A stretch of DNA of 64,000 nucleotides from Trypanosoma brucei (lineage: Eukaryota), in the NCBI GenBank assembly GCA_000002445.1, contig CP000066.1:416001-480000 (forward strand), written 5' to 3'. The notes under the pieces are model-generated. The model was not told where the DNA came from. It saw only the letters and a list, made by a program, of their open reading frames with translations, and did not search any database. The position numbers and the translations under genes are program-made. Below, piece after piece: positions 1 to 64,000 of this stretch (the stretch's first letter is position 1; every line of letters begins with the position of its first letter).

Positions 1-1246
1 TAGTGGCACAGGTGTCTTCGTCGAGTAATAGTAACTGCGAACCCAACTCCAAAGCCTCCATGATGTTAGCTGCTTGACTTGTGCTCCCACTGGCGTCGGC
101 TGTTACGAAGAAATTAGTGGTCTTCCCAAAAGGAAGATTGTTGATGAAGGGTGAAATATCCACGCCGTGAACCGAGCGCCTGTCCTCCGCACGGATTTTA
201 ACAGCTGTTGGGTCCACCACAACATAGGTCCGACCGTCATCAGGCACGTGGTTATATATTCCCACCTCCAGAGCGCGCAGAAGCGTTGACTTGCCGTGAA
301 AACCGCCACCCGCTATGAGGGTAAGCCCCGGTGGGAGGCCCATGCCAGTGATTGTTTTGCCACTGTGTGGTAGGGTGAATGAGCACTCAAGTGATTTGGG
401 TGATTGAAATGGCACCGCATTATCTCGCAACGGCTTGTCGCTGTTACCGGCATCACGCGGAAGAATCGCACCGTTTGCAACGAAGGCAACATACCCGGCG
501 CCCAGAAGGTTGGAGCGAAGTACCTCTTGGTCATGTACGCATATGACGTGTTGGTGGAGATCTTCTTCGTTCAGCCCGACGACGCATTGTTCAAGGAGCG
601 GGACGAGTTCATTGTAAAATATGTCGATAGCACCATGCCCATCAATACGTCGACCATGCCCCGGTAGCTTTACACGAGCAAATATCTCGATTTCTGCCTG
701 CATACCGCTTTTCTGTTGATGCGCCTTGACAAGGCCAACGGTGCTACGCTCCAGCACGTGCTGCGATGGTCGAAGCACCTGCACAGCCCCACTCGTGCGG
801 CGCGGTATACCGTTACGATACCCAGCATGGAAGGAACGAAGAATAAAATCTTCGGCGGCAACGCGTCGGCACGGGTTCGCCGCCGCCAAATCTGTGGTTT
901 GTAGCACCTTCTCTAAAGAAAATGTGCACGGGCACACCAAGCGCACCTGACTGCCAGGGGCAAAAGGATCAGACTGGATGGACAAAAATGTGCATCTCAC
1001 ATTTTCGGAAATTTGGTACGTCTCATTTGTGAGGGAGCGCAGTTCACCGTAATTGCGTCCCTCTACTGAATGAAAGAAATCCATTAGTGGTGAGAACCCT
1101 GTGGAACCGGAGGAAATGGCAGCTCCCTCATTATTTGAAGGCATGTGGCCACCGCGTTCCATTGGCGCATTGTTATGCCAATGGGAGTGTCCCCTTCCGC
1201 CACCTCTACCGCCACGGTAATGCCCGCCGTAGCCACGATGGTACAT
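1..1246 (-). CDS. Predicted ATPase of the ABC class (PF09818-like). The start codon is present; the 3' end runs off the window edge.
   Basis: Manual translation of the minus strand from the ATG at 1246 gives one uninterrupted frame down to nt 1 (about 415 aa, no stop). The ORF track only lists out-of-frame fragments (103-309, 313-534, 670-861, 1084-1389), presumably because the true ORF has no stop inside the window. Walker A-like 'LTLIAGGGFHGKSTLL' lies at about nt 300-350, and a Walker B/D-loop-like 'QLLLLDEDTCAT' at about nt 1-40. The conserved-looking N-terminal motif is 'FLSIQSDPFAPGSQVRLV'. The N-terminus is Gly/Arg/His-rich: 'MYHRGYGGHYRGGRGGGRGHSHWHNN'. Confidence 0.6.
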   Translation of the reverse strand, partial: MYHRGYGGHYRGGRGGGRGHSHWHNNAPMERGGHMPSNNEGAAISSGSTGFSPLMDFFHSVEGRNYGELRSLTNETYQISENVRCTFLSIQSDPFAPGSQVRLVCPCTFSLEKVLQTTDLAAANPCRRVAAEDFILRSFHAGYRNGIPRRTSGAVQVLRPSQHVLERSTVGLVKAHQQKSGMQAEIEIFARVKLPGHGRRIDGHGAIDIFYNELVPLLEQCVVGLNEEDLHQHVICVHDQEVLRSNLLGAGYVAFVANGAILPRDAGNSDKPLRDNAVPFQSPKSLECSFTLPHSGKTITGMGLPPGLTLIAGGGFHGKSTLLRALEVGIYNHVPDDGRTYVVVDPTAVKIRAEDRRSVHGVDISPFINNLPFGKTTNFFVTADASGSTSQAANIMEALELGSQLLLLDEDTCAT

Positions 1247-1774
1247 GAATGTGGTTGAATGATTGATCGAGAGCGCGCTTCACTAAGCCTGGGGCTAAGC
1301 ACTTTTCGGTGTGTCACAAAGCAAAAAAGAAAAAAAAAGGTACCGGAAAGAAAATAAATCGTATAAATGCGCAAACAGGGGGCCTTCACTTGTGTCCTGT
1401 GTCACCGTTTCGATACCCTTCGCTCCCCAGTAACAACTTCCTTTTCCCCTTCTCTCTCTCTCTGACACACAAACACACAAAACCAAACCGAGGTAGACAA
1501 AACAACGACAAGAGCCATTTATATCATCTTCGCCCGTTCTCTTTCAGCATCCCTTCATGCTTTGCGCGCTTAAGGGCCTCTACCGTCACGGCGTAACTGC
1601 AGCATCTCCAAAAATTAAAAGGTCAGGGCAAGTTATGCGGCACCTCAGGGATTACATAAAAGTACGGGAGCTTTCGCCGAACGCTTTCGCCGAAAACACA
1701 AGTTCATATAATGTACAGTCATAGAAACATATGTGTAGGCCAAACGTTGAAGGCAAAATGCTTAACGACGTTTA

Positions 1775-2083
1775 CTATTCGTTCTCCGACAAAACTTCTT
1801 TCATCCAACGATACGGCATATCTCCTTTCTTAATCTTTTCTTCAAATTCCTTCCGAATGGTACATGAGAGGTCCAAACCGTTGTGAATTTTATTCACGCA
1901 GCGGTCAAGACACGCCTTTTCACCAGGGTGATAAGGAATGGAGTCTTCTCCGTAATGCGTAATGCAGCGGCGCATGCAATAATTAAATCCTTCGTTGGAA
2001 ATTAACTGTTGTCGCTCCGCCAACACAACAACGTCGCGTTGGGCCATACCTGCAAGTTGCGGATTCGTTTGAGGTGGCTGCAT
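1775..2083 (-). CDS. Small Tim family protein (Tim9/Tim10/Tim8-13 type, twin Cx3C)
   Basis: The 102-aa ORF carries two Cx3C motifs, 'CMRRC' and 'CLDRC', separated by 15 residues. The size and spacing are typical of intermembrane-space small Tim chaperones. Confidence 0.6.
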   Translation of the reverse strand: MQPPQTNPQLAGMAQRDVVVLAERQQLISNEGFNYCMRRCITHYGEDSIPYHPGEKACLDRCVNKIHNGLDLSCTIRKEFEEKIKKGDMPYRWMKEVLSENE

Positions 2084-2737
2084 ATCTGTATTTTTTATAT
2101 TTAAAAAAAAATGTGCTCAGAACTGTAACTAATTCAACCCGTGTCCCTAGAAGTATATAAAAGAAATGTGCGAGAGAGGGTTGTTTTTACAACTTTCCCC
2201 TCACGTCAACTGCTGCAACGGTCCAACTTCCTTCACTCTCGGGCAACAAATGGGCCAATTAAACAAATGTAAACAACACCTAAAGAAACACGCCAAAGAT
2301 AAATTTGCCCGTGAGCCGCCGTACACGAGCAACTGCAACAATAAGTTATGAAAGTGATATGGGTTTAAAAGAAGTATAGTAAAGCAAGAGATAGGATTTG
2401 TAACGGCAGCAGAAGTAATGATAAATAATAACATCAGCAGCGGAAATGACAGCAGTATTGACAACAATATTATGACAAGGGAAATAATAATAAATATGTC
2501 ACGAAAAAAGAAAAACAACAGTCCTACAACAACTAAACAATATGATGAAAGGGTTTGAGGGGGTTCACCAAAGGTAATAAAGGTCATCAAATGAAGTTCT
2601 ACCCTGTTTTGAGTGGCCAAAGAGCCTTCACCCTATCACTTGATATTCGGTACGCGTCGGTATGGGGTCAGAAATAAATAAATGAATAAACAAGCACTAA
2701 CAATAAGTTAAATCACAGAGGGAGTAGAGGAAAAAAA

Positions 2738-2780
<43 letters not shown>

Positions 2781-2782
2781 GA
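2738..2782. repeat. (GA)n microsatellite
   Basis: The sequence reads 'gagagagaaagagagagagagagagagagagagagatagagagag'. Confidence 0.95.
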
Positions 2783-3236
2783 GCAATCCGTGTCGCTTTA
2801 TCACTTTCCCTCTTTTTTCTTACCGCAACAAAAAGGCGTCATAAATCCGCAACAGGACGCTCACAAAGAGTAAAAGGAAAAAACACATAAACACACACAA
2901 GCATACAAGCGAGCAAACAGGTACAGAAGGGCAAAAAGAAAAAGATGCAGTGCCGCTTCCACCCACGCGTATATGTTAGCCAAAGAGAGGAAATAAAACC
3001 GATGTTGTTTTGGAGAGTCGCATAGGTGAAAAAGAAAACAAATTATCGGTAATATTGTGTACAAAGAGAAAGTCAAACTAATTACAAATTTGTCTTTTCG
3101 TGTCATTTCGTGACGCTCCGTTTCACTTACCCGATTCCCACTGCATCCACCGTTATCTTTTTTTTGTTTCACCTCTTCCTTAAACCTAATATTGACACAT
3201 GTGTATACCTTAATATATTTATATGTATATATTAAC

Positions 3237-3267
<31 letters not shown>

Positions 3268-3799
3268 CATATTTGTGAGGCATATATGGATGACATCTCA
3301 TGGGATGCCGTGCTCGGAGTGTCTTACAAATATGCAGCAAAAACGGAAGAAAAGTCGAAAGAGGAAACGAAGCAGTCACGAAGGTAAATAAAAATAAAAA
3401 GAAGAGCAAGCAACGGTCCCTCTTTTATTGGGAAGCCACAAAACACGCCGACACCCCCCCCCAAAAAAAAGCAACAACTTCAATCAACGGAAATCCTCAT
3501 TTCGTCCTGAAGTGGCGGCGCGACAGAGACCAAAGACGGTAACAAACGAAAGTGGACGAAGAGCTCGACAAAAAAATATATACACGTTTACATATATATA
3601 TATATATATATATGAATATATATGAACATACATATACAAACATACAAACAAACCCACTGGATTAATTCTGTAGTGACACAACTACCATGTGCTCACTTTT
3701 ATATCCTCTTCTTTATCCTTTACAAACATGCTGATACAATAATTCGCCTCTTGCCGCTGCAAGTGCGCGACAGTTATTCGGTATTCCCCCCTCCCTGTA

Positions 3800-5791
3800 C
3801 TAAACAGGTGAAGTAAAAAAAGGATGACTCAGCGCTTCCTCTGCCGTTATTCGCCTAAGCGGATCGTAGTCCAACATGCGTTCACAAAGATCAAGTAGTT
3901 TTGGAAAGGGCCCCAGAACCTCTCGGAGTTTTGGACGTGAGGCCACATAATAAATATCTTCTATTGTATCATTGTATCGACTCTGCTGAGATGATGATGC
4001 TGACGATGGAGGTGTTATACAATCGTTCGGATCTGGCCATGCCAATTTCATGGTGTGTTTATCAAAGAATTTATCAAAGCGAGACCCTAGAGAAAATACA
4101 CGCTCCACGATAGTCTTGTTCAAAACTTCATTATTTCTTCCCTGATCCCCTTTGTTCGATATTGCCCCCTCAACGGAGTCAAACGGGCCAATGATATGCT
4201 GCAGTAGCGCCAAGTGCTCAATATCACAGCGCGGCATAAACATACAGCTTCCAGTCACTAACTCCGGAATCATGCAACCAAGAGACCACATATCTGCAGA
4301 AGTTGTCCATCCAAGTCCAAGTAACACTTCTACGCTTCGATAATGTGTGGTGTGAATGCGGTGATAAAAGGCGGGTGTCACATTGTCCAATTTACTCACG
4401 GCAGTGCACTTGGAGAGAAACTCTGCGGAACCGACATCAATAACACGTACCGTATTAACAGCAGGAAGTGGAACGTCCACCTCTGCGAGCACCTCCTCTT
4501 GAATTGTCGGCTGTGCCGTTTCATAAGCCCTGCTTGAGTGCACATCTCCTTCATCGGGTGATTCGTATTTGTATTCAAACTTCTTAATCTTCATCCGGGT
4601 TGGAAGTGTGTCACTATATTCAAAAAGAACATTTTCCGGCTTCAGGTCGGTGTGCACAATACCCCGCTGGTGCGCGTGACGCAGGAAAAGAAGGATATTA
4701 TATACGACTGCACGAACCAACTCCAGCGGCATCCCTCTGTGAGTAACCTCAACCGACCTCTCCGACATCCCCCGGAGTTTCTCGAGAGCTCCAGTCCTGC
4801 AATCATCACTACCACTACTTCTGCTGCATGTACCGGAGCCGCTCTCACTTTGTTTTCCTTCCAACCCCTTTCCAACGGATCTGTTGAGTTCCTTACGAAT
4901 GCAGGCAAGTACCTCTAACAATGAAACACCAAGCACGGGGAGTACAATCGCGTGGTGGTTATAGTGCGGTATGAACTCTACAGGAGGATTAAAGCGTCCT
5001 ATTTTCCCTTGGTATGAAGTGGCGGCAGTCGCACACATATGCCTTAAATCTTCCAACAAACACTTTTCTGCCGTCCTGCCACTTCTCCTGCGTGCACTTA
5101 CAGCACTGTAAGTCCGTTCGCTACTACTGCTCCTTCCCATGCGCCGCCTCCCGCAGCTCTCCCCGGCGGGACGACTCAGGGCAAGAAGTACTTTTATCTC
5201 ATCCAAGCACGCGCGTCTGTACGTCCCCTCATCCCGAAATATTTTTAGCGCGTAGAGTTCACCGGTGCCGCGTTTACTACAGAGGGCCACCTTAGAAAAA
5301 GTTCCCTCACCAAGCGCCCGTATGAAAAAGTATTTTCCGTAAAGAACTAAATTTGGAGTGTGTCCTTCCAGCCTCGGCAGCGGCGAGGCCTCCAAGGGCA
5401 CAAGCGGGGGTAGCCTCCTGACCATCTGGTGCCTCTCTTGGCCTTGTGACGAGACAATGCCATAATCCACACAAATGAATGGTTCCTCATCATATTTAAA
5501 CCGCTCCGCGTATTCCTCGGTGAATTTTGGGTAATGCTTGTCCCGTGTTGATGTGGAACGGGAGCTGGAACTCCCACTGGAAGTGGAAGAGTGTGAACTG
5601 TATGAAGATGGGCTTGAGGATTCCGAGTTGGATGAACGCGTTAGATGCCGGGCCCTGCTATTACTGTCAAACCGCCAGTCCCTCCCTCCACTGCTGGTGT
5701 CACTGTCCCTATAACTTTCGTGCTCCTCATCACGCCGTCGTTTGTTGCAACCATCGTCGCATCTTCGCGTTGGTTGCATCCACTCTTCCAA
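3800..5791 (-). CDS. SRPK-family (serine/arginine-rich protein-specific) CMGC kinase with large intra-kinase spacer
   Basis: Glycine loop 'LGEGTFSKV' and 'YALKIF' are followed by a long spacer insert. The catalytic loop is 'HTDLKPENVLF', with Thr replacing the usual Arg as in SRPK1. The Mg-binding motif is 'DVG' rather than DFG/DLG. The activation and P+1 region 'THYRSVEVLLG' and 'ADMWSLGCMIPELVTG' match SRPK. The segment 'EHLALLQHIIGPF' resembles the SRPK/CLK 'EDHIALIIELLG' or LAMMER segment. The N-terminus is Ser/Arg-rich. Confidence 0.7.
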   Translation of the reverse strand: MEEWMQPTRRCDDGCNKRRRDEEHESYRDSDTSSGGRDWRFDSNSRARHLTRSSNSESSSPSSYSSHSSTSSGSSSSRSTSTRDKHYPKFTEEYAERFKYDEEPFICVDYGIVSSQGQERHQMVRRLPPLVPLEASPLPRLEGHTPNLVLYGKYFFIRALGEGTFSKVALCSKRGTGELYALKIFRDEGTYRRACLDEIKVLLALSRPAGESCGRRRMGRSSSSERTYSAVSARRRSGRTAEKCLLEDLRHMCATAATSYQGKIGRFNPPVEFIPHYNHHAIVLPVLGVSLLEVLACIRKELNRSVGKGLEGKQSESGSGTCSRSSGSDDCRTGALEKLRGMSERSVEVTHRGMPLELVRAVVYNILLFLRHAHQRGIVHTDLKPENVLFEYSDTLPTRMKIKKFEYKYESPDEGDVHSSRAYETAQPTIQEEVLAEVDVPLPAVNTVRVIDVGSAEFLSKCTAVSKLDNVTPAFYHRIHTTHYRSVEVLLGLGWTTSADMWSLGCMIPELVTGSCMFMPRCDIEHLALLQHIIGPFDSVEGAISNKGDQGRNNEVLNKTIVERVFSLGSRFDKFFDKHTMKLAWPDPNDCITPPSSASSSQQSRYNDTIEDIYYVASRPKLREVLGPFPKLLDLCERMLDYDPLRRITAEEALSHPFFTSPV

Positions 5792-6199
5792 GTGGATACG
5801 TGGATGGGCGCGTATACAAATATATATATATGCTTGAAATGTACACGCGCAAACAGTTAATGTTCCACCGAATTCAACTAATTCAATTTCCTTTCAACCA
5901 CTATTGTTGATCTTATACGCAACCAACTGTAAAGCAGTGCAAGGCGGGGGGAATAAAATGGTGCCCCTACGTGAGGAGGCACGGTGCCCGGCAGTCTCAC
6001 GCACGAGCTGCTGTGCTTAACCAAGCCACCAACCGTAAGGGGCGGACTGATACCCGAGTGTGACGGAGAAAGAAATAAAGAAAGTGAAAGCACCAAGGGA
6101 GACGAAGAGCATGACAGTCAGGTGCAAGGAAACGATATAAAGCTAACAATCCACATGCAAGAACACATTCATGTATACATAAACATTTATACGTGTCTT

Positions 6200-6202
<3 letters not shown>

Positions 6203-6259
<57 letters not shown>
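6203..6259. repeat. Compound microsatellite (TA)n(TG)n
   Basis: The sequence reads 'atatatatatatatatatatatatatatatatatatgtgtgtgtgtgtgtgtgtg', directly visible. Confidence 0.95.
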
Positions 6260-7165
6260 CATTAGGAAAGGAGCAGTTCCAGCAGAAGTGTCTTACAATG
6301 GATACACACGTGCATACGCGTAAGAGAGATTCACCAAGGAAAAAGTGCGTAACCAAGATACGAACACATCATTTTTTTTTAGAATTTTCTTCGTGCCTTC
6401 GCACTTACGTTGGATTTGCATCGGTTTGAGTGCGGTCATATAAAGTCAAAGCTTTCAACGGTGTGAAAACACAGCGAAAGGAAAGAAGAGGGGCTGCACG
6501 AAGTAAAAAGAAAGAACAAACAAGTTGGACACCAACGCATGCGTAAGCAAAAAAACAAGCGAAATGCTGAGCAGTTTGGTGACATGCAAGAGGCACAACC
6601 TTTGCAACGGCGATAAAAAGAATGGGAAGTGACAGGAGAGGAGAAACGTAATAACGAAAACAACTAAAGAATGTGCGCCCTAGAAAACTGAGTTGGTGTC
6701 CGAGTGACGCATATGCTGGCCAATTCTCGGTCTTTCCCCCCCCCTATGGTACACGAGCTCTCACTCAGCAGGTAAAGTGGAGGGAGGGGGGAGAAATTTG
6801 CGTGAACACTCCCGCCGCATGTTCATGACGAGAGGAGCAACACTTTTCTTCCTCTCCTCCTTCTCCATTACTAACTTCTGTTGGCGCGTCTAGGTAAAAT
6901 GGAGGAAAAGCAAGGTACAGAAGGAAAAAGGAAGGAAAACTTCAGGTGCCTTACTAGTCGACTATGGTCTTCCCACCTTCGCGCAAATTGCATTGCAGTT
7001 GAATGAGTGACACAACATCTGTGCCGTCAAGTGATTCCCCCATCCATCTTCGCTTCAGTTCCCCTTCCCACTTTATGACGTGCATACGCACCGCTCCCAA
7101 CAGCCCCGTGCCAGACAAGCTTACCCTTCACATATTCATGGCGTTGACTGAGAAATCACTTCCGA

Positions 7166-10100
7166 TCAGTTCCCCGCACCTTCACAAAGAAGGCGTGCAG
7201 CGGGGTGGTACGTAGCATGCGCAGAGTTTGGCACGCGGCCTGAGGCGGAAAGCGCAGAACGGCGATGCTCGAAACTCTTGCAAGACTCCTCGTACCTTTT
7301 CAAGTCATCACGGTACTCTTTCATACGAGCGGATGCCGCGGCGGCCGCGGCCTTCACAGCTTCCGGTGAGTATGATGCAAGAGAGACACGTGCGATAGCC
7401 GCAGCAGCATACCCAAAGACAGACGTCTGCACATCGCACCTCATGGACGCAGGAAGTTCTGTGATGTCGCTGTTACTACCAGTGTTCAATTCACCCAGGA
7501 AAGATTCCGCTTGCCGCAGAGATGTGGTTGAAGATGAGGAATAGCGAAGGGATCTTATCATCGCTGCCTCCGACATACCCGATTTCCACCTTGAGGTGTC
7601 GACACCAGCTGGGCACAACCGCAATGCCATAGCGCTCACATGGAAGGCGTTGCACTGCACCAAACCTGATTGAAAGACATACGCGGTAAACTTCACAGCG
7701 TGGTTCTCATGTGGAAGAAGGAGGAAACTGTACGATGTTTTGCCAACAAAGGTCATTAACGTTGGTGACAATAGGGAAGGTGAGTCAGACCTGTCAATGC
7801 CGGCCGCCGGCATAGTTTTCGCTTTTAGCGTAACAAGAAGTACGTGCGCGGAGAGTGAGCGACAATGCACCGTAATTGGAATGAGTGCCGCATCTGGAAG
7901 TTCCTTGGTAGACTCCACGCTATGAGGTGCCTCCACGTGGTAAAGCAAAGCCGCTTGCCGTGGATGAAGCGAACGATTCTCCACTAGAGCTTCACAAAGT
8001 TCCTCTTGCTGCAACTCATAAGCCTTGCTGCTCAGTGGCCCACCCGAGATAAGATAACTGACAGGGTCTACGAAGTGGAACAGTTGTCCACACCTGCCTG
8101 AGCCGTCTTGCAGCATCCAAGCCACTGCTACACATATGGGAGTGAAGGGTTCGCCAATGGCCACTTGTGTCACAGGGTCTACACGTGGCACCTTCTGTTG
8201 ATCACCGTCTGGCCCCTTGTCTGCGTAGAAAACAAAACCATCGTTTGCAGCGATTTCACCGAGGGTTCCGGATCCGCGAATACTTGTTCGCATAAAGTAG
8301 GTGCTCATTGCCGATCCTATGACGCTGCTCGATATCTTTGACTCCACTTGAGCACACTTATCCGGGGATGGAAGGGTCACAGTGAGGGAAATGTACTCCT
8401 CTTCCGTAAATGCGGTTGGCTGGGCATCAGGAGCAGTATCAGCAACACCGTCACTACCAACAGCAGAACCTAAACCCGCCTTTCCTCTCGATAATGTAGC
8501 CTTATCTGCGACACTGAGTGGTAAACAAAACGATCCACCACTGGGCACAACCAATCCGGCGGCATCATTTTCAAGTAACGCGCCCGTGTGGATTGCCGCA
8601 ACGTACCACCGCGGTCTGTGAATCGCTGTCATCCGCACAACGCGTAGCGGCTGCTCAGCGGTATCTGAAACGTTTGCCACCGTCAGTTGCAAGGCAGACG
8701 TCGCTGAGGCCAAGTTAACTGGTTCCAGAACAAATGACGAGAGGATAATCGTCCGTTTAACTGCAATGAGTCGCACAAAACGATGGAGTCGCACATACGG
8801 CACCGTGGCGTTGGACGGAGTTGGGGATATAGGAGTCGCCTTCACGTCCTGCCGACCTGGAGTCGTTGGAGGCCCTCCCAGATATCCCACAAGCAAGAAA
8901 ATGTTGTTTCGACAGCGAGGAGAGGCTCCATGGCCAAGTTGGCCTCGAACTGTCAGCGAAATAGACACACTTTCTTTGGGATGTAGCACCTGGGCAACAT
9001 TGAAGGTTGCCTCGGCTTCGATATTTCGCTCCAAACCAAAATCTTCAAACCACAGCACTTGTGCGTTTGTTGCGCTACGCTGAAGTGTAACGTTGTGTGC
9101 TTCCGCATGTGTGCTATTATTTGTTACCACAACGAACGTGTGAAAATACTCTCCATCCCGCAAAACAGAAGGAAGCTCGGGTTCTAACCGCATGGTAACC
9201 CACGCCTGGGGTGGTCCAACAACAATTTCTATGTTTGCGGGTGACTCCACCTCCGGTGTTGCGTTGTTCATAGCGTGCTCAAGTAACAAGCCACCACCCA
9301 TACCAGCGACATATCCCCCAAGATTGTTAGAACTACTGGTGTTGCCTTCTGTGCTTGCAGCACCGCTAGCACCCTCAGTTGCAAAATAGTAATGGCCCAA
9401 CGAACTCATAACCTCCCAAGCAAAACCGACTATAACATAAGTTCCCTCGGCCTGTGGAGTAAAGTTGAGTGTTATAGTCCTAGAAGCCCCCGCCGCAAAC
9501 TCGATCGTCTGTGACTCAGAACTCCTACAGAGTTTTGCAGGTTCATCCCTCGAAACAAATAAAAGACACATATTTTCCACGGTAAGGTGGCTTCCAATAG
9601 GATTTCTCAGTTTGACACTAACCTGAAGTGACTCCTCTTGGTTCACCGTATAGCGACGCATGCTCTTCTTGCCACTCCCATCTCTCTTACTACTTTGTCG
9701 AAACTTCGACAATTCCGCACCCCACTGCCTTGTTCCTATCGGAGAACCCGTTAATTGGTCCTTGTAATGTGAGCGCAGTTTGTCCTCCACTTTCTGCCAT
9801 TCAGTTTCCACAGCCTCGCCACCCAACTGGCACTGCTGCTGTGTCGTTATCTCATCACAATGGTACTGATTGACGCTAATTCGAACCGTATTTTCTACAA
9901 TGGCAGGTACTACCATATGAGGGCAGACGCCAATTCCAAGTTCTCCCACCACCTCCTGCTGTTTCTCCAGAAAAGTCTTCAAACTGCTAAGTGCAGTTTT
10001 TGGGTTGCTGTATTTGGGAGTGCCAAGGAGAACAGCGACAGCCATCATCGCTATGGCGCGGACGGGATTCTCGAGTTGGTGATATAGTTGAGAGAGCCCC

Positions 10101-12061
10101 ATGAAGAGATGCTCACAGATGTGCGGCCAGCTTCCGCAGCGCCCGACGCTACCATACACAAATAATGCACGCAGGTAGCAGCGTAGGGCACTTTGAAACA
10201 TATCTTCGCTGCAGTACGCGTCTCCAGCAGCGATACAGTATTTCATGTAGGTACGCACGTGTGCATGCACAGGAAAATTATTAGGCAAAGATGCTTTTAT
10301 TCTCATTCCTGCACATTGCGGTGGATTTAAGAAGAGTGCATTAGCCGCCAGCAATTCTTGTAAAACGGCAATCTGGAGCTTGCTACGACCGACCATACCG
10401 CGATGTTGGACATGAAGCAACAGCGCTGTCGTACGGTCCACCAAGGGTGGCGTTCGCGTCCGACAGAACTCGTATAAGAGTAATGCCACCCGCAGGGAAT
10501 ACACATTCATTTCACACGCATCATAATCGTTCATTGCAACCTCTAATCGGCAATCACTGTTGTTTTTTGAGGATGTTCCGCCAGCCCTCCACGGCGTTAG
10601 GCTCGAAGGCAGCAGCCGCCCCTGAAGAAAATGACATATACCGATACCTTCCTGGGCTGCTGCAATCAGCGGTTTGTTAAATGCCCTCGTTTCGACAGTA
10701 GCAAGTGCTTCTGCACGACAGAGACGGTAGAAATTTGCCGCTGCATCATAATCCGCCAACGCAAGTGAGAGATCTGCCGCCCGACGCATCTGCATCTCCA
10801 GTGATCCTGCAAGATACATCGCACGAGAGTTGCCACGTGCGGCCACCCAACTCTCTGTTTTTGATTTATTAACCTCATTCTTGTTTCGAAACCATGCTGC
10901 CATCTTTCCAAGAGTTGTCGTCCGCCTCTCATTCACTGTTGTGTTGAGAGAACGTAGCTTCCGCTCAATGAAAGTAAAAAGACACTGTGAAAGATAGTGA
11001 TGCATAACGGCACGCAAGTCCCTTACATTTTCAGGACTCAAGTAACAACCAGTCACTTTCGCCGTGCCATCGGGCCACTTGCCAAACATTGCTTGAACGC
11101 GTGGGAAGAGCAATGGCTCTGCAGCAACACGACTACTGGCGCTATCGCCACCACCACCTGCACTCGCAGGTGAGCCGCTGCGGCTTTCAAGCTGCTGCGA
11201 ATAACGAACGGCGCGGCACGCTGTATCAGAGGGAACATCCATGAAGGATGGATTTGCATCGGTCCATACTGACGGGTCCATATTTTTCACATTTTGTGGG
11301 TTGCTAATGGAATTTAGCTTGACAAGCGCACAGTTCGCGTGTCCCAAGCTTGACTGCACAGCAGCAAACATCCGATTGACTTCGTCCATACCAGGGCCTT
11401 CAGTCACATCATGCAACAGCAAGAAATGACTATGCATTTCCTCCTCCATACAAGGCATGTTACGCCAAATCTCTCCAATTTCCTGTCCCCTCTTTAACTC
11501 ATTAAATTCCTTCAAAATACCCTCCACTCCCCCTGACGCGTTTGTACTGGCCGCATAAATAAACCCCACTGGGTGATCGGTTGTATCAAAGTGGCTACAA
11601 CGCACCGAATAGACGTAATTCTGAACGAACTGTCGGTGCCAATCGGGATGTGACCGCTCCAACAGAGTCGACCCGAGTTCTGCTGACACTCGAGTGTCAG
11701 TTAATACACCACCTCCTTTCTTCATTAAACATTGCAGTGCTCGATCAAGTTGCTCTCCAAGTGCCAGTTCCACTTCCGACTGACCACAGAGCAGGTCACG
11801 AAGATGATGTAAGAGAGTCGTTTCTCCCACCTCACGTACGCATTGGGCCCGAGTCAAGCGCACTCCAAAGTTACGCACAAGAGTGGCATCTGCACGATCT
11901 GTAAGACGGGCGAAAAGATCCCCATCATACACGGCAAAAGGGCGAATCATGTTAATTAAATCCATTCCATTTCGCCGGGCCGCTTCGTCTGCGGTTCGAC
12001 TGGCCAACACCACCACAACAGGGTGTCGATATCGGCTCTCCACCCATTGCCTGAGCTCCAT
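7166..12061 (-). CDS. Large conserved protein (1631 aa). Tentatively a TRAPP-complex large subunit-like protein (TRAPPC8/9/11 family) with a TPR-like region.
   Basis: This is an uninterrupted 4.9-kb ORF. The motif 'RRAADLSLALADYDAAANFYRLCRAEAL' resembles the '[RK]xADLxFLxxxYDxAxxxY' block shared by large TRAPP subunits. The N-terminus 'HPVVVVLASRT...MIRPF' resembles the start of TRAPPC9/Trs120. The family assignment is weak. Confidence 0.35.
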   Translation of the reverse strand: MELRQWVESRYRHPVVVVLASRTADEAARRNGMDLINMIRPFAVYDGDLFARLTDRADATLVRNFGVRLTRAQCVREVGETTLLHHLRDLLCGQSEVELALGEQLDRALQCLMKKGGGVLTDTRVSAELGSTLLERSHPDWHRQFVQNYVYSVRCSHFDTTDHPVGFIYAASTNASGGVEGILKEFNELKRGQEIGEIWRNMPCMEEEMHSHFLLLHDVTEGPGMDEVNRMFAAVQSSLGHANCALVKLNSISNPQNVKNMDPSVWTDANPSFMDVPSDTACRAVRYSQQLESRSGSPASAGGGGDSASSRVAAEPLLFPRVQAMFGKWPDGTAKVTGCYLSPENVRDLRAVMHHYLSQCLFTFIERKLRSLNTTVNERRTTTLGKMAAWFRNKNEVNKSKTESWVAARGNSRAMYLAGSLEMQMRRAADLSLALADYDAAANFYRLCRAEALATVETRAFNKPLIAAAQEGIGICHFLQGRLLPSSLTPWRAGGTSSKNNSDCRLEVAMNDYDACEMNVYSLRVALLLYEFCRTRTPPLVDRTTALLLHVQHRGMVGRSKLQIAVLQELLAANALFLNPPQCAGMRIKASLPNNFPVHAHVRTYMKYCIAAGDAYCSEDMFQSALRCYLRALFVYGSVGRCGSWPHICEHLFMGLSQLYHQLENPVRAIAMMAVAVLLGTPKYSNPKTALSSLKTFLEKQQEVVGELGIGVCPHMVVPAIVENTVRISVNQYHCDEITTQQQCQLGGEAVETEWQKVEDKLRSHYKDQLTGSPIGTRQWGAELSKFRQSSKRDGSGKKSMRRYTVNQEESLQVSVKLRNPIGSHLTVENMCLLFVSRDEPAKLCRSSESQTIEFAAGASRTITLNFTPQAEGTYVIVGFAWEVMSSLGHYYFATEGASGAASTEGNTSSSNNLGGYVAGMGGGLLLEHAMNNATPEVESPANIEIVVGPPQAWVTMRLEPELPSVLRDGEYFHTFVVVTNNSTHAEAHNVTLQRSATNAQVLWFEDFGLERNIEAEATFNVAQVLHPKESVSISLTVRGQLGHGASPRCRNNIFLLVGYLGGPPTTPGRQDVKATPISPTPSNATVPYVRLHRFVRLIAVKRTIILSSFVLEPVNLASATSALQLTVANVSDTAEQPLRVVRMTAIHRPRWYVAAIHTGALLENDAAGLVVPSGGSFCLPLSVADKATLSRGKAGLGSAVGSDGVADTAPDAQPTAFTEEEYISLTVTLPSPDKCAQVESKISSSVIGSAMSTYFMRTSIRGSGTLGEIAANDGFVFYADKGPDGDQQKVPRVDPVTQVAIGEPFTPICVAVAWMLQDGSGRCGQLFHFVDPVSYLISGGPLSSKAYELQQEELCEALVENRSLHPRQAALLYHVEAPHSVESTKELPDAALIPITVHCRSLSAHVLLVTLKAKTMPAAGIDRSDSPSLLSPTLMTFVGKTSYSFLLLPHENHAVKFTAYVFQSGLVQCNAFHVSAMALRLCPAGVDTSRWKSGMSEAAMIRSLRYSSSSTTSLRQAESFLGELNTGSNSDITELPASMRCDVQTSVFGYAAAAIARVSLASYSPEAVKAAAAAASARMKEYRDDLKRYEESCKSFEHRRSALSASGRVPNSAHATYHPAARLLCEGAGN

Positions 12062-12283
12062 GTGCCCTTTTCAAATATTTAATTCTTCTTCCTCCCCCTC
12101 TATAGCTTGTAAGTGTTAATGTCGCATTAAATAAATAAGTGTTTTTACACATGTGTCCGTTAACGTATGGGAAAGAATAGAGGGGGGGGGAAAAAAGCAA
12201 CAAGTCTACACAAGTAAGAGCCACAAGTAGATGAAAATCAGATAGACAAACAAATGCACACGTACACAAACACACACGCACAT

Positions 12284-12319
<36 letters not shown>

Positions 12320-15300
12320 GTATCTGTGTGCACTTGTTTGTCACGATCACTGAAATGGAGAGAGTTTTAAGGGGAACGAGATATTTCAAGTGTGAGGTAA
12401 CAAGTAGAAAGAAACAGAGAGACAAGATACGTGCAATATGCAAGTCATTGGCATGTCTTCAGGCAAAATAAAAAAAAAGAAAGGAGCCATGAGCACACCT
12501 AGACTCCAATATCCTCCTCCAACGGGAAGGAAAGTAAAACAGAAAGCAGAAATAAAAACCAAAAAAAAAGAAAAAAAAGAAAAAAAGGGAAACAACGACA
12601 AACGAAGGAACAAGAAAAAGATATAAAGGAAAGCAAAAACAAAAAAAAGAAAACAACATAAAACCGCATTACCCAATAAAAACGTGTGATAGAAACTTTT
12701 CAGATACGTATTTGTGTGTTGGCCTGAGCGTGCTTATTTGTGTTCGCGTGTTTTGTCGTTGGTTTAAAAGAACCATTGCAACCAGACAAGGTGCAAAATA
12801 TAATACAAATGAATATACAGAACGCGGGCGCAAAATACGAAACCAAACCGAAAGATATACTTATATATATGTATATATACTTATTTATTTATTTAGTTAT
12901 AAATACGAATAATACTGTAAATATAAATGTACTAAAGATTCCGGTTGTATCAAATCACGTGGTAGAGGCGACAATGGTTCCGAAAATTTTGAAAAAAAAA
13001 AAGACACAAAAATTGTTGAAAATTTGGCACCTTCTCCCCTTCTTTAGCAGAATTTAAAAAAAAAATGACGTCATTCACCGTTACTAGTGTTACACATTGT
13101 TCTTTTTCGATTTCTTCCCTCGTTTCACTTTTCCTTCCTGAAACTTTTCATGTTTAGTTTCACTTTCTTTTTTTTTTCTTCTCCGCATCTCAAAAGAAAA
13201 AATGAAAACGAAAGTACCTCAATATATATATATATATAGATATATAGATAGATATTTATTAATTTATTTTTTACATACAGAGCACTCACTAACAAATTAT
13301 TATCAATGTCAAACAAACAAATGGGGGGAAATTGTTCTTTGTTTCTTTGTTTTTTTTCCTTTTTTCACTGCACGTACTTAAAAACTATTCCTTTAAGAAT
13401 CTCATTTCCTAATAATTATACATGAAATCTTTCGATGGGTTTGCTTTATTTTATTTTGTACAATTGTTTAAAGTCATTTCTTTTTATATGATCTGTTTCT
13501 TGTCCCTTTTTTTTTTTTGTCCTGCTTTTCTCACTTCCGAATCCCTTTTTTTCCCCTCCTCCCGCTTCTCATATCCTTCAAAAAAAAAGAAAAGGAGGGG
13601 AATATTCACTTACACATTGAAGCAAACCCAATCAAAATTTCATTCATATATATATATATATAGATTCATATTTACGTGCATTTGCAAAACACGCGGTGCA
13701 CAAAGTGAAAGAAACAAAATAAAAATAAAAAAAACAACAAAAGAGTAAAGCAAAACCAAACAAAACAGAAAAAAAACAAAAAGGAAACCAGGTGATGTCA
13801 AACGGAATACAAAAGCGACACGAAGATTGATAGTTTTTTTTTTCCTTTTGTTGTTTTTGTTGTTTCACTTCTTCCTTTAAAAGTATTTTTTTTTTAAAGA
13901 AAGATTATATAAATAAATATATATAAACATAGAAAATGAAGGGGGGGAAAAGGTGAAAATTAAACAAAAAGGGGGAAAAGGGGGGGGTTAAAAAAAAAAA
14001 AAGAGAGACAACGACCAAAAAAAAAAAATCATCGGACGGTACAAATTTTATTTTTATTTTTTCCCATCCGCCCTTTCGCCAAGCTGCCTCATCCTTTTTT
14101 TAAAAAAATTTAATTTAATTTTATATTACTGAAATCAGAAGAAAACCTCAAACGCTCCGAAATAAAAATAAAAATAAAATTTTCTTTTCTTCAAAAAAAA
14201 AAAAATCATATTAATAACACAACGTCGCAAGGGGCACACTCACAACTTTATTTTATTTTTATTATTTTATTTTTGAGATTTTATTAACTGTTTGGTTGAA
14301 TAATTTATTGACACACGTGTGTGCGTGTGTGTCTCGTACATAAAATTTCTTTTTCATTGTGATGAGGCAAGAGAGAATAATAATAATAATAATAAAATAC
14401 ATAAAGAAATGCCTCATCTTTCTTCACAACTGACATATTTTAGATTCGCATATATGATTTATGTAACCGGTGTGAATAGCAGGATTTTTCTTTTTTTTTT
14501 TTAGCTCTTTATTATATTTTTCTTTCTACTGCGAGAAAAAAAAAAAAGAAACAAAAAAAAGATGAAGGAGGGAAACCGAAGGAGAATTTAAAAAAAAAAA
14601 TCAAACAAACAAACAAACAAACATTCCCCACAATCAAAAAGCGTAAAGCAACAAAAATAAAAAAAACAACTGAAGCCTGTGCGCCAACGCCCATTCTTCA
14701 CATACACACACGCACACACGCAAAGAAAAAAACAACAACAACAACAACAACAAACAAACAAACAAACAAGCACGAACACATAACAACAAGGTGTATGTGA
14801 ACAGTAATTTCAAAAAAAAAAAAGAAAGAAAAACATGTGAATTACATGCCCACTTGTGAGATACATAAGACAAAAAAAAAAACACGCACACACACACAAA
14901 AAAAAAACAAACAAACATAAAAGGAGAGAACGAAAAAAAAAAGCGACAAAAATGATCAAGAGGGAACGGATAGTTTTTTTTCCTTTTTTTTTTTAAAAGG
15001 CAAATGCCCCCTAGCGGCAAATAACAAAAGCAAAGACAAGAAAAATGGGGGGATGCCTCTGGGTAAATGTGTGCTATTAAAAGAATGGTCCAGCATGTTC
15101 CACATAATCATACCCAAAAATATTCACAAAACATTGTGCATTCATATATATATATATATATATGTGAAGGGACATAATAATGTGAATTGCTAATTGTCCC
15201 TTGTAAATGAGAAAAAAAAAGACAGAAACAAAAAAACGTTTAAATTCTTTCTCAATTCCTCTTCACCTTCTCCTTCACACATTTTCTGTCTTGTTTTTAT

Positions 15301-15778
15301 TCTTTTCTTTTCTTTTCACTTCTTTTTTTTTTTGTAAATATCTTTCTTTCTCCTTTCCCTCAGCCTTTCATCCTCACACAGTGCTTCTACTAAACTATAC
15401 GAGTGTGTGTGCGCGTGATTTTGATTAATATATAAATAAATATATAAATATATATAAATATATAACTGTAACAACTTAAATTTCTTATCGGATTGCGGAT
15501 ACCCCCCCCCCAAAGAAAAACAAACAACAACGCCACATTGGTCATGAGAGAACCCACAACGACCCACAAATAACTTAACTAAAAAGATAGATCAAGTCGT
15601 AAAAACAAAAAAACAAAACAAAACACTAGACATAAACGCATACGTATGGGGGGGAAAAAAATGAATAAAAGAGCAGTGGCAAATTTGCATCAGTTCGTAT
15701 TGAAAACTCCCCACTTTAAGAAATGCCGTACACAGATATGGGTAGGAGAAGTTTCACCCCCAGAGTCCAAACAATATT
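12062..15778. repeat. 3.7-kb low-complexity, ORF-poor tract (homopolymer A/T, (TA)n, (CAA)n, (AAC)n, poly-purine blocks). Presumed long UTR/intergenic region.
   Basis: No ORF here has coding-like composition, and all track ORFs translate to poly-F/K/L/C. The tract contains a 250-nt purine-only stretch (12440-12700) and dense A/T homopolymers. Confidence 0.8.
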
Positions 15779-16981
15779 TTATTGTCGCCTGAAGGAATGA
15801 CTCCGCCACGGGACTCCACTCACTTCGCTCCTCCGCTTCAAGAACCAGTCAAACATCCAATCATATTCACTTACTATTGTCCTGTCCATTCCAAGATCTG
15901 GTGCCCAGCTAACATTTGGCTCAGGTGAAGTTGTCGTTGTGCGATTCTTCGGTGCGGCTGGTGGCGATAATGTTTGTGGTGCTGCAGGTGCCAGTATGGA
16001 TGATGCTGCCGACTGTGGGGTTTGTTCACCCTTTTGTTTCCGCGCAAGTTGTGAAAAAAGTCCACGCAGGTAGTCATAATCCGGTCGATCTGTAAAGCCT
16101 AAACGCCTACAATACGCGCAATACTGCAGCAACTCGTTGGGGAGTCCGTTGCAAAGTTCCCGCACCGAAGTTGCATTTTTCTTCTCCCCAATCACAGCCA
16201 CCTTCTGTGCTGCATCTCTAACTGTAGTTCCCTGCCACGGCAACGTACCACTCATAAAGTAAACAAGAATAAACCCTATAGACTCCATATCGTCACGACG
16301 ACCCTGCTCATAACCCTTGTGGGTCCATGAGCTGCAGTAACGCACCGTTCCCGTAATAGATTTTCCCTCGCAGAAGGGAATGTGAACCTGACGTCGCCTG
16401 TCCCAATACGGTTTACTTAAACCAAAGTCAATAATATAGAGAACATGCGTCCTATTACCCTCACCAAACACAAAGTTTTCAGGTTTAATATCTCGATGTA
16501 TGATTCCTTTACTGTGCACAAACTCTATACGGTTGATCATTTGATGGGCAATCATGCAAACCGTTTTGATGGTGAAGCGCCTTCCGCAATAGTTAAAGAG
16601 ATCCTCTAACGACGGCCCACAAAGTTCCATACCGAGTACGTTACAAGTTGATTCCGTGGTATAGAAGTAAATACGCGGAATTCCCAGCGCATTACCACCA
16701 CCGCTATGTAGCAAATGGTACACTTTATTCTCGTAGCAAAGTTGCGGATGTGCTATATTGCGCTTTTCCAACTTCACCGCCAGTTTTTTATTCGAACGTT
16801 TGTCAACCCCAACATATAATTCACCGAAAGCTCCACTGCCGATGCGGTGAAGCAGCGTAATTTTGCCGTCTGCTACCGTTACTTGATGACGGGCACTAGC
16901 CGCAGGTGTGAAGGGGGACACACTTTTGTGGGGCAAGCTATTCGTGCTACATTGAAGAGGACTTTCGGTTGCCTCAGCCAT
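15779..16981 (-). CDS. CK1: Casein kinase 1 (CK1) isoform
   Basis: Motifs 'IGSGAFGELYVGVD', 'LAVKLE', 'HPQLCYENKVY', 'ELCGPSLEDLFNYC', 'HSKGIIHRDIKPENFVFG', 'YIIDFGLSKPY', 'SWTHKGYEQGRRDDMESIGFILVYFMSGTLPWQG' give a near-collinear match to the canonical CK1 catalytic domain. The C-terminal tail is Pro/Ala-rich. Confidence 0.9.
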   Translation of the reverse strand: MAEATESPLQCSTNSLPHKSVSPFTPAASARHQVTVADGKITLLHRIGSGAFGELYVGVDKRSNKKLAVKLEKRNIAHPQLCYENKVYHLLHSGGGNALGIPRIYFYTTESTCNVLGMELCGPSLEDLFNYCGRRFTIKTVCMIAHQMINRIEFVHSKGIIHRDIKPENFVFGEGNRTHVLYIIDFGLSKPYWDRRRQVHIPFCEGKSITGTVRYCSSWTHKGYEQGRRDDMESIGFILVYFMSGTLPWQGTTVRDAAQKVAVIGEKKNATSVRELCNGLPNELLQYCAYCRRLGFTDRPDYDYLRGLFSQLARKQKGEQTPQSAASSILAPAAPQTLSPPAAPKNRTTTTSPEPNVSWAPDLGMDRTIVSEYDWMFDWFLKRRSEVSGVPWRSHSFRRQ

Positions 16982-17041
16982 ATCTTCGCAGTAACGAATG
17001 AGGTTTGAATTTCAAACCAAACTAACTGTTTAAGCTTGCAG

Positions 17042-17098
17042 ATATATATATATATATATATGTAGGTAGGTATATATAGGTATATATATATATATATA
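17042..17098. repeat. (TA)n microsatellite interrupted by GTAGG units, immediately upstream of the CK1 gene
   Basis: The sequence reads 'atatatatatatatatatatgtaggtaggtatatataggtatatatatatatatata'. Confidence 0.95.
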
Positions 17099-17104
17099 CC
17101 TGTT

Positions 17105-17165
17105 ACAATTTAAAAAAAAAAAAGAAGACAGGAGTGAGAAAAAAGAAAAATAAAAAAAAATGATA
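17105..17165 (-). promoter_or_regulatory. Candidate polypyrimidine tract / trans-splicing signal upstream of CK1 (read on minus strand)
   Basis: The plus strand 'aaaaaaaaaaaagaagacaggagtgagaaaaaagaaaaataaaaaaaaa' is poly-purine, so the minus strand is a polypyrimidine tract. It lies about 120-180 nt upstream of the CK1 ATG, the usual distance for kinetoplastid SL-addition signals. Confidence 0.3.
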
Positions 17166-18375
17166 ACTTGGAGAATGGAAACAGAAGATGGCAACACCTA
17201 CAAAGCAAGCAACACCAATAATAATAGTAATAGTAATAATAATAGTAATAGTAAAAGCAATACAAAAACACAAGAAAAGAATGGTGCCGCGTAGGACCAC
17301 TCCCACCGCAGTGAAAAAAAATATATGAGGGAGGGTCAACGCGCATACGCCTTCTGCCAGTTTGATTGGTTGTTTGGGTGTTGTTTACACCGGGTTCCGT
17401 CAACTCAACGGTGATAATAATAACAAGAACGGAAAGAAAAAAGAATTTTACAGAAATAAAGGGGGAAGTCAATAATTTGGTTCATGCAAGCGCACACAAA
17501 CGCACACAAGAAAAAGGAAAAAAAAAAGATATATCCCAATACGAAAAGCAGAGACTAATCACAATGACACCAATTTAAGAAATTTCGCAGCACTTTATCA
17601 ATTATTTTGGAACCTTCTATTTTCTCCTGTTTTGGTGTATTTTGGTTAGCTCGGGGTTCCTCTTCGCATAATGTAACCCCGTGCATTTATGCAAATAAGA
17701 ATCACGCATTCACTCAGAAATACAGAATTCTTTCTCCATATCGCTTTTTTTTTTTAAATACAAAATACAAGTTTCGTCTTTCATTTTTTTTTTCCACCCT
17801 CCCCCCCCCCGCCATTCCCTTTTCATTCTTTCTTATTTATGCAATAATTTGTTACCGCGCCAACCTTTCGCGATTTTTAAAGCCTATTGCATCCTTTTGT
17901 TTTATTATATATATATATATATATATATATATTTTTTCTTTCCACTCTCTTCCTCTTCTTTTGTTTCCTCAAATACCGAATTTAACTCATCCTCCTCTCA
18001 TAATTCTCCTCCCACTGCTCCCCGCTGTTTTCCACATGTTAGTTTCTGGATCATATTTTGTTTCATATTCATACTTGCTATTATTACTGCTTCAAATAGA
18101 GCGCAAAAACTGCAGGCATTTATGTACACATACACACGGGGGGAGGGGAGAAATAGAGAAAATGTGTACGAGACAAAAGAAGCGGGGGAAAAAAAATGAA
18201 AACACAACTATTTCCTCTTCTTTTTAGTTTATTTTTATTATAATTTATTATTTTTTTTTTAAACTGAAAAAAAAGAAAAAAAGAAATTTTCTTCTTCTTT
18301 TATAAGCCTACGATTTTTCGACCAGCTTACAAGAGGCCAGCATCAGCAGGACGTTTGTGAGGGGAAAACAAGAAA

Positions 18376-18404
18376 ATAATAATAATAATAATAATAATAA
18401 TAAT
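18376..18404. repeat. (AAT)n microsatellite
   Basis: The sequence reads 'aataataataataataataataataat'. Confidence 0.95.
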
Positions 18405-20050
18405 TTAAAAACAAACAATCAATAAAAAAAGAAAAAAGGCACACGAGAATTGAGAAGAGGGAGGAAAAGAAGGAGAAAAAAAACAAGTAATGAAGAAACA
18501 ACGACGAAACCAATAGAAAACAAAAAAAAATGACCACAAGCCCAACGTAAAGAAAAACGAAGACAAACAGGCAAACAAACAAAACAAAATATCGTGAAAA
18601 GTTTCATCAAGGACGTAATATTTGAGCGGAAATACGTGTGGGGGGGGAGAGAAGAAAAAAACTAAAGCAACAATATACATTTTTTTTTTTCCTTGTATTT
18701 GCTTCTTTTCTTTTCTTTTCTTTTTTTTTTTCTCTCTCTCTCTCTTTCTTTTTCTCTGGAACAAAATAGATTTGAGAGTTTGGGTTATGAGTTCGGGGAG
18801 AGGGGAGTTGGAGGGAAAAGTGCAGTGAACGCATTTTTTGCACAATGAAACAATTATGGAAGGAAAAGAGGGAAAGTTACGCCACACTAACAGCATAAGA
18901 TTTGGGTTTGTTTGTGTGTGTTTGTGTGTATGTGTGAATGTGTGAACGAAGGTAAGCAATAATGAAAAAAAAACAAATAAAAAAAGGGAGAGAGGAGCTT
19001 TCGATTTTTTTTTAAAAAATTTTATATCGAGGGTTCCATATGCTACAACAATGTGGCGTTATTGATCTCTCTTTTTTTTTTGTTTTTGTTTTTGTTGTTG
19101 TTTCAGGTTGTCACTTCCAACATTAAGTTGATTCAGGACACACTGCATTACCGCTACCACACACTCGTTTTTTTTTTCTTTTTAAAGAAAAGGAAGGGAG
19201 GGAAATACAGAAATAATTTTATGCCGCCACCTCCGGAGTAGCAAAACGTCATTTTTAACTGACACAACAATAAGGCGGATTTTTTTTTTAAAAAAAGGAT
19301 AGAAGAGGAATAATAAAAGACAAAATAGAAAAGAGAAGAAAAAGAAAAAGAAAAAGAAAAATCATTAAAAAACATTGTGCATCCACTGTTATTTCCCCTC
19401 CTTCCCTCCCTTCCTTCTCCGCTACTTTCAATTCCTCTTACTCCGCAATTACAACTAAGTCAAAAAAAAAAATAGGAGGAGGAGGAGGAGAAGGAAAAAA
19501 AAACCTTCATGACAGTTCTTTCCATTTCAGCCCATTATCAAACACACAAACAAACACAAAAAAGTTGTTCTCTTGTTCATTCCTTTTCTTTCCCCCCCCC
19601 CTTTGATTTGCTCTTTCTTTCTCTTTTCTCTTACAAAAGAAAAGTACAAAACAGTACGACACGTGCAGATAAGCGATGATGATGATGATAATAACTATAA
19701 TAATAATAACACAAACATTTTGCTGTTGCCGTCGTTTGTCCCCGTCCCCTTTAACTGGAATACACTTGGAGTACAAAATATTAGTCTTATTTCTCTCCCT
19801 TGCAAAGCATAACTGAAAAACAGAAAAGAAAACAAGGAAAAAACTGCCTTGAGAGCGGGAAAGTAAGAGGGAAATGAAAAAAAAAAGAAAAGAAGAGTGC
19901 ATTTGAATGCCATACATCCGCTGCGTATTAAAAGTCGAAGGAAGAAAGCAAAATTCCTTTTTTTCAAAAAAAAAAAGGACAGAAAACCCGCCAGTAATCC
20001 TTTTCCTTTTTTTTTTTCCTCTCACCCCATTCATCTTCTTTTCTACCTTT

Positions 20051-30785: not shown

Positions 30786-32276
30786 CTATCGTATAACTAA
30801 CCCTTTTGAATCCGCGGCGAACACCGTGTGGTTTTCACTAAACAATCGCTGCAATGCTTCTACATATTTCGCATGCCATATTTGTACCTCCTCTGCCGTT
30901 GGCTCGGGTATTCTTGGCACCTCGATGGGTTCACCAAACACAACAGTGATGGGGCAACGGTGCGGTGACAAGCCAAAACCATAATTGAACCAACCGCGAC
31001 CCTTCACAAGCGGTATTGCAAATCGCGTGTACTTCCTCACTAACCCTTCCACTCGCCTCCAAGCATTGGACTCGGCGAAGCGGGGAATTCTATACACATC
31101 GTTCTCGCCAAATCCATACACGGGCACCAGTGATGTACCCTCTTGTAATGCAATCCGAACAAACCCCTTGCGGTCCTGCAATGCTACCTCGTTTCTCTTT
31201 GGTCGCGCCAGTAGACTTTCTTTTGCTCCGCCAACCACAAGTGCCACACACTCACCAGGGCCTTTGCGTAACGTGTCACGAATGCATTGAGCGCTTGCAT
31301 CCCCACAACCTCCAGCAACCGCAAGTTCACGCCAGAATGGAATGTAGAAGTTCAATTTGAGCGTTTGAAGGTGAATGCGGATTCCGGGGAGAATAGTCCT
31401 CAGGTTCATAGTGTCCAACATGAAGCAAGATAAGGCTCCAAAAGAATTAATGCCATGAGGATGGTAAATGAATAAGTAGTTTTTATTAGAATCAAACTGA
31501 CAGCGTACCTTTTGCGGCACGACGAGGCGCACCGGGAAATAGTTGGTGAAGTGATGCCATATACCGAGGCTCATGAGCGCATCCTTCTTCTTCAAGGGAT
31601 GTTTCGGTCTTCCGATTGTGAAAATGTACAGTACGTATAAAATAACAAACACCATGGTCACTTGGTTCACCATCATTACTACAATCAGCATCAGACTAAG
31701 AGAAACATACGCAAAGAAGTTGAATACGGAAACAGCCAAAGTCTGAAGCCGACGTTCCAGTGGAATGCCGAATATTCGCCATCCGGTGTTCATCGCCTCT
31801 GCCAAATCGTGCACAACATCAAAAGTATGTGCTTCTGGTCGCTCCTCAACGCATTTCTCCAACTTGACGAGCTCCTCGTCGCAACTTAGCGCCTTAGCAT
31901 CTTGTCGTTTGAGACCCATATCATCGCTACAATTAACTTGTACAGAGCTGCCACTGCTTAATGGCCTGTCGACGGTACTTGTCTCCGAAGTCTCAAGTCC
32001 ATCCAAACTACCAGTTCTGCTTGAATTGTCCCTGCGCAGCTTCTGTGTCTCGCCCACTGCTAGCCAATATGCTTTTCGTAACTTAAGAACCTCACGGTGT
32101 GTGAGCCGGACTCCGCTAGTTTTGAGGTCTTCCAAACGCTTACAGGCTTCGATAATCAAATCAAGTTGTCTGTGCATCTCCTCAACCGTCGCAGGAGGAG
32201 TTGGGTCGAACTCTGCATTGTAACTTGATGCGCTTTCAGCGCTGATCTTTTGAAGCATCACTTCAAACCTACGCAC
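30786..32276 (-). CDS. Diacylglycerol O-acyltransferase 2 family (DGAT2/MGAT) acyltransferase with ~170-aa N-terminal extension
   Basis: The family-defining 'HPHG' motif appears in 'YLFIYHPHGINSFGALSCF'. A second hallmark is 'PVYGFGENDVYR'. The C-terminal block is 'GRGWFNYGFGLSPHRCPITVVFGEPIEVP', and predicted TM segments lie upstream. The N-terminal approximately 170 aa are hydrophilic or coiled-coil and are not typical of DGAT2. Confidence 0.85.
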   Translation of the reverse strand: MRRFEVMLQKISAESASSYNAEFDPTPPATVEEMHRQLDLIIEACKRLEDLKTSGVRLTHREVLKLRKAYWLAVGETQKLRRDNSSRTGSLDGLETSETSTVDRPLSSGSSVQVNCSDDMGLKRQDAKALSCDEELVKLEKCVEERPEAHTFDVVHDLAEAMNTGWRIFGIPLERRLQTLAVSVFNFFAYVSLSLMLIVVMMVNQVTMVFVILYVLYIFTIGRPKHPLKKKDALMSLGIWHHFTNYFPVRLVVPQKVRCQFDSNKNYLFIYHPHGINSFGALSCFMLDTMNLRTILPGIRIHLQTLKLNFYIPFWRELAVAGGCGDASAQCIRDTLRKGPGECVALVVGGAKESLLARPKRNEVALQDRKGFVRIALQEGTSLVPVYGFGENDVYRIPRFAESNAWRRVEGLVRKYTRFAIPLVKGRGWFNYGFGLSPHRCPITVVFGEPIEVPRIPEPTAEEVQIWHAKYVEALQRLFSENHTVFAADSKGLVIR

Positions 32277-32614
32277 ACAAACGTAAGTGTCCCTAATAAA
32301 CTATGTACGCGCGTATACGCTTCTTTTCTTCCTCCTCTGCCTCAGTGGATGACCATGAAAGACAACCGAACAAAATGAAGCAAGGGATCAGATGGTGTGA
32401 TGGCGAACCATACACGCGGAACCGACGCCTCCTCGGTCGTAAGTACGAGGGAAAAGAAAAATAATAAACAAAATAGCACCCTCGAACTTAAATGTGTTTA
32501 TATGAATAATAGCCGCTTCGATAGAATGTGTAAAAAAAAAAACAAAAACACCATATTTCCTTGCATTTTGTACACGTCATTTGACACGTCGCAATCTACC
32601 CGCAAACGATAGTG

Positions 32615-33853
32615 TCAAACATGCTTCACACTTTCCTCAGAGGTGTCTAACTCATCCTCATCGTCATCCAAGTCATCGTCGTGTTGTTCGTTTTCGGTTG
32701 CTACCCCTTCTTTGGCTTCAGCCATTTCCTTTGCCGCAACCTCTTCCATTTCTGCTTCAATTTCCTCGACATGCATGGCAATCGCTTCCTGCCACTCCGC
32801 AGGGAGTGATGAAGTGTCGGAAGCATTAACAGTGTCAAGTAACCGCTCGCCCAGCATTGCACACGCCATATCGATAACATCAGTCTGAAACTGACGCATA
32901 TCCTCCGCGTTTTTCCGCCGCAGCGGTTCATGGAACTCATAAGAGTGCTTTAAGCTCTGGACAAAATGCTCTTCCATGGCCTCGAGGCGCTTGTCAACAA
33001 GAACCGCCTGCTCCGCCTCACGATCATATGTTGCTTCATCTGCATCCTGAATTGGTGTATCTTTTAAGGGATCGCCAACCTCAAGTTCATCGTTTACTGG
33101 AGGAATAGACATCAATATACCGCTTTCTAAGCTCATGCGTTTCTCCTCCATCTCCCCAGTCTCCTTGTTTCGTACCTTAACCATTTCGATATTGCATATT
33201 TCATTCGTGGATGGATCCACATGCCGTACCCGTGTCACACTAATTGGGTGCTCACGTTGAACTATTTGTTCCGGCCGCGACTCTGATGCCGGTATTACAA
33301 CATCTTGGACATTAATATTCTGCACAACAATTTCATTCTTATATTTGATTACAGCGATGATGGTACCACGCTGTCCAATGCCTTCGCCACTAACTACTTC
33401 CACAATATCACCTGGGTACCAAATCCATGGTGAAATCTCAAAATCAGGAGCAAAGTATTTATAACGGGCTGCTAATTGCTGTTTCTGGTGCTTTTCGAGG
33501 TCCCTTCGCAACCATTGGTTGTGATACGTGTGATCCTGATAAAAATCTCGCTCTCTCGGGTGTCGCATCGACTCCAGCAGCTCGAGACGCTCACGATCAC
33601 GCAAGTCTACAGTTTCATCACTATAAGTTCCTTTTAAAAGGCCACGTTTCACTTTGGGGCGACGCATCACATTTGGATCAACATTATATGCAAGCGCTGG
33701 TCGAGCGGGTCGAAAATAAAATTTCGATCGAGTCCGGAAACGAGCGTACATTATCGTACTCGCCACACTATTTCCAGCGTACCGACTTCCCACTAACGTA
33801 ATGCTCCCTATATTGCAACACAAACACCAAAAAGGAGAGCTAAATACACACAT
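32615..33853 (-). CDS. Mitochondrial ribosomal protein uL24-like (KOW domain) with acidic C-terminal tail
   Basis: The KOW motif 'GDIVEVVSGEGIGQRGTIIAVIKYKNEIVVQNINV' is followed by a beta-rich segment collinear with bacterial L24. A long Asp/Glu-rich C-terminus follows. The true start may be a downstream Met ('MYARFRTRSK...'), giving a basic presequence. Confidence 0.55.
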   Translation of the reverse strand: MCVFSSPFWCLCCNIGSITLVGSRYAGNSVASTIMYARFRTRSKFYFRPARPALAYNVDPNVMRRPKVKRGLLKGTYSDETVDLRDRERLELLESMRHPRERDFYQDHTYHNQWLRRDLEKHQKQQLAARYKYFAPDFEISPWIWYPGDIVEVVSGEGIGQRGTIIAVIKYKNEIVVQNINVQDVVIPASESRPEQIVQREHPISVTRVRHVDPSTNEICNIEMVKVRNKETGEMEEKRMSLESGILMSIPPVNDELEVGDPLKDTPIQDADEATYDREAEQAVLVDKRLEAMEEHFVQSLKHSYEFHEPLRRKNAEDMRQFQTDVIDMACAMLGERLLDTVNASDTSSLPAEWQEAIAMHVEEIEAEMEEVAAKEMAEAKEGVATENEQHDDDLDDDEDELDTSEESVKHV

Positions 33854-34889
33854 ACATTCGGGCCATTAATAGAGGGAAGGTGAAGGATCATTGAGAAACT
33901 GCTGAACAGGACATCATGCAACCGAAGCAACGTTGTGAAGCATAGAGTATGTTTGATCAAACAAAGCAGTGTGTGCTCGTGAATAATATTGAACAAGGGT
34001 GGTAAAAAAAAAAAAACAGCAAATTATCGCCATGAAATATAACTTTCACGGCATATGAACCACGTGCCATCCAGCCCTCACGGGGCTGCAGGGAAAGATA
34101 AATACGGCTCAGACTTGAAACCACATAGAAATGCGCGCATGCGGTCACGTATAAGTTTCGAACCATCGGCACAGTGAAACCAATCCCACACGCCTGGCAT
34201 TTAAGTACTTGAATATTGATTAAAAGCGGTGCATTCCTCAGGTAAAGTAAAAAGGTAGTTTTCACTTGCACGTCTCATGCGCCTCCCTCACTGATGCAAC
34301 ACCGTGTGAAATGAAAAGTTGAAGCCGAACAGGTCCATGTGTTTAATTCCTCATTAACACTGAAAGAGTAGAAGGTAAACGCAACACAAAATGCGCTGAA
34401 TGGGCGTGACTAACCCATTCGAGTTTGTAACCACAGTTATGGCAACACCCAATCCCCTTCAGATATCGTAGCGTATTCGTTTCATCGCTTGTAGCTCCCT
34501 TGAATCTGGGAAAAAATTTTTTAAAAAGTAATTTCAGGAAGCATTGCCATCCTTCTCACACCTTTATTCACACTTCCCCCAACGACAAGTGCAAAAAAAA
34601 AAAAGAAATGAAATTACAGCTCGGTTCTTGACGTAATTGCACGCCACTGTAATAATGAACCTCGGATCAGTGACAATATCCCGCACGTGTTGGGATTAAA
34701 GTCAACACGAGGTAACAAAAAATTTCACAAAATAGCTTGTTGCGAAGACTACTAATACTTCCCACAATGGAATTAAAAAAAAAAAAACGTCACTTGTCGA
34801 TTTATTTATTTATTTCCCCTTCAACCCACTACCCACTCCTTGCGTTCGTGTGAAGACTCCACTCACCATCCCTCTCCATTTCATTTCAT

Positions 34890-34930
<41 letters not shown>

Positions 34931-35198
34931 ATGTATTGATGTACTTATTTATCACTTCCTCTCGTTCATGCGTTAATACACACACAAGCACGGAAAAGTA
35001 AGGGATGTCGAGTACATGAAAAAAGACATCCAAAGGAGAAACTTCTTCCGTTGGCGCACGTGACTCCCTTCTATTTGTTTTCACTTTCTCACAGAACCTT
35101 CACATATCTAATGCACACAGACACACGCATATATATATATATATATATATATATCTTTTATATCACTTAATTCCACTGTGCAACATTTCGCAGAGTCC

Positions 35199-35528
35199 CT
35201 ACCAGAATTTCCACCAGAATTTAGTCTTATCCACATTGCGGTGTTTTTCCATGCACGTCATGTACCCACGCAATTCCTTCTGACAAAACATCAACGAAGT
35301 CTTTGCTGTAATCCTATCCGTAGGTTCCTTCATTACCGCATGCTCCTCGAAACAAGTAAAGAACTGATTTGTCTCCTCCGTACATTCCTTCACTGTGGTG
35401 GGGAAGTATTGCGGTAAGCGTAAAATAAGTGTGTCACCAGTTGCATCTTCAGAAGTACTGCCACGATCCAAAACGTCAGCCATCACTAGCCGCCGAGTTT
35501 CAGCCGTCGATATCCACCGGCAAGTCAC
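35199..35528 (-). CDS. Twin Cx9C (CHCH-domain) protein, COX17/COX19/CMC family-like
   Basis: Two exact Cx9C motifs are present, 'CTEETNQFFTC' and 'CQKELRGYMTC'. An alternative start at the Met at nt 35483 ('MADVLDRG...') would give a 94-aa protein. Confidence 0.6.
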   Translation of the reverse strand: MTCRWISTAETRRLVMADVLDRGSTSEDATGDTLILRLPQYFPTTVKECTEETNQFFTCFEEHAVMKEPTDRITAKTSLMFCQKELRGYMTCMEKHRNVDKTKFWWKFW

Positions 35529-35555
35529 GATTGTTTCCCTCTCCTCCTAAATTTT

Positions 35556-35587
35556 AATAATAATAATAATTATTATTATTATTATTA
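35556..35587. repeat. Palindromic (TAA)5/(TTA)6 microsatellite
   Basis: The sequence 'ttaataataataataattattattattattattac' is self-complementary about its centre. It lies just upstream of the CHCH gene. Confidence 0.9.
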
Positions 35588-36165
35588 CACCAATATACAC
35601 CTTTCCTTCTTGTATATTCACAAATCACCTCAGCCTTTATGAGCTTTACTACTGGTACCCCACTTTGCCTTCGTTTTTTTTTGTTTTGTTTCTCTTCGTT
35701 TTCAACAAATGAGTCTCTCAAATCCCTTCAACCGCTGTCAGTCCGCTGCGTCCTGCGGTGAAAGAACAAGAGATCAATAAACAAATAATCGATAAATGAT
35801 GGCAGACGGAAACAACCACGTAAAAAAATAAATAAATATATGTATAGTTTTCTAATTTGTTTCTTCCTTGCACCTATTCGTTGTAATTATATGCACAAAA
35901 AGATGTGATACGAAAAGGAAACAAAGCAAAAAGAAAAAATTTGTCACAACGCGTGGCAGCACGACAGAAACAGAATGGGTTCATATTTCTTTCGGATAAA
36001 AAAAAAAGAAATTAGTGTGACGAAACCAACTGTGATTCACAAACGGTAGACACTCCCCCTCCTCCCCCAATAAACACACACACACACACACACCTCAACG
36101 TAAGTGAAGTAACGCAAGAACAAAAACATCCCCCCATAACAAAACAAAACAAAAACGACAATACC

Positions 36166-36966
36166 TCACGTCGCCCGTCCGCCAAAAGCTGCGGTACCAT
36201 CGGGTTTTATCACCACCTTCACTTTATCATTCACCTGCACCGAGTCGTTCACACCAATTATACCATCGCACTCAACAAATGCTGCCATTTTGTACATTCC
36301 TTTCAGCGTGAGTTTTTCCACCGTGTAGGTGTAATTACTTGGCATAACAACCTCAGACCAAATATCTTTTTCATTCGGGGACTCATCATCATCAGGCATG
36401 ATGTGCAGCACATCAACAGGCATACCACAGCAAAGAAACTTCTGCTGTAATTCCGGCAGCGAATCACCAGGAATGTTTACCTCCTTTCCCGCATCACTAC
36501 TATGCTCAGGATATACAAAACACGCCATATCATCATCATCGAAACCACTGAACAGCAACCGCACGCGTTCGGCGCGAGCCTCAGCAAAATCATGCCCGTG
36601 ACCAGCTGTTACTTCTTTTTTACGGCCGGTTCCCACTTCTGTGAGTTTGATATTAAATGAAGCAGCATTTTGTCCCTTTTGCGACCGCGTGTTGGCGAGG
36701 ACGCGATAATAACGCTTGTCCACCTTCAGAATCATTCCGGCTCGCACCCTATCGGCAAAGACGCCCCGCTGCGAGCACAAAAGTGGCGATGCCGGTCGCG
36801 CCATGTGGCCATAATTATTGAGAACCGCTAACGAAGGCCTTCCAAAGAGGGAGCGAAGCATCGAAAAACTAACGAATGTTTTGTGCTGGGTGAAACTGAA
36901 GTAATGATTTCGTTCCGTTACCGTAGCTCCCTTTATGTTTCCTTTTTTTTTTCTTTGTAATATCAC
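36166..36966 (-). CDS. Elongation factor P (EF-P) family protein with N-terminal presequence-like extension (putative organellar EF-P)
   Basis: Domain I 'RAGMILKVDKRYYRVLANTRSQKGQNAASFNIKLTEVGTGRKKEV' aligns with bacterial EF-P '[45 protein letters not shown]'. Domain II ('RLLFSGFDDDDMACFVYPEHS') and domain III ('KMAAFVECDGIIGVNDSVQVNDKVKVVIKPDG') follow. The N-terminal approximately 55 aa are basic or hydroxylated ('MLRSLFGRPSLAVLNNYGHMARPASPL'). Confidence 0.6.
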   Translation of the reverse strand: MILQRKKKGNIKGATVTERNHYFSFTQHKTFVSFSMLRSLFGRPSLAVLNNYGHMARPASPLLCSQRGVFADRVRAGMILKVDKRYYRVLANTRSQKGQNAASFNIKLTEVGTGRKKEVTAGHGHDFAEARAERVRLLFSGFDDDDMACFVYPEHSSDAGKEVNIPGDSLPELQQKFLCCGMPVDVLHIMPDDDESPNEKDIWSEVVMPSNYTYTVEKLTLKGMYKMAAFVECDGIIGVNDSVQVNDKVKVVIKPDGTAAFGGRAT

Positions 36967-37790
36967 TTGGCTTATGTTTCAGCAATACAAATCTTTGATA
37001 CCGCTCCTCCTTCTCTCCCCGCTTCTCTATCAGTCAAAAGAAAAAGGCTTAGGTTTCTGAGATCTGCGAGCGCGTAGAAATGAAGTGACGGCAAAAGGCT
37101 CCTTCCCCTGATGTTGTGAGCGTTGTCCTGGGGAAGCACCTTTTTAGAGAAAATTTTTTGTTTAGTTTCAAGTGTTAGAGAGGAAGATACAGCAAAGAGG
37201 AAAAATAAAAAGAAAGAAAGAGAGAGGGGAGGAGAAAGCAACGGTACAGGAAACAGGACCACCAATTAAGCAAAAGGAGAAGTGAAGGATGTGAAACTGA
37301 AAACAGACAGACGCTTCCCAATAGAGGAGATGATAAAGGGACAAGCCGCTACATGTTCCACCCCCACAACAACTGGAGAAGCTGTATTGCACTACAGTAG
37401 TTGTTATTATTCATACATTACATCAAAAAATTCGAGTAAAGTTACACAAACAACGGTAGCGCAGCGCAGCACAGCGATGAGAAGAAGAAAGGAGAGAAGA
37501 GGAATTTGTCACAAAGCGAGTGTAGAGCTCGCATGGACGCGGAAAACAGAACAATACGCAGCGGGTGTTTCTCCCTTTTATTTGATTTTTGTTTTGTGTT
37601 GCATTTCTTCCTGATTTCCGCGTTTCGTCACACACTATACCCTTCCTCTTAATTGAGTACTCCAAGCCCCTCCTCTCTCCACATCACATCTGACTTCCGT
37701 CACCCCAACTTCCCTCACACACACAAAAATACAAAAGTCCCATCAAATCCCAAAGACATTTCCTCCCCCTTTTTTTTGTTGTTGTTGTCA

Positions 37791-39842
37791 TTACTTAACC
37801 AACTCAGGGAGAACTGGCAGTGGGCCTTCATGACTCACACGCTTCCGCACCAGTCTTCGAATGGACCGTGGGCCCTTTCCGCCATAATCGCATGTAAAAC
37901 TGACAAAATCTAAAGTAATGCCGTTAAGTTCGAAAGTTTTCTTGTGCCGCGTCCTCGAAAGAAACGAGTGCTCCGTCAGCAAGGCGAACCTTCGAGGCAT
38001 GGACTCCCACATGGCGTGCTTAATAACGCCCTCAACGGGATCAATCATCTGCACTGGATTTGTGCAAACCTGCCAGTTCACACTTCCATCCTCTATCGTG
38101 CTCTTTACCTGAGAGCTACGTTTAACTTCAAAGTAATGATCTACATATTGTGCGCGAACAAGCGTTGCAGGATTGAGCCGAAGACGGTCTTGCATACGGA
38201 CGGTCAAATATGAATGAATCGCGACATAACGCGACCGTCGAGCAACCTCTAGCATTTCCCCACGAAGCTTCTTGGCGACCACCTTAGCCACTGCCTGGTC
38301 ATCTTCCGGAATAACAGCATCTTTTACGCTACCGTGGAGACAACCTATTGAAGAGAGTACAACATGTGTCAAGCCGTTGCGATCGTCATATGCGGTGATA
38401 CTTTTGACGCGAAACATGGAACACATCGGGAGGAGCCATTCCCGATCGTACGGGTGCATGGAGATATCACATATTTCCACCGCATCGGTGACGTCGTGGA
38501 TTTCAAACAGAACGGCGCTATCCGGTACTGCGAACGCCTCTTCATCCAACCAGTTAACATTTGGTCGTACCATTGTAAAGCATGGAAACATATACCAATC
38601 ACCGTCAGGTATGCTTCGTAAGTATCGAAGCTCCTCTTGTGGTAATTCCTTCACACCATAAAACAATGGAGGGCGAGCCGTGTGCGGCGGTGCGGAAGGC
38701 GATTCCCTGTGCAGGACCAGCAGCAACACAGAGGCGGTATATTCCCACTTCTTCATTCCCTCCGCATCCCCAATACGAAAATAACTGTAAATCTCTTGCG
38801 CTACGGATAATTGTGGGGGATCCACCAAAAATGTTCGCGCAATATCGATGGGCTCCATTGTGAGAAGGCGAATGACTAAAAGCACGGGACTGGAAAAGTT
38901 TGGGTACAGCGACCCGTACAACATATTCAGCACATCCTGGAAAACAATGACGGCACCAACCTTCAGACCAAGGTTCTTTGCTATCTCACGCTGCAATGAA
39001 AGTTTGTCCCGCTTTTTGACAGAGGAAATTGCGCCCTCCATAAGAGTTTTCAATAGCAGACCACACTCTTCATACTCGTGAAACACCTCTACGGCGATAT
39101 GCCACTGAAATCCTACCGGATATGGACAGCGCGCATATGCGGACTCGGTTATGTGATCCAATTCCTCAACTGAGAGCTCTTCACCGGCGAATTGATCATC
39201 TTTTTCGAGATCACCTGCTTTGTCCATCACAAGCATGAGATTCTTATACTCGTTGATTTCCTCAATCACCGGTCGCTTTTTAACCTCCTGTGTCGAAAGG
39301 ATAACTTGCTTTAATATTTTCCCATCCTGAGCATGCACGACATCGCCACGTATCTTAAACTTAGAGGCATTCAGCGCGACCTTATCAGGGGAAACCAATC
39401 CGAGTGCAAATGGAATGGAAATTGAAACATGTTGATCCATTTCTATACGCCGGACGCACTTAAGTAATACTGTTTGTTTTTGTGACGCCCTCTTGTCACC
39501 CCTTACGCCATCCCCAGTCCAAAAACCTTGAAAGTAAGTGGGTAGCAGCCCCCCTTGTGAGTCCAAACATTCCGCAGTAAAGACGGTTGGTTTTGCCTTA
39601 AAACCCGGCAATGAGAGCTGAATGACATCACCCTCAAGAATAGGAACGCTACAACGGAACTGAAGCCCAATTCCTACTTCCACACGGGGGATGGGAGGTG
39701 AAATGGTAAGAACCGTATCCACCACTTCTGCATCTGCTGTTTCTATTGCTTCATTGGTATTCAGTATCCCAACCGGCTGGAATTTGCCTAGACGAGCAAA
39801 CACATCAACAACTGCCTTCTTTTTACCTTTACCCTTAGCCAT
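37791..39842 (-). CDS. Conserved hypothetical protein (683 aa)
   Basis: The 2-kb ORF is intact and has coding-like composition. The N-terminus is basic ('MAKGKGKKKAVVDV'). No diagnostic motifs are recognised. Confidence 0.35.
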   Translation of the reverse strand: MAKGKGKKKAVVDVFARLGKFQPVGILNTNEAIETADAEVVDTVLTISPPIPRVEVGIGLQFRCSVPILEGDVIQLSLPGFKAKPTVFTAECLDSQGGLLPTYFQGFWTGDGVRGDKRASQKQTVLLKCVRRIEMDQHVSISIPFALGLVSPDKVALNASKFKIRGDVVHAQDGKILKQVILSTQEVKKRPVIEEINEYKNLMLVMDKAGDLEKDDQFAGEELSVEELDHITESAYARCPYPVGFQWHIAVEVFHEYEECGLLLKTLMEGAISSVKKRDKLSLQREIAKNLGLKVGAVIVFQDVLNMLYGSLYPNFSSPVLLVIRLLTMEPIDIARTFLVDPPQLSVAQEIYSYFRIGDAEGMKKWEYTASVLLLVLHRESPSAPPHTARPPLFYGVKELPQEELRYLRSIPDGDWYMFPCFTMVRPNVNWLDEEAFAVPDSAVLFEIHDVTDAVEICDISMHPYDREWLLPMCSMFRVKSITAYDDRNGLTHVVLSSIGCLHGSVKDAVIPEDDQAVAKVVAKKLRGEMLEVARRSRYVAIHSYLTVRMQDRLRLNPATLVRAQYVDHYFEVKRSSQVKSTIEDGSVNWQVCTNPVQMIDPVEGVIKHAMWESMPRRFALLTEHSFLSRTRHKKTFELNGITLDFVSFTCDYGGKGPRSIRRLVRKRVSHEGPLPVLPELVK

Positions 39843-40316
39843 CTCACCCTTTTGGTTTCCTCCTGTATTCCTTTCTCCTCAAATATGATGATGTGACTAA
39901 AAATATCCCCTATGCTTATCCCGCACTCTAACTTTGTATGTTCTTGTTTAAAATTGTTTCAGCTGTTGTTCCCTTCCCTTCTCCCCAGCGCCCACAACCG
40001 AATCGGTTTATTGGCTCATAATTAAGAGGGAAAGTATGCAACACCAGCGTAATTAAAGAATAAGGATGAAAAGGATGGATGATCACTCGAACGACATGCC
40101 GCAAATAAATAAAAAAAGGTAAAACAAACACGAAAACTTACGAAAAAAAAACCTTCCAAATAACTCTCACGCATTCATCAGCGCTATTTCCTTCAGTCTT
40201 TTTTTTTAATGATTTCAGAATTTCCTCAACAGGGAAGAAAGGAAGCTGAAAACATTTCATGCAGCACATGCACTCGTGTATGCCTTTACACGATATGAAG
40301 TAATGACACAAATCTT

Positions 40317-40922
40317 CTATGAACCATCTCTATAAGCCACGGATGCACTTACGCTATGAAAACTTGTCGAGAATGAACGCAATGTAACCTCGCTACTCCC
40401 CATAATTAGCCGCGGGTCGCTAAGCTCCCACGAACCGGTTGGAAGCTCCGTGTCGGGATCCGCATAAACCAGCATATCAAAGTAGCATGGACGGTGCAGT
40501 AAAGGAAGATACGAGACTGATGATGTTACTTGACGCAGCACCGCTTGAATCTCCTTCCGAAGCGTGTCATCGGATTTGGAATTAACACCTTCTACCGCCT
40601 CCAGTCCCTGAGTTGCGATGTCAAACACCCACCGCTCGACAACATCGCCTTTTGTCTCTGCATCAACTAAAACTAAAACAAGCTTTCTAAGTTTATCTTG
40701 TGAGACCCACTTTATCACCTGCTGGAGAACTTCTGCAAGATACGAATTAAGCTCTTCATCAACGGATACCATCAGTTGCACACCATATCGGGTGACCTGC
40801 TGAAAACTATCACTAGGGTACACGCCGCGTTGATAAAGTACGCAATAAATAGCAAACCCCAGGAATTCTGTAATAGTAGAGACACTGCTCCTAAAAGTAA
40901 TGGTTTGTAACCTCTCTGCCAT
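40317..40922 (-). CDS. MAD2: MAD2 (mitotic arrest deficient 2), HORMA-domain protein
   Basis: The ORF is collinear with human MAD2 over its whole length. 'ITFRSSVSTITEFLGFAIYCVLYQRGVYPSDSFQQVTRYGVQLMV' corresponds to 'ITLRGSAEIVAEFFSFGINSILYQRGIYPSETFTRVQKYGLTLLV'. 'LRKLVLVLVDAETKGDVVERWVFDI' corresponds to 'VQKLVVVISNIESGEVLERWQFDI'. 'VTLRSFSTSFHSVSASVAY' corresponds to 'VRLRSFTTTIHKVNSMVAY'. Length is 201 aa. Confidence 0.9.
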   Translation of the reverse strand: MAERLQTITFRSSVSTITEFLGFAIYCVLYQRGVYPSDSFQQVTRYGVQLMVSVDEELNSYLAEVLQQVIKWVSQDKLRKLVLVLVDAETKGDVVERWVFDIATQGLEAVEGVNSKSDDTLRKEIQAVLRQVTSSVSYLPLLHRPCYFDMLVYADPDTELPTGSWELSDPRLIMGSSEVTLRSFSTSFHSVSASVAYRDGS

Positions 40923-41099
40923 TTCTTGCGAGATGCAGCACCAATAAACTAGTTTTGGTGTATTTCACTGCGTTTGGTGGAGTGAATGTGTTTTGAATAT
41001 GCGGATTCCCTCTCCCACGATGTATCCTTCCTTTTTTGTTTTGGTTTTCGTTTTGTGTGTTTGCGTGTTTCGGCCACCGCGGTAGGCAGCCGCAGTTAG

Positions 41100-41215
41100 A
41101 AAAAATAATTTAAACTGGTAACCCCAGAAATAACAGCAAAGAGAAGCAAATACACATCACATAAACTCCACACACACCAGAGGGTTAAATAAAGCACAAA
41201 AAAAAGGAGATTGCG
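41100..41215 (-). promoter_or_regulatory. Candidate polypyrimidine tract upstream of MAD2 (read on minus strand)
   Basis: The plus strand is A/G-rich ('aaaaaataatttaaactgg...agcaaagagaagcaaat...aaagcacaaaaaaaaggagattg'), so the minus strand is pyrimidine-rich, about 180-290 nt upstream of the MAD2 ATG. Confidence 0.25.
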
Positions 41216-41501
41216 TTTGTGCGTCAATGATTATCAACACCGCAACTCGTTTTGAAGGATACGCTAACGCTTTTGTTTATTTTAACGAAGCAAAAATAAT
41301 TTTTAAAAAGGAAAAAGAAAAAAAATGAGCCAGTGATCGTTTTTCTTTTTTTCTTTTTTGATACAATCAGTGTAGCATATCTTCAACTAATACTCTGCAC
41401 CCGTCGCTCATATCATTGTCACACAAGAACCCAGTGACTTGGGTGGGTGGAAAATTACAACGAATAAAACGAAACAACTAAAATACAACGTCGTTAGGTT
41501 T

Positions 41502-42290
41502 TTAAACACCCTTTGGGACCGCTTCGTTAATGTTCCCAAGACAGTCTTTCGCCTTCTCAAGGATATTCCGCACGTAAGTCCACTCCAAAACACTGCGGCG
41601 AAACCCCTGAAAGTCCTCCGCATCCCATTGCGCCTTGGTTGCTTCGTAGCACTCCATGTGGCGTTCCTCCAGATGAGCAATGAGAATGACGAGCCTGTCT
41701 CGGTACTCATTTGTTTCCTCAGGAGAAAACACGTACTCATTGGCTGCCATCATTTCAGCAAGAAACTCCTCTGGCAGGCTCATGTTCTCACCGGCATCCT
41801 GAAGTCGTTTGTTATCCTCCACATTACGGCCATCATCGTCACTCATGAGCATTTCCTCCTCCAACGGATCCAGAGGACGTCCCTTTACAGCTTCAGCACG
41901 ACTCAAGCGAGAAAGGTATTTGCAACGGCGGAATGGATCACGCAATGTTTCATATGACAAATTGGCATACATCGAATCATCAACATTCGCCACATCAGTT
42001 GTTGTCGATGTCGTTACCGATCCCACCACGCCGCCAGGCGGTTCCGTTGAGTTGTTGGCATCTTGCACGTTAGCCAAATCGGGATGAACACGACGCTGCA
42101 GTTTGTGGTAGCTTCGCTGAACATCTGCAGCATCCAAATCGGGGGATTTCGGCAGTGACAAGTACGCAAAGAAGTTTCCCCTTCCAACGGTGCCAGCGGT
42201 GTGTAGATTTCGCGTCATTCCGTTAGAAAACCCCAGCCACGCGCTGGTTGCTAAGAAACGACGGTTCATCCCCACCACCACCATCACCAC
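41502..42290 (-). CDS. HscB/Jac1-like J-domain co-chaperone (Fe-S cluster assembly), probable mitochondrial
   Basis: The J-domain 'NFFAYLSLPKSPDLDAADVQRSYHKLQRRVHPDLA' carries the HPD motif. An HscB-like C-terminal helical domain follows ('KYLSRL', 'FLAEMMAANEYV', 'RDRLVILIAHLEE', 'WDAEDFQGF'). The N-terminal presequence 'MNRRFLATSAWLGFSNGMTRNLHTAG' is basic. Confidence 0.6.
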   Translation of the reverse strand: MVMVVVGMNRRFLATSAWLGFSNGMTRNLHTAGTVGRGNFFAYLSLPKSPDLDAADVQRSYHKLQRRVHPDLANVQDANNSTEPPGGVVGSVTTSTTTDVANVDDSMYANLSYETLRDPFRRCKYLSRLSRAEAVKGRPLDPLEEEMLMSDDDGRNVEDNKRLQDAGENMSLPEEFLAEMMAANEYVFSPEETNEYRDRLVILIAHLEERHMECYEATKAQWDAEDFQGFRRSVLEWTYVRNILEKAKDCLGNINEAVPKGV

Positions 42291-42819
42291 CCTTTGTTGT
42301 TTACTGCACCTATTCCAATACTATGTTTCCTTTAGTGAGGCAGATACATAAAGACAAAGAAGAGGGAAAGTGCAGACGCCATGTGGTAGAATCACAGTCA
42401 GGTTGATTTTTGTGCTATTGATTTAAAGGAAAGCCCAAAGTAGAAGAAGAGGGGGCAGGCGGATGAGCTTCCATGGGAACGAGGAGAACCTTAATCATAC
42501 ACGGCAAGTTTTACGTACCGGAGCGCTTAAGACGAGACAAAAGCACGAACGGAACAGGGGAAGAGGGATAATAAAAGTGTAATACGTGAGAAGGAAAGAG
42601 GAATCGACTCTGTGCAATTCCACACTCCTCATTAAGGAGTTCTCAAGTGACTCGCAGAACGGAGTATATAAATAATGAATATACATGAAGATTACGACGA
42701 GCAACAACAAGAGACCTTAGGCACCAAGAGAGAGAGAGAGAGAAAAATCGAGTAAGACAGGAGGAAAAAAAGAAAATGAAAACACGATGCGAAAAAAAAA
42801 AAAGATCCCAGAGTGACCG

Positions 42820-45537
42820 TCACACAGGGGTTGTGTTCGAGCGAAAGTAAGATCCTACCTCCTGTGCGTTCAGCCTCAGTATCCCTTCAATATCAACGAA
42901 ATTGTTAAGAGCACTTTCTTCACTCATGCCTGAGAGTCTCATTGCCTCCTGTAACCTCTCATAGTACAACGAGGCCGCCTGCAGCTTTGAAAATCGCTTA
43001 GGCAGCGCATCGCCCAGATCACCAAGCTCTTTTACCGCTGCATCACATTCCTCCTTAAAATACTCCAATCTACATCGCACAAAAGGCAAATACAACATGA
43101 GGTCCAGTAGTGCTGTGTTCAGCGTTAAAACCGGCTGCTTTGTTGCAGAAGCAGCGGCTGCCTCGCGCCCCACATGACGTGACTCGGACCGCGTGGGTGA
43201 AACTCTCCTTCCGGACCGGCGATCACTTCTGGAACGCCCTGCACTAGGGGAGCGGTGGTTCCGTTTACTTTCCGTAACACTTGCAGTGCATTTATCGTCC
43301 ATTTCGGAGGTAGGCTTCGGGAGAGTTTCTACAGTTCTAGATAGATACGCATTAGCAAATGCATCAGTAAGATTTTGAAGTGAAATGTTTTTTAACCCGC
43401 TATCAAAATCAAGCATATTCATGAGGCGCCTGGTCGTATTGCGATCTGGTAGTCCAAACTCCACATTTGTTGCGGCCATAATAATTTGAGTCCGCTGGGA
43501 AGCCGAAGCGGTAGCAATACCCTGAAGAAGCGCGCCAGATCCTGCAGGAAGTCGAGCCGCATCACCCAATGCTCTCTTCTCTTTCCGTGAAGTTTTCTTT
43601 CCACGTTGGTGCTCCGGATGTGGGAACGAATCCGCCATACCTGCCATGAGGTGGGACTCTATGGCACTTAATTCTGAAGGAAGCAAAAGTACCATCATGG
43701 CGTTGCAGAGGAACTCCTGGCGGTCTCTTGTGACAACTATGCTTGTACTGGTCTCATCTCCCTCCCATGGCTCAGGTATAGTGCAATCCTTGCACTGCTG
43801 AATTTCACAAAGAAGTTGACTGTGGTCGAATGCCACAGCGGAACTACCCACCGACCCCTTTTTCTGACTCGCAGTTAGGAAGTTCGAGGCCTTGTCGAGT
43901 AGATTTTTCATATTTTCTAAGCGGTGAGGATTCGGTAAACAGGAAGGTTTCCCCCAGATTCTCTTTTCTACCTTATCCTCACGGTGAAGAAGGGCATCGT
44001 ACATGACACTATGGTCAGTGTCACCTGGTAACTGGGGTGGGAGATTTGGCAGTTGGATGCGATCCAACGAGACAACTGGAGCCGGCGCCGCTTGTTTTAC
44101 CGCCCATTTCCCTGTTGTGTCAGGCGCCTGCTGCTTCGCTACCGAAGCCCTTCTGCGCATTAGCGCATTGCGAGGGGATACGTTCGTTTGTTCGACATTG
44201 CCTGCATTTTGAGAGGTTTCCTGTTGCTTAGACATCGCTCCGAGTTTCTCAGCGCAGAGAGGCATCCCCTTACCTGACATGGCCCAGACCAGGTGGAACC
44301 GTTTGTGGGTCTCAACCACCTCTTCTCGTTTCATTTCATTTTCCCTGGCCTCGCGCATTTCGCGCAGCGCCTTTTGTTTCCCTAGACGGTGCATACTTTT
44401 CCCGAGGTATAACTCACAAGCAGAAGGTCTGAACGCCCTCCTTGGCACCACCTTTGGGTCATCCGCTCGTTGCCGAGCAGGTGTAAAAGTTTTAAAGAAC
44501 GCTAAGGTCTTTAACACGGGTTCCTTACCTATAGTAACTGAAAAGAACCTTGGATCTGTGTGAGCCACCGTTGGTAGCCCCTGTGTACGCCCGTCTTGCA
44601 GAGGCGATAATTGCAAGCTCCTTCGCTGAATACTGCTGTCTATCGATCGTCTTTGGAGCGGGGCTGATGAAGCCAGTATGTTTCCAAGCTCACACATGCT
44701 ACCAAGCTCCCTATCTTTTTGGACTAACTGACTCACAACAGTGTTTCGCTCCTCCATTTGTACTAGTCGCCGATCAAGCAGTTCCAGTTGAGGTTGCTCA
44801 CGAATGAGATAGGGTCGATAGCCCAGTTCATCACAGAGTGGATTGCCGCGTAAATCCAATTCACGGAGGTCGCGTAGTCGCTTAAGTTGTGTGGATACAG
44901 CAACCAAGTTAGCTAAACGGTTGTAAGCCAACAGCAAAACCCTCAAATGACGCAAACGGGGAATATCTCCGTCAATCGTCCATATCATGTTGTGCGACAG
45001 AAACAGACTCCGCAGAAGGTGACAACCCCGTGGCCTACACCATAATGTTTCTACTCCATCATCAACGGCAGCATCATTCTCAGCTCTAGAGTTGCCGTCA
45101 GCAGTTCGCTTGGGAGGTAAAAGAAATGAAACCTCGCTTATCCGGTTGTTGGATAAGACAAGTGTATCTAGATTTTCCAGATATTGAACGTTCGTATGAA
45201 GACGCGTGATATTTTTTCTGCACAGTTCCAACTCCTTTGTATTTCGGTATTCCGAGCGTGGGATCTTGAGGGCAATGATGGGGTCAATGCAGTGATCCTG
45301 TTGCTCCGTTGGGTCTACGAACGCGGGAAACTTCTCCAGCTCGCACGACTCCTCATCTTCACTGTTTGAAGCCTCTCCACTCGTTTCTACTCTGGAGCTG
45401 CCTTTGTACGCAGCCCTCGAAAAGGATATCGCACGACTTGCAATACGATTCATTCGTTCCTTATTTTTGGAACGCAGGAGATCCGGATATGACCTATTTG
45501 CGGTTGTGTACATCGTTAGCGTGGCCTTCTGCCTCAA
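42820..45537 (-). CDS. Leucine-rich repeat protein (905 aa) with SDS22-like LRRs and basic Ser/Arg-rich C-terminal region
   Basis: LRRs include 'LENLDTLVLSNNRISEVSFL', 'LRSLFLSHNMIWTI', 'LRHLRVLLLAYNRLANL' and 'LRELDLRGNPLC'. The downstream region is low in complexity, with 'RSPSAGRSRSDRRSGRRVSPTRSESR'. Confidence 0.5.
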   Translation of the reverse strand: MRQKATLTMYTTANRSYPDLLRSKNKERMNRIASRAISFSRAAYKGSSRVETSGEASNSEDEESCELEKFPAFVDPTEQQDHCIDPIIALKIPRSEYRNTKELELCRKNITRLHTNVQYLENLDTLVLSNNRISEVSFLLPPKRTADGNSRAENDAAVDDGVETLWCRPRGCHLLRSLFLSHNMIWTIDGDIPRLRHLRVLLLAYNRLANLVAVSTQLKRLRDLRELDLRGNPLCDELGYRPYLIREQPQLELLDRRLVQMEERNTVVSQLVQKDRELGSMCELGNILASSAPLQRRSIDSSIQRRSLQLSPLQDGRTQGLPTVAHTDPRFFSVTIGKEPVLKTLAFFKTFTPARQRADDPKVVPRRAFRPSACELYLGKSMHRLGKQKALREMREARENEMKREEVVETHKRFHLVWAMSGKGMPLCAEKLGAMSKQQETSQNAGNVEQTNVSPRNALMRRRASVAKQQAPDTTGKWAVKQAAPAPVVSLDRIQLPNLPPQLPGDTDHSVMYDALLHREDKVEKRIWGKPSCLPNPHRLENMKNLLDKASNFLTASQKKGSVGSSAVAFDHSQLLCEIQQCKDCTIPEPWEGDETSTSIVVTRDRQEFLCNAMMVLLLPSELSAIESHLMAGMADSFPHPEHQRGKKTSRKEKRALGDAARLPAGSGALLQGIATASASQRTQIIMAATNVEFGLPDRNTTRRLMNMLDFDSGLKNISLQNLTDAFANAYLSRTVETLPKPTSEMDDKCTASVTESKRNHRSPSAGRSRSDRRSGRRVSPTRSESRHVGREAAAASATKQPVLTLNTALLDLMLYLPFVRCRLEYFKEECDAAVKELGDLGDALPKRFSKLQAASLYYERLQEAMRLSGMSEESALNNFVDIEGILRLNAQEVGSYFRSNTTPV

Positions 45538-46142
45538 TCAATATTATAAAACAACACAGTGGACAAACGCCACGGCGAAAACAATACAATATATATATAT
45601 ATATATATAACACAGAGACGTGCAAACACACGCACCTGTGTCTACGTTGTTCGATGCGCAAACCCTATTTTCGAACTCTACGTTTTCTTCTATCTACTTC
45701 GAACTAAAGGGTTAAGGGTGACTTGGAATACTACTATGAATAAACGTGAGATGAGCAATGCATGCAGAAGTTCAAAGATGAAAATAGAAGAAAGAGTCGT
45801 AGTTTTACCTCAATACACTCACAAAAACAAACGTCACAAACCGACAAGAAAAATTTATTCCCGATGTAACTAAGCTCAAGAACAACAGTAACCAACAAAA
45901 AGAGGAATGTGTCACGTCTTTAATGGATATAGGGTATTATCAACAAACCAAAATGAGAGCAGTCGCATGCGCTATATTCCTTCTGATGCAAGCTAATAAT
46001 CACCGCGCGGACATGTAATTGACTACAAAAAAAAAAAGAAAGCAGAGAACATGAGCCTAACCAGCGTTGTGATTCCCACCAACTCGAGCAGCGACGACCG
46101 ATGAATTAGTGCAACGTCATCAGAACTCACAATCATCTCCCG

Positions 46143-46532
46143 CTATCCACCTTTAACTGAAGCTGTTGCTGAGCGCGCCACACGTTCCACTACCGGTAAG
46201 TTACGACCCCTCCAAAGTTTCCTGCTCAACTTTGCCTCCTCCACCGTATTAACAGAAGCAACACACACCACATCACTGCCACGAATCATCAACACACCTA
46301 AGGAATGTTCCCGCATCTCACCACCAGGGGGAGTCGCACCATTTGTACCGTTACGATTATTTTTAATATCATTTGGGTCAGTTGAGTCCTCCGCCTCATC
46401 ATCAAAAACACGCTCTGCACATGATGTTAACACGAGATTCATGAGTTGATCCGCTGCATGAAGAACACCGACGAGATACCGCCCATCCACAGTAACAACG
46501 GAGACGCGGCGCCTGAGATATTGGGAAAGCAT
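46143..46532 (-). CDS. Sm-like (LSm) protein, LSm8-like, with expanded loop between Sm1 and Sm2
   Basis: Sm1 is 'VTVDGRYLVGVLHAADQLMNLVLTSCAERVF' and Sm2 is 'VLMIRGSDVVCVA'. About 35 aa of acidic, Asn/Gly-rich insert lie between them. Confidence 0.6.
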   Translation of the reverse strand: MLSQYLRRRVSVVTVDGRYLVGVLHAADQLMNLVLTSCAERVFDDEAEDSTDPNDIKNNRNGTNGATPPGGEMREHSLGVLMIRGSDVVCVASVNTVEEAKLSRKLWRGRNLPVVERVARSATASVKGG

Positions 46533-46566
46533 TCGAAGTAAATGCGCGTATAACTAACTAGTTATA

Positions 46567-46597
<31 letters not shown>

Positions 46598-47277
46598 TTA
46601 TATGCGAACGCTTGTGTCGAAAGCTCCAACCGATTTGAATGACCACAAAGGAAGAAAACTTGGGGCCAATCTTATGTTTGTAACGCATAAAGAGAAACAA
46701 AAAAAAAGAGAAAACAGAACGGCAGAGTACGTTACATAATCGAAGGGTGCGTAGGAAGTATCCTGCTGCTACCGACTTTCACGGAAACTATGCATAGAAA
46801 ACACACAAAAAGAGAGATTACGGCGATAACTATTATATGGACGGAGAAAGGCAATCACAAGTGTGGGGACAAAAAAAAGAACCAAAAAAAGGGAAAACAT
46901 CCCAGCGGGACAAAGTGATGGGAAAGCAACGGTTTGATGGGGAAAAAAACGAAAAAAGATAAATATACCCGCCGCACTTCATTCCCACCCGAATAAAAGG
47001 AAAAAATCATGCACGCGGAGCACCAGCTCAGGAAGATTGGGAAACGCACATACGCTTGTTCACACGGAGCAAATGGAACCAATGCCCTCAATTCGCTCCG
47101 CTTGGACATATGAACAGGAGAGGAGGGAAACGGAAGAGGAAAGAGGAAAGAAGAGGAGGGGGAGCGAAAAAAATAAAAATAAAAATGATAAAAATAAATA
47201 AAAAGAGGACGGTATGGAAGAATACGGGACCATAAAGCGCATATTTTTTATGCATTCGGCTACAAGAAAAATAGATG

Positions 47278-47280
<3 letters not shown>

Positions 47281-47316
<36 letters not shown>

Positions 47317-47345
47317 TACATATATATATATATATATATGTATGT
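47281..47345. repeat. Compound microsatellite (CA)n(ATAC)n(TA)n
   Basis: A 'cacacacacacacacacacacacacacaca' run is followed by 'catacatacatatatatatatatatatatg'. Confidence 0.95.
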
Positions 47346-48117
47346 ATACCCGGATGGAGTGCTGCATATGCATTTACCGAACGCAGATATTGCCGAAACG
47401 CAATTCGTTTTTCTCTTTTCTTCTCCCCTCCACTTTTCCTTTCTCTCTTTCCTTTTACTTTCCTGCTCCGTCTGTTTCATTACCCCTCTGCACGTACACC
47501 ACACCAATCCGCTTCTTAGCCACTGGATATTTTTTAAAAAACCGCGCTGTTGAACACCAATGTAAAATTTTAAAAAGTTCTACTACTTCCTCCTTTTTTT
47601 TTACGCGGCATGCTGACTTTACCGTATATTCACGCAAGCATCCACTCTCTTATGCCCACGCCAACGTTTTCCTTAGACAACAATAAGAATAACTAGAAAC
47701 GTTTTTCCCCCTTTCGTTACACACTTATTCTCCTTTTACCCACTCCTTGCTTCTCAGTTCTTTTTCTTCTTGTTTTTTTGTTTCAAATTCGTCCTCGTGA
47801 TCGCGTTCATTAAAAATCCGCTCCTCTTTTGTTACTAACTTACGTGACGCACAACAAACAAAAAACTAACAAAAATAGAAAAAAAAACATGAACGTATAT
47901 ATATATATATATATACTTTACCACCAGCGTACATACTCTCTCCAACATATAAAATGCACCAACATCCAGTTTCAGAGGTATTTGAACGTTAGTCCAACTC
48001 AATCTCAAGACAAAATCCCCGCACCATAACACAAACACACACGTACACACGCGCCCTTTTTCTCTATTTCTGTCAAGAAGCAGAGAAAAAGTCGCTCAGT
48101 CGGTGCGACGGGTTTAT

Positions 48118-49164
48118 TTAGCTCAGAATGCGACGTGCCACGTCGAGAACATCAGAGACTTGCGGTTGTGATGCAACTTCCAAATTTTTCGAGTATGGTG
48201 TTGGGCAGTCGGCACATGAAACGCGCTCCATCGGGGCGTCAAGATAATCGAACGCCTCGCTCTCCATTACAATGGCGCATATCTCCGCACCAATATTGCA
48301 AATAGGGAAGGATTCATCAACAGTCATCGCACGACCAGTTTTCTTCACGGATTGAATGATCGTTGCGCGATCCAGAGGACGAAGGGAACGAAGGTTAATC
48401 ACTTCAGCCTCAATACCGCTCTTGGCAAGTTGCTCCGCTGCTTTAAGGCAAAGAGAAACACCACGCGAGAAACCAATCATTGTGATATCCTTGCCAGGTC
48501 GCTCAATTTTAGCCTTTCCAAAAGGAATGACAAAGTCTTCTCCCATCGCCTCATCACTTACTTTGAATGTCTCACCATACATAAGCTCATGTTCAAGCAT
48601 AACGACGGGATTGTCATCGCGAATTGCAGCTTTCAGCATTCCACGAGCGTCTTCGCTGCTGTATGGGGAGAATACCTTCAGTCCAGGAATTGAGGCATAC
48701 CAAGCAGCAAAACACTGAGAATGTTGAGCCCCAACACCGGCTGATGCGCCGTTGGGACCACGGAACACAATAGGACACTTAAGTTGACCTGCTGACATGT
48801 ACAATCCCTTACCAGCGGAGTTCACAATTTGGTCAATGGCTTGCATGGCGAAGTTCATCGTCATGAATTCACACACGGGTCTCATGCCATTCATGGCGGC
48901 ACCCACAGCCATACCCGCGAAACCATGTTCCGTAATGGGTGTGTCAATAACACGAGATGTTCCATACTTATCAACAAGTCCTCTTGTCACCTTGTAGGCT
49001 CCTTGATACTGTCCGACCTCTTCACCCAACACAAAAACAGTTTTGTCTCGACTCAGCTCCTCATCGATTGCACTGTTTAGTGCGTCACGAACAGTCAAAC
49101 TCGTCACTGTCCGAGAACCAAGTGCAGCAGATGAAGCTGAGAAAGTAGTAGCAAAACGGCGCAT
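48118..49164 (-). CDS. PDHB: Pyruvate dehydrogenase E1 component beta subunit (mitochondrial)
   Basis: Transketolase-like pyrimidine-binding motifs '[75 protein letters not shown]' are present. The C-terminal transketolase-C domain includes '[13 protein letters not shown]'. The N-terminal presequence is '[18 protein letters not shown]'. Confidence 0.92.
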
Positions 49165-49707
49165 TTTAAATAATGTTCTTTCTTCTTCCTCTCTTTTTTT
49201 TTTTCGTTACCTTTGGGTTTCCTGTTTTAGGATAATTCTACAACCTTCAGGTATCTTTTTATCTTTGATTTCTTTCGTTGACGGGCTAGACACTCTCGAA
49301 TATTTGTAGTTTGTTTGGTTGTGTAGGTGCAACGAGAGCGATTAGTAAGTTAGAAGAAGAAGTTTAAAGATAAAAATTCAAAACAGTTCAAAACTGTTTG
49401 TTTCTCATATTCGGACAAAGAACAAACTTCTCCGCAATATTTCCCTCCCCCCTCCCTCATTCGAACCGAATTGTTGGTTAAGTGGCACAACGATAGAAAC
49501 CAATTAAAAGCTATTTAAACACTCCTTTAGTACCTCTCCCGTTCCTTGAAGTAGCACAAACGCAGAGCGTTGTCCCCATTACCCACAACACGAACTGTGG
49601 GGTACATGGTACTTACGGGGGCAGCAGCGTGTTCAAATGCACACTTCGTGTAAACAAGGTAATGTTTGAGGAAGTACAAAAAAGAAAAACTGCTCAAACA
49701 ATAAATC

Positions 49708-52700
49708 TCATTGGCCTCTGTCACGTTTTCTCCACCTTCGGTACCTGCGGTTATGTCCATGATGCTCATCATCCTGTTCATCTCGATCAAAATCCCATTC
49801 CCAATGCCGATCCCGGTCGCGGTTAGCATCACGATCCCGTTCACGGCCACGGCTGACCTCACGATCACGGTCATAATCGCGAACCGCCCCACGGTCATTG
49901 TCACGCTCACGAGAACGATCCCGGTCGCGGGCCCGGTCTCCACCACGTCGACGCAAGCGACCATGCCGGTGGTCGTGATTACTATCAGCCTCATGATCGT
50001 TCTCACGATCTCGTTTTCGCTTAGATGAACCCGTAGTACGACCATCAACACCTGCTGAACCTTGCGTCTCGGTTCGTGCTGCCACGGACGTTTTGGGGTC
50101 TGGTGAAACCATGAACAACTGCTCAGCACTTACCGCAGGCCCTGTCATCCTCTCTAGAAGTGGACATTCCACAGATGCTAACAGATTGACAGGATGAGTG
50201 CTATCCGTTGACAGAATTATCCCGAGCGTTTGCTGACGTTTCTTCACAGCGTCCAGGAACAGTTCCTTGTTTCGCCTGACGAGCCCAATAACACGCCGCA
50301 TGTGAAAAGTTAGAGTGTAAGCCTTCCAATCACCGAGAGAAGTATTCTCACCGAGAAACCGAGCAATGTTCCGCGTCGTATCCATAATAAGTGTTTGGAG
50401 AAGTGCGGCAGCATCCTTTCCTGAAGCAGGAAGCACATCATGGATCCAGTTGTTTTGAGTACCCTCGGTTCTTGCAGGCACGTTCGCCTCTGCAGTCGTT
50501 GGTGGTTGCTTTTGCTGATCCCCATGAGGAGGGACAGCACGACAGGGATTCAACCTATAGGGCAAAACAATTTCATCCACCAAAACGCCCAGGAATGCCG
50601 CGAGGGCAGTGCACTCCATTTTCGTGGCGTGTAAAACTTTTGCGTTCGCCTGCAAAACGATACGACGCACGGCATTCAATAGTGCACGAGATTCAAGATT
50701 ACCAGCGCATGATATCAGCCACTTCTTCACTGCAATTCCGGTCAGCACGGCATCTGCTACAGAAGTTCGCGCGCGCATTACAAACACAGTGATCACTGCA
50801 TCCATATAGGGTTTTACAACCGCATTCAGCAACTTGTCGTCACCTGAAGCAGGGGCTTCAGAGCCCTTATTGATTGCACTACCCGTTACTGCAATTGGGG
50901 CTTCTGCTTGTGCACCCGTAGTTGGGGAAACTGTCGATTCTTCCTCCACCTTCAAAGTAGCGCTCGAAGTATCAGTAGTCGTGTTAGCAACCTCCTTTTT
51001 CTCTTCTACCATTGAGTCAGTGGGAACGGGCCCCACCTGCTGCTGGACGTCTGCCGGTGCGTTGTTAGCTGCCCTTTGGCGAAGCGCATCGAAATCGTGT
51101 TTGACAGATGCCGATATACCCGTGTCCAATTTCTCCTGTGTTGATATGTCTTTCTCTTTCGTTGTGGGTTGTTCTAGCATGGCGCGGCATGCTAAAAGCG
51201 TTTTCGTTGGAATACTCTTCATATAATTTCGGTTGCACAACCTCAATAAATTCATTGCACACACGTTCGCACGTGAGTCAATATCCTCTAACTCCATACT
51301 GCACAAGTAATCACACCAAGCATGAGGAATATGTGGCTTAACTTCCTCATCGTACGCCACGTTGCCCTGTAAGAGGACTGCTAGTGCGAGCCGTGGCAAA
51401 ACTGGTCCTTCCCGAGCCACATTAGCCCTAGAGAGTAGTTTTTCCACGATGGCTTTTTGTACTTGCTGACGTCTTGACACATCCCAGTAGGTTACTGTAT
51501 TGCATAGACGCATCACACCCATGAAAAAAGCTGTCATCGCATCGACGACAACACACCCCGCACCAGTTGGCCCAAGAAGACGCGCTTCGCCTACACCTCG
51601 CAACCGCGCCATCACCAACTCTCCAATGTGTGCAACAATTTCAACGAAGAGCCGCCGGACCACATCAGCCTCCTTCTCCTTCTCTCCTCCGCTTTTTGAC
51701 ATTTTGTCATCACCATCCCTCTCTTTCTTTACTGATCCCGGGGTCATAAGAATGTTGTGGAAGAACTGCAGGGCATCGTTTTTCGCATTTAAAGCGAGCC
51801 GCTGCGGTTGACGGCTATAGTATCCACGCGGCAACTCCTCCAGATACGCGACCTCAGCACAGCGCGGGTACCGCAGGGCACAAGCCACGTGCTCAGCGTC
51901 TTTTGCAGTACTGTGATCCACTCCAATAGCCCTTAGCGGAGGAAGAAAGAAGGCGACGAGCCCGTACTGGTGTCGCTGCCTTATGAGACGATGAAGACAC
52001 GACATCATGGGCAGACCAGGCGCAAAGAAACGGCGAGCAGCCAGTCGAACATGCTGAATCGTCGTTTTTTCAAAGAGTGGTGAGTCACTTGCCACAAACC
52101 CTAAGAACATGAGCCACTCGCTCACAGCTACACTACAGCTTCCAGTTCCACTTGTAATTATGGATTCCTCGAGGGCGGCTGCAAAAAGTCTTTCAACAAA
52201 TTGCGAAGTATTGACGGTATGATCAGCGACACAGCTATCTTTTCCAGCCGCTGTGGAGTTCAGAACCGACTTCACATCTTCGCACAAACTTGCCAAAGAG
52301 CTTTCAATGAAGTTGGCGACAGCAAAGAATTTAGGGAAAAACATGAAGGCCACATCATCCGCATCGAGGGTTGCCTCACTAAACGCTGTAGAACGTGATG
52401 CACTAGACATGCCCCGATCGGTAATGATGGCCTCAAAGTCACACCTATCCGCTTCAGCCCCTGTCGCACACAATGACTTAATCAGATGCTGCAATGTCGC
52501 AAGAGGCCTGTGAACAAGAAGTACACGCAACGCTCTCTTGTGTATATCGCTTGGCACACTTGTCTTATCAAGAGCAGAGGAAATGATGCCATTTAGTGCC
52601 TTGCTACATGCTTCAACAAGGGTTAACGGTGTCCCTCTGCTTACCATGGCATTCGATGATGACAGCAGAGGCGTCGCGACTGCTCTGCTATGCCACGAGA

Positions 52701-54102
52701 GAAACGCTCTCATAGCGGTATGCTCCCTAAAACCCTTCGTAATGTTCGCGTTATCCCTACATTCTTCGCTGTCGGTGGGTTGCACCCGTTCTCGTGCGGC
52801 ATGAAATGTGCGGGACGCAATGTCTGCAAGTAACACGGGCCACGGTGTAAACTCGTCAAGCTGTTCAAGAAGAACAAACACTCGTTGAACTTCCTGCTGT
52901 AAACCTCTGAGCAAACCACGGGCTTCTGCTGCAGGGAGCATACCCTCAGTTTTGGGACACTCGGTGCCCTTGCTGTCCTTATCCCCATCGATACATTTAT
53001 GTGCGCTGACCCCGTGAGAATCACCACCAGCAGAACCTTCACTCTTGAGGGCGTTAAAGCACGTAAGCATGGAATGGAGAAAATCTCCGCACACGGGAAG
53101 CCACCTCCCAAGGGATTGCACCATGGCACCGGCCATTGAAGAGGTTGCGACAACAACATAACCGTTGCCCTCGTTGTTGTTAAGATCTTTTGTAGATTTC
53201 CTGGCGGAAGTCTCAACATACAACTTCCTGAGCACTTTGGTCACGTTGGAAACGAGGGAGCGCACCTCGAAGTCCTTCACAGCATCACCGGTTTCTCCCT
53301 CGGCTCCCGATACTGCGTGTGTCCCGCACGACCGCAGCATCGTCTCTTCCAATTCCAAAAGCTCCACATGAAACAGCTCCCACATTCGCTGTACGAACTT
53401 CGGTAACAATTGTATCTGTTCAACAAAAGTTATTTTTAAATGATTTTGGAGATAGTGACCGAGAGCTCCAAGCAAGTCATCTTGACTCAAGGTGTCCTCA
53501 CCTGAAGAAGAGGCACAAATCCAATGGTTAACGTGCGTGAAGGCAATTCCTTCAAGAAGGCAGTCCACGAGGGCACTGAACCGGTTTGCTGTTTCATCTC
53601 CGCCGCCAGCGGCATCGAAGTGTGTCTTCCACTCAAGAAAAATAACGTCAAGCACGATATGGAGGGCCTTTTGATGAAGGGCAATTGTTTCTCTCCTACT
53701 CACAGCGACTACGGAAGCCTGCTTTTCCGGACTCCCTTCAACCTTATCCTTCTCACACTTCCCCTGTGCTTCAGTGAAGGCAGACAGTAGTTGATTGCGT
53801 GCCTCCACAAGTTTTTTGTGCCATGCCAATGTCATTGTTGATTTCCACCCCTCAGCATTCCGCTTGGCACGTGGGGATGTTGTCGTATCCACAACAACCC
53901 GTGCCCTTGCTTTCACTTCATCTTTACAAGACTGAATCACACCCTCTACATATGGGTTTGAGAGTGCACTTTTTAGTTCGACTGTCAGGGTTCGATGAGT
54001 CCACCAAAACTCAAAGAGAGGTCGCTCCTCCGGTTGCTTTTCTTCCGCTTTGGACTGAGTCCCCTTTCCCTTTTGTCGCTTTTCCCGCTTCATACAATTC
54101 AA
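49708..54102 (-). CDS. Large helical-repeat protein (1464 aa) with C-terminal Arg-Asp/Arg-Glu dipeptide-repeat tail. Putative nuclear (RNA-processing-type) factor.
   Basis: The 4.4-kb ORF is intact. The last approximately 140 aa read 'RDRENDHEADSNHDHRHGRLRRRGGDRARDRDRSRERDNDRGAVRDYDRDREVSRGRERDRDANRDRDRHWEWDFDRDEQDDEH...'. The N-terminus is basic ('KREKRQKGKG'). ORFs 49527-50129(-) and 49711-50028(+) are alternative or antisense frames of the repeat DNA. Confidence 0.4.
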   Translation of the reverse strand: MNCMKREKRQKGKGTQSKAEEKQPEERPLFEFWWTHRTLTVELKSALSNPYVEGVIQSCKDEVKARARVVVDTTTSPRAKRNAEGWKSTMTLAWHKKLVEARNQLLSAFTEAQGKCEKDKVEGSPEKQASVVAVSRRETIALHQKALHIVLDVIFLEWKTHFDAAGGGDETANRFSALVDCLLEGIAFTHVNHWICASSSGEDTLSQDDLLGALGHYLQNHLKITFVEQIQLLPKFVQRMWELFHVELLELEETMLRSCGTHAVSGAEGETGDAVKDFEVRSLVSNVTKVLRKLYVETSARKSTKDLNNNEGNGYVVVATSSMAGAMVQSLGRWLPVCGDFLHSMLTCFNALKSEGSAGGDSHGVSAHKCIDGDKDSKGTECPKTEGMLPAAEARGLLRGLQQEVQRVFVLLEQLDEFTPWPVLLADIASRTFHAARERVQPTDSEECRDNANITKGFREHTAMRAFLSWHSRAVATPLLSSSNAMVSRGTPLTLVEACSKALNGIISSALDKTSVPSDIHKRALRVLLVHRPLATLQHLIKSLCATGAEADRCDFEAIITDRGMSSASRSTAFSEATLDADDVAFMFFPKFFAVANFIESSLASLCEDVKSVLNSTAAGKDSCVADHTVNTSQFVERLFAAALEESIITSGTGSCSVAVSEWLMFLGFVASDSPLFEKTTIQHVRLAARRFFAPGLPMMSCLHRLIRQRHQYGLVAFFLPPLRAIGVDHSTAKDAEHVACALRYPRCAEVAYLEELPRGYYSRQPQRLALNAKNDALQFFHNILMTPGSVKKERDGDDKMSKSGGEKEKEADVVRRLFVEIVAHIGELVMARLRGVGEARLLGPTGAGCVVVDAMTAFFMGVMRLCNTVTYWDVSRRQQVQKAIVEKLLSRANVAREGPVLPRLALAVLLQGNVAYDEEVKPHIPHAWCDYLCSMELEDIDSRANVCAMNLLRLCNRNYMKSIPTKTLLACRAMLEQPTTKEKDISTQEKLDTGISASVKHDFDALRQRAANNAPADVQQQVGPVPTDSMVEEKKEVANTTTDTSSATLKVEEESTVSPTTGAQAEAPIAVTGSAINKGSEAPASGDDKLLNAVVKPYMDAVITVFVMRARTSVADAVLTGIAVKKWLISCAGNLESRALLNAVRRIVLQANAKVLHATKMECTALAAFLGVLVDEIVLPYRLNPCRAVPPHGDQQKQPPTTAEANVPARTEGTQNNWIHDVLPASGKDAAALLQTLIMDTTRNIARFLGENTSLGDWKAYTLTFHMRRVIGLVRRNKELFLDAVKKRQQTLGIILSTDSTHPVNLLASVECPLLERMTGPAVSAEQLFMVSPDPKTSVAARTETQGSAGVDGRTTGSSKRKRDRENDHEADSNHDHRHGRLRRRGGDRARDRDRSRERDNDRGAVRDYDRDREVSRGRERDRDANRDRDRHWEWDFDRDEQDDEHHGHNRRYRRWRKRDRGQ

Positions 54103-54815
54103 TAATGCCTTCGTACTCTGCAGAAACCGTCTACGTCCTTACTCACCTCTGGTGTAGGCGTGAGTCAGAACGACAACGAGGAAAAAATAGAAAACGCAAA
54201 CGGATATTCCACGAGAAAGTTGAGAGAACACACAAATTCACTCACATATATACTACATATAGTAAGCAAAAAGATATGCGAAGTATCATCCTTTCAGATA
54301 CCCTCCTGTGAGAACATGTAGTCGCAACATGAATCAAATGTAAGATGTAGAACTGCAAATAAATACCCGAGAAACATGAAAATAAATTTAATTAATCCTC
54401 CTCCCGCAGTTCGCCTCGCTTTTATCCCTCTAAAAAAAGCTCACTTGAGTCCCTATATCGGCGATGTGAATCAGACGATATCGAACCTCTGACAAACTCA
54501 AAGGATGAACGAATGAATCAGGTGAAAAACCGATTTGTTGCGCCACATTAATTTTTGTTGTTGAAGGAACATGAAATTACAAACTATTTTCACACGTGTT
54601 GCCTCCGCTTTCAATGTTTCCCTGTTTATGTGCCGTGCTTCCCTGCTATTCGTCCCATTACTTCTCCATTCATCAAAGGACCCCCCCCTCCTCTACAACA
54701 TCATACCCACCCCTTCCGTCCCCCAGAAACATCTTAGAGCAAAGGAGCGCGTACAAGGCATAGTAAAACGCAATTTCACTGTATTCCCTTTGAAGTAGAA
54801 AAGCCCACTATAACG

Positions 54816-55796
54816 TCACTGGGTGTGCTGTGGCTCCTGCGACCGCTGCAAAGCCATTGAACGACGAACATGAAAAGTATGCTCACCGCGACCCTGCTGC
54901 CGCACCTCAAAGTATTGCGGATACCTCTCAAAGAATTGCATTGCCTTCAACCCGGGTTTTCCCATGCATCGGACGCGCACCTCCTCCGGAATGCCCAGTT
55001 CTGTAAAGGGAGACCATTCGTTAGGGATGTACTGAAGCACGGTGTTTAAACGTTGCTGCTTTTCTGAAAGTGGGTCATGTTGAAGAACGCGAGCATTGAT
55101 GTCATCCGGTTTCAAGGGACTCGACGCTGGCGCCTCAGGAGATGAGGGAGAAGACGACGACCTTACACCTGCAGCATAAGTAGAAGCGGAAATATGAGAA
55201 GTGTTTTCGAGCACCATCGGCCTCGCATTCGCCGGTACCAAATGCGGTGGTGAGCAAAAGATCGTACGGTTGCGCAACGCCCCCTGCTGATACAAAGCAA
55301 AGTTTCGTGGATACTGCAACAGAAGCTGCTCAAGTGGAACCTTGTTCTTCACCAGCGTTTTCTTGCTGTCAGCCGACAGTGCACGGAAGAGTGATCCGAT
55401 TGGTACGGGCCTGCTCAACAGTGCTTGAACCTCCTCCAGCAGGTTATTTACAGCCTCCTCCTGTTCCGTCGACTTTGCAGAAGCGGAGTTGGTAGGTTTG
55501 GTTCCAACTGAGGCGCCACCTTCAAAACTATGTTGCTCGCAGTGCTGATGTAAATCTGTATTAGTGCCCCCACCGACTGCAGAATGTAAGCGGCATCGTG
55601 TGGAAAATGTGGGGGTAACAAACGCCGCAGAAGTGATCATATCTCCTCCAATAATGCGGTGGGAGCCCATAATAAAACTGTAGTTACGCGTACTCCCAGT
55701 CCCGCAACTGCCATGTGATGCGAGACGAGTGTTTAAATGGCCTGGGAGAAAAGCCAGTTGTCTCCAATACAGTGAACCATGCGTGGTTGTTCGCAT
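54816..55796 (-). CDS. Protein with two LOTUS/OST-HTH-like winged-helix modules (putative RNA-binding)
   Basis: Two related approximately 65-aa modules are present. The first is 'LLEEVQALLSRPVPIGSLFRALSADSKKTLVKNKVPLEQLLLQYPRNFALYQQGALRNRTIFC'. The second is 'VLQYIPNEWSPFTELGIPEEVRVRCMGKPGLKAMQFFERYPQYFEVRQQGRGEHTFHVRR'. The shared signature is '..L..LL(L/F)xYPxxFx(L/V)xQQG' after a 'G/K..L' turn. The N-terminal region is low in complexity. Confidence 0.4.
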   Translation of the reverse strand: MRTTTHGSLYWRQLAFLPGHLNTRLASHGSCGTGSTRNYSFIMGSHRIIGGDMITSAAFVTPTFSTRCRLHSAVGGGTNTDLHQHCEQHSFEGGASVGTKPTNSASAKSTEQEEAVNNLLEEVQALLSRPVPIGSLFRALSADSKKTLVKNKVPLEQLLLQYPRNFALYQQGALRNRTIFCSPPHLVPANARPMVLENTSHISASTYAAGVRSSSSPSSPEAPASSPLKPDDINARVLQHDPLSEKQQRLNTVLQYIPNEWSPFTELGIPEEVRVRCMGKPGLKAMQFFERYPQYFEVRQQGRGEHTFHVRRSMALQRSQEPQHTQ

Positions 55797-56806
55797 ATGT
55801 AAGTCTTTCCCAACTTTTTAAGTTAAAAAGAAAGTACAAATAAATGCACGAAAACAAAGTTCACCGGACCTTGAGAGCAGTAATATGGCACAAACCCTAA
55901 AATTAGCACACAAGAGGGAGGAGAAATGATAGTCCTGTGGGAGCAGCGTCCAATACCGTTATGAATTAAGGCAACATACTGCAGAGCACGTTCAAAAAAA
56001 AAAGATGAAAGAGTGTGAGGAAAAAGAAATGACAACGAAAAAAATAACAATAAATATACCACACACGCATTTGTTTCGTCTATCACCGTCGTTGCTTCTT
56101 TCCTTACTCTCCCACCGTCCCCCTGTACCCACCCTCAGACCCCTTATCATTCTACTTGCACCGCATAGGGAAAAGAGATCACAGTTGAATTGCTCCACAA
56201 ATTCTGCGCTCTCTTCTGAATGATATTATCAAATTTCACAGTGACTCTTTTTCTTACCCTTATTTATTCATTGCTTTTGAAAAGCGATGTTTTACTGAGC
56301 ACTGTCTCTCTTTTCTTTTTTTTTTTCCGGTGCATCAACATGCAGTAGCGAGAACCGTAGCGGGAACATGCACAAAGCGCATGATGTGAGCATTTGCTTC
56401 CCCAGCCACCACGGCTTCACATTTCATCACATATAGCGTGCAAAAAAAATGTTGATGGAAGCAGTTGAGGAAACGGGTGTGTTTTAAAAAACAAGGACAC
56501 AGAAGAGGGATGCCTCCTTCAACTAAGGGAAAATCAGTCCTCAGATTTTCTGAACTACACATGACCTAAACAACAACGGCGAACAAAAAAATCTGTGAGC
56601 GCCACCGAGGCACGAACAAAGTACTTGCACAAAATAACACAAAAAGAATACAAGAAATTTTTGGGAGGAGGAGGAGGAAGAGGAAGAGGGGGAAAACGAA
56701 TGAAACTAAGCAAAGTGGAAAATGTTAGCTGCACATACCCCGACCCACCGTAAACGGATAACACCGTCGCTTGCTTTCCGCTTCTACATATCTTAATTTA
56801 AGCCTC

Positions 56807-57676
56807 CTAGCGGCGGTATTGCCCCCCAAATCCACGCTCCTCACCTCGCCCCATTCGACCGCTGTCCCTTCCCCCGTTACCTCTGCCACCTCTGAAGCCA
56901 CCACCACCACCACCGCCTCTATCATTCCTTCCCCTGTCCTCTCCTCCTCCTCCTCCTCCTCTACCTCTTCCTCCTCCCCCTCTTCCTCCTCCAGCGCCAT
57001 TCCGGCCCCTAAAACCGCCACCGCCACCATTCATGGGCCTCCCTCCCCTGCCGCGGCCTCCACGGCGTGTCAACCCAAGCATTTCTTGCATGGTTTCCCG
57101 CTGTCGTTCCCGTGCAGTGAGCTTCTGATACGCTAGTGGTGTAGCGGCAACGTATAGCACACCATCGGAAGGATTAGCCTTCACAACAAAAAGTTGTTTG
57201 CGTTGCTCCAAAAAGCTTTTGAGGCCGCTATGCTTCTCTGAAACGGCTTCTTGCACATCGGGTGAAAGCTGGGCGTTAAGGCTCTTTATCGTTATGGCTC
57301 CGTTCTGCGGAATGTGCTTGATAACGCTCATCAACACCTTGGTATCATCTCGCATAACTACTCGGGTACCCTCACTGAGCTCACCATCAAATGTTTGATT
57401 GATCAGTGCACGTCGCTGAGGCGCGTCTGTGGGAGGCTTCCCACTGCCACCACCGCCACCGCCGCCAAACCCGCGACCTCCGCTCCTGCCGTCTCCACGT
57501 CTGAAATTACCCCCTTCACGGCCGAAGGATCCTTGGGTTCGCATGGAAAGAAAGATTGGAAACGTAGCACCGACACACGGGGGACAAAAGTGTCTGTTGC
57601 TGACGAAACTCGGCCTAAAAGCAGCCAACCGCCGAATCAGCACGGGCAAATCAACGATACCAAATGCGGCAGACAT
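56807..57676 (-). CDS. RGG/RG-box RNA-binding protein with central LOTUS/OST-HTH-like module
   Basis: The N-terminal 'GGNFRRGDGRSGGRGFGGGGGGGSGK' and the C-terminal 'RRGGRGRGGRPMNGGGGGFRGRNGAGGGRGGGGRGRGGGGGGEDRGRNDRGGGGGGGFRGGRGNGGRDSGRMGRGEERGFGG' are RGG-rich. The central 'VVMRDDTKVLMSVIKHIPQNGAITIKSLNAQLSPDVQEAVSEKHSGLKSFLEQRKQLFVVKANPSDGVLYV' fits the LOTUS pattern. ORF 56725-57030 is an Glu-rich alternative frame of the GGN repeats and is spurious. Confidence 0.55.
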   Translation of the reverse strand: MSAAFGIVDLPVLIRRLAAFRPSFVSNRHFCPPCVGATFPIFLSMRTQGSFGREGGNFRRGDGRSGGRGFGGGGGGGSGKPPTDAPQRRALINQTFDGELSEGTRVVMRDDTKVLMSVIKHIPQNGAITIKSLNAQLSPDVQEAVSEKHSGLKSFLEQRKQLFVVKANPSDGVLYVAATPLAYQKLTARERQRETMQEMLGLTRRGGRGRGGRPMNGGGGGFRGRNGAGGGRGGGGRGRGGGGGGEDRGRNDRGGGGGGGFRGGRGNGGRDSGRMGRGEERGFGGQYRR

Positions 57677-58526
57677 CTCTCACGCGACCCGCTACTACCA
57701 AAAAAAAAAAACAGATGTTATGCAGATACCACTTTTGCTTTTGATGTTATTCGACCCCAATTCCCGACACCCTTCGTGGTTCAGAAAAGCAACTGAGCAG
57801 GTTGTTGTTGTTGTTCTAAACCCTTCCCGTTACCTTTCAACAAATAATGTGAAATCTTGGTCTCCTGTTGCGCCCTATGGACTTATTCTCTCCTGGACTG
57901 TAACCTTACTCTGAAGTGTGCTAGTGGGCAAATTTCTAATTAAGCACAGTGCCTGTGGACGGAGTTTTGTAGGTGGCCAACAGAAACCTTAATCCCTGTG
58001 CTGCTGCAGGAGTGTCAGTTCAGTACTCCTCTCCTGAAGTGACTATATATATATATATATATATATATCTTTTTTTTTGTGGAATAAAACTTGCGTCACT
58101 GACTCCGCTGTCCCTAATTAATCCACCTCCTCTTTTAGGTAATTGTTACTTCGCCCCTTCGTCCGTTCCTACTGCACACAGTTATTCGAAACAAACGAAT
58201 AGGATTTACGTGACTTTTATAACCTATACGAATTTAAACAACCACAAAAAAAAAGTCTGAAGAAGTCGTAGTGTTATGACGAACGATGCTGTTTCAAACT
58301 GAAAAAAAAAAAGACTTAACGGTATCGATAGCCATCGCACACGCATGTTGGCCTTCCACGCACCACTTATGCACATACAAACAAGTATGGTGATGAAGGT
58401 GAGCAAAGAGGGAGAAAGAATCAACTGGAATCAGCGGCGCACATGTAGCCAGTCAGCAAAAAATAAATAAATAATCCCGTGAGCAGCCCACAGCCGCTCC
58501 ACAAGCGCAGCGCTCCATTACCAAAG

Positions 58527-60050
58527 TTACTCCAATTGTCGCACATGAACGACTTCAAGTATACCGTCTGACAAACGTCGCCGGATATGAAACTCAGCAA
58601 TGCCGAAGTTCTCCAGCGTACGACCAACTTCATCCACCAATTGGTTGATTCGCGCAAGGTCATTGGGAAGTTGCGAGGAAGTTAACGACCGGAACGAAGC
58701 GACATTCATTCCAAGTGCACGTTGCAGCCACGCATTACCGAGATCCACGACAATTGCGCCATCTTCCCCAACATCAAGACTGGGCGTCAGTGGTTGCTGA
58801 ACGGAGAGGAGAACCTTAAGTGAGAAGGATGGAGGTTCTCCAGGACTGCAATTCTCACCGTCACGGATGGTTAAGTCCGACATAACATCGGTAATTTTGC
58901 CGATCGCAGTTGAAAATGGGGGAGTTGCAGTTGGTGGCTGCTCAGGTGTAGGAGTGGCAGGCACAAAGTACTCTTGCGTAACCCTCGGATGTGACAAAGG
59001 CTCAGGAGTTGGTGTCAAGCGCGCTGCCGGTCTTGTGGGGGGTGTTGGTTGTGCAGATGCTGCCGCGGGGGGCGATGGTTGCACCACAGGCCCTGAAACT
59101 CCTTCATTGGTCTGATGACGATACTCTAATAGTTGCTGTTGTTGCTGTTGCCTCTGCTGTTGTTTTTGATGTTGTTTTTGATGTTGTTTTTGATGTTGTT
59201 GTTGGGTTGGTCCCGGCGCCACCCCACTGTGATTCGTATCACCCGCAATTCGAGGCGCAGGGGCGGATGAGAAAGTGGCGGTATTCGTATTCGTGTTCAT
59301 ATTCGTTGCAGAAGAAGCCTGCGCGATCCGCCCCGGGCGACCGGATAATTCGTGGAGTTTCTTGACGGCATAATCTTCCCAGAAAGATTGAATCTCCTTC
59401 ACGAAACCACCCAGAAGTTCTGTCTTTTCTGACTCCAAAATAATTACCCCGTTCAACAAGCGCAGGGGTGCAAACAAACGCAGTTTGGATCCCAAAACCA
59501 CGCCAGTCCGTAGCGCATCGCAACCCCGGCGACAGTCTTCCACCGCAAAGACCCGTACGAAACCATCTGTAAGGACCAGACGAAGCAGCCTCTGCCGCCG
59601 GCCATGATGACGTGCGGAATTATCTTTGCTCTCCAATGAACGAAGTGTTTCTTCAAGGCTTCCTGGCTCCGTTATTTCGGTGCAAACTCCCTCTGTGTCA
59701 GCACCCGTTGGTGCAATCTCACGAAGTCGCTGAGCGAGTGGAAGTGACACGTCTGCAACTTCGTTCACCTGAAGAATTATCGATGGTACTATTTTCTGCC
59801 CGATAGCACCTTCTGGTACTGACAACTGAAAGTCATGTGGAAGCAGCCCACCACCATCATGCAACGGGGGAAGTTGTCTGACAACACCGGGTGGGTCAAG
59901 TGAAGCTAAATATTCAAAGTTAGAGTTGAGAAACTCAGCGCTCGGCTGCTCCATGCAAATAAAACTAAATGGGTTTACAACAACAACAACGTAAACCCGG
60001 GGTACTTGGTAGAAAAGTTCTGAAACAACTAAGAGAGAAAGGAGGTGCAA
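58527..60050 (-). CDS. RMI1: RMI1 (RecQ-mediated genome instability 1) homologue: DUF1767 + OB-fold, with Gln/His-rich insert
   Basis: 'PEGAIGQKIVPSIILQVNEVADVSLPLAQRLREI' corresponds to human RMI1 '[37 protein letters not shown]'. 'LLRLVLTDGFVRVFAVEDCRRGCDALRTGVVLGSKLRLFAPLRLLNGVIILESEKTELLGGFV' corresponds to '[22 protein letters not shown]...[34 protein letters not shown]'. A second OB-like region lies C-terminally. The internal insert is 'QQQHQKQHQKQHQKQQQRQQQQQQ'. Confidence 0.75.
   Translation of the reverse strand: MHLLSLLVVSELFYQVPRVYVVVVVNPFSFICMEQPSAEFLNSNFEYLASLDPPGVVRQLPPLHDGGGLLPHDFQLSVPEGAIGQKIVPSIILQVNEVADVSLPLAQRLREIAPTGADTEGVCTEITEPGSLEETLRSLESKDNSARHHGRRQRLLRLVLTDGFVRVFAVEDCRRGCDALRTGVVLGSKLRLFAPLRLLNGVIILESEKTELLGGFVKEIQSFWEDYAVKKLHELSGRPGRIAQASSATNMNTNTNTATFSSAPAPRIAGDTNHSGVAPGPTQQQHQKQHQKQHQKQQQRQQQQQQLLEYRHQTNEGVSGPVVQPSPPAAASAQPTPPTRPAARLTPTPEPLSHPRVTQEYFVPATPTPEQPPTATPPFSTAIGKITDVMSDLTIRDGENCSPGEPPSFSLKVLLSVQQPLTPSLDVGEDGAIVVDLGNAWLQRALGMNVASFRSLTSSQLPNDLARINQLVDEVGRTLENFGIAEFHIRRRLSDGILEVVHVRQLE
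59159..59194. repeat. 12-bp perfect tandem repeat x3 inside the RMI1 coding region
   Basis: Plus strand 'gttgtttttgat' occurs three times, flanked by gttgtt(g) variants. On the minus strand this encodes (QKQH)3 within the Gln-rich insert. Confidence 0.9.
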
Positions 60051-62147
60051 TGGAATTGATGCGCACTCACTCGGAGGTTTTTCAGTACAAATATCATAAG
60101 AAGGGTAAAGTTGACAAGTATTATTTGTGCTTGGAGGGTAACCACAGTAACGAAAGTGATTTTTTTTAAAAAAAGAAAAAGGTTCACAGGGAGAGTGAGC
60201 AGTAGTGATAAGTCACGGGTGACTTTTCGCAAGCCGGTTCGGTTGCGCCAAGGCAATATTTTCGCTATGCTCTCCATTCTCCGCCCAATCCCGCCGATTT
60301 GTTTGTGCATCCACAACATTATTTAACAAACGCATGCACCATTTCGTGTGTTCGTGCTTCTTTCAAAATAATAATTAAAAAAAGTAGCGCCGAATCCTCG
60401 TCACATTGAACTGTTGCAGCAAAAAAAAAAAACTCCTAAAGGTGGAAAAAGGTGAAAAGAAAATGGAGGCACATGAAGGAAAATACTGTTGTGAGTACAA
60501 TTTCGTAAAGCAAAATGATTTTTTTTTTAAATAAAAAAGACGTCGAAAGCAGTAATACCCCCCCCCCTCCTTCCCTTCCTATGTTTTTCTTCGTTTCCTT
60601 TCAGATATTTCTTTTATCTGTAATTTAATTGTACTCTTCCTAAATGTCAGCCTCCCATGCATCACTTTTCTCTCTCGTTGCTACTAAAACAAAACAAAGC
60701 ATAAAACCTCCTTCCCCTTTCAATTCCCCTTCATCACCATGAATCCTAAAACAGCTTAGCAAAGGGCAAGAATTTTTTTAAAAAAGGAAAGCAAATGAGA
60801 AATGGGAGAAACCCACTACACATATGCTAAAATCCCCATTGCAGTACTAACCTCGTACCAAACACAATTAACTTATTTTCCTATCGATATTTATTATATA
60901 TTATTATTTTTTTTTGTAACTACAACAAAGGCGTCAATCTGAGACCTCATTTGTGTCGACAAACCGGGGAGGAAAACTTTACGTGATTGAAAAATACAGG
61001 AAAGAGGGTAATGCGAGAGATAAATGGTGACTAAACATTGTCAAATGAGACCGATCTTGGACCAAGAAAAAAAAAAGAAAAGGGGAAAGGAAAAGAAAGG
61101 AAAGGGGGAACTAAACTAAAACTTCCGGTTTTTCTTTACGCTTTTCAGTTAAATCCCACAACTCCCAAGACGCGCGCACAGTTCACCCATAAATTAATTC
61201 AACCTTTGCTTTTACCCTTCCTTTTCCCTCATTCACTCTTACAACTCACCATCGAAACAACAAAATAAGAGAAATAATAACAAATGAAAAAAAAAAAGAA
61301 CTTTCCCATCCTTCTCCTCCTATACCTTAATGATTACATTTATTTCTTCGGTAGCACAATTTTCTCTTCTTTCTTTTTTTTTCAATTTGTTTAGTTGATG
61401 ATAAATGTTCGCTGATTCATGATATTCCCTCTCCCTTTTTTTCCTCTTAATATTTGCCTTCTTCTATTCATTTCCTTTACAAGTTACCATTCCTCGCAAA
61501 TGTAGCTAATAAAACAAAAGAGATAATTGATAAACTAAAACACAAAGAACAAACAATGAAAAATTTTAAAATTTTTTTAAAAAAATGTAAAGAAGGAAAT
61601 GAGGATGGACGTTTCGAGAGAAAAGATGTAATGATACAACAAATCATAACAAAACGAAACAAAAAAAAAGGAACCGGATGTGTCACAAACGGGTGCCTCA
61701 CTTCAACCAACCCAGCGCCTCATGGACGATGTAACTGGTATCTGCACCAACTTCCCTTTTTTTTTGTTTTCCTCTTTTTATCCATCTCACTCCCTCACAT
61801 CACACCACTCATTTTCTTCTCGTTGTTGTTTTCGTGTACGTGTGTGTGTGTGTGTGTGTGTTTTTGCTTTTCACCCTGCATAGAATTATAATATTTATTT
61901 GTAAATAACCCCTCGTGTTGTGATTTCTTTTTTTGTCTTGTTCACGGTACTGAGGTGTTCACTCCCCATTTTAAACCTCTACTAATCCAAATTTCGGCCC
62001 CCAACGAAAATTCAACTTTTCTTCAAGGTAACGGTAACGGGTATCATCTCCCCCGTCCCCTCCATCATTCATTCATTCCTTTCTTACTTCCTGCAATAAA
62101 AATGCATTTTCTTTTCTTCTTTTTGCGGAGTAGCGTCCACACAAACA

Positions 62148-62181
<34 letters not shown>

Positions 62182-63078
62182 CTACAGAAGGAATGGTAAC
62201 ATGGCCTTCTTGTTGCGCACCGATGGATCTGTTTTAATATAGTTCTTGTGTTTCTTCACAGCCCACTCCGCCATTTGTACGAGTCCTGCAAATGTAAAAC
62301 CCCAGGAGGTTAGCATACTCGTACCAAGAGAAAAGGCCACCCAAGAAAGGATCTCAAATAAGTAATTGGGACAAGACACCAGTGAAAAGAGAATTCCTTT
62401 GGGTACCGGCCGCGTCGCGTCACCATCTCCCTTTCGCATCCCACTCAACTGCACATGCACGGCAAAGTTAAGGAGCTCGAATATTACCATCGCCACCGCT
62501 GAGGCATTCACAAGTGTGGGGGACGCGGGTTCCGTGTAGTACGGGCTGCATAGAGCATAGCCAATGCCAAGTGCAAAGGTCCAGTAATACACGCAATTTT
62601 TGATGATGTTGCGCCGCGGCATAGTGGGGTGAGAGAACTTGTGCACAAAGAACGTCTCCAGCTCCCGCTTAATGAAGTGGGCACAGAAGAGAGCAATGTA
62701 AAGCTTCTGCGTGTAGCAGTACTCCTTAACAATGCTGCTGCCGTAAATGAAGGAGGGGCGTGCCGCATACGCCAACATGATTGCCAAAGGACCGGCGTAT
62801 TCCACAACGAATACGGTACGGTATCCCACCTGTGGGCCGAGATCCTTGTAAACAACTTCAGATCCATCCTTTACACCCTGTTCCGTGAGAGCCCGCTTTG
62901 CGTCGAGGGTTATGTACGCCGATTTATCATTCTTGTCGCCACCACTACGAAGGATTTTGAAAGACTTGCGATGAATATCCACTCTTGGTTTGTACACCTT
63001 TTTGAGGTCAGTGAGACCGGCATTTGAGGGTAGTTCAACCACCTCTGAGGATGAGCCTGATATCACGGTAACCTTCAT
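62182..63078 (-). CDS. Very-long-chain enoyl-CoA reductase / 3-oxo-5-alpha-steroid 4-dehydrogenase family (TECR/Tsc13-like) with N-terminal ubiquitin-like domain
   Basis: The N-terminal Ub-like fold is 'MKVTVISGSSSEVVELPSNAGLTDLKKVYK...'. The C-terminal steroid-5-alpha-reductase domain is 'GILFSLVSCPNYLFEILSWVAFSLGTSMLTSWGFTFAGLVQMAEWAVKKHKNYIK'. The track ORF extends to 63246, but those 56 extra codons translate (TA)n or A-rich low-complexity DNA. I place the start at the Met of 'MKVTV', near 63078, with 1-nt uncertainty in my counting. Confidence 0.85.
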   Translation of the reverse strand: MKVTVISGSSSEVVELPSNAGLTDLKKVYKPRVDIHRKSFKILRSGGDKNDKSAYITLDAKRALTEQGVKDGSEVVYKDLGPQVGYRTVFVVEYAGPLAIMLAYAARPSFIYGSSIVKEYCYTQKLYIALFCAHFIKRELETFFVHKFSHPTMPRRNIIKNCVYYWTFALGIGYALCSPYYTEPASPTLVNASAVAMVIFELLNFAVHVQLSGMRKGDGDATRPVPKGILFSLVSCPNYLFEILSWVAFSLGTSMLTSWGFTFAGLVQMAEWAVKKHKNYIKTDPSVRNKKAMLPFLL

Positions 63079-64000
63079 GATTTGGACTTTTGGCAGTTTC
63101 TTTTTTTTGTTGTTGCTTTTGTTGGCGTGAGATAAATTCTGTACAAGATGAACGTAGATGAGTAAACACAAATATATATATGCATATATGCATAGACATA
63201 GCCGTACACGTAAAAAAAAAAACGATAAATTAGAATTCAGTAGCAAACGTTAGGGAGATGCGAATTTAATTAAAATATAATGAAAAGCAGGCTAAACAAC
63301 AACACGAATGAAAAGGTGTTACGAGAAGAGAAGCAACTGAAATGCGCGACTCTTCCATTCACCTTCTCATTCAGGAAGTTAAATAATGTTTTTTTTTCCT
63401 CTTTCTTTCTTTTTTTTGAAGAAGGAAAGAAACGTGCAATATAAATAATCGACCCAACAAATTAAGCAGGTTTTCTAAACTTCTGAAAGGGGTAACGTAA
63501 CGCAACATGAAAAGGTCAGCTTGATGAAATGGGATTGGGGCAAGCTACAAAATATACAAAAAAAAAAAGAAGGGGGAGGAAAAAAAAAACGCCTCAGTAA
63601 ATCAATAAAATTGAAAGAAGTACTGAGGGGCCACCCATTTGGGAGGAAATTCGTATCGACTACCATTGAAGAAAAGATAAGGGAGAAGTATTAAGACAGA
63701 TGAGATAGGGCGAAGTTAATTAATGAGGGGGGAAGAATATTTTAAGTATAAAACAAATTGAAGATATATACATATGTATTTCTGTATACAAAAAAATGTA
63801 GTAACAATCAACAAAAAAACAAAAAGAAAGAAACAAATGAGAAATAAATGAGAAATAAAGTACCAAAGAAACCAAGCGTTCCAGCTGGAACGCCCACCAG
63901 TAACACTGCGCCATAATTAAAATCACTACAAACAACCGTATTCCCATACATGTGAATATATACATCCCTTAGTAAACAATGCGGAGGCGAATCGAAGCTG

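What the first reader, a model, noticed from the sequence alone, without database searches (positions are those of the whole stretch)
1..1246. Prokaryote-type ABC-class ATPase (PF09818-like) with RGG/His-rich N-terminus, hidden from the ORF track
Hand translation shows one continuous minus-strand frame from the ATG at 1246 to the window edge. It carries 'IAGGGFHGKSTLL' (Walker A), 'LLLLDEDTCAT' (Walker B/D-loop) and 'QSDPFAP', which in my recollection characterises the 'predicted ATPase of the ABC class' family. That family is overwhelmingly bacterial or archaeal. Here it is fused to a eukaryote-style RGG/His-rich low-complexity N-terminus. The ORF track missed the gene because it has no stop inside the window. 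The biochemical role of this family is essentially unknown in any organism.
Basis: partly seen in the sequence, partly recalled or inferred. Interest (0 to 1): 0.55.

Follow-up and report, generated by a model that had tools for sequence, protein, structure and literature searches.

The report
Known trypanosome RNA-editing ATPase KRBP72/MRB1590
The open frame at the window edge is the first 415 codons of Trypanosoma brucei KRBP72 (MRB1590, Tb927.3.1590), an RNA-binding ABC-type ATPase with solved crystal structures and a demonstrated role in mitochondrial RNA editing, so it is real but already well known.

Summary
A stop-free minus-strand frame runs from ATG 1246 to the window edge (415 codons) and carries the quoted motifs. 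It hits Pfam PF09818 (E=1.9e-90) and the family's N-domain PF20446.

The fragment is 100% identical to T. brucei TREU927 XP_843753.1, which is Tb927.3.1590, MRB1590 or KRBP72. That protein has three crystal structures (4YIX, 4YIY, 4YJ1), measured ATPase and RNA-binding activity, and a demonstrated ATPase-dependent role in editing mitochondrial A6 mRNA past a stem-loop. Its role is therefore not unknown.

The family is not prokaryote-only. Homologues occur in most eukaryotic supergroups. In distance trees the kinetoplastid proteins sit inside a eukaryote-only group (bootstrap 95-99/100), so transfer from bacteria into kinetoplastids is not supported.

The Arg/Gly-rich N-terminal tail is real and is a hallmark of the eukaryotic group: 114 of 132 eukaryote-clade proteins have it, against 0 of 63 bacterial ones. 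This contradicts the published remark that it is unconserved and merely a targeting signal. All published assays used a construct that keeps the tail, so its role is untested.

Verdict: already known, low interest, with one modest open lead (the tail).

The parts
1..1246 (-). Codons 1-415 (plus one base of codon 416) of KRBP72/MRB1590 (Tb927.3.1590). The remaining 253 codons lie beyond window position 1.
   Evidence: translation; 415/415 identity to XP_843753.1 (P0121); identical CDS DNA in L001, continuing to a stop at 668 aa.
1091..1246 (-). N-terminal Arg/Gly/His-rich disordered tail, residues 1-52 (RGGRGGGRG at 11-19, RGG at 31-33).
   Evidence: for composition: 0 L/I/V/F in the first 43 residues. 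Residues 1-51 are invisible in the crystal (PMC4538832). An RG-rich tail is found in 114/132 eukaryote-clade homologues against 0/63 bacterial ones.
575..1090 (-). N-domain (Pfam ABC_N, PF20446), residues 53-224. It forms the basic RNA-binding pore of the dimer.
   Evidence: E=8.4e-46. Structure paper.
956..976 (-). QSDPFAP, residues 91-97. Phe95 stacks with Phe95' to close the pore in the closed state.
   Evidence: PMC4538832 discussion. Q91, D93 and A96 are invariant and P94 is nearly invariant (at least 90%) in the eukaryote-clade alignment, while F95 is in neither list.
647..652 (-). Arg199-Arg200, the pore arginines needed for high-affinity RNA binding in vitro and for A6 mRNA association in vivo.
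   Evidence: PMC4538832. PMC11754742.
2..568 (-). ABC-type ATPase domain (Pfam ABC_ATPase, PF09818), residues 227-415, matching profile positions 2-188 of 283. It is cut by the window edge.
   Evidence: E=1.9e-90. The full-length protein matches profile positions 2-268.
284..310 (-). Walker A / P-loop GGGFHGKST, residues 313-321 (Lys319).
   Evidence: Walker A at 315-320 in PMC4538832.
80..94 (-). ABC signature-motif equivalent ASGST, residues 385-389. Ser386 contacts the gamma-phosphate of the partner subunit's nucleotide.
   Evidence: PMC4538832: the S386E mutant loses AMP-PNP binding.
14..34 (-). Walker B LLLLDED, residues 405-411.
   Evidence: PMC4538832. D409, E410 and D411 are invariant.
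1279..1354 (-). Polypyrimidine tracts (1354-1345 and 1340-1323) followed by AG dinucleotides (1303, 1296, 1290, 1284, 1279). This is the likely trans-splicing acceptor region and short 5' UTR. There is no ATG before 1246.
   Evidence: One search shows the sequence directly. Its function as a splice signal is inferred from general trypanosomatid gene structure (my own knowledge).

Best explanation
The region encodes the N-terminal 62% of T. brucei KRBP72 (formerly MRB1590, Tb927.3.1590). KRBP72 is a soluble homodimeric ABC-fold ATPase that acts as an auxiliary factor of mitochondrial U-insertion/deletion RNA editing.

Shown by others: the two N-domains form a basic pore (Arg199/Arg200, gated by Phe95) that binds single-stranded G-rich RNA tightly with ADP bound and poorly with an ATP analogue. 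The ATPase is slow, about 6 ATP per dimer per minute. [quoted passage not shown] An ATPase-domain mutant cannot rescue this, whereas the pore-arginine mutant can. RESC12A recruits the protein to the RNA.

Inferred mechanism: nucleotide-driven opening and closing of the dimer remodels a structured G/C-rich segment of the pre-edited mRNA, or the editing complex stalled on it, so that the guide RNA can proceed.

Added here: the protein belongs to a eukaryote-wide clade of the PF20446-PF09818-PF21117 family. Members are distinguished from bacterial and archaeal ones by an Arg/Gly-rich N-terminal tail, so the gene is an old eukaryotic gene co-opted for editing and not a recent bacterial import.
For: Identity: 415/415 aa match to XP_843753.1, T. 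brucei TREU927. PDB 4YIX, 4YIY and 4YJ1 match at E as low as 4e-286. [quoted passage not shown] The gene ID is tied to KRBP72/MRB1590 in PMC11754742 and PMC12936278.

Domains: PF20446, PF09818 and PF21117 (MRB1590_C).

Mechanism from the literature: structure and pore, nucleotide binding, RNA affinities, ATPase rate, in vivo complementation and the working model.

Evolution: homologues from kinetoplastids, stramenopiles, alveolates, red and green algae, Amoebozoa and Cnidaria. The eukaryote-only clan has NJ bootstrap 99/100, and 95/100 after adding 37 more prokaryotes including 4 archaea. The RG-rich tail is in 114/132 eukaryote-clade proteins against 0/63 bacterial ones.
Against: Nothing contradicts the identification. 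On mechanism, RNA barely stimulates the ATPase and the protein did not bind the A6 hairpin in vitro. Direct unwinding is therefore unproven, and the authors do not exclude remodelling of the editing machinery or removal of stalled complexes. The trees are simple distance trees on sequences chosen by similarity to the query, and they are unrooted. They show that the kinetoplastid proteins group with other eukaryotes, but not where the eukaryotic clade came from (best attachment 12/100).
Confidence: 0.93

Rival explanations
1. One reading: a prokaryote-type ATPase of unknown role, acquired by kinetoplastids from bacteria by horizontal transfer and then fused to a eukaryote-style low-complexity tail.
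For: The family is very common in prokaryotes: at least 598 species-representative genomes across many bacterial phyla and several archaeal groups. The best bacterial hits are as similar to the query (46-47% identity) as non-kinetoplastid eukaryotic hits.
Against: The kinetoplastid proteins fall in a eukaryote-only clan with 95-99/100 bootstrap. The RG-rich tail is shared by that clan, not added in kinetoplastids. The role of this gene is experimentally established.
Confidence: 0.03
2. The N-terminal 1-52 tail is only a cleavable mitochondrial targeting sequence with no function in the mature protein, as stated in the 2015 structure paper.
For: The protein acts in the mitochondrion. The tail is basic and disordered. 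Full-length protein and the 10-668 construct bind RNA equally well. Phytomonas orthologues have largely lost the RG repeats. A profile of the pan-eukaryotic core motif does not score kinetoplastid tails above composition-matched shuffles.
Against: The first 43 residues contain no Leu, Ile, Val or Phe, and the 52-residue tail has 14 Gly, which is unlike an amphipathic presequence. RG repeats are kept in all six Trypanosoma species examined and in most eukaryotic homologues. Many of those start with the RG element at residue 2-5, and in about 18 a separate presequence-like leader precedes it. The 10-668 construct still contains RGGRGGGRG, so the tail was never actually removed in any assay.
Confidence: 0.3
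3. It is the nucleotide-binding subunit of an ABC transporter, as some database names for homologues suggest ('ABC transporter' in T. melophagium, Cylindrotheca and Nitzschia).
For: ABC-type Walker A, Walker B and signature motifs. Source names. A diatom paper treats the homologue as a transporter.
Against: Pfam finds no transmembrane or ABC-membrane domain in the full-length protein, only ABC_N, ABC_ATPase and MRB1590_C. The crystal structure is a soluble dimer with an RNA-binding pore. No transporter gene is adjacent in the window or in three bacterial loci.
Confidence: 0.01
4. It is a pseudogene, or the long open frame is an assembly artefact.
For: None beyond the missing stop, which is explained by the window edge.
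Against: 415 codons are open. There is 100% protein identity to the reference and 100% DNA identity to an independent assembly that continues to a stop. The protein has been expressed, crystallised and detected in vivo.
Confidence: 0.005

Closest known systems
T. brucei KRBP72 / MRB1590 (Tb927.3.1590; PDB 4YIX, 4YIY, 4YJ1)
   Same: It is the same protein: 415/415 residues match the TREU927 genomic product XP_843753.1.
   Different: The crystallised chains 4YIX and 4YIY, and T. b. gambiense, carry Glu at residue 242, where the window and the TREU927/T. equiperdum genomic sequence have Val. The 4YJ1-type 615-aa cluster member P0123 has Val. The window lacks codons 416-668.
Bacterial and archaeal 'predicted ATPase of the ABC class' (PF20446-PF09818-PF21117; for example PDB 5D6A and Nodosilinea P0023)
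   Same: The same three-domain architecture and invariant catalytic motifs, with about 43-50% identity over the core.
   Different: Prokaryotic proteins are about 565-575 aa, with only about 5-15 residues before the N-domain and no RG repeats (0/63). Their function is not established. No conserved gene neighbourhood was seen in three loci.
Eukaryotic homologues outside kinetoplastids (oomycetes, diatoms, coccidia, dinoflagellates, red and green algae, Balamuthia, cnidarians)
   Same: The same architecture plus an Arg/Gly-rich (or Lys/Gly-rich) N-terminal tail. They group with the kinetoplastid proteins in trees.
   Different: Most carry a recognisable core, GRG-x-YY-K-x-KYGGG (90/132), which kinetoplastid tails do not detectably retain. 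These organisms have no U-indel editing, so their function must differ. None has been characterised in the literature I could search (one search is the only mention found).
Nucleic-acid-remodelling ABC ATPases (Rad50, MutS2, eEF3, EttA)
   Same: An ABC-fold dimer whose ATP cycle drives conformational change on nucleic acid or ribonucleoprotein substrates. This is the analogy drawn by Dubey et al..
   Different: Different families with different accessory domains. KRBP72 is placed on a basal branch of the ABC superfamily according to Dubey et al., citing Krishnan et al. 2020, which I could not read.
RGG/RG-box RNA-binding proteins (for example trypanosome KRGG1, RESC13/TbRGG2)
   Same: Clustered RGG/RG repeats in a disordered segment of a protein that binds G-rich RNA.
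   Different: In KRBP72 the RNA-binding site mapped so far is the folded pore, not the tail. Whether the tail binds RNA or is methylated has not been tested.

Membership tests
Pfam PF09818 (ABC_ATPase) family with PF20446 and PF21117 | Score above the curated gathering threshold for the P-loop domain | tested here: met
   303.2 bits against a cutoff of 23.2, E=1.9e-90, for the fragment. 415.8 bits for the full-length protein.
Pfam PF09818 (ABC_ATPase) family with PF20446 and PF21117 | Three-domain architecture ABC_N, ABC_ATPase and MRB1590_C | tested here: met
   ABC_N and ABC_ATPase are in the window fragment. MRB1590_C is at residues 534-663 of the full-length protein, in a genomic record whose CDS is identical over the window's part.
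Pfam PF09818 (ABC_ATPase) family with PF20446 and PF21117 | Walker A lysine, Walker B acidic residues and signature-motif serine conserved | tested here: met
   G318, K319, T321, S386, G387, S388, D409, E410 and D411 are invariant in a 50-sequence eukaryote alignment and present in the window.
Pfam PF09818 (ABC_ATPase) family with PF20446 and PF21117 | ATP binding and hydrolysis by a homodimer | not testable with these tools
   Reported experimentally: Kd 0.9-1.3 uM for ADP and AMP-PNP, 6 ATP per dimer per minute, dimer by SEC and in the crystal (PMC4538832).
KRBP72/MRB1590 orthologue group (kinetoplastid RNA-editing auxiliary factor) | Sequence identity to Tb927.3.1590 | tested here: met
   415/415 aa match to XP_843753.1/AAZ10194.1. 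The gene ID is linked to the name in PMC11754742 and PMC12936278.
KRBP72/MRB1590 orthologue group (kinetoplastid RNA-editing auxiliary factor) | Conserved gene order with the reference locus | tested here: met
   In the T. equiperdum locus L001, a 102-aa gene and a protein-kinase gene lie upstream. In the window, the Tim10-like ORF (1775-2083) and the kinase ORF (3800-5791) lie upstream in the same order.
KRBP72/MRB1590 orthologue group (kinetoplastid RNA-editing auxiliary factor) | Pore residues Arg199/Arg200 and Phe95 | tested here: met
   Present at the published positions. R199 is invariant across the eukaryote clade.
ABC transporter nucleotide-binding subunit | Fused or adjacent transmembrane domain | tested here: not met
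   No membrane-domain Pfam hit in the full-length protein or in neighbouring ORFs. No transmembrane predictor was run. The crystal structure is a soluble dimer.
RGG/RG-box proteins | Clustered RGG/RG repeats in a disordered region | tested here: met
   RGGRGGGRG at 11-19 and RGG at 31-33. Residues 1-51 are invisible in the crystal.
RGG/RG-box proteins | The repeats contribute to nucleic-acid binding or are arginine-methylated | not testable with these tools
   All published assays used residues 10-668, which keep the repeats. The methylproteome papers were not available.
Classical N-terminal mitochondrial presequence | Amphipathic, Arg/Leu/Ala/Ser-rich N-terminus without acidic residues | tested here: inconclusive
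   By composition alone the first 43 residues contain no L/I/V/F, the 52-residue tail has 14 Gly, and E30 and E40 are present. No targeting predictor was available, and trypanosome presequences can be atypical.

The most novel reading that the evidence does not exclude
KRBP72 is the kinetoplastid representative of an ancient, eukaryote-wide, RG-tailed ABC ATPase whose ancestral job is not RNA editing. That job is probably ATP-driven handling of G-rich or structured RNA or DNA in the nucleus or cytoplasm. On this reading the RG tail is a conserved functional module, acting in a second nucleic-acid contact, arginine methylation or localisation, and is not merely a mitochondrial targeting signal.

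This would tie together several observations:
- its recurrence in telomere-chromatin purifications;
- the cytoplasmic and nucleoplasmic TrypTag signal;
- the 61,025 eCLAP peaks on nuclear-encoded RNAs;
- the finding that the pore-arginine mutant still supports A6 editing.
Probability: 0.35. Interest if true: 0.5.

Novelty: already known. Interest (0 to 1): 0.15.

Why it matters
As a genome-scan finding it matters little. The gene is annotated, crystallised and functionally studied.

Two points have some value. First, the 2015 structure paper said the protein had no significant sequence similarity to any protein, with novel N- and C-domains. In fact all three domains are shared with a very large prokaryotic and eukaryotic family, so results on KRBP72 are currently the only functional handle on that whole family.

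Testing it could clarify how KRBP72 reaches its RNA and why it also appears outside the mitochondrion.

Tried and rejected
- NCBIfam gave no hit, which is uninformative because it holds prokaryote naming models.
- tRNA and Rfam scans of the window found nothing.
- I built a profile of the pan-eukaryotic N-terminal core motif (consensus GGGRGAYYKNKYGGGGRGGRG) and tested whether the T. brucei tail is a diverged copy. It scores no better than composition-matched shuffles (-0.2 against a mean of -0.4; 96 of 200 shuffles score at least as high). I therefore do not claim motif-level homology, only shared position and composition.
- I looked for a conserved bacterial gene neighbourhood to infer the family's function. 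The three loci differ.
- I tried to locate the prokaryotic sister of the eukaryote clade. It is unresolved.
- I tried to read Krishnan et al. 2020, the ABC ATPase classification, and Lott et al. 2013, the arginine methylproteome. Neither is held. I therefore cannot say whether the RG tail has been described before, or whether it is methylated.
- Structure prediction was not run because crystal structures exist.

Full report
**1. What is in the sequence**

The minus strand of window 1-1246 translates as 415 codons without a stop, starting at ATG 1246. In-frame stops lie just upstream.

Upstream there are two polypyrimidine tracts (1354-1345 and 1340-1323), followed by AG dinucleotides at 1303, 1296, 1290, 1284 and 1279. 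There is no ATG before 1246. This is the layout expected of a trypanosomatid trans-splice acceptor and a short 5' UTR. That reading is my inference from general knowledge.

- QSDPFAP at residues 91-97
- IAGGGFHGKSTLL at residues 311-323
- LLLLDEDTCAT at residues 405-415

The first 52 residues contain 14 Gly, 6 His and 5 Arg, including RGGRGGGRG at 11-19. The ORF lister leaves the gene out because it does not list ORFs that run off the source.

**2. What it is**

Pfam gives PF09818 (ABC_ATPase) at E=1.9e-90 for residues 227-415. The match is cut at profile position 188 of 283 by the window edge. Pfam also gives PF20446 (ABC_N) at E=8.4e-46 for residues 53-224.

A search of solved structures returns 4YIX (E=4e-286), 4YIY ('kRNA Editing A6 Specific Protein') and 4YJ1, all from T. 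brucei. It also returns a bacterial homologue, 5D6A.

The large protein database returns a T. brucei protein of 668 aa. [quoted passage not shown]

Cluster members show that the window fragment is identical at 415 of 415 residues to XP_843753.1/AAZ10194.1 of T. brucei brucei TREU927, which is also T. equiperdum SCU69908.1. The crystallised chains 4YIX and 4YIY, and T. b. gambiense, have Glu rather than Val at residue 242, whereas the 615-aa 4YJ1-type cluster member has Val.

A T. equiperdum genomic locus carries an identical CDS (1246 of 1246 nt). It continues for 253 more codons to a stop, giving 668 aa with a C-terminal PF21117 'MRB1590_C' domain. The same upstream neighbours are present there: a 102-aa gene and a protein kinase. 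The refutation criterion of 'a stop or frameshift' is therefore not met.

Papers tie Tb927.3.1590 to the names MRB1590 and KRBP72.

**3. How it works (from the literature, not from my own analysis)**

Shaw et al. 2015 (PMC4538832) solved the structures and reported the following:
- The protein is a homodimer with an N-domain (1-245), an ABC-fold ATPase domain (246-482) and a C-domain (483-668). Residues 1-51 are invisible.
- The two N-domains form a basic pore.
- Walker A is at 315-320, Walker B at 407-411, and the signature equivalent at 385-389. These agree with the window sequence.
- The protein binds ADP and AMP-PNP at about 1 uM and hydrolyses about 6 ATP per dimer per minute. RNA has little effect on this rate.
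- It binds a G-rich A6 21-mer at 2.2 nM with ADP but at 72 nM with AMP-PNP. It does not bind the A6 hairpin.
- Arg199 and Arg200 are needed for tight binding.
- Closed and open dimer states were captured.

Dubey et al. 2024 (PMC11754742) reported the following:
- An ATPase-domain mutant fails to rescue, whereas the pore-arginine mutant rescues.
- RESC12A binds KRBP72 independently of RNA and promotes its RNA association.

The best-supported mechanism is therefore ATP-cycle-driven remodelling of a structured G/C-rich region of pre-edited A6 mRNA, or of the editing complex paused on it. Direct unwinding has not been demonstrated, and the authors keep alternatives open.

**4. Is it 'prokaryote-type' and horizontally acquired?**

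The family is certainly large in prokaryotes. These span cyanobacteria, Chloroflexi, spirochaetes, Clostridia, deltaproteobacteria, Bacteroidetes, Acidobacteria and others, plus Thermoplasmata, Methanomassiliicoccales and Methanomicrobiaceae.

It is also widespread in eukaryotes. A profile search returned full three-domain proteins from these groups:
- kinetoplastids
- oomycetes, diatoms, brown algae and a labyrinthulomycete
- coccidia (Toxoplasma, Neospora, Eimeria and others), Perkinsus and dinoflagellates
- red algae
- green and streptophyte algae
- Balamuthia
- cnidarians (Nematostella, Pocillopora, Porites)

I built neighbour-joining trees on about 550 core columns, with the N-terminal extension excluded.
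- With 113 sequences, one split holds all named eukaryotes and no named bacteria (99/100 bootstrap).
- With 195 sequences, the split is 132 against 63 (99/100).
- After adding 37 further prokaryotes from at least 15 phyla, including 4 archaea, the eukaryote clan still has 95/100.

Where the clan attaches among prokaryotes is unresolved (best 12/100). These are simple distance trees on similarity-selected samples and are unrooted. They are enough to reject a kinetoplastid-specific bacterial origin as the favoured reading. They are not enough to say where the eukaryotic gene came from.

**5. The N-terminal tail**

[quoted passage not shown] The sequence has no Leu, Ile, Val or Phe in its first 43 residues.

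RG/RGG repeats are present at the same place in T. congolense, T. vivax, T. cruzi, T. theileri and T. melophagium, and in several unnamed relatives. They are largely lost in Phytomonas.

Across the enlarged data set:

| Feature of the extension before the N-domain | Eukaryote clan | Bacterial group |
|---|---|---|
| Median length | 61 aa | 8 aa |
| At least three [RK]G dipeptides | 114 of 132 | 0 of 63 |
| Recognisable core G-[RK]-G-x-YY-[RK]-x-K-Y-G | 90 of 132 | 0 of 63 |

Examples of the core are Klebsormidium MSGRGAYYKAKYGGGRGRGRGR, Porites MSGRGAYYKNLYGGRGGSRGG, Phytophthora MGRGEYYRNKYGGGGRGGRG and Eimeria MSGRGAYYKAKYGGGGRGGR. Dinoflagellates carry a Lys-for-Arg variant.

In most eukaryotes the element starts within the first few residues. 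In about 18 proteins a separate leader of 20-125 residues comes first, and in several of these it resembles a presequence. An internal Met usually sits immediately before the RG element. This could mean two start codons and dual targeting, or over-extended gene models.

One caution applies. A profile of the core motif does not score the kinetoplastid tails above composition-matched shuffles. For T. brucei I therefore claim only shared position and composition.

All published biochemistry used residues 10-668, which retain RGGRGGGRG, so the tail has never been functionally separated from the pore.

**6. Signs of a non-mitochondrial pool**

- Dubey et al. report 40 eCLAP peaks on mitochondrial RNAs and 61,025 on nuclear-encoded RNAs. 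They cite a TrypTag signal in cytoplasm and nucleoplasm.
- Two papers I read list MRB1590 among candidate telomere-associated proteins. [quoted passage not shown] The latter cites Reis et al. 2018 and Weisert et al. 2024 for the original identification.
- The Leishmania orthologue co-purifies with DRBD2.
- Leeder et al. 2016 had already proposed MRB1590 as a G-quadruplex-interacting protein.

Together with the eukaryote-wide distribution in organisms that do no U-indel editing, this allows a more novel reading: an ancestral RG-tailed nucleic-acid remodeller, secondarily used in editing. It does not prove that reading. Proteomic co-purification of an abundant RNA-binding protein is weak evidence, and the mitochondrial role is the only one demonstrated.

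**7. Verdict**

The feature is real and the family assignment is right. However, the gene is a known, structurally and functionally characterised protein, and the horizontal-transfer and 'unknown function' claims do not hold. Novelty: already known. Interest is low (0.15). The residual lead is the conserved, untested RG tail and the uncharacterised eukaryotic and prokaryotic relatives.

Noticed in passing
window 1775-2083 (minus strand): A 102-aa ORF immediately upstream of KRBP72, with a twin-Cys motif and a marginal Pfam hit to the Tim10/DDP zinc finger (22.8 bits against a cutoff of 22.3, E=6.6e-5). It is probably a small Tim protein of the mitochondrial intermembrane space. The same 102-aa gene is called in the T. 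equiperdum locus L001 (2164-2472).
   Followed up: partly
window 1-64000: 20 of the 21 ORFs of at least 200 aa lie on the minus strand. The exception is a 206-aa TTG-start ORF at 17607-18227, which is probably spurious. This is consistent with one long trypanosomatid polycistronic transcription unit. No tRNA genes and no Rfam matches were found in the window.
   Followed up: partly
window 3800-5791 and 7166-12061 (minus strand): The neighbouring genes are a protein kinase (Pkinase, E=5e-31) and a 1631-aa protein with a TRAPP complex Trs85 domain (E=1.8e-81).
   Followed up: no
window 521-523 (codon 242): Val242 in the window matches the TREU927 and T. equiperdum genomic proteins. Glu242 is found in T. 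b. gambiense and in the crystallised chains 4YIX and 4YIY, although those are labelled TREU927. This is a strain polymorphism or a feature of the expression clone.
   Followed up: yes
literature compared with window residues 199-200, 267, 319 and 385-389: There are numbering and text discrepancies in the papers. Dubey 2024 describes the ATPase mutant as K267A and the RNA mutant as R198/199. In the sequence, residue 267 is Gly, the Walker A lysine is K319 and the arginines are R199/R200. Shaw 2015 writes the signature as ASGGS, whereas the sequence is ASGST.
   Followed up: partly
homologues P0021, P0026, P0035, P0064, P0112, P0126-P0128, P0144, P0176: UniRef and NCBI name many oomycete homologues, the T. 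grayi fragment and one Balamuthia homologue 'Isopentenyl-diphosphate delta-isomerase'. They contain only the ABC_N, ABC_ATPase and MRB1590_C domains, so this looks like a propagated misannotation. Others are misnamed 'ABC transporter'.
   Followed up: partly
homologues P0017, P0047, P0082, P0091, P0132, P0159, P0176, P0198 and about 10 others: A leader of 20-125 aa, Arg/Leu/Ala/Ser-rich and presequence-like in several cases, precedes an internal Met that sits directly before the RG-rich element. This suggests alternative start codons and dual targeting in some stramenopile and other lineages, or over-extended gene models.
   Followed up: partly
loci L002, L004, L005 (bacterial homologues): There is no shared neighbourhood. 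However, tRNA-modification genes are adjacent in two of the three loci: QueG next to the Bacillus homologue, and a MiaB-like radical-SAM/TRAM enzyme plus MutS next to the Desulfofundulus homologue. Three loci are too few to interpret.
   Followed up: no
window about 1440-1500 (minus strand, intergenic): Short (TG)n-like and (GA)n simple repeats (gtgtgtgtttgtgtgtg and agagagagagaga) lie in the intergenic region between the Tim10-like gene and KRBP72.
   Followed up: no
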